Positions 1 through 64,000 of a stretch of 64,000 nucleotides of DNA are shown one piece after another (position 1 is the first letter of the stretch; each line of letters starts with the position of its first letter). The DNA is from Ministeria vibrans ATCC 50519 (taxonomy: Eukaryota; Protista; Filasterea), in NCBI GenBank assembly GCA_943704425.1, contig CALSCP010001993.1, positions 1-64,000 of the forward strand, in the 5' to 3' direction. Made by a program: the position numbers and the translations under genes. The notes under the pieces are model-generated. The model saw only the letters and a list, made by a program, of their open reading frames with translations, made no database searches and had not been told where the DNA came from.

Positions 1-67
1 CCCACCCCCCCCCGCCACGACGCTTACTGCTCACACACCGCGTTCTTCCTCTTCCGTGTCTCTCCAG

Positions 68-1724
68 GTCGGCCCTAACTTTCGCGTTGGTCGCAAAATC
101 GGCTCTGGCAACTTTGGTGAGATCCACCTTGGCAAGAACATCTACAACCAAGAGGATGTCGCTGTAAAAATGGTACGTGTCGTCGCTTTTCTGCGCCACC
201 CTTCAACCGTCATTTTCTTTGAATCACCACAAACACTCGACGCCCTTCCTTTCTTTTCTGTCTTTTTTTTCTTTTCTTTCTCTCCACCGCTCTGTTCTCA
301 CATCACACCTAAATTAATTTGTGCTCACACACACACCCCAACAGGAGTCCGTCAAGAGCCGCGCACCGCAGCTTCATATTGAGTACAAGTTTTACAAGGC
401 ACTGGGCGGTGTCGGTACGCATGCTGTGCTATGTTCATGCTATGCCTATTGACCCTAAACCCACGCATTTGTCTCATTCTTACAGAGGGATTTCCGCCAG
501 TGTACTACTATGGGCCGGCAGGCAAGTACAACGCAATGGTGATTGGGCTTCTAGGACCGTGTCTCGAGGACCTCTTTGATATGTGCAACCGACAGTTTAC
601 ACCCAAGACAGTATGCCACATTGCGATTCAATTGGTACACCGAAAAATACAACTTCTTCAGCGTGCTTTCTCACGCACGGTTTGTTACCGAAATCTCACT
701 CTCTCCTCTAATAGATAACACGGATGGAGACAATCCATTCGAAGCGCATCATCTACCGCGACGTGAAGCCCGAGAACTTCCTGATTGGTCTGGCGGAGGA
801 GGACAAGCACAAGACGGTGCACATGATCGATTTTGGGCTGGCCAAGGAGTACATGGACGCCGAAGGCATGCACATTCCCTACCGAGAACACAAGAGCCTT
901 ACTGGTACCGCCCGCTACATGAGTATCAACACCCATCTTGGAAAAGGTATGTAGGTCGAGCGCATCGCTTGGAAATGCGCCCTCTTCTTACTTTCGGGTG
1001 ATGGTTGTATAGAGCAAAGCCGGCGAGACGATCTCGAGGCGTTGGGCCACATGCTGTTTTACTTCCTGCGTGGTTCGCTTCCGTGGCAGGGACTCAAGGC
1101 AGACACACTCAAGGAGAGATACCAGAAGATTGGCGACGTCAAGATTGAGACGCCCATTGAGGTGCTGGGCAAGGGTCATCCCGAGGAGTTCTCCAAGTAC
1201 CTGCGCTACGCGCGCACCCTCGAGTTTACCCAGACCCCCGATTATGAAATGCTCCGCGGTCTCTTCCGCGACGCCATGGCTCGCGAGGGCTGGGACGCCG
1301 ACACTGACTTTGACTGGTCTCGCATCAAGGTGGCCGCGAAAAAGTGTTAGTATTCGCTGATGTTGATTCTTTTCTTTTCTTTTTTTTTTTTTTTTGCCTC
1401 TTCTTTCTTTGATAGATTGTTTCGGCAGCAAAGAAAAAGTCTGCGACCACTACCACCGAACCCGCCTCGACAAGTGTACGTTGTCATCTCGCCCACATAC
1501 CGCATCCCACAAAAAACAACGACTCACGTGCCTACTCACTCCCTTACTTATGACAGGCTCCCAAGACGGGCGATGTCCCTGGTGACGGCTGGCACGTCAA
1601 CAAGCCTGCGGCATCCAGCAAAGGCAAGAACAAGCGCGACAAGGACGTCACAGGTGGTGCTGCCCCCGCCCCACACGACGACGACGACGAAGGCTGCTGC
1701 GGCTGCTTCTCAAAGTCAAAATAA
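68..1724 (+). CDS. CSNK1G: Casein kinase 1, gamma-like (multi-exon; 5' end lies upstream of the window)
   Basis: Spliced exons give [92 protein letters not shown]. The last exon ends [15 protein letters not shown] (TAA 1722-1724), a Cys cluster typical of CK1-gamma. The first visible exon starts after an acceptor (ctccag|68). Confidence 0.93.
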
Positions 1725-1929
1725 TGCTCTCTCTCGTTCTCCTCTCTTTTACTCACGCAAGCAACTCACTCCAATATTCTCAATTTTGCCACTGTCCTTT
1801 CACTTTGCGTCTCTCTCTTCCTTTTCTTTTCCAATCAATACACAAACGACACTGGCCTGTACTGTACCAAACCAGCAATCTGAGCTGCTTGTTTCCATTC
1901 CCTCTCTCATTATATAAGACACGTTTTAA

Positions 1930-2366
1930 TTAGGAGAGCGACGAGAGTACATCTTCCTGGTTGCCGCGCATAAGGAGCGTCGGCGGAAGCCCGAACGTAA
2001 TGGCCTCCAGACTGGCCATGTACGTGCGTGGTGGAATAGAGGCGCGAGGGACGGGCAGCGAGACGAATACAAGCAGGGCATCGCGCGAGTTGATGCGCAG
2101 CAGTTCCCCTAGTCGAATTCGTTTGAGGACCCAGGGGTCGAGAGGCGTAACGGGTTCGCCACGCTCGTTGCGCTCTGTGAACTCGCCGCCAAGAAGTTGG
2201 CGAAAGTGCCGGATGTTGTTGTCGCTGGGTTTGTCCCTATATGTGTACGTGTGTGTGAGAGAGAGAAAATTGACAATGTGTGCGTGTAGGTGTATGTGTG
2301 TATGTGTGTATGCGTGTTGTGTATGTGTGTGAGTTGACAATATGGGTGCATCATTGTGTGCGCATG

Positions 2367-2399
<33 letters not shown>

Positions 2400-3524
2400 T
2401 GAGTTGGCAGTGACAAGTTAAGATGAATTGTATGGCATGCGTACGAGTAGCCCTCGACAATGTTAAGGTCGACTTTGAAGCGGAACTTGGACAGGAGACG
2501 GGTCATGCGCACCACTTCATGGTTGTAGTTCTTGCGCGACGCCAGAATGAACAGACGCAGCTTCACTTTGGACCAGTCCTTTTGGTTGCTCAGCAGGTGT
2601 GGCAGCAGCAGTGTCAATCCACCGTCGTCCTAATCATTTTATTCACACACAGTGTAACAAAAAATAATTAAAAATAATTAATAATTATAATTATTATTAA
2701 TATAAATTCTGTTAATAAAAGGTTGCTTACTCCAATCCACCAGACGTCAATAGTGCCTTCGCCATTCTTCATGCGCGGGTCCGAGTAGAAAGGCAGAGCC
2801 ATGCGTTTTGTTGTCGCATCTTCCAGACCGTCGACGGTCTCGTCATCGGCCATACCGTCCTGTGCAACCTCGTTGAGGCGCAGCCCGGCAGACATGGCAA
2901 ACGACTCAGGTCGTTTGGACGTGGAACCACGCATGTTGCGCATGGGAATGCCTTGTCGAGTCTCACGGGGCACTGAAGCAACAGCGGCACTCTCGCGCTC
3001 CATTGCAATGTCGTGATGTTGCTCGTGCAGCCGTTGGTTGTCGCGCAATCGCTGTTCGGCTCGCACGCGACGCGCCTCAGCCGCCAGCTCAACGTTCCTG
3101 GCCGTTTTCGAGAAGAAGTCGGAGCCACGAATGATGACAATGCCAAAGACCATGGCGTACGAGTCGCTGACGGCACCAACGTACTCGCGCAGCTGCTGGG
3201 CTGAGTACTTGCTCTCGTCTTGCCACTTGTTCGGGTAGCCCAGTACCACAATGTTGGGGCGCACCTTGGTGCCCAGACCCGCCAGCTGCAGCAGAGAGCG
3301 CACACCTTGTCGAAACGTCTGACTTGCCACCACATCAAAGAATCCTTTGTACTACACATGATGAAATATACGACGAGAGAAAAGTGAGATAGAAAGAGAG
3401 GAAAAAGAAAGAACAGCGAGAGAGAGAGAGAGAGGAGTGAGGATGAAGAGTGATAGCAATAGAAAAAAAGGGAGAGAATGAACAAATTAATAGCGAGAGA
3501 AAGAGGAAGAGGAAAGAACAAAGT

Positions 3525-3566
<42 letters not shown>

Positions 3567-6500
3567 CAAAGTGATAGAGAGAAAAGTGATAGAGAGAGAA
3601 AAACAAAGTGATAGAGAGAGAGAAAGTGATAGAGAGAGAGAAACAAAGTGATAGATAGAAAAAGTGATAGAGAGAGAAAAACAAAGTGATAGAGAGAGAG
3701 AGAGAGAAAGAGAGAAAAAGTGATTGAGAGAGAGAGAGAGAAAGAGAGAAAAAGTGATTGAGAGAGAGAGAGAAACAAAGTAATAGAGAGAGAGAAGACA
3801 ACGTATAAAATAGTGAGAGGGAGAGGGTACATTGTTATCGATGAGAAAGGTATCCTTGCGCGCATTAATGACGTCCACAATGGCAATGTCGACTGCATGA
3901 GGCTGTTCAGCGCCCAACTCCCTGCACACACACAGAAGAGCAAATAAATGATGTTTAGGAAAAGCAGGAGATGAGCACACGTGCTGATCTATTGTGCATG
4001 CAATATAAAATACCCGACAATCTGAGCACAAATGAAGGAGCCAACATTCTTGCTCATATCCGCTACAAACCGCACAAGCTCCGGTCGAGACGAAGGTGGT
4101 CCTGTCAACACCAGAAATTGGGGTCTAAATAATTGATTGTAACAATATAGAGTTGTTAGCATTATCTCTCTATCGCTTCGTTCTTTCTCTCCCTCTCTAT
4201 ACCGATAGTTCTTGACGTGCTTCTTTGCACCTTCGAGACGCAACAGTGAATTGAGAGTGGTTCGGAAGCGACGTGCCGCACCCCACTCACCCCAATTCAC
4301 CTCTATATATAAAAACCACACATACACACACCCAAAAAATAAGACGATGCAAAAAAAAAAACCAGTGTGTTTGAGAGGGACCTCTGTCGCGGTACTCAAT
4401 GAACTTGTAGAGGAAGATGACGACTGCGACAGTGATGAGGGCAGTCCACCAACTGATGACAAACATAACGATGAGACAGACAAAGGACGAGCCCAGCGCA
4501 ACCCATTGGGAGTAAAAGCGGTACGTGGGGCGCCATCCTAGTGTACACAGTGAGTGAGCGAGCGAGTGAGTGAGTGAGTGATGGTGTATTTAGTGTACCA
4601 GGCGTCTGTGAGAAGCTCGCTTGAAAGCACGAGTAGTTGATGAGGGCGTAGGCCATGAGAAAAAAGTTGGATATGATCAGCGCAATCTCGTTGAGTTGCC
4701 CAATGAGAATAAAACAGATCGCAATCACAAATGCGAGAATATAGCTACAAATTAAAATAATACAGAGAGTTATAGAATTGAACTTATTTGGCATGTTAGG
4801 TACGAACCCTCTTTTCGGCTCATTGTTGGGACCACTGCCTTTGCCAAAGAAGGAAATGTATGGGAAGAGATCGTCATTACACACTGCCTGAAAAACAAAC
4901 AAAACAGAAGACGAAAACAGAGAGTGAGAGAAAGAAGAGACAAAAAACAAATAGAGAGACAAAAGTGAGGGACTAAGAACAAATAGAATGAATAATGAAG
5001 AACAAAGAGCAAATAGAATGGATAATGAGGGACAAAGAACAAATAGAAACAAAAATGAAGAACAAAGAGCAAATAGAATGAATAATGAGGGACAAAGAAC
5101 AAATGGAAAGAAAGAAACGAAGCGGAAGAGAGAGAACACACAAAGTAGAATTTTGTATTTTTTGTATTTTGTATACCTGAAAGACTTTGGGAGCACTGAC
5201 AAGACTGGTGAGCGCAGAAGAGAGAGTCGCAGCAAAAATGCCAGCAGAAATGAGAGGACCGACAAGCGAGACCATTTCCATGACCTGAAAGTTATTGAGG
5301 AGACCATACTCACAGAGAGGGGCAACACAGGGCACAGTAACGGTGGCATTAGTCGTTGCGTTGACAATGGTCATGGTCCCTGCGTCGCGCACTACCGTCG
5401 CTCCGACGAGCCAGGCCATCACCAGGTAAGTACCCGATGTCACTCCAATCGCAAGGAAAGTTCCTTTGGGGATGGCCTTTTGCGCATCCTACCATTTAGT
5501 GTGGGTGTGTGCAGAGTAAGTTGATGGGAATCAATTCTTCACGAAAGCGGTTACCTTGAGATCGCCTGAGATGTTTGCACCGGCGAGAATACCGGTCGCA
5601 GCAGGAAAAAAGACGGCAAAGACGGAGAAGAAGTCCTCTCCTCGGTACTCTGGGCCCCAATTGGCGCTGAACGTTTGCTCTAAAACAATAAAAATAATTA
5701 TTAAAGATAGTTGTTGTGTGTGCGTGTGTGTTGGTACGAGAGTAGCCGGTGAAACCCTGACTGGAGGTCTTTGCGGTGGGGTTGAGGAAGGTGCCAATGA
5801 CAAAGTCAGCAATGGCAATGAGAAGCACGACCAAGAGCACCATCTGTGCCTTGGCCTCCCACGCCATCCCGATGAAAACAATCGCCAAACACGCCCCTGC
5901 CGTGACCAGCCCAATGATCCGGATGTCCCACAGCCCGCCGTCGATTATCTGCACTCCGTCCGCCTAAACATATATATATATATACATAGGCAAGAGAGAG
6001 AGAAACGAATGTGCAGTTCAGCTTTTGAGCATCAAAGATTGGTCGTTCATCTCAGGTCGTACCGCCATGAGCGAGGAGACAGTCTCGGCAAAACCCACAA
6101 TGTATAGAGCAACGGCCACGGCGTTGGCAAGCGAAAAGATTATACCAATAGCACCGCCAAACTCAGGGCCAAGCGAGCGAGAGATCATAAAGTAGGCGCC
6201 ACCACCGCGCACTTTGCCGTTGGTGCTGATGGCAGACATGGACATGGTGGTCGCAACGGTGACTGCGGTTGCCAAAAGAATCACAAGCGAGGCAAAACTG
6301 ATGCCACCCTGGCCCACCACCCACGAGAGACGAATGAAAAGCATGACGCCCCAAATGTTGAGCAGACAGCGCACAAACACCCCCTTGATCCACCCAAACT
6401 CAAACCCTTTCGTCTCGGGCGTCGAGGCACTTGCCTCTTCTGCTTCTGCTGTTGTTGTTGTTGTTGCGATGGCACTCGACGATTCCTCGGTCGTTACATC

Positions 6501-7559
6501 GCCAGCAGTTTGGCGTCGCAGCAGCAGAGGTGAGTCAATCACATCGGATCCGCCTGCCAGACTCGCTCGCGCACTGTCGTTGGCCACACCTTGCTGCGGC
6601 TGCTGTTCGTCGCCACCACCAGGACCCTCCATGCGAGCCCTAATCTCGCTGGGAACGTGGTCGCTATACAGCTGAACCAAAGGCAGCGGTCGTTGCTTGC
6701 CTGTGTCCTTGGACAGCGAATGCTCATCACGGTAAAAGTGCGTGTTAGGACCGGGATCGTAGGTGTCCAAGCGCGCAACAGTTGCTGCAATAGACACAAT
6801 TCAAAAAAGAAAGAGGATCGTCTTGCATCAATGCAAGAACACATAGACAAAACTTGCAACAGCCAATGAGTGATGAGTGAGGGTGAGGGAAGCCCTCACT
6901 CACTCCACAATCATTATGCTTTGCACAAACAAGGACTTACGTGGTGCAGCGCCCCCTCGCATGATTGTGTGCATGTGACTCAACTCAGGATGTTCACCAA
7001 TGTCAAATGCAGCGGGAGGCTCGCCTGTGTCGACTTTGGCCTTGCGCTTCGTCTGTGGAGTGGAGCTACCAGAGGCATCAGCGAAGGCAACTCGCGCCCG
7101 TTCCTTGCGCTGCTGTTCCGTTGTGCCCCCCTTTGCTGCCGGCACCTCACCCGCCTCCGCTGAGGCGACTGTGGCTGTTGCTGCGGCTGCTTCCGGTGGC
7201 ATCTCCGGCGTCGCCGATGGCTCGCGCGCAGTCTCCGCCAACAATGGCGCCACGGGCGTTTCGGCGACCACAGCCGTCGAAGGTGCTGGCGCATCAGCAG
7301 ACGACTCGGTCGTTGGCACCTCCTCAACAGCAAAGCGTTTCGCGCCCCCCAAGGCCCCACCCCCCTTGCCGGCGGCCGCAGGGTCGCTTGGCGCCTCCAC
7401 GCGCCCTTGCGCTGTTTCCGACGCCAACACGTCCTTTTCCTTCTGCGGCGTCACAGGCACCTCTTCGACGACAAAGCGCGCCTTGGGCCCTTTCGGAGAC
7501 GGACTCGTCGCTTCCGATCCGCCTTCCGTCGCCTCTGTCGACGTTGGTGCAGCGTCCAT
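1930..7559 (-). CDS. SLC12 cation-chloride cotransporter, NKCC/NCC-like (multi-exon)
   Basis: [113 protein letters not shown] and C-terminal [16 protein letters not shown] are SLC12A1/2/3-type motifs. Confidence 0.93.
3400..3800. repeat. Intronic purine-rich minisatellite (AAACAAAGTGATAGAGAG-like units mixed with (GA)n)
   Basis: Repeated aaacaaagtgatagagag / gaaaaagtgat(t)gagag units. Confidence 0.85.
4963..5110. repeat. Intronic tandem repeat, ~30-bp unit, ~5 copies
   Basis: Units such as aaatagaatgaataatgaagaacaaagagc and aaatagaatggataatgagggacaaagaac. Confidence 0.8.
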
Positions 7560-7674
7560 TTGGGAAGAGAGTCAAAGAGAGAGAGAGAGAAAAAAAGTAA
7601 TACACAAAGTAATTCCAAAAAAGTATAGATATTAGATAAAAAAAATAAAATTTTTTGGTTTCACCGAACGCAGT

Positions 7675-8744
7675 ATGAGTGACGCGGAGAGCCTTCGCAC
7701 TCTGGGCAACAAGAGATTTGCTGCGGGTGACTATCACGATGCGATCGCACTCTATTCCAGGGCAATTGTACTGATCGGTCGAGCAGTCGGAAAAGGGCCG
7801 CTGACTCGTCCTCGCTCCTCTCGCCCCACCCTGCCCTGTAGATCCAGCGAGCGGACGCCAAATTGTACACTAACCGCGCCTTGTGCTATTTCAAGCTGGA
7901 AAAGATGGACCGGGTCCTGGAGGACTGCCAGTTGGCGCTCGACTTGGATGCGAAGAGTGTCAAGGTTCGTCCTGCGTCCGTCTCCCCTTCATTCCGCCCA
8001 CTGTGCTTGTTTTGTTGATCGCTCAGGCAAGCTATATGATGGGACAGGCTCTTGCCGAGCTGGGACGCGAGGAGGAGGGCATTGCTAGATTGAAGTGTGC
8101 GATGGACTGGGAGAGCGAGCAGAAGCTCAACTTTGGAACGCAGATTGCGACTGCCATTGGCAAGGCCAAGCGAAAGGTGCCCTCCCTGCTGACTCCTTTG
8201 TAGACTCGTCTGTTGTTTGTCCTCCTCATTGCACTCCTCTTGGTTTTAGTTGTGGAACAAACGCGAAGACGAGCGACTCGCCCAACGAGTCGACCTGCAG
8301 GATTTCTTAGCCAACCTCATTGACGACCAAAGTCGAAGGTACGCACCACCACGACAACACGCGGTGATGTGTGACACTCATGTATTTCCCAATATGGATA
8401 AACTACTGGCACTACACTATAGAACGGGCGATACCACAGAGCTATCGCAACACAAGGAAGCACTTGAAAAGCTATTTGCCGAGGCTGACGAGCGTCGTCG
8501 CCGTCGCACCATCCCCGACAGTTTCCTCTGCAAAATCTCTTACGAACTTATGCAAGACCCCGTCGTGACACCCTCAGGCATCTCCTACGAACGCCGTTTT
8601 GTCCTGCAGCACCTCTCGAGCGTCGGGTCCTTTGACCCTGTCAACCGTGCGCCCCTTCAGCCTTCAGACCTCATTCCCAATCTCGGCCTTAAGAGTGCCA
8701 TTGATGACTTTATCGCCGACAATCCTTGGGCCGAGTGGGAGTAG
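7675..8744 (+). CDS. STUB1: CHIP/STUB1 TPR-U-box E3 ubiquitin ligase (multi-exon)
   Basis: N-terminal TPRs (AESLRTLGNKRFAAGDYHDAIALYSRAI; YTNRALCYFKL). C-terminal U-box IPDSFLCKISYELMQDPVVTPSGISYER...FDPVNRAPL...LIPNLGLKSAIDDFIADNPWAEWE*. Confidence 0.93.
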
Positions 8745-9013
8745 TACTCTTTTTCTCTCTCCTACTTTGTTTCTTTCACTTTGTTTTTTTCACTTTGTTT
8801 CTTTCACTTTGTTTTTCTCTCTACTTCTTTCCCTCTTGTACATATCCCAATATATCACGTCTCCGTTTGTTTCGAATTATTATATTACTACTACGTTTGA
8901 ATAGTAATAATAATAATAAAATATTATTATTTTTATTATTTTTATTATTATTATTATGTCATATTATTATTATTATCATTGTTTAATATTAGTATAGTAT
9001 ACAGATTGATTAG

Positions 9014-9111
9014 TTAGCGCGCCTCGACTTCCGAAATGGTTTTCTCGAGCTGATTGCGCACAAGACACTCGACAAGAACAGTCGCAAGAGAGGGCAGTCG
9101 CACCTGCACAA

Positions 9112-9147
<36 letters not shown>

Positions 9148-9338
9148 ATTTGTGTGTGTGAGTAAACAGACTCATGTAATCATCACTGCTGTGCTTACCG
9201 GCTTCGACACAAACGCATCCATTCCTGCGTCAGAACACGCCTTCCTCATGTCATCAAACGCATCTCCAGTCAACGCCACAATCGTCACTCTGCACATGCG
9301 AAAATAATTAATACCCAATAAAAACTAAGAAGCTCTGC

Positions 9339-9370
<32 letters not shown>

Positions 9371-12300
9371 GTCCCTTTCTTTTTTCGTGTTCGTACCTGG
9401 ACATACTCGAATTGGCACCCTCAATATCGCGGATCTGGCGAGAGACATCCGTTCCAGAGATGCCGGGCATCTGCTGGTCCATGAATATGATGTGAAAGGG
9501 CGTGGCAGCGTGCATGGCGAGCGCCTCGGTGCCTGACGAGGCAGTGGTGACGTTACTGGCGCCCAAACGCGTAAGCATCTTGGCCACAATCACTTGATTG
9601 ACGGTGACGTCATCCACGACAAGCACGCGCGACGTCTTCCACAGCTCACAGTGTCGCAGCCAGTCCTCGTGTGCCGTGTTCTCATGTGACTTCTTGCAAC
9701 GTGTCGTCGTCGTGCTACGACTGAAACTATCGCCGCGCACAAGCACCGGCACGTCGAGTCCTGCCATTGACGAAACCGATGAATGCGACGACGAGTGACT
9801 CACACTCTGGTTGCTGCTGTGGCTCGTCAACGGTGCTCTGCCCTCAGTGGCCAACATTGACGCAGACGTCGACAGCGCAGGGTGCTCAAACACGCCCAGA
9901 TCGGCACTGTTAATGGCGTCCATGCATGTCGCTGACCAGCTTTTCTTGCGCGCCGCCGCTGTCACGTTCTTGTAAAAGAGGCGACGTCGTTCGCCTGGCG
10001 ATGCTCGCGTTGGCACTGACTCCACGCTGCTCCGTGTACTACGCAGCATCTGGAGCGGCTTCAGATCAAAGCTCTGCACAATGGTGCGCTGTAGAAAGCG
10101 AAAGACTGCGTGCGAGTTCATGCGACGCCCGTCAAGCACCTCGTGGATACCCGAGGCACGCAACGACGGCAACAACGTCTCACTCGGCATCTCCTCTCCA
10201 TCGTGCACATACACGCACACTTGAACAGCGCCGTTGCGACACAACTGCCCCACCGACTCGACTTGGCTCTTCTCACCAAAGACCAGACATAAATGGAAAG
10301 GCATGCGATTGTTAGCGGCCAGTCGGGTCACGTCCTCGGCAAACTCGGGAGCACACGCAACGGGCGGACAGCGCAGACGCAAAAGAATCTTCATGAATCG
10401 CGCCGCAAGGCATGTGGAGCCATCAACGATCCCATGCTCGTTGCCATCGTCGGCCATTTCTAGTGCAGTGTCCACGTCGTCGCTCACGATGACAATGCGA
10501 GCCTCAGTTAGCTGTCGCACATCCAGTCCATCGCCACCAGTAGGAGCACCGTCAGACGCAGCACTGTCAGTCACAGCGCCGGCATCACCACTGAAAGTTG
10601 AGGCAGCATTCGACTCGCCACGACTTGCGATCGACGACGCGCTGCTTGCCGCAAATCTCTCAAAGAACACCAGGGACGGGGAGACACCATACTCTCTTGT
10701 AGCGCGCGGTGACGTTGGCGCTAGCATCGTCGGCATGCTTTGGCCACGGCTGAATGGTGGTGCCAGCTGGGGATCGGCCGTCGTTGTTGGTGCGGTATCT
10801 TTTTGCGATGAGAGGCGTACCGACAGTAATCCTGAGTCGGCACGCCGGAAGGGGCCCGGAGAGACGGGTGGCTGCGACACTGACGAAGAAGAGACGGAAG
10901 GCGATGAGGAAATTCGGCCACGACTCAGGTCAAAGTCATCCTGGCTCGCCGAAAAGTCTGACATGCTCAGCATCACTGAAGCGGCCGACAAGGCAGTGGT
11001 TCTCGCGCTGTCGGTTGATGCTGCTGCACCAAGCGATGACGATGAATCCGAGTCGTGCAAAGGTTCATTCAAAAACGGGCTGTTCGCCCAGCGGGCGAGC
11101 AGGGATGGGTCGCTGGCCGCAGCCTGCGCCATCTCCGCAATGTTGTCACTCGTGCTCTTGCTGAGCACCTCCGCAGTGTGCACAGGTGCAAAGAGAGTGC
11201 AGTAAAAAGTGGAGCCCTGGCCGGGTGTGCTCTCGCACCAAATGTTGCCACCATGGAGAACCACAAGCTCCTTGCAAATGGCCAATCCAAGACCTGTACC
11301 CTTCTCGGCGTGATGCAGCGGGTCAGCACTGACATGGGGCGGGGCTGTCGATGCATCAGAGGTGTCCGAGCCGCGCGAGATCTGCGAGAACGGCAGAAAG
11401 AGGTCCTTGACACGATCGGCGGGGATGCCCATGCCCGAGTCGCTCACGCTCAGGAGTACCACGACACCACGGCCTGAAGGAATGCTCGGTAGCGACACGG
11501 TGCTGTGCAGCTCGCACTCAATCTTGATGGCGCCCTTTGTCGTAAATTTGAGCGCATTGGAGATGAGGTTGGTGAGAACTTGGCGGATGCGCAGAGCGTC
11601 GCAATAGAGATGTCGTGGCACCGCAGGCGACACAAGAACACTCAGCGAAACGTCGGGCGATGAAAGAGCGCTGAGTCGATGCAGCTGAAAAATCTGCTCA
11701 ATGAGTGCGGGGAAGTCACACGGCGAGAACTCCAGGCGAAACTTGCCCGCCTCAATCTTGCTGAAGTCGAGGATGTCGTTGAGAATGGCTAGCATGTGGT
11801 CGCCGCTGCTATGCACAATCTTGGCGTACATAAGCTGCTCGTCGGTGAGCGTGTCGTCGGCTGAAAGGAGCGATGCACATCCAATGATGCCATTCATGGG
11901 GGCACGCAGTTCGTGCGAGACGTTTGCCAGAAAACGACGTTGTACGTCACGCACGCGAATGGCCTCGTCACGTGTCTCGGTCACAGTCTCTTCCTGCTCC
12001 ATCAGCGACGTGCGCAACTCTGCATTTTCACGTCGGAGAAGTTCAACTTCGAGACGCAGTCGTTCTCGTTCGCTCGAGCCACCGTCGCCCTGCAAAGCGC
12101 TGGCCGATTCGGTCACCGACAGAAACGACGACGACGCACTGAGTGGAGTGGTTGCTGGAGGAAAAAGTGACGAGGAAGATGCAGAGGCCGCCTTAGTCAT
12201 TGTCGTTTCCACCGCCAGGGAGGAAGAAGAAGAGGACAGCGACGCCGCCACCGGCACCGCCGCCGCAGGGATGTGCGAAAGCGATACACGAGAAGACAAC

Positions 12301-13581
12301 GTAGATGAGTGACCACGCGACGACATGACAGGGTTGGGACTAAGTTCATGTTCGGCGATGCCTCGCGCCACCATTTCTTGGTGGGACGTGACAAAAGGAC
12401 GCACAAGAAGATAGACAAAGTCGTTGTAGCGAACGGCATGACCCACAAGGACAAGGTCTTCGACGTGGCACCGCAATCGAGTCCATGGCGAGCTGTCAGC
12501 GACACTAATGAGCTGTTGGAGGGACGCTGCCATGGCCGGTTCCTCGACAGCAACGCGACCGGAGATGACCTTGCCAATGGCCAGCGATGGAATGATTTCA
12601 CGGCAACGAGTGCCAGCGGACAGCAGCACAGCATTGGTGTCGAGGGTTAGGTGAAAGGGAAAGGCTTTGGACACAAAGTCGGCGGCGGAATCAAGAAGTG
12701 CCCGACGAATGGAGTCGACAACAAGCGGCGACGGCGAAGAATTGGGGACATTCGACAGGCTTATGCGACTCTTGTGAAAGATATTGCCGTCATCGTCGAG
12801 CTCCGTCATGGACATGGCTGTCTTGCTGTCGCTACTGACGCTTTGATGAGCGCTACCGATTCTGACACCCGACGCACTCATCAGTTTGCGTCGCTTCAGC
12901 GAGAGACGGTGACGGTTGTGAAATTCAGTCTGTTGATTCTGGTGACGGTTTGCCATGCTTGCCACGACGGCAGCAATCGTGTCCGACGTCGGCTGAACGT
13001 CGGTTGATTCAAGGGGCATGTGGTGTGGCAGCGACTCTTGCAATGGTTGTGCGAACGATTGTTGCTGGGGTTGCGGCGAGATGGGGGGAACGGCAGTGGG
13101 ATACTGAGGGTCGGACCAAGTGACACGAGTGCCGTGGTCGGTTGAGGTATTTCGGAGAGTGAGGACTATGTCGCTTGCACTGCGTTGAACATTGCCACTA
13201 CTGCGTCTCGTTTCTGCAATGGTTGTGGAGTAGGACGACGAAGATTCTGTCGAGAGTAGCACGTTGGTGGGTTCCTTGATCTGGGAAGGGAGAGGCGGCA
13301 CGTCCTCCAGGCCAGTAGGGGAGACTTCGGGGGTGGAGCCGTTGGCGAGAAGTGTGGAATTGGAATCGAAGTTGAAGTGAGACTCGTGAGAGCTTTTTAG
13401 ATCGCGCTCTAGGGTGGTGAGCGGTAGGGAACCTTCGGGATGGGCTGCATCGCCCTTGAGGGGCATCACGAGGGTGTTGCGTTTGTGAAACACATCCGTG
13501 TCCCCAATGGGCGACTCATCTTGCTTGAGCACCACCTCTGCCTGTTGTTGTTGTTGTTGTTGTTGTTGATGATGATGATGA

Positions 13582-13624
<43 letters not shown>

Positions 13625-15400
13625 GAGATTGGTCGCCGGAGAGGGTGAGTGACGAGAGACTCGCGGAGATTGGGCAAGAGGCAAAGGGCTTGGAGGCAGG
13701 TGCGCTGCTTGAGAGGTTGCTGGAGCTGAAACTGGTGCGTGGAGCGCCTGATCGGAGTATTTTACCGGCACTGAGGTACCGCTTAGCAAGCAGACTTTCG
13801 CGTCGGAGCGTGTCGAGAGGGGAGACGATGCGATCGACCGACGGGGCACGACGATGCATCGACGTGACTGGAGGCGTGGCAGCGTTGGTCATCTCGTCAA
13901 AGCAGAGTGTGATTACACTACTTGAGACGGACCGTGACAATGACTGTGTCGAGAGGGTGGAGTCCGAGTCGATCGATGAGCGAGGGACCACGTCGCGAGG
14001 ACCAAAATTGGAACGCATGTAGCGAATGGAACGAGTCTCGACAAGGGACTTGGGCGAGGGTGTGTCCAAGAGGACGGGCGTGTCTCGGTTGTCGTTGGCG
14101 TTGGGGTTGAGGTTGTTGTTGCCGCTGTTGTTGTTGCCGCTGTTGTTGGCGTGGCCGAGTGTGTCAGGACCAGCGGAAGAAGTCGACTCGGTGTCGCTGT
14201 TATTCTTGGCAGTGTCGAGACTGAGACTGTTGAGGCTGTCGTGAGGCGACGTGTCCGCACTCTTTTCAGCCTCAACGAAAATAGAGTAGGAGACGTCGGC
14301 GGATGTGAGAACGAGGTCGTCGGGGAGCGAAGATTCACAGTAGTGCACAAAGAAGACGTCATGACTGGCGCCGACCGCACGAGACTCGATAAGGGAGATG
14401 TCGACGTCGACGTTATAGAGCCAGCCGACGGCGCGCGTGAGGCCCATCACATAGCTGCTGAGGCCGAGCCTGGACGCGCGACCGGGGATGTAGTGCAGCT
14501 GGAAGCTCGCAGGGGTCTCGTCGCTCACCCAAAAGCACGGAGGAAAGCCACCACTGGAAGAGGGCATTTGGCCGGCGTGAAGTTTGTTGAGCGTCGCAAA
14601 GAACGACACAAAGTCGCTGTCGAAGAAGTGGCGGACCGATTCCCAGACGCGCAACCCACGCAGGTAGACAATGACATGCTCGCCGAGGCGATCGAGAAAC
14701 TGGTCGAGGTCGAGCTTGAGAATGCCACACACTCGCTCGATGAGGCTATACGTGTCCTCGTCGCTGTACACATCGTCGATTGTATCTGGGAAAAAAAGAG
14801 GACACGTCAGAGAAGGTTTACGTCGTGACCGATTGCACGACAAGAAAGGCACGACGCGACCCGGGCGCTCGACCAGCGCGTCTCGCTATTGCGCCTGGCG
14901 GTAGGCGCGAACATGCGCTGGCCCTGGAAGACGCAATCATCGCCGAAAACTGAAAATGCCGTCTCCTTTCTTTTTTTTTTTTTTTCTCGCTTCTTTTGCA
15001 GTTGAAGCGATTGCGTTGGCAGACCACGCAAGAAAGCGCACAATACAGAAAACAGCACATATACTCCGGTGCAGGTTGGCGTCGGCAGCGATCCGCAAGG
15101 GAGGCGTCCAGCGAGCGGCGCGGGCTTCATCGACACCACGCCGGGGTACTAAAACACCGAAGGTGCACTTTCAAAGGGCCACGGCAGCAACGCGTGCGCT
15201 CGAGGGCGACCAGGTACACGTATACCACACGACGGTGCGTCGCAGCGGATCGAGAGAAGCCGCATAGGGTGGCAGAAGGGCCGAAACGTCAAACGCGGAA
15301 GGGCGCTCTCCTTACCAGCAAAGCCCAGCTCGTTCCACAGGTCTTCTCCATGGTGGACCACCACATAGTCTCGTACAGAGCTATGGATGATGCCCAGCAT
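9014..15400 (-). CDS. Hybrid sensor histidine kinase: H-NOX(HNOB) - HNOBA/PAS - coiled coil - HisKA - HATPase - degenerate receiver - receiver (~1,884 aa; exons 15316-15400, 9397-14785, 9199-9289, 9014-9103)
   Basis: H-NOX-like start MLGIIHSSVRDYVVVHHGEDLWNEL...YSDEDTY...LNKLH...PPCF...LHY. HNOBA-like FVSKAFPFHLTLD. H-box FLANVSHELRAPMNGIIG, N-box RIRQVLTNLISNALKFT, G1 SDSGMGI, G2 GTGLGLAIC. Receiver VLVVDDVTVNQ...IIFMDQQMPGISG...ALTG...FVSKP. GT-AG splice phases keep the frame (5,655 nt in total). Confidence 0.88.
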
Positions 15401-15873
15401 TTGGCGAAGGCGGGGAATAATAGTAGTAGGACTGACAACTCACAACTGTGGTCAGTGTTGAGTTTCAGCTGCGGTTTGACATCAAAATAATTATAAATAA
15501 AGAATCGAGAGCTGTACTCAATGTCAAAACAAGACTATATACAAAACAAAGATCACTAGAGCAGCACAATGCTTCCGTTGTGATGTACGCTGCGGAAAAT
15601 AAAGATTATTATTATTATTGTCGGGGGGATATTGCAATAATTGCATAATAATAAGAATAACAATAATTATACTAATACTAATAATACGTCTTATTAAAAT
15701 AATAATAGTAATAATAATAATACTACTACTACTAATAATAATAATAATAATACTATTCTTTTAACGTATTGTCACCTTAAAGAATAAATCTTGTTGAGGA
15801 CGAAATAAAAAGTTCAAAAAAAAAGTTATTTTGTATTCTCTCTCGCTCTCTTCGTTGGTCGTTTAGTGGTATC

Positions 15874-18800
15874 TCACTCCTTTTTCAACGCCGACACAAT
15901 TTTCTTTGCCAGGTTGTACAAGAAGGCGGCCACCTTCTTGATTCCCTCGAGAATCTGCTCACCCATTTGTTTGAGCGCTCGCGTGACTAGGCTCAGCACG
16001 TCGTACAAATTGATCTCGATGTTGAATCCAAAGCGAGCAAACACGGTCATGTCCAGTGCCGCCTTGACCCACATCGCGCCTGCCGCCGGATTAAAGTCCA
16101 ACTCAAACTTAAGCAGGTGCAGCTCAAAGTTGTTCTTCACAAACGTGACAAACTCCTCAATGACATTCAGGCCAAGATTGCCCACCGCCTGCGCCGCACC
16201 AACCACACCGTTGCAAAAGGCACTCGCGACGTCTCGCACGCCTCGATGCAGGAATGGCTCGACCAACTCGCTGTTAATGACCGCCGCTGCCGTCGAGTAC
16301 ACTGCTGCCCTGGTGCGTCCCTGCCCCCCGCTGGGACCGCACCACACGTGTCGCTGTTCGTGTCCACACAGCGCATGTGAAATACTAACGACAGTCGCAT
16401 CGCGTCGGCGATTCGTCGTCACACCGACCACGCTGCGCAAACACCGGTGATTGACGCATTCTAGTCCACTTGCACAGTTAACAGTCTTCAGACACGCTGC
16501 AGTCTCTCCGACTGTCCAACACACGCCGTTCACGCAGTGGTCCGATAGGCACTCTGCGTCGTGTTCACACACTGCGCCCACTGCCAGTGCCGACGCTGGG
16601 CACTCCGCGACACAGGCTGTGTTCTGACACTTGTGCGAGCACCGCGATGCATCGGACCAAAGCGCACATTGAGAGTCGTAGTGACAAGTCTCAATCTCAA
16701 ACGGAAGAATTGCCTCACAGCTACCCTTCCCATAGTTTCCAGCCACGCATTGATCCGACGTGCAGGAAGACGCGCGTAAACCATCGCAGGGCGCACCCCG
16801 TGGCAGACGACAGTACGAAGAGATGCACTCGAGGCCGCCACAGTCAGCCGACGACGCACACCACTCTCCAACGCGCGCGCTCATACTGCTACACTCCGCT
16901 CTGACAGGATCGCACGAGTGAGTAAGACACATCCACCGCGAGCACACACCCATGGGCGCCAACACTTGCCGCAATCGCGCCTGTGACGCAATGGGCGCGT
17001 ACACTGGGTTGTTCCATTCGCAGACGCCGCTCGCTCGATGGCAATGGTAGTATACCTCTTCGATTTTGCACTGTCTCGAGGTTTCGCAAGGCGACTCGCC
17101 GAGCAAATTCACCCGCAATGTGCCTCCCGACTTCACACATCGCGTACTCCTTGCGGATTCCTGCAAGAAGTACACACTCGCGCACTGATATCCTTTTGGA
17201 CATTCTGCTTTGAGCACACATGGCTGACCAGGACCCGTCCTGCATTCGCGCGCGTCCACATCACAATGTCCCGACACGCAATCCGCTCCGTCGGCACATA
17301 CACCATGCACTGGTGCGCCCACACACATCCCGCCTTTGCACACGCCCGACCGACACCCGACAGCACGACGACATGACTCGCCAACGTGAGCGCGCTGGGG
17401 TACACACATGCGATGGCGGCAATACCCCGAGCCACAGTCCTTATCCTCCGCACACACATCTCCATCCATGCGCATTTCGCACTTGCCGTCGCGACACCGC
17501 AATGACGCACATTGTGCATCAATTTGGCACGCTTCCGTAGCACCTCGAGGGGACCCATTGTAAGAAATGATCTTCCGACATGTACCGTAATAGCAGTCAG
17601 CCTCATAGCCGTCGGCGACACAGTCTGACCTGGTGCTACAGGTCGTTTGGCAGACTTGGCTGTTACATTTTCCGGAAGCACAGTCGTACCCGAGGTCACA
17701 TCGTTGTCCTCCCGCACGCAGACATTTCCCCGCAGTGCAAGACATATACTTGCCACACTCAGCATCACTTGTACACGACGATCGCAGTTTGTTCACGGCA
17801 CTGCACCGGCCAGTCTCCCGATCACAGGTGGAGCTGGCGCACTGTAGTGGCAAGCATAGCCCCACACTCTCCATGTACTTACGAAGCGCCACCTGGGCTT
17901 GATTGCCACTGAGCAGTGACACTGGCTCACGCCATCGACAGTACCCATCGTCGTTGCCACATCGAAAGTTGCCAATCCCCGGCAGGGAACAGGAACTCGA
18001 CGACGAACACGTGGTGGGAAAAGGTCCGACGACTGTGCCACCTGCGCCGCACTTTCCTCCATAACAGTGATCGTTCCAACACTCACCATCATCGGTACAC
18101 GGTGCACCAGTGAGCTGTCGACACGTAGTGCCACCTTTGCAGAGAGGCGCGTCCCACGAACACTCGGTGTTGTCGGCACATTGCTCACCCACATTGGCGT
18201 AGTCACACGCACCGGCACGACAGCGCCCCGAAGCACACTCGGCATTGCGGGCGCACACCTGCAACGGCTTCAGCCGCACCGGACCACATCGATAGTCAGT
18301 GCAAACGGCAGTAGCGCAGTTTGGTGCCATGGTACAGAAGCCACCCACGTCGCGCACTTGGCACACGCCTCGAGCACAAATGCCGCTTGTGCACTGTTCA
18401 TCAATCTCGCACGACTCGCCACGCTGCTTCTTCGCCGTACACGTGTAGCCCGAACAGCCCGGGGTGTTGTACGCGCATACACCGCCAGTGCAGCCGGACA
18501 CCGTGGGACAGCTATCTCCACCTGTACAGCTCCGTGCCCCCTTTGGCATAGTGCCACAGCAACTATGAGACGAAGAGCCAATGTAACAATTGTTGCCGTA
18601 GCACGACCGACCACCGCTACACTGCGACGACGAGCTGCAAGGACGCCCAGACTGCAACAAACATTTGCCACTGCTGCATTCAAGGTCACTGTGAAGCCCG
18701 CAGTCGGCATTGCTCGCACACGTCGCGCCCAATTTACTACTCTTGGCACATTGCGTCCCGTCGCACGCGTGCGTTGCACACATCCAGGGTGAACATACCC

Positions 18801-21800
18801 CCAGCTCGCTCAGGTGCTTCGACAGTGGGCTCTGCGATTCTCTTGCCGCAAACACCGGTTCGTCCCATCGGCAAAAGCGGTACACAGGGTCACACTTGAA
18901 CATTACGTTGAGCACGGTTGACTTCTGACAGTCGAATGCTGAATCACACCGGCATGAGCCCATCACATTGAAATGGTTGCATTCTTTCTTGGCGCATATC
19001 TTGAGCGAAATTGACATGCCTGGGAATGATGATGAGGCACACTCGCGCGTGGAACCCCACGACAACAAATCACACTCCTTGGAGCTTGAACACTGTTCGC
19101 CCAAAGCCTTCTTGCAGGTCCCGCCAGCGCAAAAGTTCGACACGCAGTCGCCATGTGCTGAGCAGCGAGCATTGTACTCTCTTCCTGCGCACCTTTCGTC
19201 CGTGCACATACCCGACGAACACTGGGCGTTGTACTGGCAGCGTGAGCCTCGGGGCTGCTTGGCACTACAAGAGGAGGCATGGCAATTGCCATTAATGCAG
19301 ACAAAGTTGCAGCCAAGAGAACCCGATGGAGAGCACTGATCGCTAGAGGTACACGGTGCGCCTACCACGTCGCACTGTTGTACCGAGTGGAAAGTTGTCG
19401 AGTGTGGCAATTGAAACAAGGCGCCGTACTTAACCTTGAATTCGTACTTTGAGCGCGTCACGCAGTAGCCGCCGCCGGGACACTGATCGTCGTTGCGACA
19501 GGAATTTCCACCAGAATACACACAAAGACCATCGACGGAGCAGGACCAGCCAGTGCCACAGGACCGGTCTGTGCTGCACACCGAGTCAGCTTGTCCGTTC
19601 GTCGGTCCGCATCGTTTTGACACCAAACACTTTCCCGACTCACACTGGGCATCGAATGCGCATGCGTGACCCGCCAACTTCAGCAGCGAGCTCGGACAAT
19701 AGGCAGCGCGATCCTTGTAGCAGAATAGGTGTGTCGCGTCACACTCCATTGCACATCCTTCTACCAGTGGACAGTCAGCGCTCGAGCGACATTCACATTC
19801 ACCACGAATGTTCACTCGGGAGTTTGGGCACGACAGGGACTTCAGCGAGCATCGTTTGTCTGGCGAACCGTCGGGTAGCTTTGCGTTCACCTGGCGACAG
19901 GAATATTTACTGCCACAATCACCGTCCGTCTGGCACCACGACCCGGCACCACCAACGCAAACAAATTCAATCGGACTGCACGCTTTGCTAGCGCAGTTGG
20001 CATCCCACGCGCACCGCAATCCCTTAGCCAGGGACACACAGACAGAGTTCACGCACAGGTCCGACTGACAGTGGCTGTTGGTGCGACACTTACTCCCGTC
20101 AGCCAGCAGCGCCAGCTGGATACTACATGGTCCGGTCGTCTCATGTCGATGACAAATGCCCGACGCTGTGTCACACGTACGCGCACAGGCCGTATCGAAG
20201 CCAGCGGTGCACGAAGGGGAGTAAATGCTACAGGCAGGTCGTCCGTAAACATTGAAGACTCCACGCGCCTCTTTCAGCGCACACACTCGTGGGCGCGTAC
20301 CATGGAAACCCGCTCGACCAGCCGACGCCTGTGCACACTCGGCCGTGCTACTGCACTCCATGCTATCACCACACTGCTCTCCCAATGCTCGCTTGCACGT
20401 CATGCTGTGCAAATCACACTGGTCGCTGTAGCAGTTTTGATGCGCCACACACTTGGAGCCAAATACACGCGCGACGCACAGGCCGCCCTCGCACAAACGT
20501 GATTCGCATTGGAGGTCCACACTGCATGCGTCACCAAGTGTGCCGACCGTTTCACAGGCAGTCACCTCGCACACTCCACTTGCATAGCGGCAACGGCGAG
20601 TGCAACCATCAACAAGTGACAGAGCGTGACAGATGGCATCACTACACACCGGTGTCCAGCTCACAGGTGAATACACGGCCCACTGGGTAGCGCACACCTG
20701 TACAGACACGGATTCATAGCCATAGTCGGCATAGCGAAGCAGTGCGCTTGAGCAACTGGCACCCGGCACTTGATACACGCAATCTCCGTCGTTGCGACAC
20801 ACATTGCCTTGACCCGGCTGGCACACTCCGTTGCTGGCACACACACTGCCTCTTCCACAGTCCTCTTGCGACGTGCACGCCCGATCCCGTGCAAAGCCCG
20901 GCACCGCGCATTGACCCGAATGACAGAAACCAGACCAGCACTGTGCGTGCGCTCGACACAACGCGCCCGTGTCACGCATCGCCGACGGCTCACAATGGTT
21001 GATTGCACCGCACGTGCCAAAGACGCTATCACAGCGCGTGTCGCAACCTTCAAGCTTTGGACAATCTTTGTCCGTCCCACAGGCACACGTGCCCTTGTAG
21101 GTGTGCTTGTTGACACAGTCGTTTGCAGCGCACATGGTTGGCAGCTGGTTTTGTTGAGACAGGTCGAAGCCCATGACTGCCAAAAAAGAGCACTTTGCTG
21201 TGCTCTTGGAGCAGTCGGCATCACTGGAACACGCCGATCCAAGCGACAAAACACACTTGCGAGTGGCAGAGTTGCACTCGCCGGAGGTACACTGATTGTC
21301 GGCCGTGCAATGATGTCCGTCGGGTACGTTGCCGGCCAAGTGAAGGCAGTAGCCAAATCGGTCACGAGTGTCGTCGTTGGAGAAGCATAATTGCGCACAA
21401 CGCTGATTCAGACAGGTCGCCTCACGTTCACACAGAGTCCATTTGCCGTCGCATGACTGGCCAATGTTGCGCAAGCGTGTAGGACGCGTGGTTGTCATCA
21501 GTGTGTCGACATGCTGCGTGAGCAAGGGCCATGTAAACACGGTCATGTGGACGCTGCGGCCATTCCCATTCGCCACCAGCTTGGGCAGGACAATGACGGT
21601 TGTCTGCCAGCCAATAGTCGCTTCGCCAGAAGCAACGCCGTCAAAGAAAAAGCTCACCTCACCAAGGTTGTAGTCCACAGAGATCGCCAAGTGCAAAATG
21701 GTGGTGTCGCTCGACGTGCCACCGTTGTTGAAGGGTGACGCACTCGAATCTGACATAACCAGCGCATGCTCAGTCGCCACGCCCGCTCGCACACGGCCCA

Positions 21801-24800
21801 ATTGCGCATATACTCGTCCGTCACAGTCGTAGTACACGGAGACAGTCTCGCGCTCACTTCCTGTCGTTTCCACGTAAAACACGTGTTGCAATTCGGGAGT
21901 TTGACAGTCGCGCATCTCCACCCATGCGGCGATAGAGAGATCCGCCGGAGAGTCCACCACTGTTGCGAGCGAAACCGATGCCGGTTGCGTTCGAGCATTC
22001 TTGAACACTGGCAGCGGCTTGGCCCGCGGCATGAACACTGCTGGTCCCCATTGAGCACCAGACGGCTCTCCCACATTCTCAACGATCGTGTGCCATTCAC
22101 ACGTGCCCTCGTATTGTACCTCAATCTTGTACGATGCTGTCCAGTCGACGGCACTTGACGTGCCTGGCGCTACACGACGCGTCCGGGCACCAAGTCCGGG
22201 CATATCAACATGCCACGGCAGCACCAACGACACGTCGCGATCAGCCGACTCCTCCTCGGGCACATCAACGTTTGGCACTCGATGCTCTGCACGTTTTCCT
22301 CGGTTCCCCCCGACATCGTAGGCGTTGAACAACTGACTTGGTTCTGCCTCATCGCAGACATTAAATATAAACATCCACCTAGCGCTATATACCACTGAGA
22401 GACACAATTGACTCTCGCGGTTCCGCAACATGAAAGGTCGACCCACGACGTAAGGCGACTTGACTGGCAGCACGTCAAAATGCTGCCGAGGGTTCGTCGT
22501 GGACGGAATTAAGGCGTACAATCTGGCGCCCGGCCGAGCGGGCTCGACATACTTCAGTGCCATATCCAACACTCCTGGCGCCACCGAAAGTGCAAAACCA
22601 GCCGATGCGCGCAACAGTCCTCCTTCCACGTGGGAGAAGGATGTCCGTTGCGATCGATGGTACAAGGTGAACGGATAGTGGAAGCTAATATGTTCGTCAT
22701 CCAGGCCCGAACATGCATCCACACCCACAGCATTGCCCATGACCTTGAGGCATTGGTGAGTTGCCGAGTTGCGCAACACGCCGCCGTATCCGCCCGGACG
22801 CGACGAAATGAGCTCCCAATGCGAGTTTGCGACAGTGGTCACGCGTGATAGACCCAGTGTGTATGTTGTGCCCGACTTGACAACATGCACAACTCGACCG
22901 TCAAACAGCGTCAGCTGTGCATTGGAAGTACTCTTGAATACTTTACAGGCCCCAACGCCCATTTCGAGAACGGCCGAGCCCGTGCCGGTACGCATGCACT
23001 TGTTGCCACGCACAAGATGATAATACGTTGCATAGCGCAATTCGAATTCAAGGGGGAGTACAGGTGGGTCCTGTTGCACTGCGGCGTCCACCAGCCGCCA
23101 GTCGGAGCCGTCGTCGTTACACGTGGGCAAAGTTGCCAGTTGATCGCCGCTGCCACTTAGGCATCGCAGGGTGCCGGCCACGGTCGTCTGCAAGGCGATG
23201 GTTCCGGGTCCACTTTGGGCCTTTCGGTCCAACACCGTCCAGGGTGTCGGGCAGACAGTCGCTTGCCACGACGCAGTCGTTTTTCTCGCACACAAGTACT
23301 GGCTCGTCGCGAGCGACTGAATTTGCCCACCGACAATATGTACGTGCTGTGCATTTCCTTGAAGTGGCCCCGCACACGCGTGCAACGTCCCGTCACTCGC
23401 CAGACATCGCGTCGCAAGAACATTTCGCATTGTCATGGCTGTCGGGGCGCTAGACAATGCAAATGAGGGAAACTGCGATGCGGCGCAATTGCTTCGCTGC
23501 ATCGTGCCTGTCGGATGCAGCGACAGGCATGTGTCGCCATGCTTCACGATCACCTGTTCGCTGCCGACACCCTCGGAACTGAGCGATGCCAGCGCCAGCA
23601 TGGGTCCCACAATCATTTTGTCATTGGTTGTCCGTGTAGTGCACTCCGCGACGTGGCCCGCACACGAGACACCATGCAACACTTGGATGGCCGAGGAGAG
23701 TGCAAAGTCGCTCACGTCTCCCTCGGCCCACGATGTCCGCAACTGAACGGACACACGGTAGTCGTGACCAGGGAACAGAACAGAATGCGACGACACGGCA
23801 CCAAAGCGAACACGGGTTATCTTGTGTAACTCCGCCAAGCTTGAAACAGACGCATGTGTTAACTGATGAGTGCCATGATGCAGACGCACAGTCACCGAAC
23901 CGCTCATTGAGTCCAAATCAAACACGCCTAGAGCTGTGAGTCGCATGACACGTCGTACACGAAACACAAAACCCACGGTTCGACTGGCACTGTTGCTGAC
24001 AACAAGTGACGAGGCAGGAGCCGCCAACAGCGCCGGTGAGCCGTGTCGGTGAGGCGAAGCAGCCAGTTTCCATCGCGTTGGGTTTGAGCCGCACGTTGAC
24101 AAACCAACGCTGGCGGTGCCTATCGCGTGCACACACTGGCCCGTGGCCACTTGAGCCAAGGCACCATTGCGCGTCAGTCGGAAGGTGCGCTCGGCAACCG
24201 GCAAGCACTGGCAAGCGCCAACACACTGAGCTTCGGTCGGGCCCGCACAAGGCTGAGCTGGTGGCGCAACCGTTGTGCGTGCGGGCACCTGTGCCAGGGC
24301 AAATGTGTCCTCGGTGTCCTCCATGGACCAGGCAGCAATTGAGCTCTGACACGACACAAACCCAAGGGAGAAGTGACCCAGAGCTGAGCCTGACACAACC
24401 GCGAGGCAGGAGCGCGCCCGGCTGTTGTGCAGTACAAAGTCATTGACGGAGCTGGGCGTACTCATGCTTCTGCGGAATTGCCATGACTGCTCTTGCGCCA
24501 GGGAATCTGAGCATGCAACCGCTCGCACAGCGCTGCTGGCGGCCACAAGGCACGACGCACCAACCACAAGTTGTTGCACGTCGCCTGAAACTAGCACATG
24601 TGCGTGCTGGGTACCCGCCCATCTCATACACGACTGGACTGTGAGAATGTGATTTATCACATCCAAACACAGTCCAAATTCATCGTGCTGCAGCGAGAAT
24701 ACCCGTCCGACCAATTGAGCACCCAACTGAAGCTGGGCCAGCTGTGGCCGACTGGGCAGCGTCATGATCAGTTGTGAAAAGTAACAGGGTCCGCTGAGAA

Positions 24801-27800
24801 CACTGCCGTCAATCAAGGCTCGAGCACACGCCGCCAATCCCCGTGCCCCGTTGACAACACGCACAAGGTTGGGAATGGGCTGCAGTGGAAGCAGCTGGGT
24901 GCTCTTGCCAAAGTGACCGGTGTACATGCGCAGTTCGGTCAGCCATCCAGGCAGTTGTTTCTTCGACGCGTTCGTCACGCGAATCCGCCGCACACGTAGA
25001 TTGGTCTCTTTGCGCGGATAATTGAAGGGACGCAAAGCGAATCCATTGTGCATCGCCGGCTTGACAGCGTGCCACGACGTCTCCGTCCACAAGGTATGCC
25101 ACGCATCGCCATCGGTCGCACATTCTGTGTGCAGCTGACCTTCGATCCGCTGGATGCATTGGAACGCATCTGTGGTAAACTGCTGCATGTGCATCGCAGA
25201 GGGACACTTGAGCAACACCTCCGAGACGCCCTTGGCCACAGTCACACCGCTCTGCGAATTTAGGAAATCCAGCGAGACGCCATTAGACAGGGTGCAGTCG
25301 GAAGGGAGAGCAAGAGGGGCCGGACTCTGTTTTCGGAAAAGCATAAGCCACTTGGGGCGACACGAAAAGCCTGACGCTTGAAACACGATGCGCAGGGCGC
25401 GCAAAGCAAACTCCGTCTGACACTCTGCATCCGCAAGCGGCTCACCCGTCTCGTCGACCGTGTCCGTGGCACACCACTCGTAGGAGCGACCCAGCGTGGT
25501 GCAGCCGGAAAATCTCTGGTTTCCCACCCGGAAGGGCACGCAGGGCGAGCTGGACACGCTCATGCGCTCACTCAGGTGCTCTCGTTGTCGGCTGTCCGCG
25601 TACAACAGAACATCCTGACGCTCACTGTGTGACAAATGTTCCTCCAAGGTCACACTCTCACGCAGATCACCGATAAGTCGCGAGAGGCGACTGTGCGGCG
25701 CGACGCCACTGTACAGTTGAATATTGTTAAGCTGATCGCGTAGTTCGGCCATACGTTGGATGTACACCTCGGCGGCGCCAAGGGCACACGACTTGACCTG
25801 CTGAACTTGGCGGCGCAAGCACAGCGCACGAGCACGTTCAATTTCTTCGGTGCGACCCTTGCACACTGCGCCGTGCAATCCCTTGATCATGTTGTCGATA
25901 AACCGGCTATAGCGCTCCACGGGCACATCACGACGTGCCACCGCCATCAGTACGGCTCCGTGCGTGCGGTAACGACGCACCAGGTCACCGGCGTCCGTGT
26001 CACCCCGCATCTCAAGGAGGGCACGCGTACGTCTAGCATCGTGCACGCGCAAGACGACCATCTGGGTGCTACGCCGCTTCAAGTGGTTGTAATAGGGCGA
26101 AAATTTCTTTTCGATGGCCGCGGCGACGTCAATAAGCAGCTCACTTCGCGCCGACATGTCGTTTGCCTCGGCGCGAAGATTGCCAATGTCCGAATAGAAA
26201 CGCATCCCTACAGCATGTGCTTCGCTCAACATGTCGGCCACACGCTGCAGGTGCGCCATCTTGGTGTTGTACGAGCCGGTGACCGGAAACTTTTCTAGCT
26301 CGGCTGCGGCTGCGTCGACCTTGGCAGCGTATTCTGCCTCGGCTGTGCCCAGGCTCGCCTGTGCCTTGGCCGTGATTGACTCGATGAGTGCGTCCGTCTC
26401 CTCGACCGCCTTGTTGACCTTGTCTACACAGTCAATTTCGTCGCAGGTGATCTCGTCGTCGCCACAGAGCACATCGACAGCAAAGTCTCCCACAGCTTCC
26501 GTGACGTCAACCACAAAGGAACCCACGGCGTCAGCAATTGCCTTGAAATCACCATCGCGCAATGCCTTTACTAGCTTCTGCGACACTTCTTGAGCGGCCC
26601 TCTTGAGCTTATCACCCAGCTGCTTGCCTGCCGTCGCAATGGACTGTGTCACTTGCTTGACGGCTGTCGCGACCTCGCGAATGGCTGTCTGCACTTCCTG
26701 CACCGTCATCTTTACACCTTGCTGTACGGCCTGACCAACGTCACGCAGGAAGCCAGCACAGTCGTCCTTGGCGCCTTCCATTTTCAGATTGAACGAAATG
26801 CTCGCCTTGCGCAAGTGATCCAGAATTTGTGTGGTCACCTTGCCAAAGTTGGTGTTGGCCTGTACAAGCGCGTGCAGTCGTGGGGACGAAATGGACTGCA
26901 GATCGAGATCCACTGCAACCTTGACCGACAGGATTGACCAGATGGTCAATTCGAAGCGGAAGCTCGTTGGCGAGAACTTAATGTAAATCGAGTTCCAAAG
27001 ACCGAGGAACTACAACAAACAGATGATTATTTAAAATTATTAATAATTATTATTATGAATAATATTATAGCCATTCATAATTCTTACGTCCTCACCTCTC
27101 TCTCTCTCAAACACTATGCTCTCTCTCTCAAACACTATGCTTGCTCTCTCACAGACTTCTCTCAAACACCATGCTTACCCTCTCACTCTATGCTTTCTTT
27201 ACGTTACTCTCTTCCCTCCCCTCTCTCCACTTTGCACTCTCAATCTCCCTCTCATTCTCACCTGAATGGCACCGGCAACCTCAAGTTCAAGCTTCTTTGG
27301 CAGGTCCATATCGAGGTAGAACGAAGGACCCCTGTCTTGCTCAGTGATGGTGCGCACGACGTTGATAACACCGAGCTTGATGGGACACAGCTTGACATCT
27401 ATCAGGACGCGCTTGGGAGGGATGCTGATAATGACGTGAGCATCAATCTCACAGCCGAACAGATTAAGCAGCCCCTTGAGGGAGAAGCCGGCGGGAATAT
27501 GGACGTTGCCCAGCACAGATGTACGATCGGCAAAGGCAAATGAGACTTGCAGGCCCTTGGGGAAGCCCGTGTCGCGGATTGGCTTGGGTAATTTGTCGAC
27601 ACTGAACGACGGCACCATCACGTCGAAGACCTTGGCCACCGTGATGGTGCTCAGCGCAAAGTAAAAGTAGTTGTTCTTGTAGTTGCCCACGTCAACACCC
27701 AGTGCCAATTGCATGCTGATTGTCTTGTCGCTGTCGACAAAGCCTGTAGGCGCTGACACATCGTAGGTGCAGGCGTTGTTGAGACCAAAGCACATACTTG

Positions 27801-30800
27801 CCTGGAACTCGATCGCCTTCAGTGACACAGGTCCCAGCGCGACCGAAATGCTTCCACCAATATTGGCAATGCTCAATGGGCTGATGCCAAAGGGTGAGTG
27901 CCATACACCGACGAGGCCAAGCTTCACGCCAATCACGAGCGGCGGGCCAATTTCGAGGTAGAGACCGCCGACAAACTTGGGGGCGCCCTTCAGACCGGGC
28001 ACTGACATCTCACCGCCAAACTCGAGGCGTAACAAGGGCTGTTTGCCAAACGCCAGGGCAAAGTATAAACGCTCGATGGTGACAGGTCCCAGTTCGAGGT
28101 TAAAGCTCAGCAAGACTTTCACTTCAAGCGCACCGCTGATCTTGCTCAGCTCTAGATCCATGGAACCCTGCAGGAAGCCCAGGAATTTACAGGCAGCGCC
28201 GTGCGTACACGCACCTGTGTCGACGCTGACACGCGTGGCCACAGTGAATCCTTTGGCCCACACCGAGGTCGAGGATGATCGCTCAAAAGCCTCGGGGTGC
28301 AGCAAATCGACTTCATCAGGAGAGAATTGTCGCGGTGTGCCTGAATTGATGACAAAGCGGAAATTTTGCACGGTAAACGCCCCGAGAACACCCTGCACAA
28401 GACTGTTGCCTGCGTCACCCGGAAGAATCGCTCCCAAAAGGGTGCCCAAGTTGGCATTGCTCGACATGAACAGCGACAACATCAGCGTCTGCTTGGTCGC
28501 ACCACTTGGCTTCATGATGACGGCGGCAAAGCCAAGTGTCGTCGACGACGAGACGGTAAAGTCACCGCCAAATTGCACAATACGCGGCTTGCCCAGCGTG
28601 ATGCGGATCTGTATCGCGCTCTGAAGCGCACTACCGACACCACGGCGACGGCTGATTGCGCTGGTGGGAAGACCTGAGCTGATCAAGCTCTGGAAGGCAC
28701 GTAGCGTTGGACCGCCCTTGGCCAACAAGTAGGCAACGAGGTTGTCACGGTCGAACTCGACCGATTCGGGATCCGGCTCGAAGTTGAGGCTTCTCCACTT
28801 GCTTCCCTTGACCAAGCACTTGGACGCGGATGCTACGCCGCCTGCCGAAAAGATTTCGTCTCCCTCCGTCGACGGTCCAAAGTGCACGGTACCACCGGCG
28901 AGCAGCTCGACAGTCCAGCCACAACATTTGGCCTTGTTGGTACCACTCGGTGGACTGGGCGGTGTTGACACACAGGGGCGTTTCGCCTTCTTGTCAATGA
29001 GGTACTGCCAGCGGGCGTTGAACGTGACGCCCACCTGCAGCTTAGAAAAGGACAGGGTTTCGTCCTCCTCTTCGCCAATGGCAATGCAACGACCGCCGTT
29101 TAGAGCACACTTTGGCTGCGCAATGACGGAGAGTTGGGTGAACTTGAGCGTGTTGATTTGATTGTAGACAGGGTCCTTGTCCAGAGACTTGGGTCGGCGT
29201 TCGTACTGGCCACGAATGTCCGCACCAAGATCAAGCAGGCTCATGTCGCCCAGAGCATCGCTCATTTTGGTGGCAATTCCCTTGTCGGAGTCGGTCGAGC
29301 CATTGGTGGCGCAGGAGAGAATCTGACCGACCGTGATGATGGCAGCATTTTCCGCGCCGGTTTCCTCGTCGACAGAGCCATCGGGACGACCTGTCAGAGA
29401 AAGCATCACGACCTGGTGCGAATCCTTGTCAATGATGGCGCGCCCTTCAAGGCCCGAGCACTGAAAGTCCATGGAAGCCGCGAAGTAAAATTCTGGCTTG
29501 TGGTCATGCAAGGGTAGCGCGTCGTACTCGGCCTGTGCCTGGGCACACTTGCTGGACGTGGCGCGTGCCTCGCGTGCCAAAGAAGGCGCACTGTCTAGGT
29601 CGTCGTGTCGGGGTTCCTCCTCCTCCGTCTCCTTGGTGACGTGGTAGTTGTTATCGTTGAGAGAGAGGTCAAGAAGACTACGACGGCCCGATGGCGGTGA
29701 GTCTGATGCTCCGCCAGTCTTCTTTTTCTTCTTGATGGGTGTTGTTGAACGAGGCCCGATTTCAGGATCAAACGGCGCCAAAAAGTCGAGGTAGCGCGTC
29801 TCGATGAGGGGGCGTGTCTCAATCTCGTTGCTGGTGGGAACCGGTTGATATATGCCCTTGAACGCGGCGCCCGTGTACGTGGGCTTGGCGATGATGGAGC
29901 CGACGGGCGGTTTCTTCCAGTTGCGTGGGCGCGACGAGTTGTAGTAGCGAGCAAAGCTCAGGGTAAGGTTGGAGAGGGCAAGGCGATCGTTGAACAACAG
30001 CTCGGGTCGGTCGGTGGCCGCATCGAGGAGAAACTCGACGAGGAACATGCGCTTTTTGGGCTTGAGTACACACCCATCCATGTTGTGCACAGTGTTGTTG
30101 CGGCTTCTCTGAATCAATAGCTTGCGCAGACCAAACGAGTCGGCAATATCCGACTCGAATGGCAACATATTCGACTGGGAAAAATCCGCAGCAGCCTTGC
30201 GGTCGAGCACAGCAAGGAGCGATGCGAGATTTAGTCCGTGACCATCGTAGCCGGCGGCATCTTGAGCCTGTGTAAGAGTCGAAAACTCGAGCGACAAGCC
30301 CCATGCCTTGGCTCCACGACGGCCCATTGCAATAGCCGTCGTCTTGATACCATTGACCATGAGCGAAATGTCGGCGCGCATGACAAAGTTGAGCTTGAAC
30401 GGGATCTTCTTGGCGGTACCGCTGCTGGAGGTCGCACGACGCCCCTTCTTCCCGAGCTTCTTGCGATCAAGTTGGAGTCCCAGGAAGACACCCTCGATGG
30501 CAAACGCGTTCTTTTCGGTGTCGTTGAAGCTCCACGACTTGGACGGAAATTGCACAATGATGCCCAGCTGTTCGCAACGTTCGTGCGCGTACGACTTGAA
30601 GTCAGTGTCGCGCGAGAGGTCAAAGTTTTCCAGACCGGCGTCGTTACTGACGGTCACTTCGCCAAAGGTGACCCACCATGTGTAGTTAACGGAACCGATT
30701 GCTGTGTGTTTGGTGAGACCACCGTTGATCTTTTCGAGCAGCATGTCGTTGAGCGATTCGATCATCTCGTCAATTTTTCCATTAGCCTGTTTGACGGCCT

Positions 30801-32147
30801 GATCACGCGCCAAATCTTGTGCCACTTGACGCTTGCCAAGCGACGTCGGGAGCGAGGACAGCAGTGGCTCGAGCAATTCGTCGACAAGACCGCTGAGACC
30901 GACGCTGTCGAGGTCGTGGATAAGGCTGTCCCACGAGAGGCCGGCCGGAGCGGTGAGCAACGAGCGCGGGTCAATGTCGCGCAGGGTCATTGTTAGATCA
31001 TCATTGTCGTTGTCGTCGATGTTGTTGTTGTCGCCATCGATAGCATCGTCGAGGTCGTCATTTTTGTCGTCGAGGGAGCGACGACGTGATTGGGAGTTGT
31101 CGTTGTTGTTGTCGTCGTCGTGCTCGGGAGGGAGGTGACGGTGCATAGTTTGAACAAAATCGGTTGGCGGCGCGACCTTTGGTTGGCCCAACGCAAGGGT
31201 CAGGCGTGAGCCACGAAGGCCGGACACTGAGTGAGCATTGTACGTGTTGGCACCGAGACGAATTGCGGTGGCACCGTTGCATGGATCGGTGCATGGTGCG
31301 CCCGCTTTACAGCCGGTACAATCGCGAAAGGCCGGAGGCTGTGAGAGCGACAAAGAACAAGTGGAGCCAATGAAGCCAGGCGCGCATTTGCAGGTAAATG
31401 ATTTCACACCGTCGACACAAGTGGCGCCATTGAGGCAGGGCGTTGGCGAGCAGTCGTCAATGTTGGTTTGGCAGTGAGAGCCGGAGAAGCCAGCAACGCA
31501 CGAGCATTTGTACGAGGCAACACCGTCGAGGCACGTGCCGCCGTTCTGGCAGGGATCCGACAGGCATTCGTTAGTGTTTCTTTGGCAGGTGCCGCCCGTG
31601 AAGCCCTGGTCACAATTGCAACGGTATCCAGCGCGTCGGCGACGACGGTGCCCGGTGGTGCGATAGCCGTTGCGAGAGCAGGAGGTGGTGCGGCGTCGTG
31701 AGGAGAGGCGATAGGAACGTGTCACAGGCTGATATTCAATGGCGGCGAGCACTTGTGAGGGTTGGTTCTTGAGGGAGCAGAGGGAAACGGTCGCGTTACC
31801 GACGAGTCTTTCAACATTGCCGTACACGAGCAGACGACAAGTACCGTCGTGCGACACACTGAAATGTTCGCACGTTGACTCGACGTGACATTGGTGAGCA
31901 CACGTGGCCATCTCGGCGGCGTGGACGCCCTTGAGTGTGTTAGGGACACATGAAAAGGGTAGGTCCGTCAGAGTCGGCCGAGCAGCCACTAGCGCGGTAA
32001 AAAGTACCACGCTCTAAGTAGGAGTGATGGGTGAACATATGTGGTGGGTTACTCTGGTTAGCCATTAGAACAGGCTGAGAAGAGTTAATAAATAGATTAC
32101 TTTAAATTTTTTCGACTTACGAGCGAAATAAAGGCGGTTAAGCGCAT
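15874..32147 (-). CDS. Giant secreted multidomain Cys-rich protein (~5,304 aa; exons 32121-32147, 27262-32013, 15874-27009)
   Basis: Exons 1+2 give a signal peptide MRLTAFISL|SVVLFTALVAA. A 252-nt phase-0 GT-AG intron (27010-27261) joins the 1603-aa and 3691-aa ORFs (…GAIQ|FLGLWNSIYIKF…). Recognisable modules: PAN/apple-like, ~3 EGF, long beta-rich region, helical region, FN2-like, ricin-B-like, LamG-like, then about 1,700 aa of Cys-rich repeats. Confidence 0.8.
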
Positions 32148-33173
32148 TAAATTTGTCTTCAATATGTTGATGCGTTGATCTATTTTTAGAAAAAAGAGAA
32201 TTAGAGAAGGGAGGGGCGAGGAGGAGGCGTCTGTAGCAAAAGAGATGGCGCAAGTGTTTCACTGAATCAGATCGATACAATTTTGCCACGAGCGTCGGGT
32301 GCGCATGCTGTGGTGTGGCATACACTCGGTTTGAAATTATGAAGACAAAATACTCCCGACGAAGAAGGAAAAGAGGGAAAACTACAACAAGGACTCGGCG
32401 ACATCAGACGACTAGCAGATAGAATAAACGGTAGAGAAGAGCAAATGGAACAAAGAAGCGAAAGTGGAGGAGAGCAAGCTGACTAAAAAATGAGACACTA
32501 AAAAACAAACACGGCTAATCTACCGTTAAGAAGAGTATGGGAAGGCCAGCTGAGCACGCAGGGAACTGCTCAATACTCTTTCACAATTCACACCAATGTC
32601 ACGTTGTGATTGGGAGACTGGGAGAAGCTGAGGATGAAGGGGAGAGGTCGTTCGGCTATTCCCGAGGGAGTTGCTTTTTTTTGTTGTTTTTATGTGGACA
32701 GCGACAAAAAAGGAGAAAAAGAGGCCAAGTTCGGAATAGACAATAAGTGCACTTGTGTATCATGCTGTTTTGGTACGAAGAAGGAAGTAGTATCACACGC
32801 GAGAAACGAGAGAAAAAGCAGAAAAAAAAAGGCACACAAGTTTGGAAGAGGGAGAGAATGCAAGGGCGTGCTGTCTCAGATGCAGCAATAGTAGGGCTGT
32901 AGTCTCACCAGGGTATCGAAGCAAAAGAAAAAAAGAGTGAGAACTGAGTTCAGAGTTACTGAGAACTGAGAGTCTGAGACGTCAAAGAGTTAACAACAAA
33001 TGTAGCGGTTCCTCTCTCACCTCCCTGGGCAGCTGGTGGGGGCAGCATGGCGGGTGTGGCCGGTTTCAACAAACACATGAGCCCATCTCCGCCTGAGCGC
33101 TGCGTTGCGCGCTCGAGCTGTTCATGGTTGAAAGATTTAAAGCAAGAGTGGGAGTAGTTCCCCCTGTTTTGTT

Positions 33174-33906
33174 TTATTCAACATTGGCGCCTTCATGTGT
33201 GGAAGCGACAGTCGCATGCGACGTAGAAGACGATGCATTGCCAACGGCATCGACAGGCACATCCGCCACAGGGCTTGGCGTGCGTTGTCGAGATGGAGAA
33301 CGAGAGCGTGAGCGAGACGGAGAGCGAGAACGCGTGGACCGACGATGGCGCGGAGGGGAGCGCGAGCGCGAGCGACGACGGCTGCGCCCATGATCACGGT
33401 CGTGATCGCGGCCACGGTCACCACGATCATGAAAGTGATCGCGATCCACGGGACGTCCACCACCTCGTTCGCCCATTGGTCGCTTGTACTCCACTCGCAC
33501 CTGATACACAGACGGTGGTTAGAAATAATAAAAAAATGCCCAGGAAAATGCGTCGCGTTGCTTACTCTTGCACCAGTGCCAAAAACATCACGGTTATGAA
33601 ACATTTCCAGTGCACGCGTGGCACTGCGGGGGTCTTCATAGCGCACGTTGCCTTCGCCCTTGGGTGACCCATCGGGGCGCGTGCGTAGCATGGCGTTGGG
33701 CTCGCCAGTGCGAGTGTTGAGCGCAATCTTTCCGGCACGCGAGAACTCACGGAGCACCTGATCGAGCGTGGTCGCATAAGAGAGACCAAATATCATAACG
33801 GTATCGCGTGGGTACGGCCCCTCTTGTCCTCCCTGATCAAATCGAGCTCCGCCACGTGAATCGAAACCTTCTTCGCCACCGAACCCTCTGGCGAAGAAGA
33901 AGAAGA

Positions 33907-33969
<63 letters not shown>

Positions 33970-35122
33970 GAGACAAGGAAGTTTTGTTGGTGTTTCGCTT
34001 CGAGTGTGAAAAGAGATGCACGCAATTGATGTCGAATTCATGCACAGAGCGCGCTCAATCTGTTCAGGCGGCACTGACATCGCTCCACAAGTTGGCTTCT
34101 CACGTACAGAAGAACTGCTCAGGCAACCTCCATTGATGCAATACCAAAAAAAAATTGCTCAAGCAACACATACACACACATACACATAGCACTCAGTCAC
34201 ACACATCCTATGCCAAAGAAATTGCTCAGGCAACACACGCACATACACGCCGACCGAGTTGTTCAGGCAAAGCGCACACACCACCACCACCACCACTACC
34301 AACACCAAAGGAATTGTATACGCAACATGCACCACCAAAAGATGGGTTCAGGCAACACGCACACACCAACCACCACCATCGCCAGCACCATAGGAGCAGC
34401 TCTCAGGCAACATCACAAGAACTGCTCCGGCAACACGCACAAAACACGCACAAAGAGTCCTCCTTTTCCTTTGCTCATTTTTCTTCCTCACCTCTGTCCC
34501 CCACCGTCACGATCAGCATATCCTCCACTTGTTCTCGGCTTTGGCGTTCTGCACTTGTTGCAAATGTCACGCTTGGCAAAGTTGTGGTTGTTGCAGTCGG
34601 GACAGTCCCAGTCACCAGGTCGCCGTGTGCGAGACGGGAACTCGCCGCGAGGAGGGAAGTCATCTTGACGAAAACCACCCTCCCTGTCACGCCTCTCAGG
34701 ACCCGGACCGCCATACTGGGAGTTGCCACTGTAACTCGGCGGCCTTCCTCGGTAGCCACCACCACTATCGCCACTGCCATAATAATCGCCGCCGCCGCCG
34801 CCACCACCGCCGCCGCCACTGCCACCGCCTCCGTTGCCATACGATGCGACAGTTTGCGTGGTCACAATGGGGCGCTCATTGCCGTAGACGGGGCCCGGCG
34901 CAGGAGCGCTACGCGAGTAGTCTCCACCGCGACGAATATCGTCTCGACGATCGTACTCTTGATACGACCCTTCGTACGCACCGCCGCCACCACCACCACC
35001 ACCACTACCTCCTGCAACAGAGCCGCCTCCCGTATAGGAGGTTGATGCAGGGGCCATTGTAGGCGGCGGAGGAGGAGGGGGCGCACGAAGGAGCTCTTCG
35101 GGCTTTTGCCAACGCGACTCAT
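33174..35122 (-). CDS. RNA-binding protein (partial WW, G/Y-rich region, zf-RanBP2, FET-type RRM, RS tail); 5' exon(s) missing
   Basis: The exon begins in phase 1 with DESRWQKPEEL (end of a WW domain). It contains RPGDWDCPDCNNHNFAKRDICNKCRTPKP (RanBP2 zinc finger), an RRM DTVMIFGL...GKI...PKGEGNVRYEDPRSATRALEMF resembling FUS/EWS/TAF15, and an RSRSRS tail. Confidence 0.8.
34058..34440 (-). repeat. Array of ~8 dispersed copies of a ~20-nt motif in one intron (RNA sense GUGUUGCCUGAGCARUUCUU)
   Basis: Plus-strand copies at ~34061, 34110, 34153, 34216, 34258, 34346, 34400 and 34417 (e.g. aagaactgctcaggcaac, aagaaattgctcaggcaacac, aagaactgctccggcaacac). Confidence 0.8.
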
Positions 35123-35177
35123 CTGAAAAAAGGGCAGACAATCAATTTGTTGACAGGATTCCGATAATGGTTGGTAG

Positions 35178-35256
35178 AGAAAGAAGAAAAGAGAAGAGAA
35201 GAGAGAAGAGAAGAGAGAAGAGAAGAGAGAGAGAGAGAGAGAGAAGTGTGTGTGTG

Positions 35257-35343
<87 letters not shown>

Positions 35344-35361
35344 ATGTGTGTGTACATGTGT
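35178..35361. repeat. Compound microsatellite (AGAAG)n/(GA)n/(TG)n
   Basis: Directly visible; the TG tract is about 115 bp. Confidence 0.95.
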
Positions 35362-35473
35362 GCTTATATTTAGTGTGTGCTCATGTGTTTGTTCATGATA
35401 ACTATTTTGAGTCACTTGATGGAACAATTTATGCAATTTAATAATAATTAACTATTTATGGTTGCATGTGTAG

Positions 35474-36050
35474 GACAAGGACCGTCAGTCGACCAAAGTG
35501 TGCTCTGGCTCAACCAACCCCGAGTTTAAGTTCCGCAAGCAGTTTACAGTGGATCCATGCACGGAAGGCTTTTTAGGCTACCTGCAGAGCAATGCGCTTG
35601 TTGTGGAGGTGTGGGGAAAGCAGGTAAGCAATGACGAAACAATGACTTGATGATAAAGAGTAATATTAATATATGAGCTCCTGGGGTATGTATGTGTGAT
35701 TGACAGGGAGATGGGTATGGGCTTGGAGGAGCGCAGAATGGAGGGTATGCAGGTGGAGGAGTGGGTGCGGGCAAGGCACGACAGCACAAGATGGACCATT
35801 TGGACGAGCAGATGCTGGAGATTGAGAAGGAGGCGGATCTGATCAAGAAGAACCAGCTTCTGATCAACGTAACGTCGGAGCAAAACGATACAATACAGAT
35901 GCTCAAAGTGGAGAATGAGGAGCTGGCTAAGCAGACGCAGGATCTGGCGTCGCGCATGGAGCGCCTGCAAACGGGCAATGTAACGGGTCTGAAGCGCATG
36001 GCTTCCACTCTGCCCCACGACGATACTTACCAGTACGCAACAAATTTGTG

Positions 36051-36123
<73 letters not shown>

Positions 36124-36565
36124 GGGGATTAATAATAATAAGGGATAGAGAGATCTAGAGATGAGAGAGGGAGCGATTCGGGAGAGAAGCAAATTAACCA
36201 AAATTATTATTCTGATCCCGTCTTAACAATAATGTGTCCCTATTTCCACTCTAGTCAACTCGCAGATGCGTTTGAGAAGTTTTTACAGGGAGCGCAGTCG
36301 ACCAAACAGGACATTCGGGCGTGTTTTGAGTCCAACCAGAAAGTGCCAAGAGGTAATGTTGAAAACTATGACTTGTCAATCACCGTCACCCACTAAATTC
36401 AATGTTCCTTTTTCTCCCCCTGTAATTTACTTAGACGATATGAAGCATCTCAAGGCTCGATTTGAAGAACACAAAGCTCTTGTATCACAGGTTGAGAAGT
36501 TGATGGTCAGAGGTCTCACTGAGCTCAGAGATGAAATTAGCGAACTGGCAAAAATTAAAAATTGA
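35474..36565 (+). CDS. 3' fragment of a gene resembling a kinesin-3 (KIF28/KIF13-like) tail: C2-like segment plus coiled coil; 5' part absent
   Basis: The exon after gtgtag| reads DKDRQSTKVCSGSTNPEFKFRKQFTVDPCTEGFLGYLQSNALVVEVWGKQ. Three further in-frame exons end ...ELAKIKN*. No start codon or motor domain is present. Confidence 0.55.
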
Positions 36566-36690
36566 ACACACGTCTTTATTTGGCACTCTCTATCTGTTTA
36601 AACCTATAATAATTCTTTTTAACACTATCGGATCTTTTAAAGTGAGTCACATTCAATAATCCAAACAAATACACACTCGTGTAATCAAAC

Positions 36691-38158
36691 TCACTGCATT
36701 CGACAGTTCTCCTGGTCCTCCCCCTCATCATCAAGAGCCGTCGTTGTGCGCATTCGCTTCACTCCCCCTATTCCGCCTGTGCTCTCCTTCTCTTTTGCTA
36801 CATCTCCATCTTCTTCCCCAACGCATTCTCCCACGTGTCCTTCAAGACTCTTTCGCTTTCCACCACTATTCTCCTTCTCCGCCACACTCGCTGCTCTGAG
36901 CTCCAGCTCGGCCCTCTCATTGTGCCTTGCCGACACACATTCTTCTTCAAGTGTGTGTTCCTCCCTCTTTTCCATCTTGCGCTCCAACAAGTAATGTTCA
37001 TCTTCACGTGAGAATGGCTTGGTATGCTCAGATGGCACCGGTGACGATGTGTGTGTGGGTACGTGCGTGTGTGGGTTTGTGCCTGCGCTGTCCTTCTTCT
37101 TCTCCTCGTGTCCCCTCAACTCCCCCCGCTTCACCATTTCCATGGCACTGTCAAGTTGTCCTTGAAATTGAACCTGAAGTGCTTCCTTTTCTTGCGCCAC
37201 AATTTTCGCAGTCTAAAATCAACAAAATTGCACAAATAAAAACTTAGTATGCTTTTTTAAAATCGTTCCAAACTGAAATAGGTTTCGAACCTCAGCATGA
37301 GCTTGTTTTAGTTTCTCTATCAGCTCGCCATTTTGTTGCGTAAGATTCTTTTGCACTTCTCTGAGCACCTGCAAGTGTGAGGAATGTTAGCAGAGATATC
37401 AAATAAAAAGAGTACACAAACACATACCGCAATTTCGTCTCTCTGCTCACTCAGAGCTTCGAGCTGCTCCTCAGCACGCTCGGCACGCTTGATTGCAGCC
37501 TGTAAAGCACCACTTGCCTCGTTTCTCTCGTCCGCTGCTCTCGTGTTGGCATCGTCCCGTGCGCGTTCCACTGATGCGCACTTGGCGCGCTCTTCCAGCA
37601 CCAGCGCCTCCAGCTCGCCAACTCTGTCCATCAAGCTTGTCGCAGCCGCTTCAGCCGCCTGAATAGCCGGCACTAGCTCGCCGTACTTTTGCCTTTCGGC
37701 CTCGCGACTTGCCGTGAGGCGCTGTGCCTTCCCCTGCAGACGCACGACAAGAGCACCGCGTCAAAGCCACTCACGACTCTCTCATCGTTTGCCCCCCCCT
37801 CTTCCCTACCTCGCACTCATTCAGCGCCTTTTTCAGCTCAGTCGTCTACAAAGTCACATCAAAAGTGTCATGTTAATGCAAGCGGCAACTCTGCGCGTCG
37901 ATCAGTGGTCTTTTAGACATGTCATAATTTCAAATACAAAAAATAAAATTCAAAACGTAAACGAACACAGATTGTGTACTCTCGCTGAAAGCCTGTCGAT
38001 CGAGTCGGTCGCGTCGTCAAAGTCCATTTGAAGAATCTGCATGAAGTTGCAATGGGGTTGATGGGGGAGTCAAGATCAGAACGAGTCGAGCGGGAGTGAG
38101 TGTTGCGCGTTTATACCTCGAGTTGCGCTTGAGCGCCACACTCACAAGAAGAGGTCAT
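36691..38158 (-). CDS. Uncharacterised multi-exon coiled-coil protein
   Basis: ATG at 38158 (MTSSCECGAQAQLE|ILQMDFDDATDSIDRLSAR...). E/K/R/A-rich heptad exons at 37428-37735 and 36691-37210, with GT-AG boundaries. Confidence 0.6.
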
Positions 38159-38350
38159 TTTGATCCAATGGGTTGGGAGTGCTTAGTGATATTGAGCTCG
38201 CGGAAGACAACTGAATTACTGAAATATCAAATAAGTATTAAGATTTAAGTAAAAATTCGATGTCGAATGAATAATGATGAGCAACGAGAAAAAGGGACAA
38301 ATCAAAAACTTGATTAGAAAGTTGAAATTATTATTTAATATTTATCATCC

Positions 38351-39563
38351 ATGGTTCGAACTCGCTCACAGCTTGGCGCTGAGTCATCGCTGAGTCAGGG
38401 CCATGGCCCGCCGTCGTCGCTGTCCGCCCCGGCGACGCGCAAACGACTCCCGCTTGCGAACAACATCTTCGGCGCGCTTCTCGTCGTCCTCGTGCCTCTC
38501 CCTGCCATCTATTTCATGCAAACGTTTACAAGCAAGTGTGCAGGCGAGATTGCCAGTGCGGCGACGGCTGCCGAGGTCGCCACAGCGGACATTTTCACAT
38601 GGGACTTTTGGTCGGGCGACGCCACCCTTCTGCGCTGCAACTGGGCCCTCCAGCACCCCTTCTGGCTTCTCAACGCCATCTACATGCTCAACGTCAATGT
38701 CCTCTTTTGGATCATAAGGTAGCGCCCCGCCCCGCACGCCCCTCTCAAGCCTGAAGGTGTTTGTGCCGCTGTGTAGTGTCTTTCAGAATTCCTGCTGGCT
38801 CATTGATCCGTACTGGACGCTGATCCCCGTTCTCGTGGGCCACTACTACGGGGTGCATCCATTGGCACATGGCGATGCGACGCGCACCGCCGTCATGCTG
38901 GTGCTAGTGTATGTCTGGTCAGTGCGTCTCACCTACTCCTACTTTCGCCGAGAAGAATGGCAGTTTGGCGCATACGAAGACTGGCGCTTCACCGATTACC
39001 GCCGCCAATACGGATCACTCTGGCGTTACTGTCTCTCCTTTTTCATCTGCTACGTTTCACAACAACCCATGCTCATTGGTATCACCACACCCTTCTTTGC
39101 TGTGCACTTCCCCGCCGAGACCACACCGGTGCCCTTCAAGGCACTCGACGTACTCGCCGCTTGCTTGGCCCTTGGTGGCGTTGTCATTGCTCACGTGGCC
39201 GACACGCAATTGCGCGAGTTTATGGTGCGCAACGAAAAGCTTAAACTGGAGGGGCGCGCAAAGATCCCCGTGCTCAAGACGGGTCTGTGGCGTCTGTCGC
39301 GTCATCCCAACTACTTTGGCGAGCAGCTTTGGTGGTGGGCCTTTGCGCTGTTCGCCTGGGACTCGGGCTACTTTGCGCTTGTGTGTCTGGGTCCGTTTAT
39401 CAACTCACTGGTCCTTGCTTACGTCACAGTGCTCACTGAGCAACGCATCATCGAGCGTGCGCCCGCCAGACGAACTCTCTACCAACAGTACCAACGTGAG
39501 ACGTCGGTGCTCATTCCCTGGCCACCCTCCTCATCTCGTCTGGTGCACGACAAAGACAAATAA
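38351..39563 (+). CDS. DUF1295 / steroid 5-alpha-reductase-like membrane protein (intron 38719-38776)
   Basis: WLIDPYWTLIP, WSVRLTYSYFRRE, EDWRF, ADTQL and GLWRLSRHPNYFGEQLWW motifs, with several hydrophobic segments. Confidence 0.88.
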
Positions 39564-40197
39564 AATTCTCTCCGTTTGATCTTTGGGTTCTCAGTCAACT
39601 GATCTAATTTCTAAGTGAGTCAGTGAGAGAGTAGAGACACGCTTTCTTTTGGAGATTCAGAGAAAGTGGTTAAAATCCGAAGATCAAACTCACAAATATT
39701 TTTATATCCACGCTGTGCCTTATCTTTCCTACCCCATCATACCAATCAACGCGCCAACGTAACGCCCATCGAACACACTGCGCACTGCACGTAAGATTTG
39801 CGTTGAAGCTTTAGCGACTAACTCATCTCTGGCTGTCATTAAAAATCAAATTAATTTCAAACTGTCTTCCCTTTGCACAACTTCGGAATTGTACTTGCTA
39901 CGTCACAAAACTCACAACATCCACTCTTGACAGTATACGCAGCTACATACTTCGATCAACCACTTTCGGGCTATCGAAATTGTTGTGAGTGATTTCTCAA
40001 AAAAAAAAAAAACGACTCTTCGCATTCTTTGTTGTCGACCGCGCTAGGTCGTCTAACCCTTCCAGCGTGCCCTAAAACACACGTTCACAACCTGCGAGTG
40101 GATAGGCCTGTTTGTCAGTTTTTTTTTTTTTTTTTTTTGTGTTTGTCATTGGCTGATTTTTTTTTCTTCTTTTTTTCTACGTTTGACAGGAATTGAC

Positions 40198-41107
40198 ATG
40201 AATGTGGACGCGCTGTCGTTTCATGCCGACGGAGACGCCGCAGCGTACCACATGGTAGACGATGAAACGATGGCTGCGGCTGCGGCTGCGGAGCGGAAAG
40301 CGAGGCAAATCGAGCAGCAGCATCAAGTGAACATGAACGCCAATGGGCGGCAGAGGGTCAGCGGCCTGTACAAGACGGAGCTGTGCCACTCGTGGGAGGA
40401 GACCAGCGCATGCAAGTACAAGGACAAGTGCCAGTTTGCGCATGGCCACGACGAGCTGCGCCGCGTCTCACGCCACCCCAAGTACAAGACGCAGCTGTGT
40501 CGGACGTTCCACACGACCGGCCAGTGTCCCTATGGCCAGCGCTGCCACTTTGTGCACACCCTCGAAGAACTGCGCCCCTCCTCCGACTCCAGCGTTAACG
40601 ATGCCGCCGACGACCTCAACCGTGCCCCAAGCGCCGGCGAGCCTGTGTCGACGTCACCCGAGCGAGCGTCGTCGACTTCGTTGCCACCGGCCGGGTCGAT
40701 GTCTCCTTCGCACGCTTCGGCAGTTGATCGCCCCAGTACGGCTGTCACTCACGCCATGGCTGGTGCAATGGCCACGGCTGCCGCTGCCGCTACTAGTACC
40801 ACCGCTGCTCAGCAGAAGGGTCACTCGATGCGTCGTCGTTCCACCTCCACACCGCCCGTCACTTTTCCTTTTCCCGACTTCACCTCCTCAGTTGCCATCA
40901 CTCCTCCCAGTCTTTTTGCCGCTGCCGCAGCCGCCTCCAACTTTTACGGCAGTCATTCACCCCATGAAGTCTATCAGCTACTACTCGCTCAGGCTCAACA
41001 GCAACAAAAGCACCACCACCAGGCGGCACTCGCAGCAGTCGTCGCCCACCAGCAGCAGCAGCAGTTTCACATGCAGCGACACCAGGGCCAACAACAACAG
41101 CAGCAGC

Positions 41108-41198
<91 letters not shown>

Positions 41199-41238
41199 GC
41201 AGCAGCAGCAGCAGCAGCAACATCATCATTACCATCAA

Positions 41239-41269
<31 letters not shown>

Positions 41270-42408
41270 CGCATCATCATCATCATCATCCTCATAATGA
41301 GCAGCATCAGCATATGGCGACACCATCGGCACAACGTGCCTTTGCTGCCTTCCCACCCAATTCGCATGCCGACTGGTCTACCTCGTCCCATAGTAACGCT
41401 CACATGAACCCGAATCCTTCCCCCGAGTTTACTTTCGTCTCGAATTCGTCGTCCACCAATACGGCCACAGATCGAGACACCGCCACGTGCAACTCTGGCT
41501 CGTCACGCCAATCACCAACTTACCCGACTGCACTCTATCCCTCGTCATTTGTCAGTGCTTCCTCTGTCTCCAGTACTCCTGCAAGTCCCCTGGCCAGTTC
41601 ATCCGACACACTGCAACAGCAGCAGCAACAGCACGATCAACAGGCTCCGTCGCCGTACAGTCATCACCATCACCACCACGTGCATCAACAACGACAACAA
41701 CATCAGCATCTTCCCGAACGACCCAGCTCGCAGACTGCCTGGCCATCCATATCATCGAGCGACGGTATCACTGCCTTGTTCACCGCCTACACGGGTCTCG
41801 CTCGGCCGTCCACTGCCAGTCCTTCCTTGGCAACCACATCAACGTCGACACAACATGCCGACGCGGGCGACGTTCCCTCCCCCTCATCGTTGCTTAATCA
41901 CACGCTTGTCTCTGGCACCGGTCCGTCATCTCTCTTGCGAAGCGTCGATCAGCCCACATCCTTCAGCGCTGCCTCTTTTGACGAGGACGATGTTGACCAG
42001 GGGGACGACGCTCGCTTTGCCGTTGAAATAGCTACGTCGGTCATCCACGACCCGCACCACGACGCAGATCTTAACAGCGACACACACGTCGACGAGACGC
42101 TCTTCTCGTCGTCACCTCGCGGTTCCTCAGATACGACATCATCCAGCACGCACACTAGTCCGTCCGGCGCGTCCACCATGTCATCCAACGCTCCTTCCCA
42201 TTCCAACCCCATTCTTCCTCCTCAGGCACCTTCTTCCTCCTCTTCACTCCTTCCCTCATCCTCACACAACCCATTCCTCTGGGACTCCTTCAACGACACC
42301 ACCGCATCTTCCGACGCATCTCCTCTGCTCTCACGCCTTCTCCCTCTTATCAAACGAGATCCGTCTTCAACGCACTGCGATACTCGCGACGGCTCTCTTT
42401 CCCCTTAG
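40198..42408 (+). CDS. Tandem CCCH zinc-finger protein, ZFP36/TTP-like, with a 44-residue polyQ
   Basis: [27 protein letters not shown][28 protein letters not shown]. CAA/CAG run at 41089-41220. An acceptor at ~40189 suggests an upstream exon, so the start is uncertain. Confidence 0.88.
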
Positions 42409-42570
42409 TTCTTATCTATTTTATTTTAAATTATTATTATTATTATTATTTTCTAACTTATTATTTCAACGCAAAAATATTTAATTATTTTCTTATTAAG
42501 AATAAAATATTTATTTTTTGCGAACATGAGGTTATTTTAACATTTTTTTTCAAAACCAAAGAGAAGATAA

Positions 42571-45500
42571 TTACTGAGTCAGAGTCAGCGCAGACTCAAG
42601 CAATCGCTGGACAGTGCGCGGGCGCACAAGACGGCTGGCGAGGGCCTTGGACGCAACGAGGGAGACAGGAGAGGGCAGTAGAGCGCGCACTGAGTCGGAG
42701 TCCCACGCGTGCATGACATTGGCGACGGTTGCGCCAAAGACGGTCTTGGCGAGTCGCGCATGCAGCGTTGTATCGTCAAGCGTATGCTCTTCAATGTCCG
42801 CCGCGAGCGCATCCCATGCGTCCGCGTTGCACGCCACAGCGGCACTCCAGATGCCTTCGAGCAGTGTCGCCGTGGTGTCGTGAGCACGCGACGTCTGAGT
42901 GCGCGACAATACCTCAAGTGCCACAACAAAGTGCGCCCAGTCATTGCCCACTGATGTGTATGCACGCACAAGGTTGTCCGCAGATAGAGGTACCGTGCGC
43001 ATCGCCGACGTGACGGCGGGAACGTCTGGCAAACGCTCCTGCGACTTGACCAGGTACAGCAGCGTGTCAATGTGATCGATAGCCGATGCGACGTCACTGG
43101 TGTCCTCTTGGTCGCGCGTGCTGCTGAGCAGTGATAATTTCGCGATGGAGAGAAGTGTCTTCTTCTTGGCAAGCGACGCACTCTCACGCGTTGCCTCGGC
43201 AACCAGAGTCGCATGAGCACCGCCATACGCACCGCGTTGCAAATCGTGAAGCCAAGCGAGCGAAGGATGGGCACGTAAAAAGGCCGTGAGTGTGTCGTGG
43301 TGACGCGGCGGCTGCGAAAGAAGTTCGCGACGTCGATCGTGTGCCAGGTACCAGCGAAAGAGAAACTCGGCAAAGCCTTGCGCGGCAAACATGTCCATGT
43401 AGCTATCAAGGCGCACCGTGTCAACTCGGTCGGGCTCGCCGGTGCACAGTTGGACGAGCGTTGCAAAGTGGCGATAGCGCTCGGCGAGATCAAAGGCACG
43501 CTCGCGCTGGTGCACCATCTGCGCAAAGGGCGTAATGACGGTGGAGCACACCTCGCTGAACTGTTGGTGGAGTGCCGACGATGCACCAACTGACTCGTGC
43601 TGTTGCTGCCACGCAAGCTCCTCGTCAAAGCCAGCAAGGTAGAGGTCACCGAGTGTGTACAGTTGCTTGAGCAGTGCCGCATCGCCAGGGTGGGCACGCA
43701 CTGCTGTCAGGGTGAGCGAGTGTTGCGCATCGAGAGTCTGCCGAACAGTAGCATTTGCAAGGAGCGAGGGAACGACACCCCGCGCCCCACCATGCGCGGA
43801 TGTAATGTTCTCGTCGAGATGATACGTGGAGCGGTGGGCCGCAGAATAGCCTTGCGCGGCCGCCAACATAGCTGTGGTGGTACCGTTGAGAGCGCTGAGC
43901 AACTGCATGGGTCGATCCTGCGGCTGGTCGTGACGGTGCTGTTGTTGTTGCTGCAACTTGGCGAGGTGAGCGTGCTCGACAAGCAGCGCCGACACAAGTG
44001 ACTCGATGCGCGATACTTCGCGGTAGAAGACGTCCTGGGCGCCAAGACCGGTGCCCATCCAGCGATTGGGGGCAATGTGACGGGTCTCGAGACAGCGACG
44101 CATCGCACCTTCGAGCAGCACGCGTGTAGTGTCGTCGTGTGCCAAGGTGCTCTGGTACTCGCGCAGCGCCAGTGCCACGGCCAACTGCTGTGCATGCACA
44201 CAGAGACGGGCGCGCGCCGACGCGTCAAGGACGGGCCACAAGGCGAGCGTGTCAACGAGCTCAAGAAGAACCTGATGGCGACGGTGCTTGACCTGCAACT
44301 GACGCATTAGAATAACCGAGGCAACATCCGACGTGCCCAGCGACTGATCGACCATGGCCGCGTGCATGGGACCGAAAAGACCGCTTTCAGCCCAGCGAGG
44401 ATCAGCGCCAGGGAACGCATCGAGCACGCAAAAGGAGCTCAGGTGGACAATGGCAGAGGACACGTCGGTGGCAGGTGTCGCTTGCAACAGTTGAGTGACG
44501 GTGTGACCTGCACGAGTGTCACCATTGCAACGTGCTGTGAATGCCGCCACAAGCTGCTGTTCGCGTTGCTCGCGTGCATCCAACGATGCCGCTGTGGTTG
44601 TTGTCGTGGCGCCTGCAGGGATCGCAGTTGTGGCAAGGGAAGTAGTAGTGGGAGGCGATGCAGGAGCAGGCGCCACTGTGTCCTGGTCGAGATCGGGTTG
44701 AGAGACACGCACGACACCCATGCGGGCACTGACGGCAACAATCGATGACGATGACGACGACAACGACACTGTTGTGTTGCTGCTTGACGACAGGCCCAGC
44801 AGGGTGTCGTTAGCGCGCAGGGTGAGCATGTCGAGTGGAAGGTCGTCGGCTGCTGCTGCGACTGCGCTCATAATGACCGAGTCGACGCTGTAGACAAAAG
44901 CAGCAAGACTGGAGTGAGCAAGACAGAGACGCCATCCAAGCAATTGGTCAAGATGAAGCGGGTCGTAGTCGGGCGAGTGAGCGAGGTTGGTGATGTCGCC
45001 GAGGACGAGTGCGCGTGAGGAGGCCGAGCCGTGGATGGGGGGCGCCGTTGCCCCACTGTGAGCCTGCACGAGCGAGTACACGACAATGGCATCGGGGGTG
45101 TCGACAATGGACGCGGCAAGCACGACAAGACCTGCACTGGGACTCCATTGCAGATCGAGCAGCCACACGGTGAGCTCGAGTGACTTGTTTTCCTCTTCCT
45201 CGAGCAGACGGTCCATTACGAGACGTCGCAAGTCACACTCGAGCACAAACTCGGCACTTGCCGCCTGACCACGCATCGCCGGCGTAAATCCACCGCCACG
45301 CACGGCAACATCTTCGCGGGCGCCAGTCACATGCCACTTTTCCAGCTTATGCCCGTCGCGCAAGACAAACAGCTCGCGCACGTCCTGCTCATTCACGAGC
45401 GAGTGACCGAGCGCCGCCAACGGCATGCCGTGCGCACTGCCTCCATGTTCAAGAGGATTGCGGCCACCAGAAGGAGTCCTTGCACCGCCGCCCGAGCCAA

Positions 45501-46260
45501 AGACCGAGTCAAAGACGGAGGTGAGCATGGAACGGGGTCGTTCGAGGGGACGCACAAGCAGCCGACCGTCCGAGTACATGATGGAAATGAGCGTGGCCGA
45601 GCCCGACGGAGACATAGCAATGAGGGTGTTGTTGACGCACAAGCTCAGCTGATGGACGCCTTCGCTGAGGGGCTCGTGGACGTGCGCGTCTTTCCACACG
45701 TCGGGCCAAAACGTCAAGCCTCCGCCGTGCTGTCCGCTTGCTGCCGCCAGCGCAGTGACGCCGTTCAATTCAACGGCGCAACACGCACGCGCATCGCAAG
45801 GAAGCCGCTCGGGCGCCAAAGGGATGTGTCGACAAGCAGGATTCTGTAACGAGAAAATAATTAAAAAAAAGTTGAGGTGTTTCAAAAAAAAAAAAAAAGA
45901 AGTATCATTCTCTTTTCCGTTTCATACTCTTGACGAAGAGGCTGTCAGCGACGACGGCGACAAGGACCAGACGTAGATACCGGAGGAGGCAACGACCCAG
46001 GCGATGGAGGAGGCACAGGCGGCGCTCAGCGACGAGGCGGTGCGTTCGTCGACGAGCAGGTCGCGCACCGGCGACGGCAACGGGCCAATCTTGTCAATGC
46101 GATGGCGCGACGTGTGCTCCAGCACGACGGGCGCCGCCGACGCTCTCGTCACTGGTGTGGCAGCAGCCGGGGTCGTGGCGGTTGCTGCTGGGGCGTGGCG
46201 TGGCGTGAAAGGCGTGGTTGCCGATGGGCGTTGGGGCGTGCGCAGTTGCGAGGTGAACAT
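42571..46260 (-). CDS. NUP133: Nuclear pore complex protein Nup133 (2 exons)
   Basis: DAFPGADPRWAES, SVILMRQLQVKHRRH, QDVFYREVSRI, AFDLAERYRHFATLVQLC, LAWLHDL and KKKTLLSIAKLS match Nup133 signature segments; about 1,200 aa. Confidence 0.88.
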
Positions 46261-46571
46261 GATACTCTCTCAAATCCCGACACAGCGTACACACTATATG
46301 ACCGAGGCGTGATTTACAATTGTGGGGTTGGACTAAGAAATATCACAAAATTTTGATTTGAATTTTGATTTTTGAAAACTGAAAATTCACAACGTAACTC
46401 ACGTAAGTCGCTCGTCAATTGACAGATTTGAATTTACTTTTTCTTCATTCATTTCAATCTAAAACTCTACTAAAGACTATCAAAATTCATACTAGAATTA
46501 TTATTATAAAAGGCGTAATAATTATTATTAATACGATTGTACTAGACCAACAGTTGCTTGCGTTTCATTTT

Positions 46572-48590
46572 TCAGTCCTTCTTGGACTTCTTATGCTTCT
46601 TCTTGGCAGCCTTGGCAGCAGCTTCGTCATCTTCGTCATCTTCGTCGTCGCTCGCCTTGCGCTTCTTGCTCTCCTTCTCCTTCTTGTCCTTCTTCTTCTT
46701 CTTCTTGTCCTTGGCACTGTCGAGCGTCGAGTCGGCGGCCGCATTGTACGTCGCACTTGTGTTGCTGTACGTCGTGGGCGCCACCGCCGCACCGCCCTTC
46801 TTGGCACGTCGCACCTGCTTGCCCTCCAGCTCTTGCACTCGCATCTCAACTGCCGCCCGTGACTCGCTTCCAATGTTCTCCTCAGCAGACTACGCAAGTT
46901 ATCATCGTCAATAGGCACAATGGCAAACTAAAATTGGTCATGTGTTTGGCGTTACCTTCTCGCCAAGAGCATCGACACGCGCACAGAGACTGGTTTTGGC
47001 CGCAAGCACACGCGAGATCTTACCCTTGTGCTTCTGCGGTGCCTGACCGACCAACGTCGCGTGGTAGATGAGACCGTACTGAGAGGATCAAGACAGAGGT
47101 CTGTCTGTGTTTTGCGATGAAAAAAAAAAAAAAAAAAAAAAAAACGATAAGAGTAAGTACGATGATTGCGTGGTATTTTCATGAACTACGTTACCTTGGG
47201 GGTGTCATGCTTGGTCTTGAGCGCGCGGAAAAGAGCCTTCTCGGCACCGAGAATCTGAACTGTCGACGCAGGGTGTTTGGCGAGGGAGAGCAGAGAGCCG
47301 GCGTGCGAAATGAGGCGCGCACCGACAATGTTACCGACCAGTGTCGTCACATTGGGCGCAATGGCCTGCATTCGGTTCTGGAGGAAAGCACAGTGTGTTG
47401 AGTAAGAGACACATCGATAAGGGAAGATGAAAAGGTTTACTTTGAGGTAATCGTGGAGTTGTTCGCGGTACTGTGCAATGTCGATGCACTGCTGCGCGAG
47501 CATCTTCACATTGCACACATCCTCATCAGAGACCTAATAGAACGCAAAGCCCCGCAAGGATCAGCTGCCATGCAAAACACATCATGCATAAATATATGCA
47601 TGCGCGTACCTCTGTGCCCATGCTCATGCGCGCTGCCTCAACCAGCTCTGTCAGCACTTCCTCCTCAAGCACTGTCGTCAGGTCCACTGCCTCAATGTTT
47701 GCCCGAGAGCCCATCAGAAGCACACACTATTACATGGACAAAAAAAAACCATATATAAGAACCGACATGGACATGCACTCGCAAACTCGGGGTTACCTTT
47801 GCATACGCCAGGTTGTCCGTTACAATCTTTCCCATTTCGGGGAATCCCCAGCCGAACCACTCGCGCAGTCGCATACTGTAGGTATTGAGCTCCTTGTCCA
47901 GATCGTCCAGCAACGAAATTGCCTGCACGATCATTGTATCAACCTTGTCGGGACTACAAAGCAAACGGGAAAAGAATAAGAAAACGACACGTGTGTATCA
48001 AAGTGTGTGTACCTGAATTTGAGCTTATAGCGCGAGAGACTGTGAGACAGACCGAGCTGCATAGCATGCACCTCGCTGTCGGGAAGACCTGTATTAACAA
48101 AGAGGAGGAATGGGAGGGTGTGAGTGTACAATCGGAGATTGTTGCGGATGAGTAAAGGAGAGCGCATTAGAGCGGACAATTAGTGCCTCAGTGGTAGTGA
48201 CAAATAAGCTTATTTTCATCTGGGATTCTTTTTAAGAGAACCATTCAAATAAAACCTTTGATTTAATCCATCATAGACACACGCGAGAAAGAAAGAGTTT
48301 GGGGACAAAAAAGAGGGTCGTTTTTTTTTTTTTTTTTTGACTCNNNNNNNNNNNNNNNNNNNNNNNNNNNNNNNNNNNNNNNNNNNNNNNNNNNNNNNNN
48401 NNNNNNNNNNNNNNNNNNNNNNNNNNNNNNNNNNNNNNNNNNNNNNNNNNNNNNNNNNNNNNNNNNNNNNNNNNNNNNNNNNNNNNNNNNNNNNNNNNNN
48501 NNNNNNNNNNNNNNNNNNNNNNNNNNNNNNNNNNNNNNNNNNNNNNNNNNNNNNNNNNNNNNNNNNNNNNNNNNNNNNNNNNNNNNNNNN

Positions 48591-48625
<35 letters not shown>

Positions 48626-49169
48626 AGAACTGTTGACACGAGTAAAACGAATCCAAGTGGGTTTGAGGGGCACACAGTCGGCGTACCATTTGTTCGTCCA
48701 TTTTCCCCTCAGAAATGGCTGTGGACGCGGCCAGGGCGACGGTGGTGTCGTCGAATTTTGAGAATGCTTTCAACTTGAACCTACAAGAGCGATCGGGCGG
48801 GTGAGACGGTGCCGCAAGACAGCGCAGAGCGGTTTGAACAGCATAAAAGTAGAGTCGGCGGCCGAGAAGGAGCGGTACACGCCCGATTGTGAGGACCTCG
48901 CGGACAACGACGTGCGCTTTTTTTTTTTTTTTTTGTGCGTTCCACGACGGCCCACGCGCAGCTGACGAGGCCAATCCGGACGGCAGACGCGCGAAAAACA
49001 CACCAGCACGAGTGTGGGTCGTGTGCAGGGGTCGACGGGGGGTGGCTTACAGTTCGGAAGCGTCGGTGGGTGATGCGAACGACTTGAGCAGCGACGCCGG
49101 CGTGGTGATCTTGCTGTCCTTCACTTTGAAGAGCATGTAGCCCGAGGCGGACTCGAAAAGGAGCAGCAT
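46572..49169 (-). CDS. NOP58: Nucleolar protein 58 (box C/D snoRNP), multi-exon, interrupted by an assembly gap
   Basis: [11 protein letters not shown]..., [98 protein letters not shown] and a K/E/D-rich tail. Confidence 0.93.
48183..48280 (-). ncRNA. SNORD70: Intronic box C/D snoRNA, SNORD70-like (guide to 18S rRNA GGUAGUGAC)
   Basis: Minus strand reads GUGUCU-AUGAUGG (box C variant)...CAGAUGA (C')...UUAUUUGUCACUACCA-CUGA (box D)-GGCAC, with a terminal stem. The guide is complementary to the conserved 18S segment GGUAGUGACAA. Confidence 0.8.
48344..48590. other. Assembly gap (247 N) inside NOP58
   Basis: Run of N flanked by homopolymers. Confidence 0.99.
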
Positions 49170-49327
49170 TGTGATGGCAAAGAAGAAATGAAGTGACTTG
49201 AGTCTTGACTGAGTTGAGTGAGTTGACTCAGTTTAGACTTTTAGTCACTTCTGTACTTCGTATGTCCATCAAGAATTCTTTTTTCAACCCTCAAACTGAT
49301 CAAAGTGATCAACATAAATCTTTTCCA

Positions 49328-49904
49328 ATGTCGGTTTATCAGCGAAAACTTGTGGCCTTGGGCTATGCTCGTGCAGACGTATTTGACCCTGCCTCCGACG
49401 ACGAGCTTTTTCGCTTGATTGTGTGGCTCGAAGATATGCGAATCCGCCATTACAAGGTCGAGGAGCGTGCGGGGCTGCGAGACGCTTCTGACAGTGCTGC
49501 TTGGGCATCGGCCTTTAATCAGGTGCGCATCAATGGAGTGGTGACCTTGCTACGCCGCGAAACTCTCCTGAATGTCGAAAATTGGCCGATGTGTTTCGTT
49601 GTGCAATCGTTTTAACCTTTCCAACGTCTCTCCTGGCAGTACCTCAAAGATCTCGGAGCGCCCATTGCCGCCGAGGACACCTCCTCCATTCCGGCGGCCC
49701 GTGGCACCCTGACAGACTGGCTTTTAGGGTATGGAAGGAGTGATTCGTGCGAGTTTTTGTCTGATTTTGGACATTGGTAGCTATGCCATTCGCTTAGAGT
49801 ACTCTGACAACGCCGAAAAGTACACCCACGTAGCACAACAAGGAAAAGAGACGGGTGAACCCCTTCCCATTGACTGTATGTTTGTTAAAATGAGTGTGTG
49901 TGTG

Positions 49905-49957
<53 letters not shown>

Positions 49958-50535
49958 TGTGTGGTGCATTTGTATAAGGATGCTTGTGTGTGTGTGTATG
50001 CGTATAAGAATGTGTATGTGTGTGTATGTGTGAGCGTATATATATGATAGCATATGTGTGCCAAGTTGTATACCAAGCGCCCTCATATTTTTTTTTGCCT
50101 TTTTCTCTTATCTCAGTTCATGGCGACGGTTTCAAGGCGGGTCTCGCCTCCATCCTTTCACAATTGAATCTCCCAAAACATCCCGACCCACTTCTTCTGC
50201 TACAGGCGGTTGCGACTTTTGTTGGGCACCGTCTCACACAGGACGCCATTGCAGCTGCGCGGGCCAGTGCTGACGAGGAAGAGGCGCGTCTGCGTGGCAC
50301 CAAGGAACGCATGCAGAACACACAAGTAGCAACGGCATCGCTCAACCTGCACGAACAGCCCTTGGGCTTCACTACTGGCGATCGTACCCTTGACGACGCT
50401 GCCAAAATTCTGCGCCTTCTTCACATTGCCGAGCTTCGCGACTTACAAACGCGCATCAACGAAGTCATCGTATCGGTGCAATCGCTCACGGCTAATCCCA
50501 AGACGGACTCCAAGTTGGGCAAAACAGGGAGATGA
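49328..50535 (+). CDS. RTRAF: RNA transcription, translation and transport factor (C14orf166/CGI-99, tRNA-ligase complex subunit)
   Basis: YQRKLVALGY, LIVWLEDMRIRHYKVEERAGLR, DWLLGYAIRLEYSD and LGFTTGDRTLDDAAKILRLLHIAELRDLQTRINEVIVSVQSLTANPKTDSKLGKTGR*. Confidence 0.92.
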
Positions 50536-50640
50536 ATATAATAAACGTAAAACGTTGGATTATCCCTATTCTGCTTAGTGGTTTGTGTGCTCGTCATTGA
50601 TAATGAATAAATTACTTCTTCAATAATTCAATTATTTAGT

Positions 50641-52808
50641 ATGAAACGAACAAAGTCCAGCGACGCCGAGGAAGGCCCTTGCGAAGAGGCAGCGACGAAG
50701 AAGGCCAAAGGGGATGAAGAAGGTACAGCAAGCGCGTGGGGGAACGCGTCGCTTGACGGTTCTCTCTCTTCCCTCTCTCTCTGTCTCTCTCTTCCGCCCA
50801 GTTTGGTCGACCCCTGTCGAAAATGTCGCTGTCATGTCGTTTCGATCGCCCAAGGGGAGCGATGCGGTGCTGGCGGTCGATCTGGATGGCACTATCATCG
50901 AACCGGCGAGCGGCAAGAAGTGAGACTGAGCGCAAAAACCGTTTCACACACACACACACAAACACGTCTCACTGTGTAGGTTTGCGACGGGCGCCAACGA
51001 CTGGAAGCTGCTCTCGCCGGATGTCCAGAAGAAAATACAGGCCCTGGTGCCTTCCACACAGCGACTTGTGATCATTTCTAATCAGCTTGGTAGTCAACGC
51101 GTAAGGATGTTATTTTAAAGCTGTCTCACGCCAATGCTTAGGGGTCTCCAAAGGCAAGAAGACGCTTGCCGAGCTCAAGACTATGGTAGGTGGCGTTGCA
51201 CGTCGGTTGGGTGTTCCGATGCTATTCATTGCCGGTTAGAACACACATACACACTTGTGAGAGGAGACAGAGAGAGAGAGTGTGTGTGTACTAATGTGGA
51301 CTCCTGTTTATATTTTAGCATTGGCGGAAGGAATTCACCGGAAACCAGCCATGGGAATGTTTGACTTGCTACAGGACCAGCTCAACGACGGCATCAAGAT
51401 TGATTGCGTAACAGCCATAGAAAATACCCTGGGCCAGTCAGTCACTAAAATTGTTTTTCTTTTTTGTACGAAGTCGAAGAGTGTCTACGTGGGCGATGCG
51501 GCTGGTCGCGCAGCCCAATGGGATGGGAACAAGAAGACCAAGAAGGACTTCTCTGACTCGGACCGCAAGTTTGCCATCAACGCCGGTCTTCCCTTTCTCA
51601 CGCCCGAAGAATTCTTTCACAACAAACCCAAAGCGCCGTACAAAGAAGGGGAATAATCAGTGCAACTCATTTAAAGTTTTTGTTCTTTTTCTCCAACTGT
51701 AGGTTTACTCTCTCTGGTGTGAATCCGCGTGATTTTTCGCGCAATGCGCCTCTTTTGTTCCCAGAGACAGCACAGCTTGAAAAAAGCACTCCAGAAGTAC
51801 CCCACGAGAAAGTATACGAGACACTGACTCAGTGATTCCTTCCCCCTCTATTGGTACTCTTTGTGTGTGTGTGTGTGTGTGTGTGTGTTGTAGATGATTA
51901 TGGTGGTGGGTCTGCCAGGGAGTGGCAAGGACACCTTCGCACGCAAGCACTTTCCCAGTAACACTTCACACAAGTAACATACTCAATCCTCGCTCTCATG
52001 TTCTGTCTCTCTTTGTCTCTGTCTCTCTTTGGGGTTTAGGCTATTCTGTCGTCAACAGAGACACTCTCAAAACATGGCAAAAATGCATCAAAGAGAGCAC
52101 GTCGCTTGTGGCTGAGGGGCGTTCCGTTGCAGTTACCAACACAGACGTCGATGTGGCCTCCCGCGCGCGCTACGTTGAAGTTGCTAGGAGCGCGAACATC
52201 CCCATTCGGTACGAGGTGATGGATAGAGAGATAAAGTGTGAGAGAAACATAAAGTGCTAGGATTGAGAGAGAGAGGGAGAGGAGAGGAGGGAGAAACAAA
52301 GTGATAGAGAGAGAGAAACAAAATGATAGAAACAAAGTGATAGAGAAAGAGAGACAAAGTGATTGAGAGAAAAACAAAGTGATAGAAACAAAGTGATAGA
52401 GAGCGAAGGAAATCGTGATAGAGAGCGAAGGAAATCAAATTGACTGAGGAGAGAGAGAAGCAATGCGACAGAGAAACAAACTGATTTTATTGTTTGCAAA
52501 GGTGCTTTTACTTTCTGCCAAATTTGGAGCTGTCGAGACATCTTAATGCGGTGCGAATGAAGCAGGTGGCTGTGGGGGCAGCCCCCGCACATGACAAGGT
52601 TCCTGACATGGTCTTCTACTCCATGCGCAACAAGTGGACGGTCCCCACGACTGCAGAAGTACGGGTCAATGACACACCCATAATAATTTTTTCTCTAATT
52701 GGTCCTCTGTCATAGGGCTTTTCTGAGATAGTGCGGGTTAATTTTGTGCCTTCCTTTGGTGGTCCTAGCGCAGCGCAAGATGAAAAGACGTTCAATGAAC
52801 TCACTTGA
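50641..52808 (+). CDS. PNKP: Polynucleotide kinase 3'-phosphatase (multi-exon, no obvious FHA domain)
   Basis: HAD motif AVDLDGTII, VIISNQLG, HRKPAMGMF, YVGDAAGR...KKDFSDSDRKFA. Kinase P-loop VGLPGSGKDTF, VNRDTL, ASRARY. Ends EGFSEIVRVNFVP...ELT*. Confidence 0.88.
52255..52460. repeat. Intronic minisatellite of the same AAACAAAGTGATAGAGA family as 3400-3800
   Basis: Repeated aaacaaagtgatagaga units. Confidence 0.8.
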
Positions 52809-52953
52809 GACATCTCAACTGCACCGAATTTAGATGTAGCAGGTTGTTTTTGTTGTATTGAAAGTTGTAGGTGAAAGTGTGTGGTAAAATAAAACAGTAA
52901 AGTGCTCTGTAAAACTCGCAAATCACCCCTTATTACGTCAAGTGAGAGGGGTC

Positions 52954-55509
52954 TCAGAGTGAGAGTTCGGCGACGGGGGGAAGATCGCCTGATAAATACT
53001 TGGACCAGAAGGAGCCAAGTAGACGGTCGGCGTATGTCGTATAGTGACCCTCGTTGTTGGTAGAGCGCTGCAGAATGCCGGTACGGGTGGACGAGGGAAC
53101 AATGCTGTTGGCGACAATGGTGACGGCGACGTTGGTGTAAGGAATGCTCTCAGTGTTGGATCCTTCTGATGGTGCAACTGGTGGTGGCGAGACTGCGGCG
53201 ATGGCGCGGTAGCACTCGGCAGTGACGGCGGCACGGATGGGTGCAAGGCTCCAAGGGCGGCGTTGGTAGAGGGCACGTACCGCGACGGTGTTGAGGTGAG
53301 AGGTGTCGCGTGTTTCCCACAAATGGTGCGAGAGAGGCGTCCAGGCCTCATCGACGACACATGCGCCAAAGGACGTACAGGGAGCGTCAACAAACGAGCC
53401 GTTTCGTGCACCGCCCACCAACTCAATGGCGGCAATAGTTTGCGTGCCAAACATGTGACACACGGCAACCCACTCATCGGTGCCCTTGGGCGAGGGCGTG
53501 CGTAACGTGGCGGTGGCTTGAGTGGCAGCGAGGTGCTCAGAGAGCTTGAGGTCGGATGTGGCATTCCACACCCAACCACGCCAGACGTTGCGAACCACAT
53601 GATCAAAAGGCGGGTCGGTGATGGGAAAGTCCATAAGCGGCTCGCTCGCGGCCGACTCCGAATCGTCTTCGGCAGACTTGGCCTCGACTTCTGCTCCGAC
53701 CTTTCTCAGTTCGTACTTGTGCCAAGCGGTCACGCGCAAGAGGAACCCTTGACGGCCCTCGCGCATGCCAAGGTTGTCGCGGCCCAGCGGATTCGAGCCA
53801 CCGGTGAGTGTGTGTGAGCTAGCCTGGGCAATAAGCAGCGGGGCTGTAGTCACTGAGATGATGGCATCTGGACCAAAGACAACGCCAAAGCGACGCATGA
53901 GCTCGCTATCAGCGCCCATGCTGGTGCTGTCAAAGTAGCCAACCGACGAGAGCACACGGCTACGGTCAAAGAGCAAGCAAACAAAGCAGGGGGCAGCAAT
54001 AATGACGCGCGGGTTGGGCAGCTTCGCCTCTGGGTCGAGGCGCACAAGGGGCACCGACACGGCCAAGGTGGAAGCGTTGCGTTCTGCTGCGTCCATCAGC
54101 TCGAGCACCTGCAACTCAAGGCTTTGTGGGTGACGCCAGTCGTCCCAGTCCTGGAAGGTGACAAAGCGGCCGCGCGCGTGCTTAAGCCCGAAATTTTTCG
54201 TGACGTAAGGGCCGGCGGAGTGACGGGTGCGCAGCAGGCGGAGTCGAGGGTCGCCGTATGTCTTGAGCTGCGCGTGGATTTCGTTGAAGCGTTCGTCGTC
54301 ACTGCCATCGTCAATCACAATCAACTCAAGGTGTTTCCACGACTGTACAAGGATGGATCGGATGGCCATGTCCACGAGTGGCTGGGTGCCGCCGGTAACC
54401 ATGAGCACGCTGATGAGTGGGTAGCGGTCGTCGTGCGCGACCTTGGCCATGGCTGCAGCGCTTGCGACGGCGCCTGTCAGACGCTCCGCGTGATGTTGCG
54501 TGTCGCCACCCTCAAGCTGTTGCGGCTCGTTCGACGGCGTGTAGACGGGCAACGAGTCGCTCACAACGCACTGGATCGAGTGGATCTTGTCCGGTGGGCA
54601 TTGCCAGTGGATGCCAGTGACATTGTTTGCAAGAAAGGCAACGGAAAGTGCTTTGATCATGGCCTCGCCACCGCCGTCCAGGTGTGCCTGGATGACGTTG
54701 GAGTGAAACCAGGGCACGTTGGACTGCTTGAGCCAGATTTTCAGTTGCTGTTGAGCCTGGTCGCGTCGCCCCAAACGATAGAGCGACATGCTGTAGAGCT
54801 GACGCACGCCCAAAGCCGGCTGTTTGTCCATCAGTGCAATGGAGTGACCATGCTCGATGAGTTTGACAATTTCGGCGTCGTTGTCGCCCAGCAAGAGGAT
54901 CATCGAGAGGAGAACTCGCGTGTTGCCGCATCGCCGGTCTCGCAAACATTTGCTGGCCCATTCCTTGGCGAGCTTGTCACAGCCCAGACGACTCAGCGAG
55001 GACACCATGGGAAGCACAAGCCTGCCTTTAACAGGCGAGCCGAGTCTCTTGAGCAGCTGCGCTTGGACAAGGCCGACTGCGGCGATCACCTTGGCCTGGC
55101 CCTTTTCGCGTGCAAACGCCATCATGTTCTCGATGGTCTGGAGCATCCGCCACGAATTCGCCTGCTTGACTGCCCGAAGGAAGTCGTGAGCAATAAGGCT
55201 GGTGGCATCGTCGAATGGAAAGCGTCGCAGCATGCGTTCCGTCACTTTTTCCGGATATTCATGCCGTGACAGGCCTATGCGCGCGATCGCCTCCTCGCCG
55301 CCACCGAATAAGATCGCCACGTCCTTTTCGCCAGGCCAGTTGCTACAGTTGCAGCCGCGATACGAATCAAGATCGGCCTCGTCCGATGCGTCTGGCAGCG
55401 TGACCGAACCGAGCGAAAAATAAGTGCTGACAAGCGATAAGGAAATTGCAAAGAGAACGAGCGCAAGAAGGGCGCGTCTGCGACGACGAGCACCATGAAA
55501 AAACGTCAT
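52954..55509 (-). CDS. Intronless family-2 glycosyltransferase, type II membrane protein (851 aa)
   Basis: Basic N-terminus followed by one TM segment (RRRRRALLALVLFAISLSLVSTYF). GT2 core PLISVLMVT...AIRSILVQSWKHLELIVIDDGSDD...GPYVTKNFGLKHARGRFVTFQDWDDWRHP...GYFDSTSMGADSE. Confidence 0.85.
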   Translation of the reverse strand: MTFFHGARRRRRALLALVLFAISLSLVSTYFSLGSVTLPDASDEADLDSYRGCNCSNWPGEKDVAILFGGGEEAIARIGLSRHEYPEKVTERMLRRFPFDDATSLIAHDFLRAVKQANSWRMLQTIENMMAFAREKGQAKVIAAVGLVQAQLLKRLGSPVKGRLVLPMVSSLSRLGCDKLAKEWASKCLRDRRCGNTRVLLSMILLLGDNDAEIVKLIEHGHSIALMDKQPALGVRQLYSMSLYRLGRRDQAQQQLKIWLKQSNVPWFHSNVIQAHLDGGGEAMIKALSVAFLANNVTGIHWQCPPDKIHSIQCVVSDSLPVYTPSNEPQQLEGGDTQHHAERLTGAVASAAAMAKVAHDDRYPLISVLMVTGGTQPLVDMAIRSILVQSWKHLELIVIDDGSDDERFNEIHAQLKTYGDPRLRLLRTRHSAGPYVTKNFGLKHARGRFVTFQDWDDWRHPQSLELQVLELMDAAERNASTLAVSVPLVRLDPEAKLPNPRVIIAAPCFVCLLFDRSRVLSSVGYFDSTSMGADSELMRRFGVVFGPDAIISVTTAPLLIAQASSHTLTGGSNPLGRDNLGMREGRQGFLLRVTAWHKYELRKVGAEVEAKSAEDDSESAASEPLMDFPITDPPFDHVVRNVWRGWVWNATSDLKLSEHLAATQATATLRTPSPKGTDEWVAVCHMFGTQTIAAIELVGGARNGSFVDAPCTSFGACVVDEAWTPLSHHLWETRDTSHLNTVAVRALYQRRPWSLAPIRAAVTAECYRAIAAVSPPPVAPSEGSNTESIPYTNVAVTIVANSIVPSSTRTGILQRSTNNEGHYTTYADRLLGSFWSKYLSGDLPPVAELSL

Positions 55510-56055
55510 GGGGTCACTGGAGCGGAAGAGAGGGCGATAACAATGCGAGCGGACCCAAAGCGGTCGCTTCCCGTTTTATCCTGTTTTTTCTTTCTCTCTC
55601 TTGCGCTTCCAATTCCACTCTTCTCAACCTTTCTCCCAATCTGCAGCACACCGAAAAGGCAAACACTACAGCTTGAGAGACGGTGGCAAGCGAGCAAAAC
55701 ACTGGTGACTGATGACTGATGCGTGATCCGCAAACTGAAACTAATGTTGAGCAAATTTCCAGACACGCACCGTTCCATATAAATACAATATTTTTTTTCT
55801 TCCGTCCTGATTGAGATAAGAATATGTGAAATATTTTTAACGACTCAGCTGTCGCATGCCTTTACTGTCTGGCCATTCAAGTAAATCAAGCCGGAACCAA
55901 GCCGCCTCCTGTTAATTCGTGGCCTTTGCCAATTCGTGAACATCAAAAAGATCTCGAAAAGTCTGTGCTGCTCTCGTTTGTCTTCGCGACGGCACGTCTT
56001 CCAGCCAACTCCCAACGCGCGACCAAGCGGCAAGCTGACCTTGCTGACACTACAC

Positions 56056-56064
56056 TATATATAA
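56056..56064 (+). promoter_or_regulatory. TATA box upstream of the orphan structured region
   Basis: TATATATAA in an otherwise GC-balanced context, about 30 nt before a GC-rich non-coding block. Confidence 0.4.
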
Positions 56065-56089
56065 GACGTACTGCGTGAAAGAACCCGCA

Positions 56090-56435
56090 AATTAAGTGAG
56101 TGTTAGGTCAAGGGCGCCTTGTCTTCGGACTACTGGGCCGACAGCGTCGACGGCGGAAAGCCTTGCCAACTTGGAGATGGCGGCCTCTTGCCGAGAGCCT
56201 GGAGTGGGCGGATGTCGTGGCGATTGGTCCCNNNNNNNNNNGGGGGGGGAGGGGGGGGGCGAAGGAACTACTGAACGGTGCGACGCTTTCACCATCTCTT
56301 CAGCACTCGGCACTTGACGGGCGAGCATACGACAGCAGTCACAGCACGGGGAATCGTCGCGAACACCACCTCGAGTATTGTGAGCCCGATTATAGCATTC
56401 CTTCGGCGATGCTGTGTGTGAGTGAGTACAGTCTG
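56090..56435 (+). ncRNA. Candidate structured non-coding RNA of unknown family (contains a 10-N gap)
   Basis: No convincing ORF. Two C(UUCG)G hairpins (56121-56130, 56391-56416), several 7-bp long-range complements, and an ACA triplet near the putative end. Confidence 0.35.
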
Positions 56436-56604
56436 TGTATTTCATATTAAAACAATAATAATTATAATAATATTACTATTATTATTATTTTTGCTTCTTA
56501 TTATTATTGCATAAAAACAAGATAAAAATTGTTTACCGTGACTCTCTCTCTCTGACACTATTTATCCTCTCCGCACTCCACAGTTTCTCTCGTTGTCTTT
56601 TCTT

Positions 56605-58516
56605 TCAACTCTGCTGGCACTGCACACCGCCGCCGCCGTGACCCTCCTCATCTTCGTCGCTGTCGTGTCCGTGAGCACCCGTGCGTCGTCGGCTCATACT
56701 GTCCTCGTAGGGTGACAGGTCGAACTCTTCGGTAGCATCGGCATCGTAATCGGGCAGGGAAGGGGCCGGAGGAAGGATTTCGCGAAGCTTGGCGTACACG
56801 TCGGCCGAGCCAAAGGAGTCCTGAGGGTAGTTCACCTTGAAGGTGATAAGGAGGTGGCCCTTGGACTGGGGATCCTTGTAGTGCGGCATGCCCTCGTTGA
56901 GAACAACCTTGGTGCTGCCATCCTTGACAACGTCACCCTCGTGTAACGTGATAAGCAACTCGCGACCGTCGAGGTGCTTGACAATGCGCTGGAAGCCACA
57001 GAGTGCCTCGACCAGCTCGATTTCCATCTCCATGTGAAGGTTGTCGCGCTCGCGACGGAACACCGGGTGATCCTTCTGGTCAAGCACAATAATAACGTCG
57101 CCAGGGGTGACACCGGGCGTCTGGTCGCCCTCGCCACGAAACGTGACCTTTTGCTCGTGCATCATGCCCTTCTCGACAAACACCTCGAGCACCTTGCGCT
57201 CCGTCGTCACCTTCTTGCCACTGCACTTCTTGCAACGATCCTTCTCCGACACAATCTCGCCCTCGCCGCCGCATGTGCTGCACGCTTGCTGAATTTGCTG
57301 CACCATGCCGGGACCAATCTGTCGGAGCTTCATCACGACGCCGCGGCCGTCGCACGCCTTGCAGTGCGTTACGCTACCCTTCTTGCCTCCGATTCCATCA
57401 CAGCCGCTACACAACACTGACTTTTGCAGTGCCAACTTGGACGTCTTGCCATTGTAGAGATCCTCAAGAGACACCTTGAGCGCGTGCGCCACATCACGTC
57501 CACGTCGCTCTCGTGGCGGTCCTCTCCCACCACCGCCACCGCCAAACAACCCTCCTCCAAACATTTGCGAGAAAATGTCCTCGGCACTGTGTCCTCCACC
57601 GCCCTCTTTCAAGCCTGGTCAACAAAAGAAAAAAAAAAAACATCAAACACACTCGTTAAGATGGCAGAGAGTTTTCAATAGTACGCCTTACCCTGTTCGC
57701 CGTAACGGTCGTAGACTTCTCGCTTGTGCTCGTCTGACAGAATCTCATAAGCATTGGAAACTTCCTTGAACTACAACAAGACGACGAGAGAGATAGAGAG
57801 AGAGGTGAGAAAGGGGAGACTGTGAATGGGTCGACTCATCAAACCCAAAAAAAAAAAAAGGAAAAGAATTGACACAGACGAAAAGTGCAGTGCACTATTC
57901 CAAGCGTGTGCTGCGAGAGATCGTGGAAGGGAATCACAATACACACATGCACTGAAGGTGGGTGCTGGCGAAGTTGCACGGACCGCATTGGAAGGCGCAG
58001 GAGAGTGCGTGGACGCGTCGCGAACCTTTTTTTTTTTTTTTTTTTTTTTGGGCACACATTCGCTGCGCTTTAAGGCACATGCGGCCGTTGCGAGCGCAGT
58101 TGTCAGTCATATAGACTAGAAGAACACCCACACATGTACAGGGCGCGTTGAAAACAACTCGGCACGTCCCTGGTGCGTTTCCACGAGGATGAAACAGACG
58201 ACGATAAAAAAAAAAAATCGACACGGGGAGGAGAGAGCAGTCACGAACAATCGCGCGTGAATGGCCAAGAAGGGACAATTTCGACGAGAAAGAGAGACAA
58301 AGAGAGAGAGAGACAGGGCGGTCAACGTCCTCTGCAGCCCCCCAGGGCGCGGGGCGGGGACAGCAGGGCGGCGGCGTCGCTCACCTTGTCACCAGCGTCG
58401 GGGTTCTTGTCAGGGTGGTATTTCAACGCCAGCTTGCGGTACGCTTTTTTCAGGGTGGCTGCGTCCGCGCTGGGATCGACGCCAAGGATGTCGTACAGAC
58501 CTGTTTCTTTCACCAT
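56605..58516 (-). CDS. DNAJA: Type I Hsp40 DnaJ (DNAJA/Ydj1-like), 3 exons
   Basis: [13 protein letters not shown]...KYHPDKNP, a G/F region, four CxxCxGxG-type repeats and a C-terminal CaaX motif CQQS. Confidence 0.95.
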
Positions 58517-59005
58517 GTTACAAAAAAGAAAATTTAATTGTGAATATTTTTTCCAATAATAATTTTGGTTGAGTGAACCACTTTTCTTAAATTGTGTCTC
58601 TGTTGACTCACATATTGCTGACACAGGACCATTTAATAAAAATAAACTTGCCATTCATCATTATTTATCGAGTATTGACCGCAGACATGTACATGAGACA
58701 GCAGACTCACTCAGGCGCAAACTGAATTTCTCAATTTGAGCATTGTTGTTGAATACGTTTAAAACATACACTGATCAATTTATTATAATAATTATTATAT
58801 CATTAATAAATGGGTTGTATTCTTCTTCTTCTAATAATAATTATTATTATTAGACAAAGAAGAAGAAGTATAATAAAAGACATTATTAATAATATTGATA
58901 TTAATACTAAATTATTACTATAATAATAATAATATTTATGCATAATTTGACGGCGTGATATCTGCGAGACAATATTGTATTGTTATTGACTTAATGTGAT
59001 TATGA

Positions 59006-60604
59006 TTAGACCGCCTCTTTCACGGAGGCAACTCCCATCAAGGCTGTGTACTGCAGGCGAGCATCTGCATCAGACGACGCAACGTGCACAGCATCCGATG
59101 GAGCAATCAGCGCAGACACGTCGTTTGTGCTGTGCGCCAAAAGTACACAAAGCGGAGATTCTAAAAAGCTTCATTAAATAATCTTTGTCCTCATTAAAAT
59201 ATAGTATCGCAATTAGTACCATTTAAGGTCAGGTACGAGTGAAACTTTGTTGAATCGTCACCAATGAGACGAATGACATCTTCCGCTTTCATAGGAATCT
59301 AATAACAAGCAAGATTAACACAATAAAGAAAAGAGGTCATCGTCGAAAACCTGTTTTGTTGCGCCAATTGAAAGCGAGTTTTCCCGCACCAGAGACATTA
59401 CTCGATGAATTTCCGACTCACCTCCAAACACAACGACAAAGGAACACTACAATATATACAACAACAAAAATATAGAATAATAAGAAAGGTAACTATTATT
59501 GTGATCATCCGAACCGGTGTGAGATGCGCAGCGTCATCTGCAGTGCGCGTGAGAGGCACCAGAGACGCCTCAGCGCCGACTGCCACTGGTTCATGATAAT
59601 CCTGAGGTATCTCAGCGTCACTGCGAGACGACTGTACGTGTAACGCTTCACAGAGAGCACCGCAAATAGCGCTCTAGTAGGGATATATATATATTAATCT
59701 ATTTTTCTGGGCGAGGAAGTGTCTTTGAAGTGTCTTTTGGCTGTTACTTGAGTGCTAAGCGTATAGTGAGATTCGCCGTTCACTTTGGTAAAGTCGTGAA
59801 TGCGCGACCAGTCGTTGTTGAACACAGTAATATCCGCGTGTGCCAAGTGTTCTGAGAGTGCAATATGTAAATCGATAGATATCAACAATAATAATAAGAA
59901 GAAGAAGAATACAACCCATTTACAATGTAATAATAATTATTATTGTAATTATACCTTTAAAGTGAGGATAGGACGCTTGAAGACAGGCAAATTGCATGTC
60001 ATGGCTGGACTCAATGATGGGTTGTGTGGCACACAGAAGCGATGTCGAAAAGTTGTTGCAGTTGCGTGATCTAAAATATTATAAAAGGACAAAAATCAGA
60101 AACGATAATGATTAATAGGTATAACAGAAGTGAAAAGTCAATAGAGAATGATATTTATATCATGTTAGATATCGATGATCATGATTATATTTTTCACAAC
60201 CTGAACTGTTGACAGGCAATGAGAGCTTCACATTCGCGGCAGTCGCGGAAGAATACGCTTGCACGGACTGCCCCGAAGAAGAAGCGACACTGAACACAGT
60301 CATCAATGGTAATTGAGTCGCTGTAGTCGAGCAGGATCACGACACAGTTCTACACAAGACACAAATAGCGAATGGGCGTCACTCAACGTCAACATTTTTT
60401 TTTCTTTACCTGACAGTTTTCAATCACAAAATTGTTGCCGTTTAGACTTCCAGGGGTTCTCACAATAACCTGGTCTTGCTGGTTGGCCACGGTGAACAGG
60501 GAGGCGTCCACTTTGGTCCGTTTGTCCCAGGAATAGCCATCAGGAGATGTCGCTGCAGTCTCATTGGAATTTGCGTTAAGTTTCTTCGAAAACAGTCCTC
60601 CCAT
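59006..60604 (-). CDS. RP2: XRP2/RP2 (TBCC domain, ARL3 GAP), multi-exon
   Basis: MGGLFSKK myristoylation start, YSWDKR, GSLNGNNFVIENC, TIDDC...SVFFRDC...ACQQFR, and ADITVFNNDWSRIHDFT. Confidence 0.88.
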
Positions 60605-60922
60605 CACGAGTCTGCACGAGCTCACGGCACCTATATTGCACCTTTGCAAATGCGGACACACAAATTATATAAAAATATTTGAAAATTCAAAATTGAATTA
60701 TTTGAAAGCTTTTATGGCGACTCACTCCTGTTAGCGCACCGCTCTAAGCTCTGTACAAGTGTACAGCATGAGTGATTAGCAGACAACATACTCTTTCCTA
60801 GTGTCCTTGGAGGATCAAGGCATAACTAAAATATTTTCTCAAATATATATATAATTATATTGAAAAGATTAAAGACTGGGCACTGTATGTCTCTTTCTCT
60901 CTCTCATTCTCTTTCTCTCTCG

Positions 60923-61980
60923 CTACGAGATCGCCTGTAAGTACATTGCCGTCTCGCGTGTGTCGCGGTGTTCCTTTCCAAGCTTGGAAATTTGAATCTT
61001 CAACGACTGCTTCAGATTGTCACGAGCCTTCTTGGTCAACCCCAGTGCCGCTTGTACACGCGCAATACTCACACGCACCTAAATCAACAATACACAAATA
61101 CATCAATCCCCCCTGACACTCGAATGCGGGGGCGGGAAGACAGCGATACCTTTGACGCCTGAAGAGAGTCCTTGCCGTCACGCACTTCACGCAATTTGAG
61201 TACATCCGTGAATGTCGCAAGTGCCTCGTCGTTGTGGCCCAGCTTACGCAGCAAGTTCCCCATGTTCATCATAGCTGTCACCGTGTCAGCGTGATGACGC
61301 CCAACCTGTCCATAGTCAGTCAAAAAGAGATAAAACAAAAGTGAGCGATTCCTTAAACACCAGACAAAAAAAATGTGTTACGTTCTTGACACGAATCTCA
61401 ATGACACGCTTCATCAGCTTCTTCGCCATATCACCCTTCCCGCTGTGCATCAACACCTCAGCCAACCTGCAAAAACACAACGCCATCAGTCGTTATACAC
61501 ATAATATAATTTTATGTCAGACACACAAAAATGCACACCACACGCACCACACCACACATACTACTCACACCCCACCACAACACACATACGCATAACTTAC
61601 ACCATCATTGTGGTTGCAACACGCGGATGGGATCCGCCCAGATAGGCAGTCTCAATGGACCCGACGCGCTCGAACATACGCCCCGCGTCCTTCCACTCTC
61701 CACCCGCCTTGTACGACTGTCCCAGGTTCCATAGTGCCTCTGCGCTGCGCAGGCTCTTGGCACCATGCAGATACTCCTTGATACGCACCACACGCTTGAA
61801 CGACTTGATCGCCGGCTCAATCATCGCCGCCTGCTTGTACACATTGCCTAACTCACTCACCGTGTCCGCCACGGCGTCGTGTCGAGTCCCCAAAATCCCT
61901 TCTTGTACCATCAGCGATCGCTTCAGCACACGCACAGAGCTGTCATAGTCCTTCATACATCGATAACACTACGTAGCGCA
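60923..61980 (-). CDS. TPR-repeat protein (kinesin-light-chain/nephrocystin-3-like repeats); 5' truncated at the gap
   Basis: Repeats such as LGTRHDAVADTVSELGNVY, HGAKSLRSAEALWNLGQSY, LGGSHPRVATTM and VGRHHADTVTAMMNMGNLL. Ends ...AMYLQAIS*. Confidence 0.75.
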
Positions 61981-61995
61981 AAAAAAAANNNNNNN

Positions 61996-64000
61996 GCCTC
62001 GGTCGTGTTTGGCGCGATGGCAGCACCCCCGGGACACATGGAGCCATTGGGTCGCCAGTCGCGGTCGCTGGGACCCGTTGAGGAGACGGACTGGCCGATT
62101 AGCGCACGACGCTTCCACGAAGACTACGTCGCGAAAAACAAACCGTTGATCATCCGCGGTGCTGCGGTGGATTGGCCGGCGATGACTCGCTGGGCCGAGG
62201 ACTCGGATATGGCCAAGCGATTTGGCGCCTTGAAGATCGAGGTAGGTGAACAGAGAGAGTGCGAAGTGTGAGATGTGGTTTCCAAAACGTTTTCATGTTT
62301 TGCCGATCGTGCACCGTTAAACAACGCCCGCTGCTTAGGCGGAGACTGTGAAAAAGGAGACACGCAACATGGGCGAGGAGAAAAAGACGGGCAGCGTGAA
62401 GAAGATGACGTTTAAGAAGTTTCTCAAAACATATCGCAAGGAGGAGTTGTATGCAGTGCAGTACTTGGTACGAAAGACACACGATGGCCTTTGGTTGAGA
62501 CGGCACACCCTCTCATTGATGTATCTGTATGTTGTACGTGTGCACGCATGTATGTTATTGATGTATCTGTATGTTGTACGTATATGACTGTGTGTGTGTG
62601 TGTGTGTGTGATCAGTGAGCTTCGTGCTTGGTGTACGTGGTGTGCGTGCGTGCTTTGTACGTCTTTGTGTGTGTATGTGTTATTGATTGTATGGATGTAG
62701 CCAAAAGAGATGGCCAAGGATGTGCTGATTCCATCGTTTCTCATGTGCGACTACACGCTCAACCGATTCACCGAGGTGAATCTGTGGATGTCGTCTGGTG
62801 AGGGAGAATTACGAGCGCAAAGAGACGGGCATGCTAATGCACGCCTTTTTTTCTTAGGCGGGACTGTGTCGGTATTGCACATGGATGTGGACGTGGAGAA
62901 CATATTAACTATTGTGGATGGCGTAAAAGAGGTACAAGAGGAATTTGTTTTATGAATTGTGTTGATTTTTGTTTGTCGCAGCTGGTTGTTATGCCTCTGG
63001 AAGAGATCAGCAATGTGCATTGTGAAGATGCTAAGGTGTTTGGCACGTCGCCCATTGATGCGGATGCGGTGGACCTGGAGAAGTACCCGCGCTTTGTCAA
63101 CCTGTCGCACTACTCGGCAGCATTGCGCAAAGGCGACTCGCTGTACATTCCACAGGGCTGGTGGCACCAGGTAAGAACACGGCATTGTGTCGCTCCCTTC
63201 CCCCCACCCAGTCTATTAAGACGGTATATGGTTTTCCATGACGGTGCAGGTGCGATCGACCGGGCGCAACATTGGGGTGAACATCTGGTGGAATCGGGTT
63301 CATGAGGAGCGACACGTTGACCCATGGCTGCGCAAGACCGGGCGCGTCGAGGAGTTTGAAGGAGACGCGTGCCTGAAGCAGCGGGCATGGAAGGAACTGT
63401 CACGGCTGCTGGAGACGCGCAGCACTTGCACGCATGCCGACTACTTGAAGTATGGCGTGTTTCAGTTCCGTGGGGACGGGGCGCGCGTGTCGCCACGTCT
63501 CTTGTCGCTGCAAGAGTCACATGGGGTCAACCTGTGGGACAGCAAGGGTAGCGGCATTGTGTTTGACTCGCTGGCGAAGCGCAAACTCAAGCAAACCAGT
63601 CGTGTCGACTCGCACCCGTTTCCCAGTGACGACGACATTGCCAAGGTACTCGCAGAGTCCAAGACAAAGAGTTCGGCTGAGGAGAACACGAGCAAGGTCA
63701 AGGCAAGGCAGGAGGTTAAGAGGCATCAAGGCAAGGAGGAGATGAAAAAAAGGGCAAAAACAAAGGCGAATGCAAAGCCAGTTGTTGTTGCGGACGACGC
63801 GGAGCAGGAGGAGGAGGAAGAAGAGGGTAGCTTCAAGTTTGAGCTGGCGGACGAGGATATGGTGGATCCGATGTTTGCCGGTGCAGGTGTGGCATCTTCG
63901 CGAACGACTGACAAAGACCCTATGCCGGCGAATGGAGCGTCCGAGAAGAATAAGAAGAAAAAGGTGTCGTCGGGGCTTGTCTTTGACGACGACGACGACA
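61996..64000 (+). CDS. JmjC/Cupin_8 2-oxoglutarate Fe(II) oxygenase; 5' truncated at the gap and running off the window end
   Basis: PPGHMEPLGRQ, FHEDYVAKNKPLIIRGAAVDWPAMTRW, VNLWMSSGGTVSVLHMD (HxD) and GDSLYIPQGWWHQVRS...NIGVNIWW. Confidence 0.88.

What the first reader, a model, noticed from the sequence alone, without database searches (positions are those of the whole stretch)
9014..15400. sGC-type gas-sensing module (H-NOX + HNOBA + coiled coil) wired to a hybrid histidine kinase in an intron-containing eukaryotic gene
Seen: splicing a short first exon (15316-15400) onto the 1855-aa ORF restores a complete H-NOX domain, which the ORF track alone hides. The proximal His (LNKLH, ~14577) and following Pro are kept. 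Downstream lie an HNOBA/PAS segment (FVSKAFPFHLTLD...LVRPFVTSHQEMVARGI, ~12340-12680), a coiled coil, intact HisKA/HATPase boxes and a receiver. Established: H-NOX-PAS-coil is the regulatory half of animal soluble guanylyl cyclases. Bacterial H-NOXs usually regulate histidine kinases as separate proteins, and animals lack two-component systems. Inference: this is a single-chain, soluble NO/O2-responsive phosphorelay sensor that bridges bacterial H-NOX/HK systems and animal sGC. It is the best candidate for a novel system in this window, though similar architectures may already appear in eukaryotic HK surveys.
Basis: partly seen in the sequence, partly recalled or inferred. Interest (0 to 1): 0.85.

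Follow-up and report, generated by a model that had tools for sequence, protein, structure and literature searches.

The report
Single-chain H-NOX gas-sensor histidine kinase
A spliced, expressed gene of a marine eukaryote joins a heme gas-sensor domain (H-NOX), its partner PAS domain and a complete hybrid histidine kinase in one protein, whereas bacteria encode these parts as two proteins and animals wire the same sensor to a cyclase.

Summary
A four-exon gene on the minus strand (15400..9014, 1,884 codons) encodes these parts in order:
- an H-NOX domain
- about 540 low-complexity residues
- an HNOBA-type PAS domain
- about 75 low-complexity residues
- a coiled coil, HisKA and HATPase_c
- about 500 further residues
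- a receiver domain

Transcript contigs from two studies show the exon1-exon2 splice. A DNA run does not. Exon 1 supplies the missing N-terminal helix of the H-NOX domain.

The proximal His, the Pro, and the Tyr and Arg of the YxSxR motif are kept. The motif carries a 3-residue insertion (YIPGRASR) that about nine relatives share. The distal-pocket position (sGC beta1 I145) is a Tyr, which is rare: 4 of 135 relatives.

Both sensor domains resemble the cyanobacterial two-gene pair (H-NOX plus HNOBA-kinase) more than animal sGC. Trees do not resolve the origin.

The genome has one H-NOX, one HPt and at least 10 kinase loci. No NOS or H-NOX cyclase was detected.

All 37 H-NOX matches found in 401 sampled cyanobacterial genomes lie in short open frames rather than kinase fusions (one is below the Pfam cut-off). 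Two reviews of eukaryotic histidine kinases mention no H-NOX kinase.

This is a new variant of a known kind. Heme binding and gas control remain untested.

The parts
15316..15400 (-). Exon 1: start codon plus 28 codons, forming the N-terminal helix of the H-NOX domain (M-x-G ... G ... W pattern).
   Evidence: Translation. It scores 18.8 bits on positions 1-24 of my own H-NOX HMM. Transcript contigs end at 15402 and 15411.
14786..15315 (-). Intron 1 (530 nt, GT..AG).
   Evidence: The joint 14785|15316 appears in transcript contigs of X1 and X4 and not in DNA run X12. A low-depth contig that retains the intron is also present.
9397..14785 (-). Exon 2 (5,389 nt): the rest of H-NOX, the linkers, HNOBA, the coil, the kinase core and the first two thirds of the receiver.
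   Evidence: Open frame. Transcript contigs are continuous over 9500-13531 and 13635-14785 with no other joint.
14328..14785 (-). H-NOX domain, the part carried by exon 2.
   Evidence: Pfam HNOB 2.8e-15 and 62.2 bits in the genome scan. Best solved structure is Nostoc Alr2278 H-NOX at 7e-13; sGC beta1 scores 4e-7.
14577..14579 (-). Proximal heme-ligand His, equivalent to sGC beta1 H105.
   Evidence: It is invariant in alignments A1 and A2 and is His in 128 of 135 relatives. The beta1 numbering is read.
14469..14492 (-). Remodelled heme-propionate motif YIPGRASR (canonical YxSxR). Tyr and Arg are kept, there is a 3-residue insertion, and the canonical Ser position is Ala.
   Evidence: About nine relatives share the same Y-x-P-G-x-x-x-R form, among them P0001, P0034, P0062 and P0127.
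14451..14453 (-). Distal-pocket Tyr at the position of sGC beta1 I145 (the Arg of the motif plus 6).
   Evidence: It is aligned. Only 4 of 135 relatives have Tyr there; the rest have F, M, L, I, V or W.
12711..14297 (-). Linker 1: about 530 low-complexity residues rich in S, T, N and Q. It includes the polyQ tract encoded by the CAG repeat at 13532-13634.
   Evidence: No Pfam match. Composition profile. All contigs, DNA and RNA alike, break at the repeat.
12303..12710 (-). HNOBA-type PAS domain, containing the FPFH motif at 12651-12662.
   Evidence: - Pfam HNOBA scores 22.1 bits, below the cut-off.
- The only PDB sequence hits are 2P04 and 2P08, the Nostoc punctiforme kinase PAS domain, at E 0.0045.
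- BLASTP is collinear with the HNOBA domain of cyanobacterial kinase P0198 at E 1e-4.
- The AF2 model has pLDDT 86.4.
- The top Foldseek hits are 2P08 and 2P04, followed by sGC PAS domains.
12081..12302 (-). Linker 2: about 75 residues rich in Ser and Ala, between the PAS domain and the coil.
   Evidence: Translation and composition profile.
11928..12080 (-). Coiled coil (signaling helix) that runs into the DHp helix.
   Evidence: A hydrophobic repeat in two heptad registers. It aligns with the helix before the H-box of P0198.
11745..11942 (-). HisKA (DHp) domain. The H-box is SHELRAP and its phospho-accepting His is at 11913-11915.
   Evidence: Pfam 7e-19 and 74.8 bits in the genome scan.
11193..11600 (-). 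HATPase_c catalytic domain with the N, G1 (DSGMGI), F and G2 (GTGLGL) boxes.
   Evidence: Pfam 6e-23. It is 38-43% identical to bacterial hybrid kinases.
10056..10526 (-). Folded alpha/beta segment between the kinase and the receiver. It may be a degenerate receiver-like domain.
   Evidence: No Pfam hit. The single-sequence AF2 model has pLDDT 64 and a (beta-alpha)5 pattern. Foldseek gives only weak matches (E 3e-3 to 2e-2), several of them receiver domains. The result is inconclusive.
9397..9626 (-). Receiver domain, first part. It has the DD pair, and the phospho-accepting Asp in FMDQQMP at 9477-9479.
   Evidence: Pfam Response_reg 4e-12, profile positions 1-67.
9199..9289 (-). Exon 3: middle of the receiver, including the conserved Thr (ALTG) and Lys (SKP).
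   Evidence: Translation. It matches Response_reg profile positions 71-100. The flanking GT..AG sites are read.
9014..9103 (-). Exon 4: last helix of the receiver and the stop codon.
   Evidence: Translation and splice sites. Introns 2 and 3 are inferred from frame and consensus and were not covered by the laid reads.

Best explanation
The gene encodes a soluble, cytosolic, heme-based gas sensor built as a hybrid histidine kinase.

Shown: one spliced mRNA carries an H-NOX domain, an HNOBA-type PAS domain, a coiled coil, a catalytically intact DHp/CA kinase core and a complete receiver.

Inferred mechanism:
1. The H-NOX domain binds heme through the conserved His.
2. Binding of a diatomic gas changes its conformation. 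The distal Tyr and the lack of a detectable NOS make O2 at least as likely as NO.
3. H-NOX hangs on a long flexible tether and docks on the PAS/coil/DHp dimer, as separate bacterial H-NOX proteins dock on their kinases and as sGC H-NOX docks on its PAS and coil.
4. Docking switches autophosphorylation. In the bacterial pairs the liganded H-NOX inhibits the kinase.
5. The phosphoryl group passes from the His to the receiver Asp, then to the genome's single HPt protein, then to response regulators.

Functionally this is the bacterial two-protein H-NOX/HNOBA-kinase system on one chain.
For: - Architecture: with exon pieces.
- Splice and expression: two transcript data sets plus a poly(A) marine metatranscriptome.
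- Heme-pocket residues: the His, Pro, Tyr and Arg are kept. They are present in 128, 132, 134 and 132 of 135 relatives respectively.
- PAS fold: the HNOBA-type fold is confirmed, and its nearest structures are the Nostoc kinase PAS domain and sGC PAS domains.
- Kinase and receiver: the H, N, G1, F and G2 boxes and the receiver D, D, T and K residues are all present.
- Split precedent: in a cyanobacterium a 183-aa H-NOX gene lies directly upstream of an HNOBA-GAF-HisKA-HATPase-REC-HPt gene, in the same order as the domains here.
- Phosphorelay parts in the genome: one HPt with the AHTIKGS motif, at least 10 HisKA loci, and receiver loci on contigs with no HisKA match.
- Solubility: no membrane-like segment.
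Against: - The canonical Ser of YxSxR is Ala and the motif has an insertion, so heme affinity may be changed.
- The long disordered linkers rule out the rigid H-NOX-PAS-coil coupling seen in sGC.
- A complex prediction for H-NOX with the PAS domain gave no verdict.
- No contig spans the CAG repeat, and the 3' contigs are 1.7-2 times deeper than the 5' ones. A shorter isoform without H-NOX is therefore not excluded.
- No ortholog was found, so conservation of the architecture could not be checked.
- Nothing biochemical was tested.
Confidence: 0.62

Rival explanations
1. The H-NOX domain is a heme-free or weakly heme-binding pseudo-sensor, like the sGC alpha subunit. It would serve as a docking or regulatory module, and the kinase would be controlled by something else.
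For: The canonical Ser is replaced and the propionate-binding motif carries an insertion. The domain sits on a very long branch and scores only 57 bits on Pfam HNOB, against 115-173 bits for most of the other multidomain proteins tested.
Against: The proximal His, the Pro, and the Tyr and Arg are all kept. The same insertion variant recurs in about nine relatives that also keep those residues, so it looks like a functional subtype and not decay.
Confidence: 0.15
2. The heme domain reports redox state or oxidants (heme oxidation or thiol chemistry) and not binding of a diatomic gas.
For: A 2025 paper describes oxidative activation of a bacterial H-NOX; I saw only its title and abstract in the search list and did not read it (PMC12329717). 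No NOS was detected in this genome.
Against: The distal Tyr is the feature used to predict O2 binding in H-NOX and sGC families (10.1101/2022.02.14.480389). Nothing here points specifically to redox sensing.
Confidence: 0.12
3. The fusion is only apparent at the protein level. An internal start, or cleavage in the disordered linker, yields a free H-NOX and a separate HNOBA-kinase, which would recreate the bacterial two-protein arrangement.
For: The linker is 540 residues of low complexity. Contigs break at the CAG repeat, and depth is higher over the 3' part.
Against: The frame stays open for 1,855 codons through the linker. The contig break also occurs in DNA runs, so it is technical. A 3' depth bias is usual in poly(A) libraries.
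Confidence: 0.08

Closest known systems
Cyanobacterial H-NOX / HNOBA-histidine-kinase gene pairs (Nostoc Alr2278-type H-NOX; Nostoc punctiforme signal-transduction kinase, PDB 2P04/2P08; pair in L011 with P0198)
   Same: The same domains occur in the same order: H-NOX, then HNOBA-PAS, helix, HisKA, HATPase_c and receiver. These are the best solved-structure matches for both sensor domains. The kinase core is 38-43% identical.
   Different: In cyanobacteria they are two genes. All 37 H-NOX matches (36 of them above the Pfam cut-off) found in 33 of 401 sampled cyanobacterial genomes lie in short open frames rather than kinase-length fusions: the 36 above the cut-off are in frames of 53-273 aa. 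Here they form one chain with introns and long low-complexity linkers, with no GAF or C-terminal HPt domain. The kinase core does not group with the HNOBA kinases in a tree.
Animal, choanoflagellate and green-algal soluble guanylyl cyclase (H-NOX-HNOBA-coil-cyclase)
   Same: H-NOX and an HNOBA-type PAS domain are on one eukaryotic chain ahead of a coiled coil. The sGC PAS domains rank just after the Nostoc structures in the fold search.
   Different: The output is a histidine kinase with a receiver and not a class III cyclase. The genome's cyclase loci carry no H-NOX. H-NOX similarity to beta1 is weaker than to Nostoc H-NOX. The domains are separated by long disordered linkers.
Bacterial H-NOX-regulated kinases without HNOBA (the Shewanella and Vibrio type H-NOX/kinase operons reviewed in PMC8738867 and PMC6769237)
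   Same: The logic is the same: a heme-NO/O2 sensor controls autophosphorylation of a kinase that feeds a phosphorelay.
   Different: In those systems the proteins are separate, there is no PAS partner domain, and the context is bacterial. That liganded H-NOX inhibits the kinase comes from my own knowledge and was not tested here.
Other eukaryote-type H-NOX-HNOBA fusions found among the hits (RasGAP: P0034, P0131; protein kinase: P0047)
   Same: They show that the H-NOX-HNOBA module is joined to outputs other than a cyclase. P0034 and P0131 share the Y-x-P-G insertion variant.
   Different: Their outputs differ. None of the ten longest hits scanned carries HisKA or HATPase_c.

Membership tests
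H-NOX (Pfam HNOB, PF07700) | Profile match above the curated cut-off (25.5 bits). | tested here: met
   57.1 bits and 62.2 bits for the exon-2 part alone. Exon 1 matches the missing N-terminal positions.
H-NOX (Pfam HNOB, PF07700) | Proximal His heme ligand and the following conserved Pro (beta1 H105 and P118). | tested here: met
   Both are present. The beta1 numbering is read.
H-NOX (Pfam HNOB, PF07700) | YxSxR heme-propionate motif. | tested here: inconclusive
   Tyr and Arg are present, but the canonical Ser is Ala and there is a 3-residue insertion (YIPGRASR). About nine relatives share this variant.
H-NOX (Pfam HNOB, PF07700) | Binds heme b and a diatomic gas. | not testable with these tools
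   This needs expression and spectroscopy.
HNOBA (PF07701) PAS domain | Profile match above the curated cut-off (23.4 bits). | tested here: not met
   22.1 and 21.1 bits, covering profile positions 6-67 only.
HNOBA (PF07701) PAS domain | The PAS fold of the sGC / Nostoc kinase type, placed between H-NOX and a signaling helix. | tested here: met
   The model has pLDDT 86.4. Foldseek ranks 2P08 and 2P04 first (rmsd 1.9-2.1 A), then sGC PAS domains, with generic PAS domains about 100 times weaker or more. The alignment with P0198 HNOBA is collinear. One caveat: the model's alignment was made of HNOBA proteins.
Hybrid histidine kinase | HisKA with the H-box His, HATPase_c with the N, G1, F and G2 boxes, and a receiver with the acidic pair, phospho-Asp, Thr and Lys. 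| tested here: met
   Pfam hits, motifs located, and receiver completed by exons 3 and 4.
Soluble guanylyl cyclase | C-terminal class III cyclase catalytic domain. | tested here: not met
   There is no Guanylate_cyc match in this gene. The cyclase loci lie on other contigs and carry no H-NOX.
Bacterial H-NOX/kinase two-gene system | Sensor and kinase are separate polypeptides encoded by neighbouring genes. | tested here: not met
   Here there is one open frame and one spliced gene.

The most novel reading that the evidence does not exclude
This is the first natural single-chain H-NOX-to-histidine-kinase sensor. It would act as an O2 sensor (distal Tyr, no detectable NOS) in a unicellular marine eukaryote that other first-stage notes of this scan take for a relative of animals. 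It would have arisen when a bacterial H-NOX / HNOBA-kinase operon was acquired and its two genes fused. That would show that the H-NOX-PAS-coil sensor module was wired to a phosphorelay as an alternative to the cyclase output of sGC.
Probability: 0.25. Interest if true: 0.75.

Novelty: new variant of a known kind. Interest (0 to 1): 0.6.

Why it matters
H-NOX signalling is known in two forms. In bacteria a free sensor regulates a separate kinase, cyclase or chemoreceptor. In animals, choanoflagellates and green algae the sensor is fused through PAS and coil to a guanylyl cyclase.

A natural one-chain H-NOX-PAS-coil-kinase would matter in four ways:
- It gives a defined 1:1 system for studying how H-NOX conformational change reaches a kinase.
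- It shows that the sensor module was recombined with different outputs in eukaryotes.
- It would be the first heme-gas-sensing two-component kinase described in a eukaryote.
- Its unusual pocket (distal Tyr plus the YxPGxxSR motif) is a natural test of the rules used to predict NO versus O2 selectivity.

Tried and rejected
- Word-indexed searches for long relatives with the H-NOX region of the ORF and with a long canonical H-NOX protein (P0112) found nothing useful; one search found only Chlamydomonas-type cyclases. Sensitivity is limited, so this does not show absence.
- A metagenome scan with the H-NOX piece found no relative.
- The first genome-contig scan with alignment A2 failed for lack of conserved stretches.
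- The H-NOX tree (120 rows, 143 columns) and the kinase-core tree (121 rows) both put this protein on a long branch with no supported neighbour. I therefore claim no donor and no 'bridge' position.
- Complex prediction for H-NOX (exon-2 part) with the PAS domain gave no verdict (score 0.32, mark 0.34). It counts neither for nor against binding.
- The idea of a pseudo-receiver at 10056-10526 stays inconclusive.
- The ESM Atlas look-ups only confirmed the H-NOX and bacterial HNOBA-kinase families.
- Contamination by a bacterial gene is rejected because the gene has introns, spliced transcripts and eukaryote-type low-complexity linkers.
Every search used exon pieces by reference, so no search or fold of the complete 1,884-aa product was run.
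Full report
**Anatomy.**
The minus strand between 15400 and 9014 carries a four-exon gene. Exon 1 (15400..15316) starts with ATG and gives 28 codons plus one base before a GT donor. Exon 2 (14785..9397) lies inside the 1,855-codon open frame listed and translated. Exons 3 (9289..9199) and 4 (9103..9014) continue the frame across two short GT..AG introns to a TAA. All searches used exon pieces by reference.

**Is the splice real?**
Contigs of four public runs were laid on 9500-15499.
- Two runs from different studies (X1, X4) are labelled as probable RNA. Each has a contig that joins 14785 to 15316, skipping 530 nt with GT..AG ends on the minus strand.
- The DNA run X12 reads straight through the intron.
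- Weak contigs (depth about 3, against 111 and 18.5) retain the intron, as pre-mRNA would.
- The share of sampled words held by these runs (0.88-0.90) fits loss of the three introns (732 of 6,387 nt).
- No other joint was seen. Exon 2 is continuous over 9500-13531 and 13635-14785.
- The gap is the CAG repeat, where DNA contigs break as well, so the break is technical.
- Transcript contigs stop 2-11 nt upstream of the ATG.
- A poly(A) marine metatranscriptome (X6) holds four near-identical pieces of the gene (one differing letter in all).

Introns 2 and 3 lie outside the 6,000 letters I could lay. They rest on frame, consensus splice sites and the receiver profile.

**Does exon 1 complete the H-NOX domain?**
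Pfam HNOB matches the ORF only from profile position 36. I built an HMM from 91 full-length relatives. Exon 1 scores 18.8 bits on positions 1-24. Apart from the open frame that contains exon 1 itself (14.9 bits), the best score in the six frames of 14786-15900 is 0.5 bits.

**The H-NOX domain.**
The exon-2 part scores 57-62 bits on Pfam HNOB. An exhaustive phmmer search of 1.84 billion representatives gave 135 hits. The best is only 31% identical (E 1.8e-12), and most are proteins of about 180 aa, the size of the separately encoded bacterial H-NOX proteins.

Among solved structures, Nostoc Alr2278 H-NOX scores best (7e-13). Human sGC beta1 reaches 4e-7 to 3e-6.

The table compares the pocket residues with the 135 relatives. 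The beta1 numbering is read directly.

| Position (sGC beta1) | This protein | Relatives with the conserved residue |
|---|---|---|
| Proximal His (H105) | His | 128 of 135 |
| Pro (P118) | Pro | 132 of 135 |
| Tyr of YxSxR (Y135) | Tyr | 134 of 135 |
| Arg of YxSxR (R139) | Arg | 132 of 135 |
| Ser of YxSxR (S137) | Ala | Ser or Thr in 125 of 135 |
| Distal pocket (I145) | Tyr | Tyr in only 4 of 135 |

The motif reads YIPGRASR, with a 3-residue insertion. The same Y-x-P-G-x-x-x-R form occurs in about nine relatives, and several of them have Ser or Thr one place later, as here.

A distal Tyr is the feature used to predict O2-binding H-NOX and sGC proteins (10.1101/2022.02.14.480389). From my own knowledge, the Tyr alone does not guarantee O2 binding.

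**The HNOBA domain.**
Sequence evidence is marginal but consistent:
- Pfam gives 22.1 bits against a cut-off of 23.4.
- The only PDB sequence hits are the Nostoc punctiforme kinase PAS domain, 2P04 and 2P08, at E 0.0045.
- My own HMM gives 19.5 bits.
- BLASTP is collinear over about 107 residues with the HNOBA domain of cyanobacterial kinase P0198, at E 1e-4.

An AF2 model made with an alignment of HNOBA-containing proteins has pLDDT 86.4. Foldseek ranks 2P08 and 2P04 first (rmsd 1.9-2.1 A). Human and Manduca sGC PAS domains come next. Generic PAS domains are about 100 times weaker or more. I accept it as an HNOBA-type PAS domain that misses the Pfam threshold.

**Kinase and receiver.**
HisKA (7e-19) and HATPase_c (6e-23) carry the H-box SHELRAP and the N, G1, F and G2 boxes. 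The receiver has the DD pair, the Asp in FMDQQMP, and the Thr and Lys on exon 3. No segment is hydrophobic enough for a membrane helix.

About 500 residues lie between the kinase and the receiver. They contain one folded alpha/beta segment that weakly resembles receiver domains, but the evidence is inconclusive.

**Linkers.**
About 540 low-complexity residues, including polyQ, separate H-NOX from the PAS domain. About 75 separate the PAS domain from the coil. This differs from sGC and argues for a tethered-docking mechanism instead of a rigid relay. A complex prediction for H-NOX with the PAS domain gave no verdict.

**Context in the genome.**
The genome is 29.7 Mb in 2,860 contigs.
- It has a single HNOB locus.
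- No NO synthase was detected.
- Its cyclase loci carry no H-NOX.
- It has one HPt gene with the AHTIKGS motif.
- It has at least 10 HisKA loci, and receiver loci on contigs with no HisKA match.

The parts for a phosphorelay are therefore present. Any NO would have to come from outside the cell or from another route.

**Relatives and origin.**
A cyanobacterial genome encodes a 183-aa H-NOX directly upstream of an HNOBA-GAF-HisKA-HATPase-REC-HPt kinase, in the same order as the domains here. In 401 sampled cyanobacterial genomes, 33 have H-NOX. All 37 matches lie in short open frames rather than kinase-length fusions. The 36 above the Pfam cut-off are in frames of 53-273 aa. The one sub-threshold match (19.6 bits) is in a 577-aa frame.

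The closest H-NOX, P0001 from soil metagenomes, sits upstream of an HNOBA-cyclase gene. Bacterial HNOBA-kinase clusters are among the nearest neighbours of the PAS-kinase half in the ESM Atlas.

The kinase core is 38-47% identical to bacterial hybrid kinases. It is only 34-35% identical to the best paralogs in its own genome. This pattern fits acquisition of a bacterial H-NOX/HNOBA-kinase pair followed by fusion. However, both trees leave the protein on a long, unplaced branch, and it does not join the HNOBA-kinase clade. The origin is therefore open.

Other eukaryote-type proteins among the hits join H-NOX-HNOBA to RasGAP or protein-kinase domains. Shuffling of this module is therefore not unique to this gene.

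**Literature.**
A survey of histidine kinases in 67 eukaryotes (PMC6324907) and a review of what eukaryotic kinases sense (PMC6944256) contain no mention of H-NOX, nitric oxide or oxygen sensing. The Acanthamoeba genome paper reports H-NOX proteins not linked to cyclases and describes no kinase fusion (PMC4053784). I found no paper describing this architecture. The library is not complete.

**Organism.**
The tools hide the organism's name. The runs and the metatranscriptome point to a marine eukaryote. Other first-stage notes call it an animal relative, which I could not verify.

**Verdict.**
It needs correction on three points: the closest relatives are cyanobacterial and not sGC, the sensor module is not contiguous, and O2 is at least as likely a ligand as NO. 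I rate this a new variant of a known kind, of real interest to people who study H-NOX and two-component signalling. Heme binding and gas regulation remain to be shown.

Noticed in passing
P0034, P0131, P0047, P0013 (hits): Proteins that join H-NOX and HNOBA to a RasGAP domain (P0034, P0131) or to a protein-kinase domain (P0047). P0047 and P0013 come from EukProt. These are sGC-type sensor modules with outputs other than a cyclase.
   Followed up: partly
contig of P0001, locus L009: A bacterial 'split sGC' in soil metagenomes: a 186-aa H-NOX gene followed 8 nt later by a 378-aa HNOBA-Guanylate_cyc gene. This H-NOX shares the Y-x-P-G insertion variant with the window's protein.
   Followed up: partly
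window 10056-10526 (-): A folded (beta-alpha)5-like segment between the kinase and the receiver. It lacks an Asp at the usual acceptor position and may be a pseudo-receiver, as in some plant-type hybrid kinases. The model is low-confidence and the fold matches are weak.
   Followed up: partly
window 13532-13634: A CAG repeat encoding polyQ/polyH inside the linker. Every contig, DNA or RNA, breaks there. The 3' transcript contigs are 1.7-2 times deeper than the 5' ones.
   Followed up: no
window 9104-9198 and 9290-9396; 15600-15790: A (CA)n microsatellite fills most of intron 3 and a (GA)n-rich run lies in intron 2. Long ATT/AAT microsatellites fill the intergenic regions on both sides of the gene.
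   Followed up: no
G000:C1606:43855-44707: A cyclase gene whose helix before the catalytic domain matches only the C-terminal coil part of the HNOBA profile (positions 175-216). It has no H-NOX and is probably a receptor-type cyclase.
   Followed up: no
window 15874-26949 (-): A 3,691-codon open frame lies directly upstream on the same strand. Another first-stage note (s1-773325) reads it as part of a giant secreted mosaic protein. I did not examine it.
   Followed up: no
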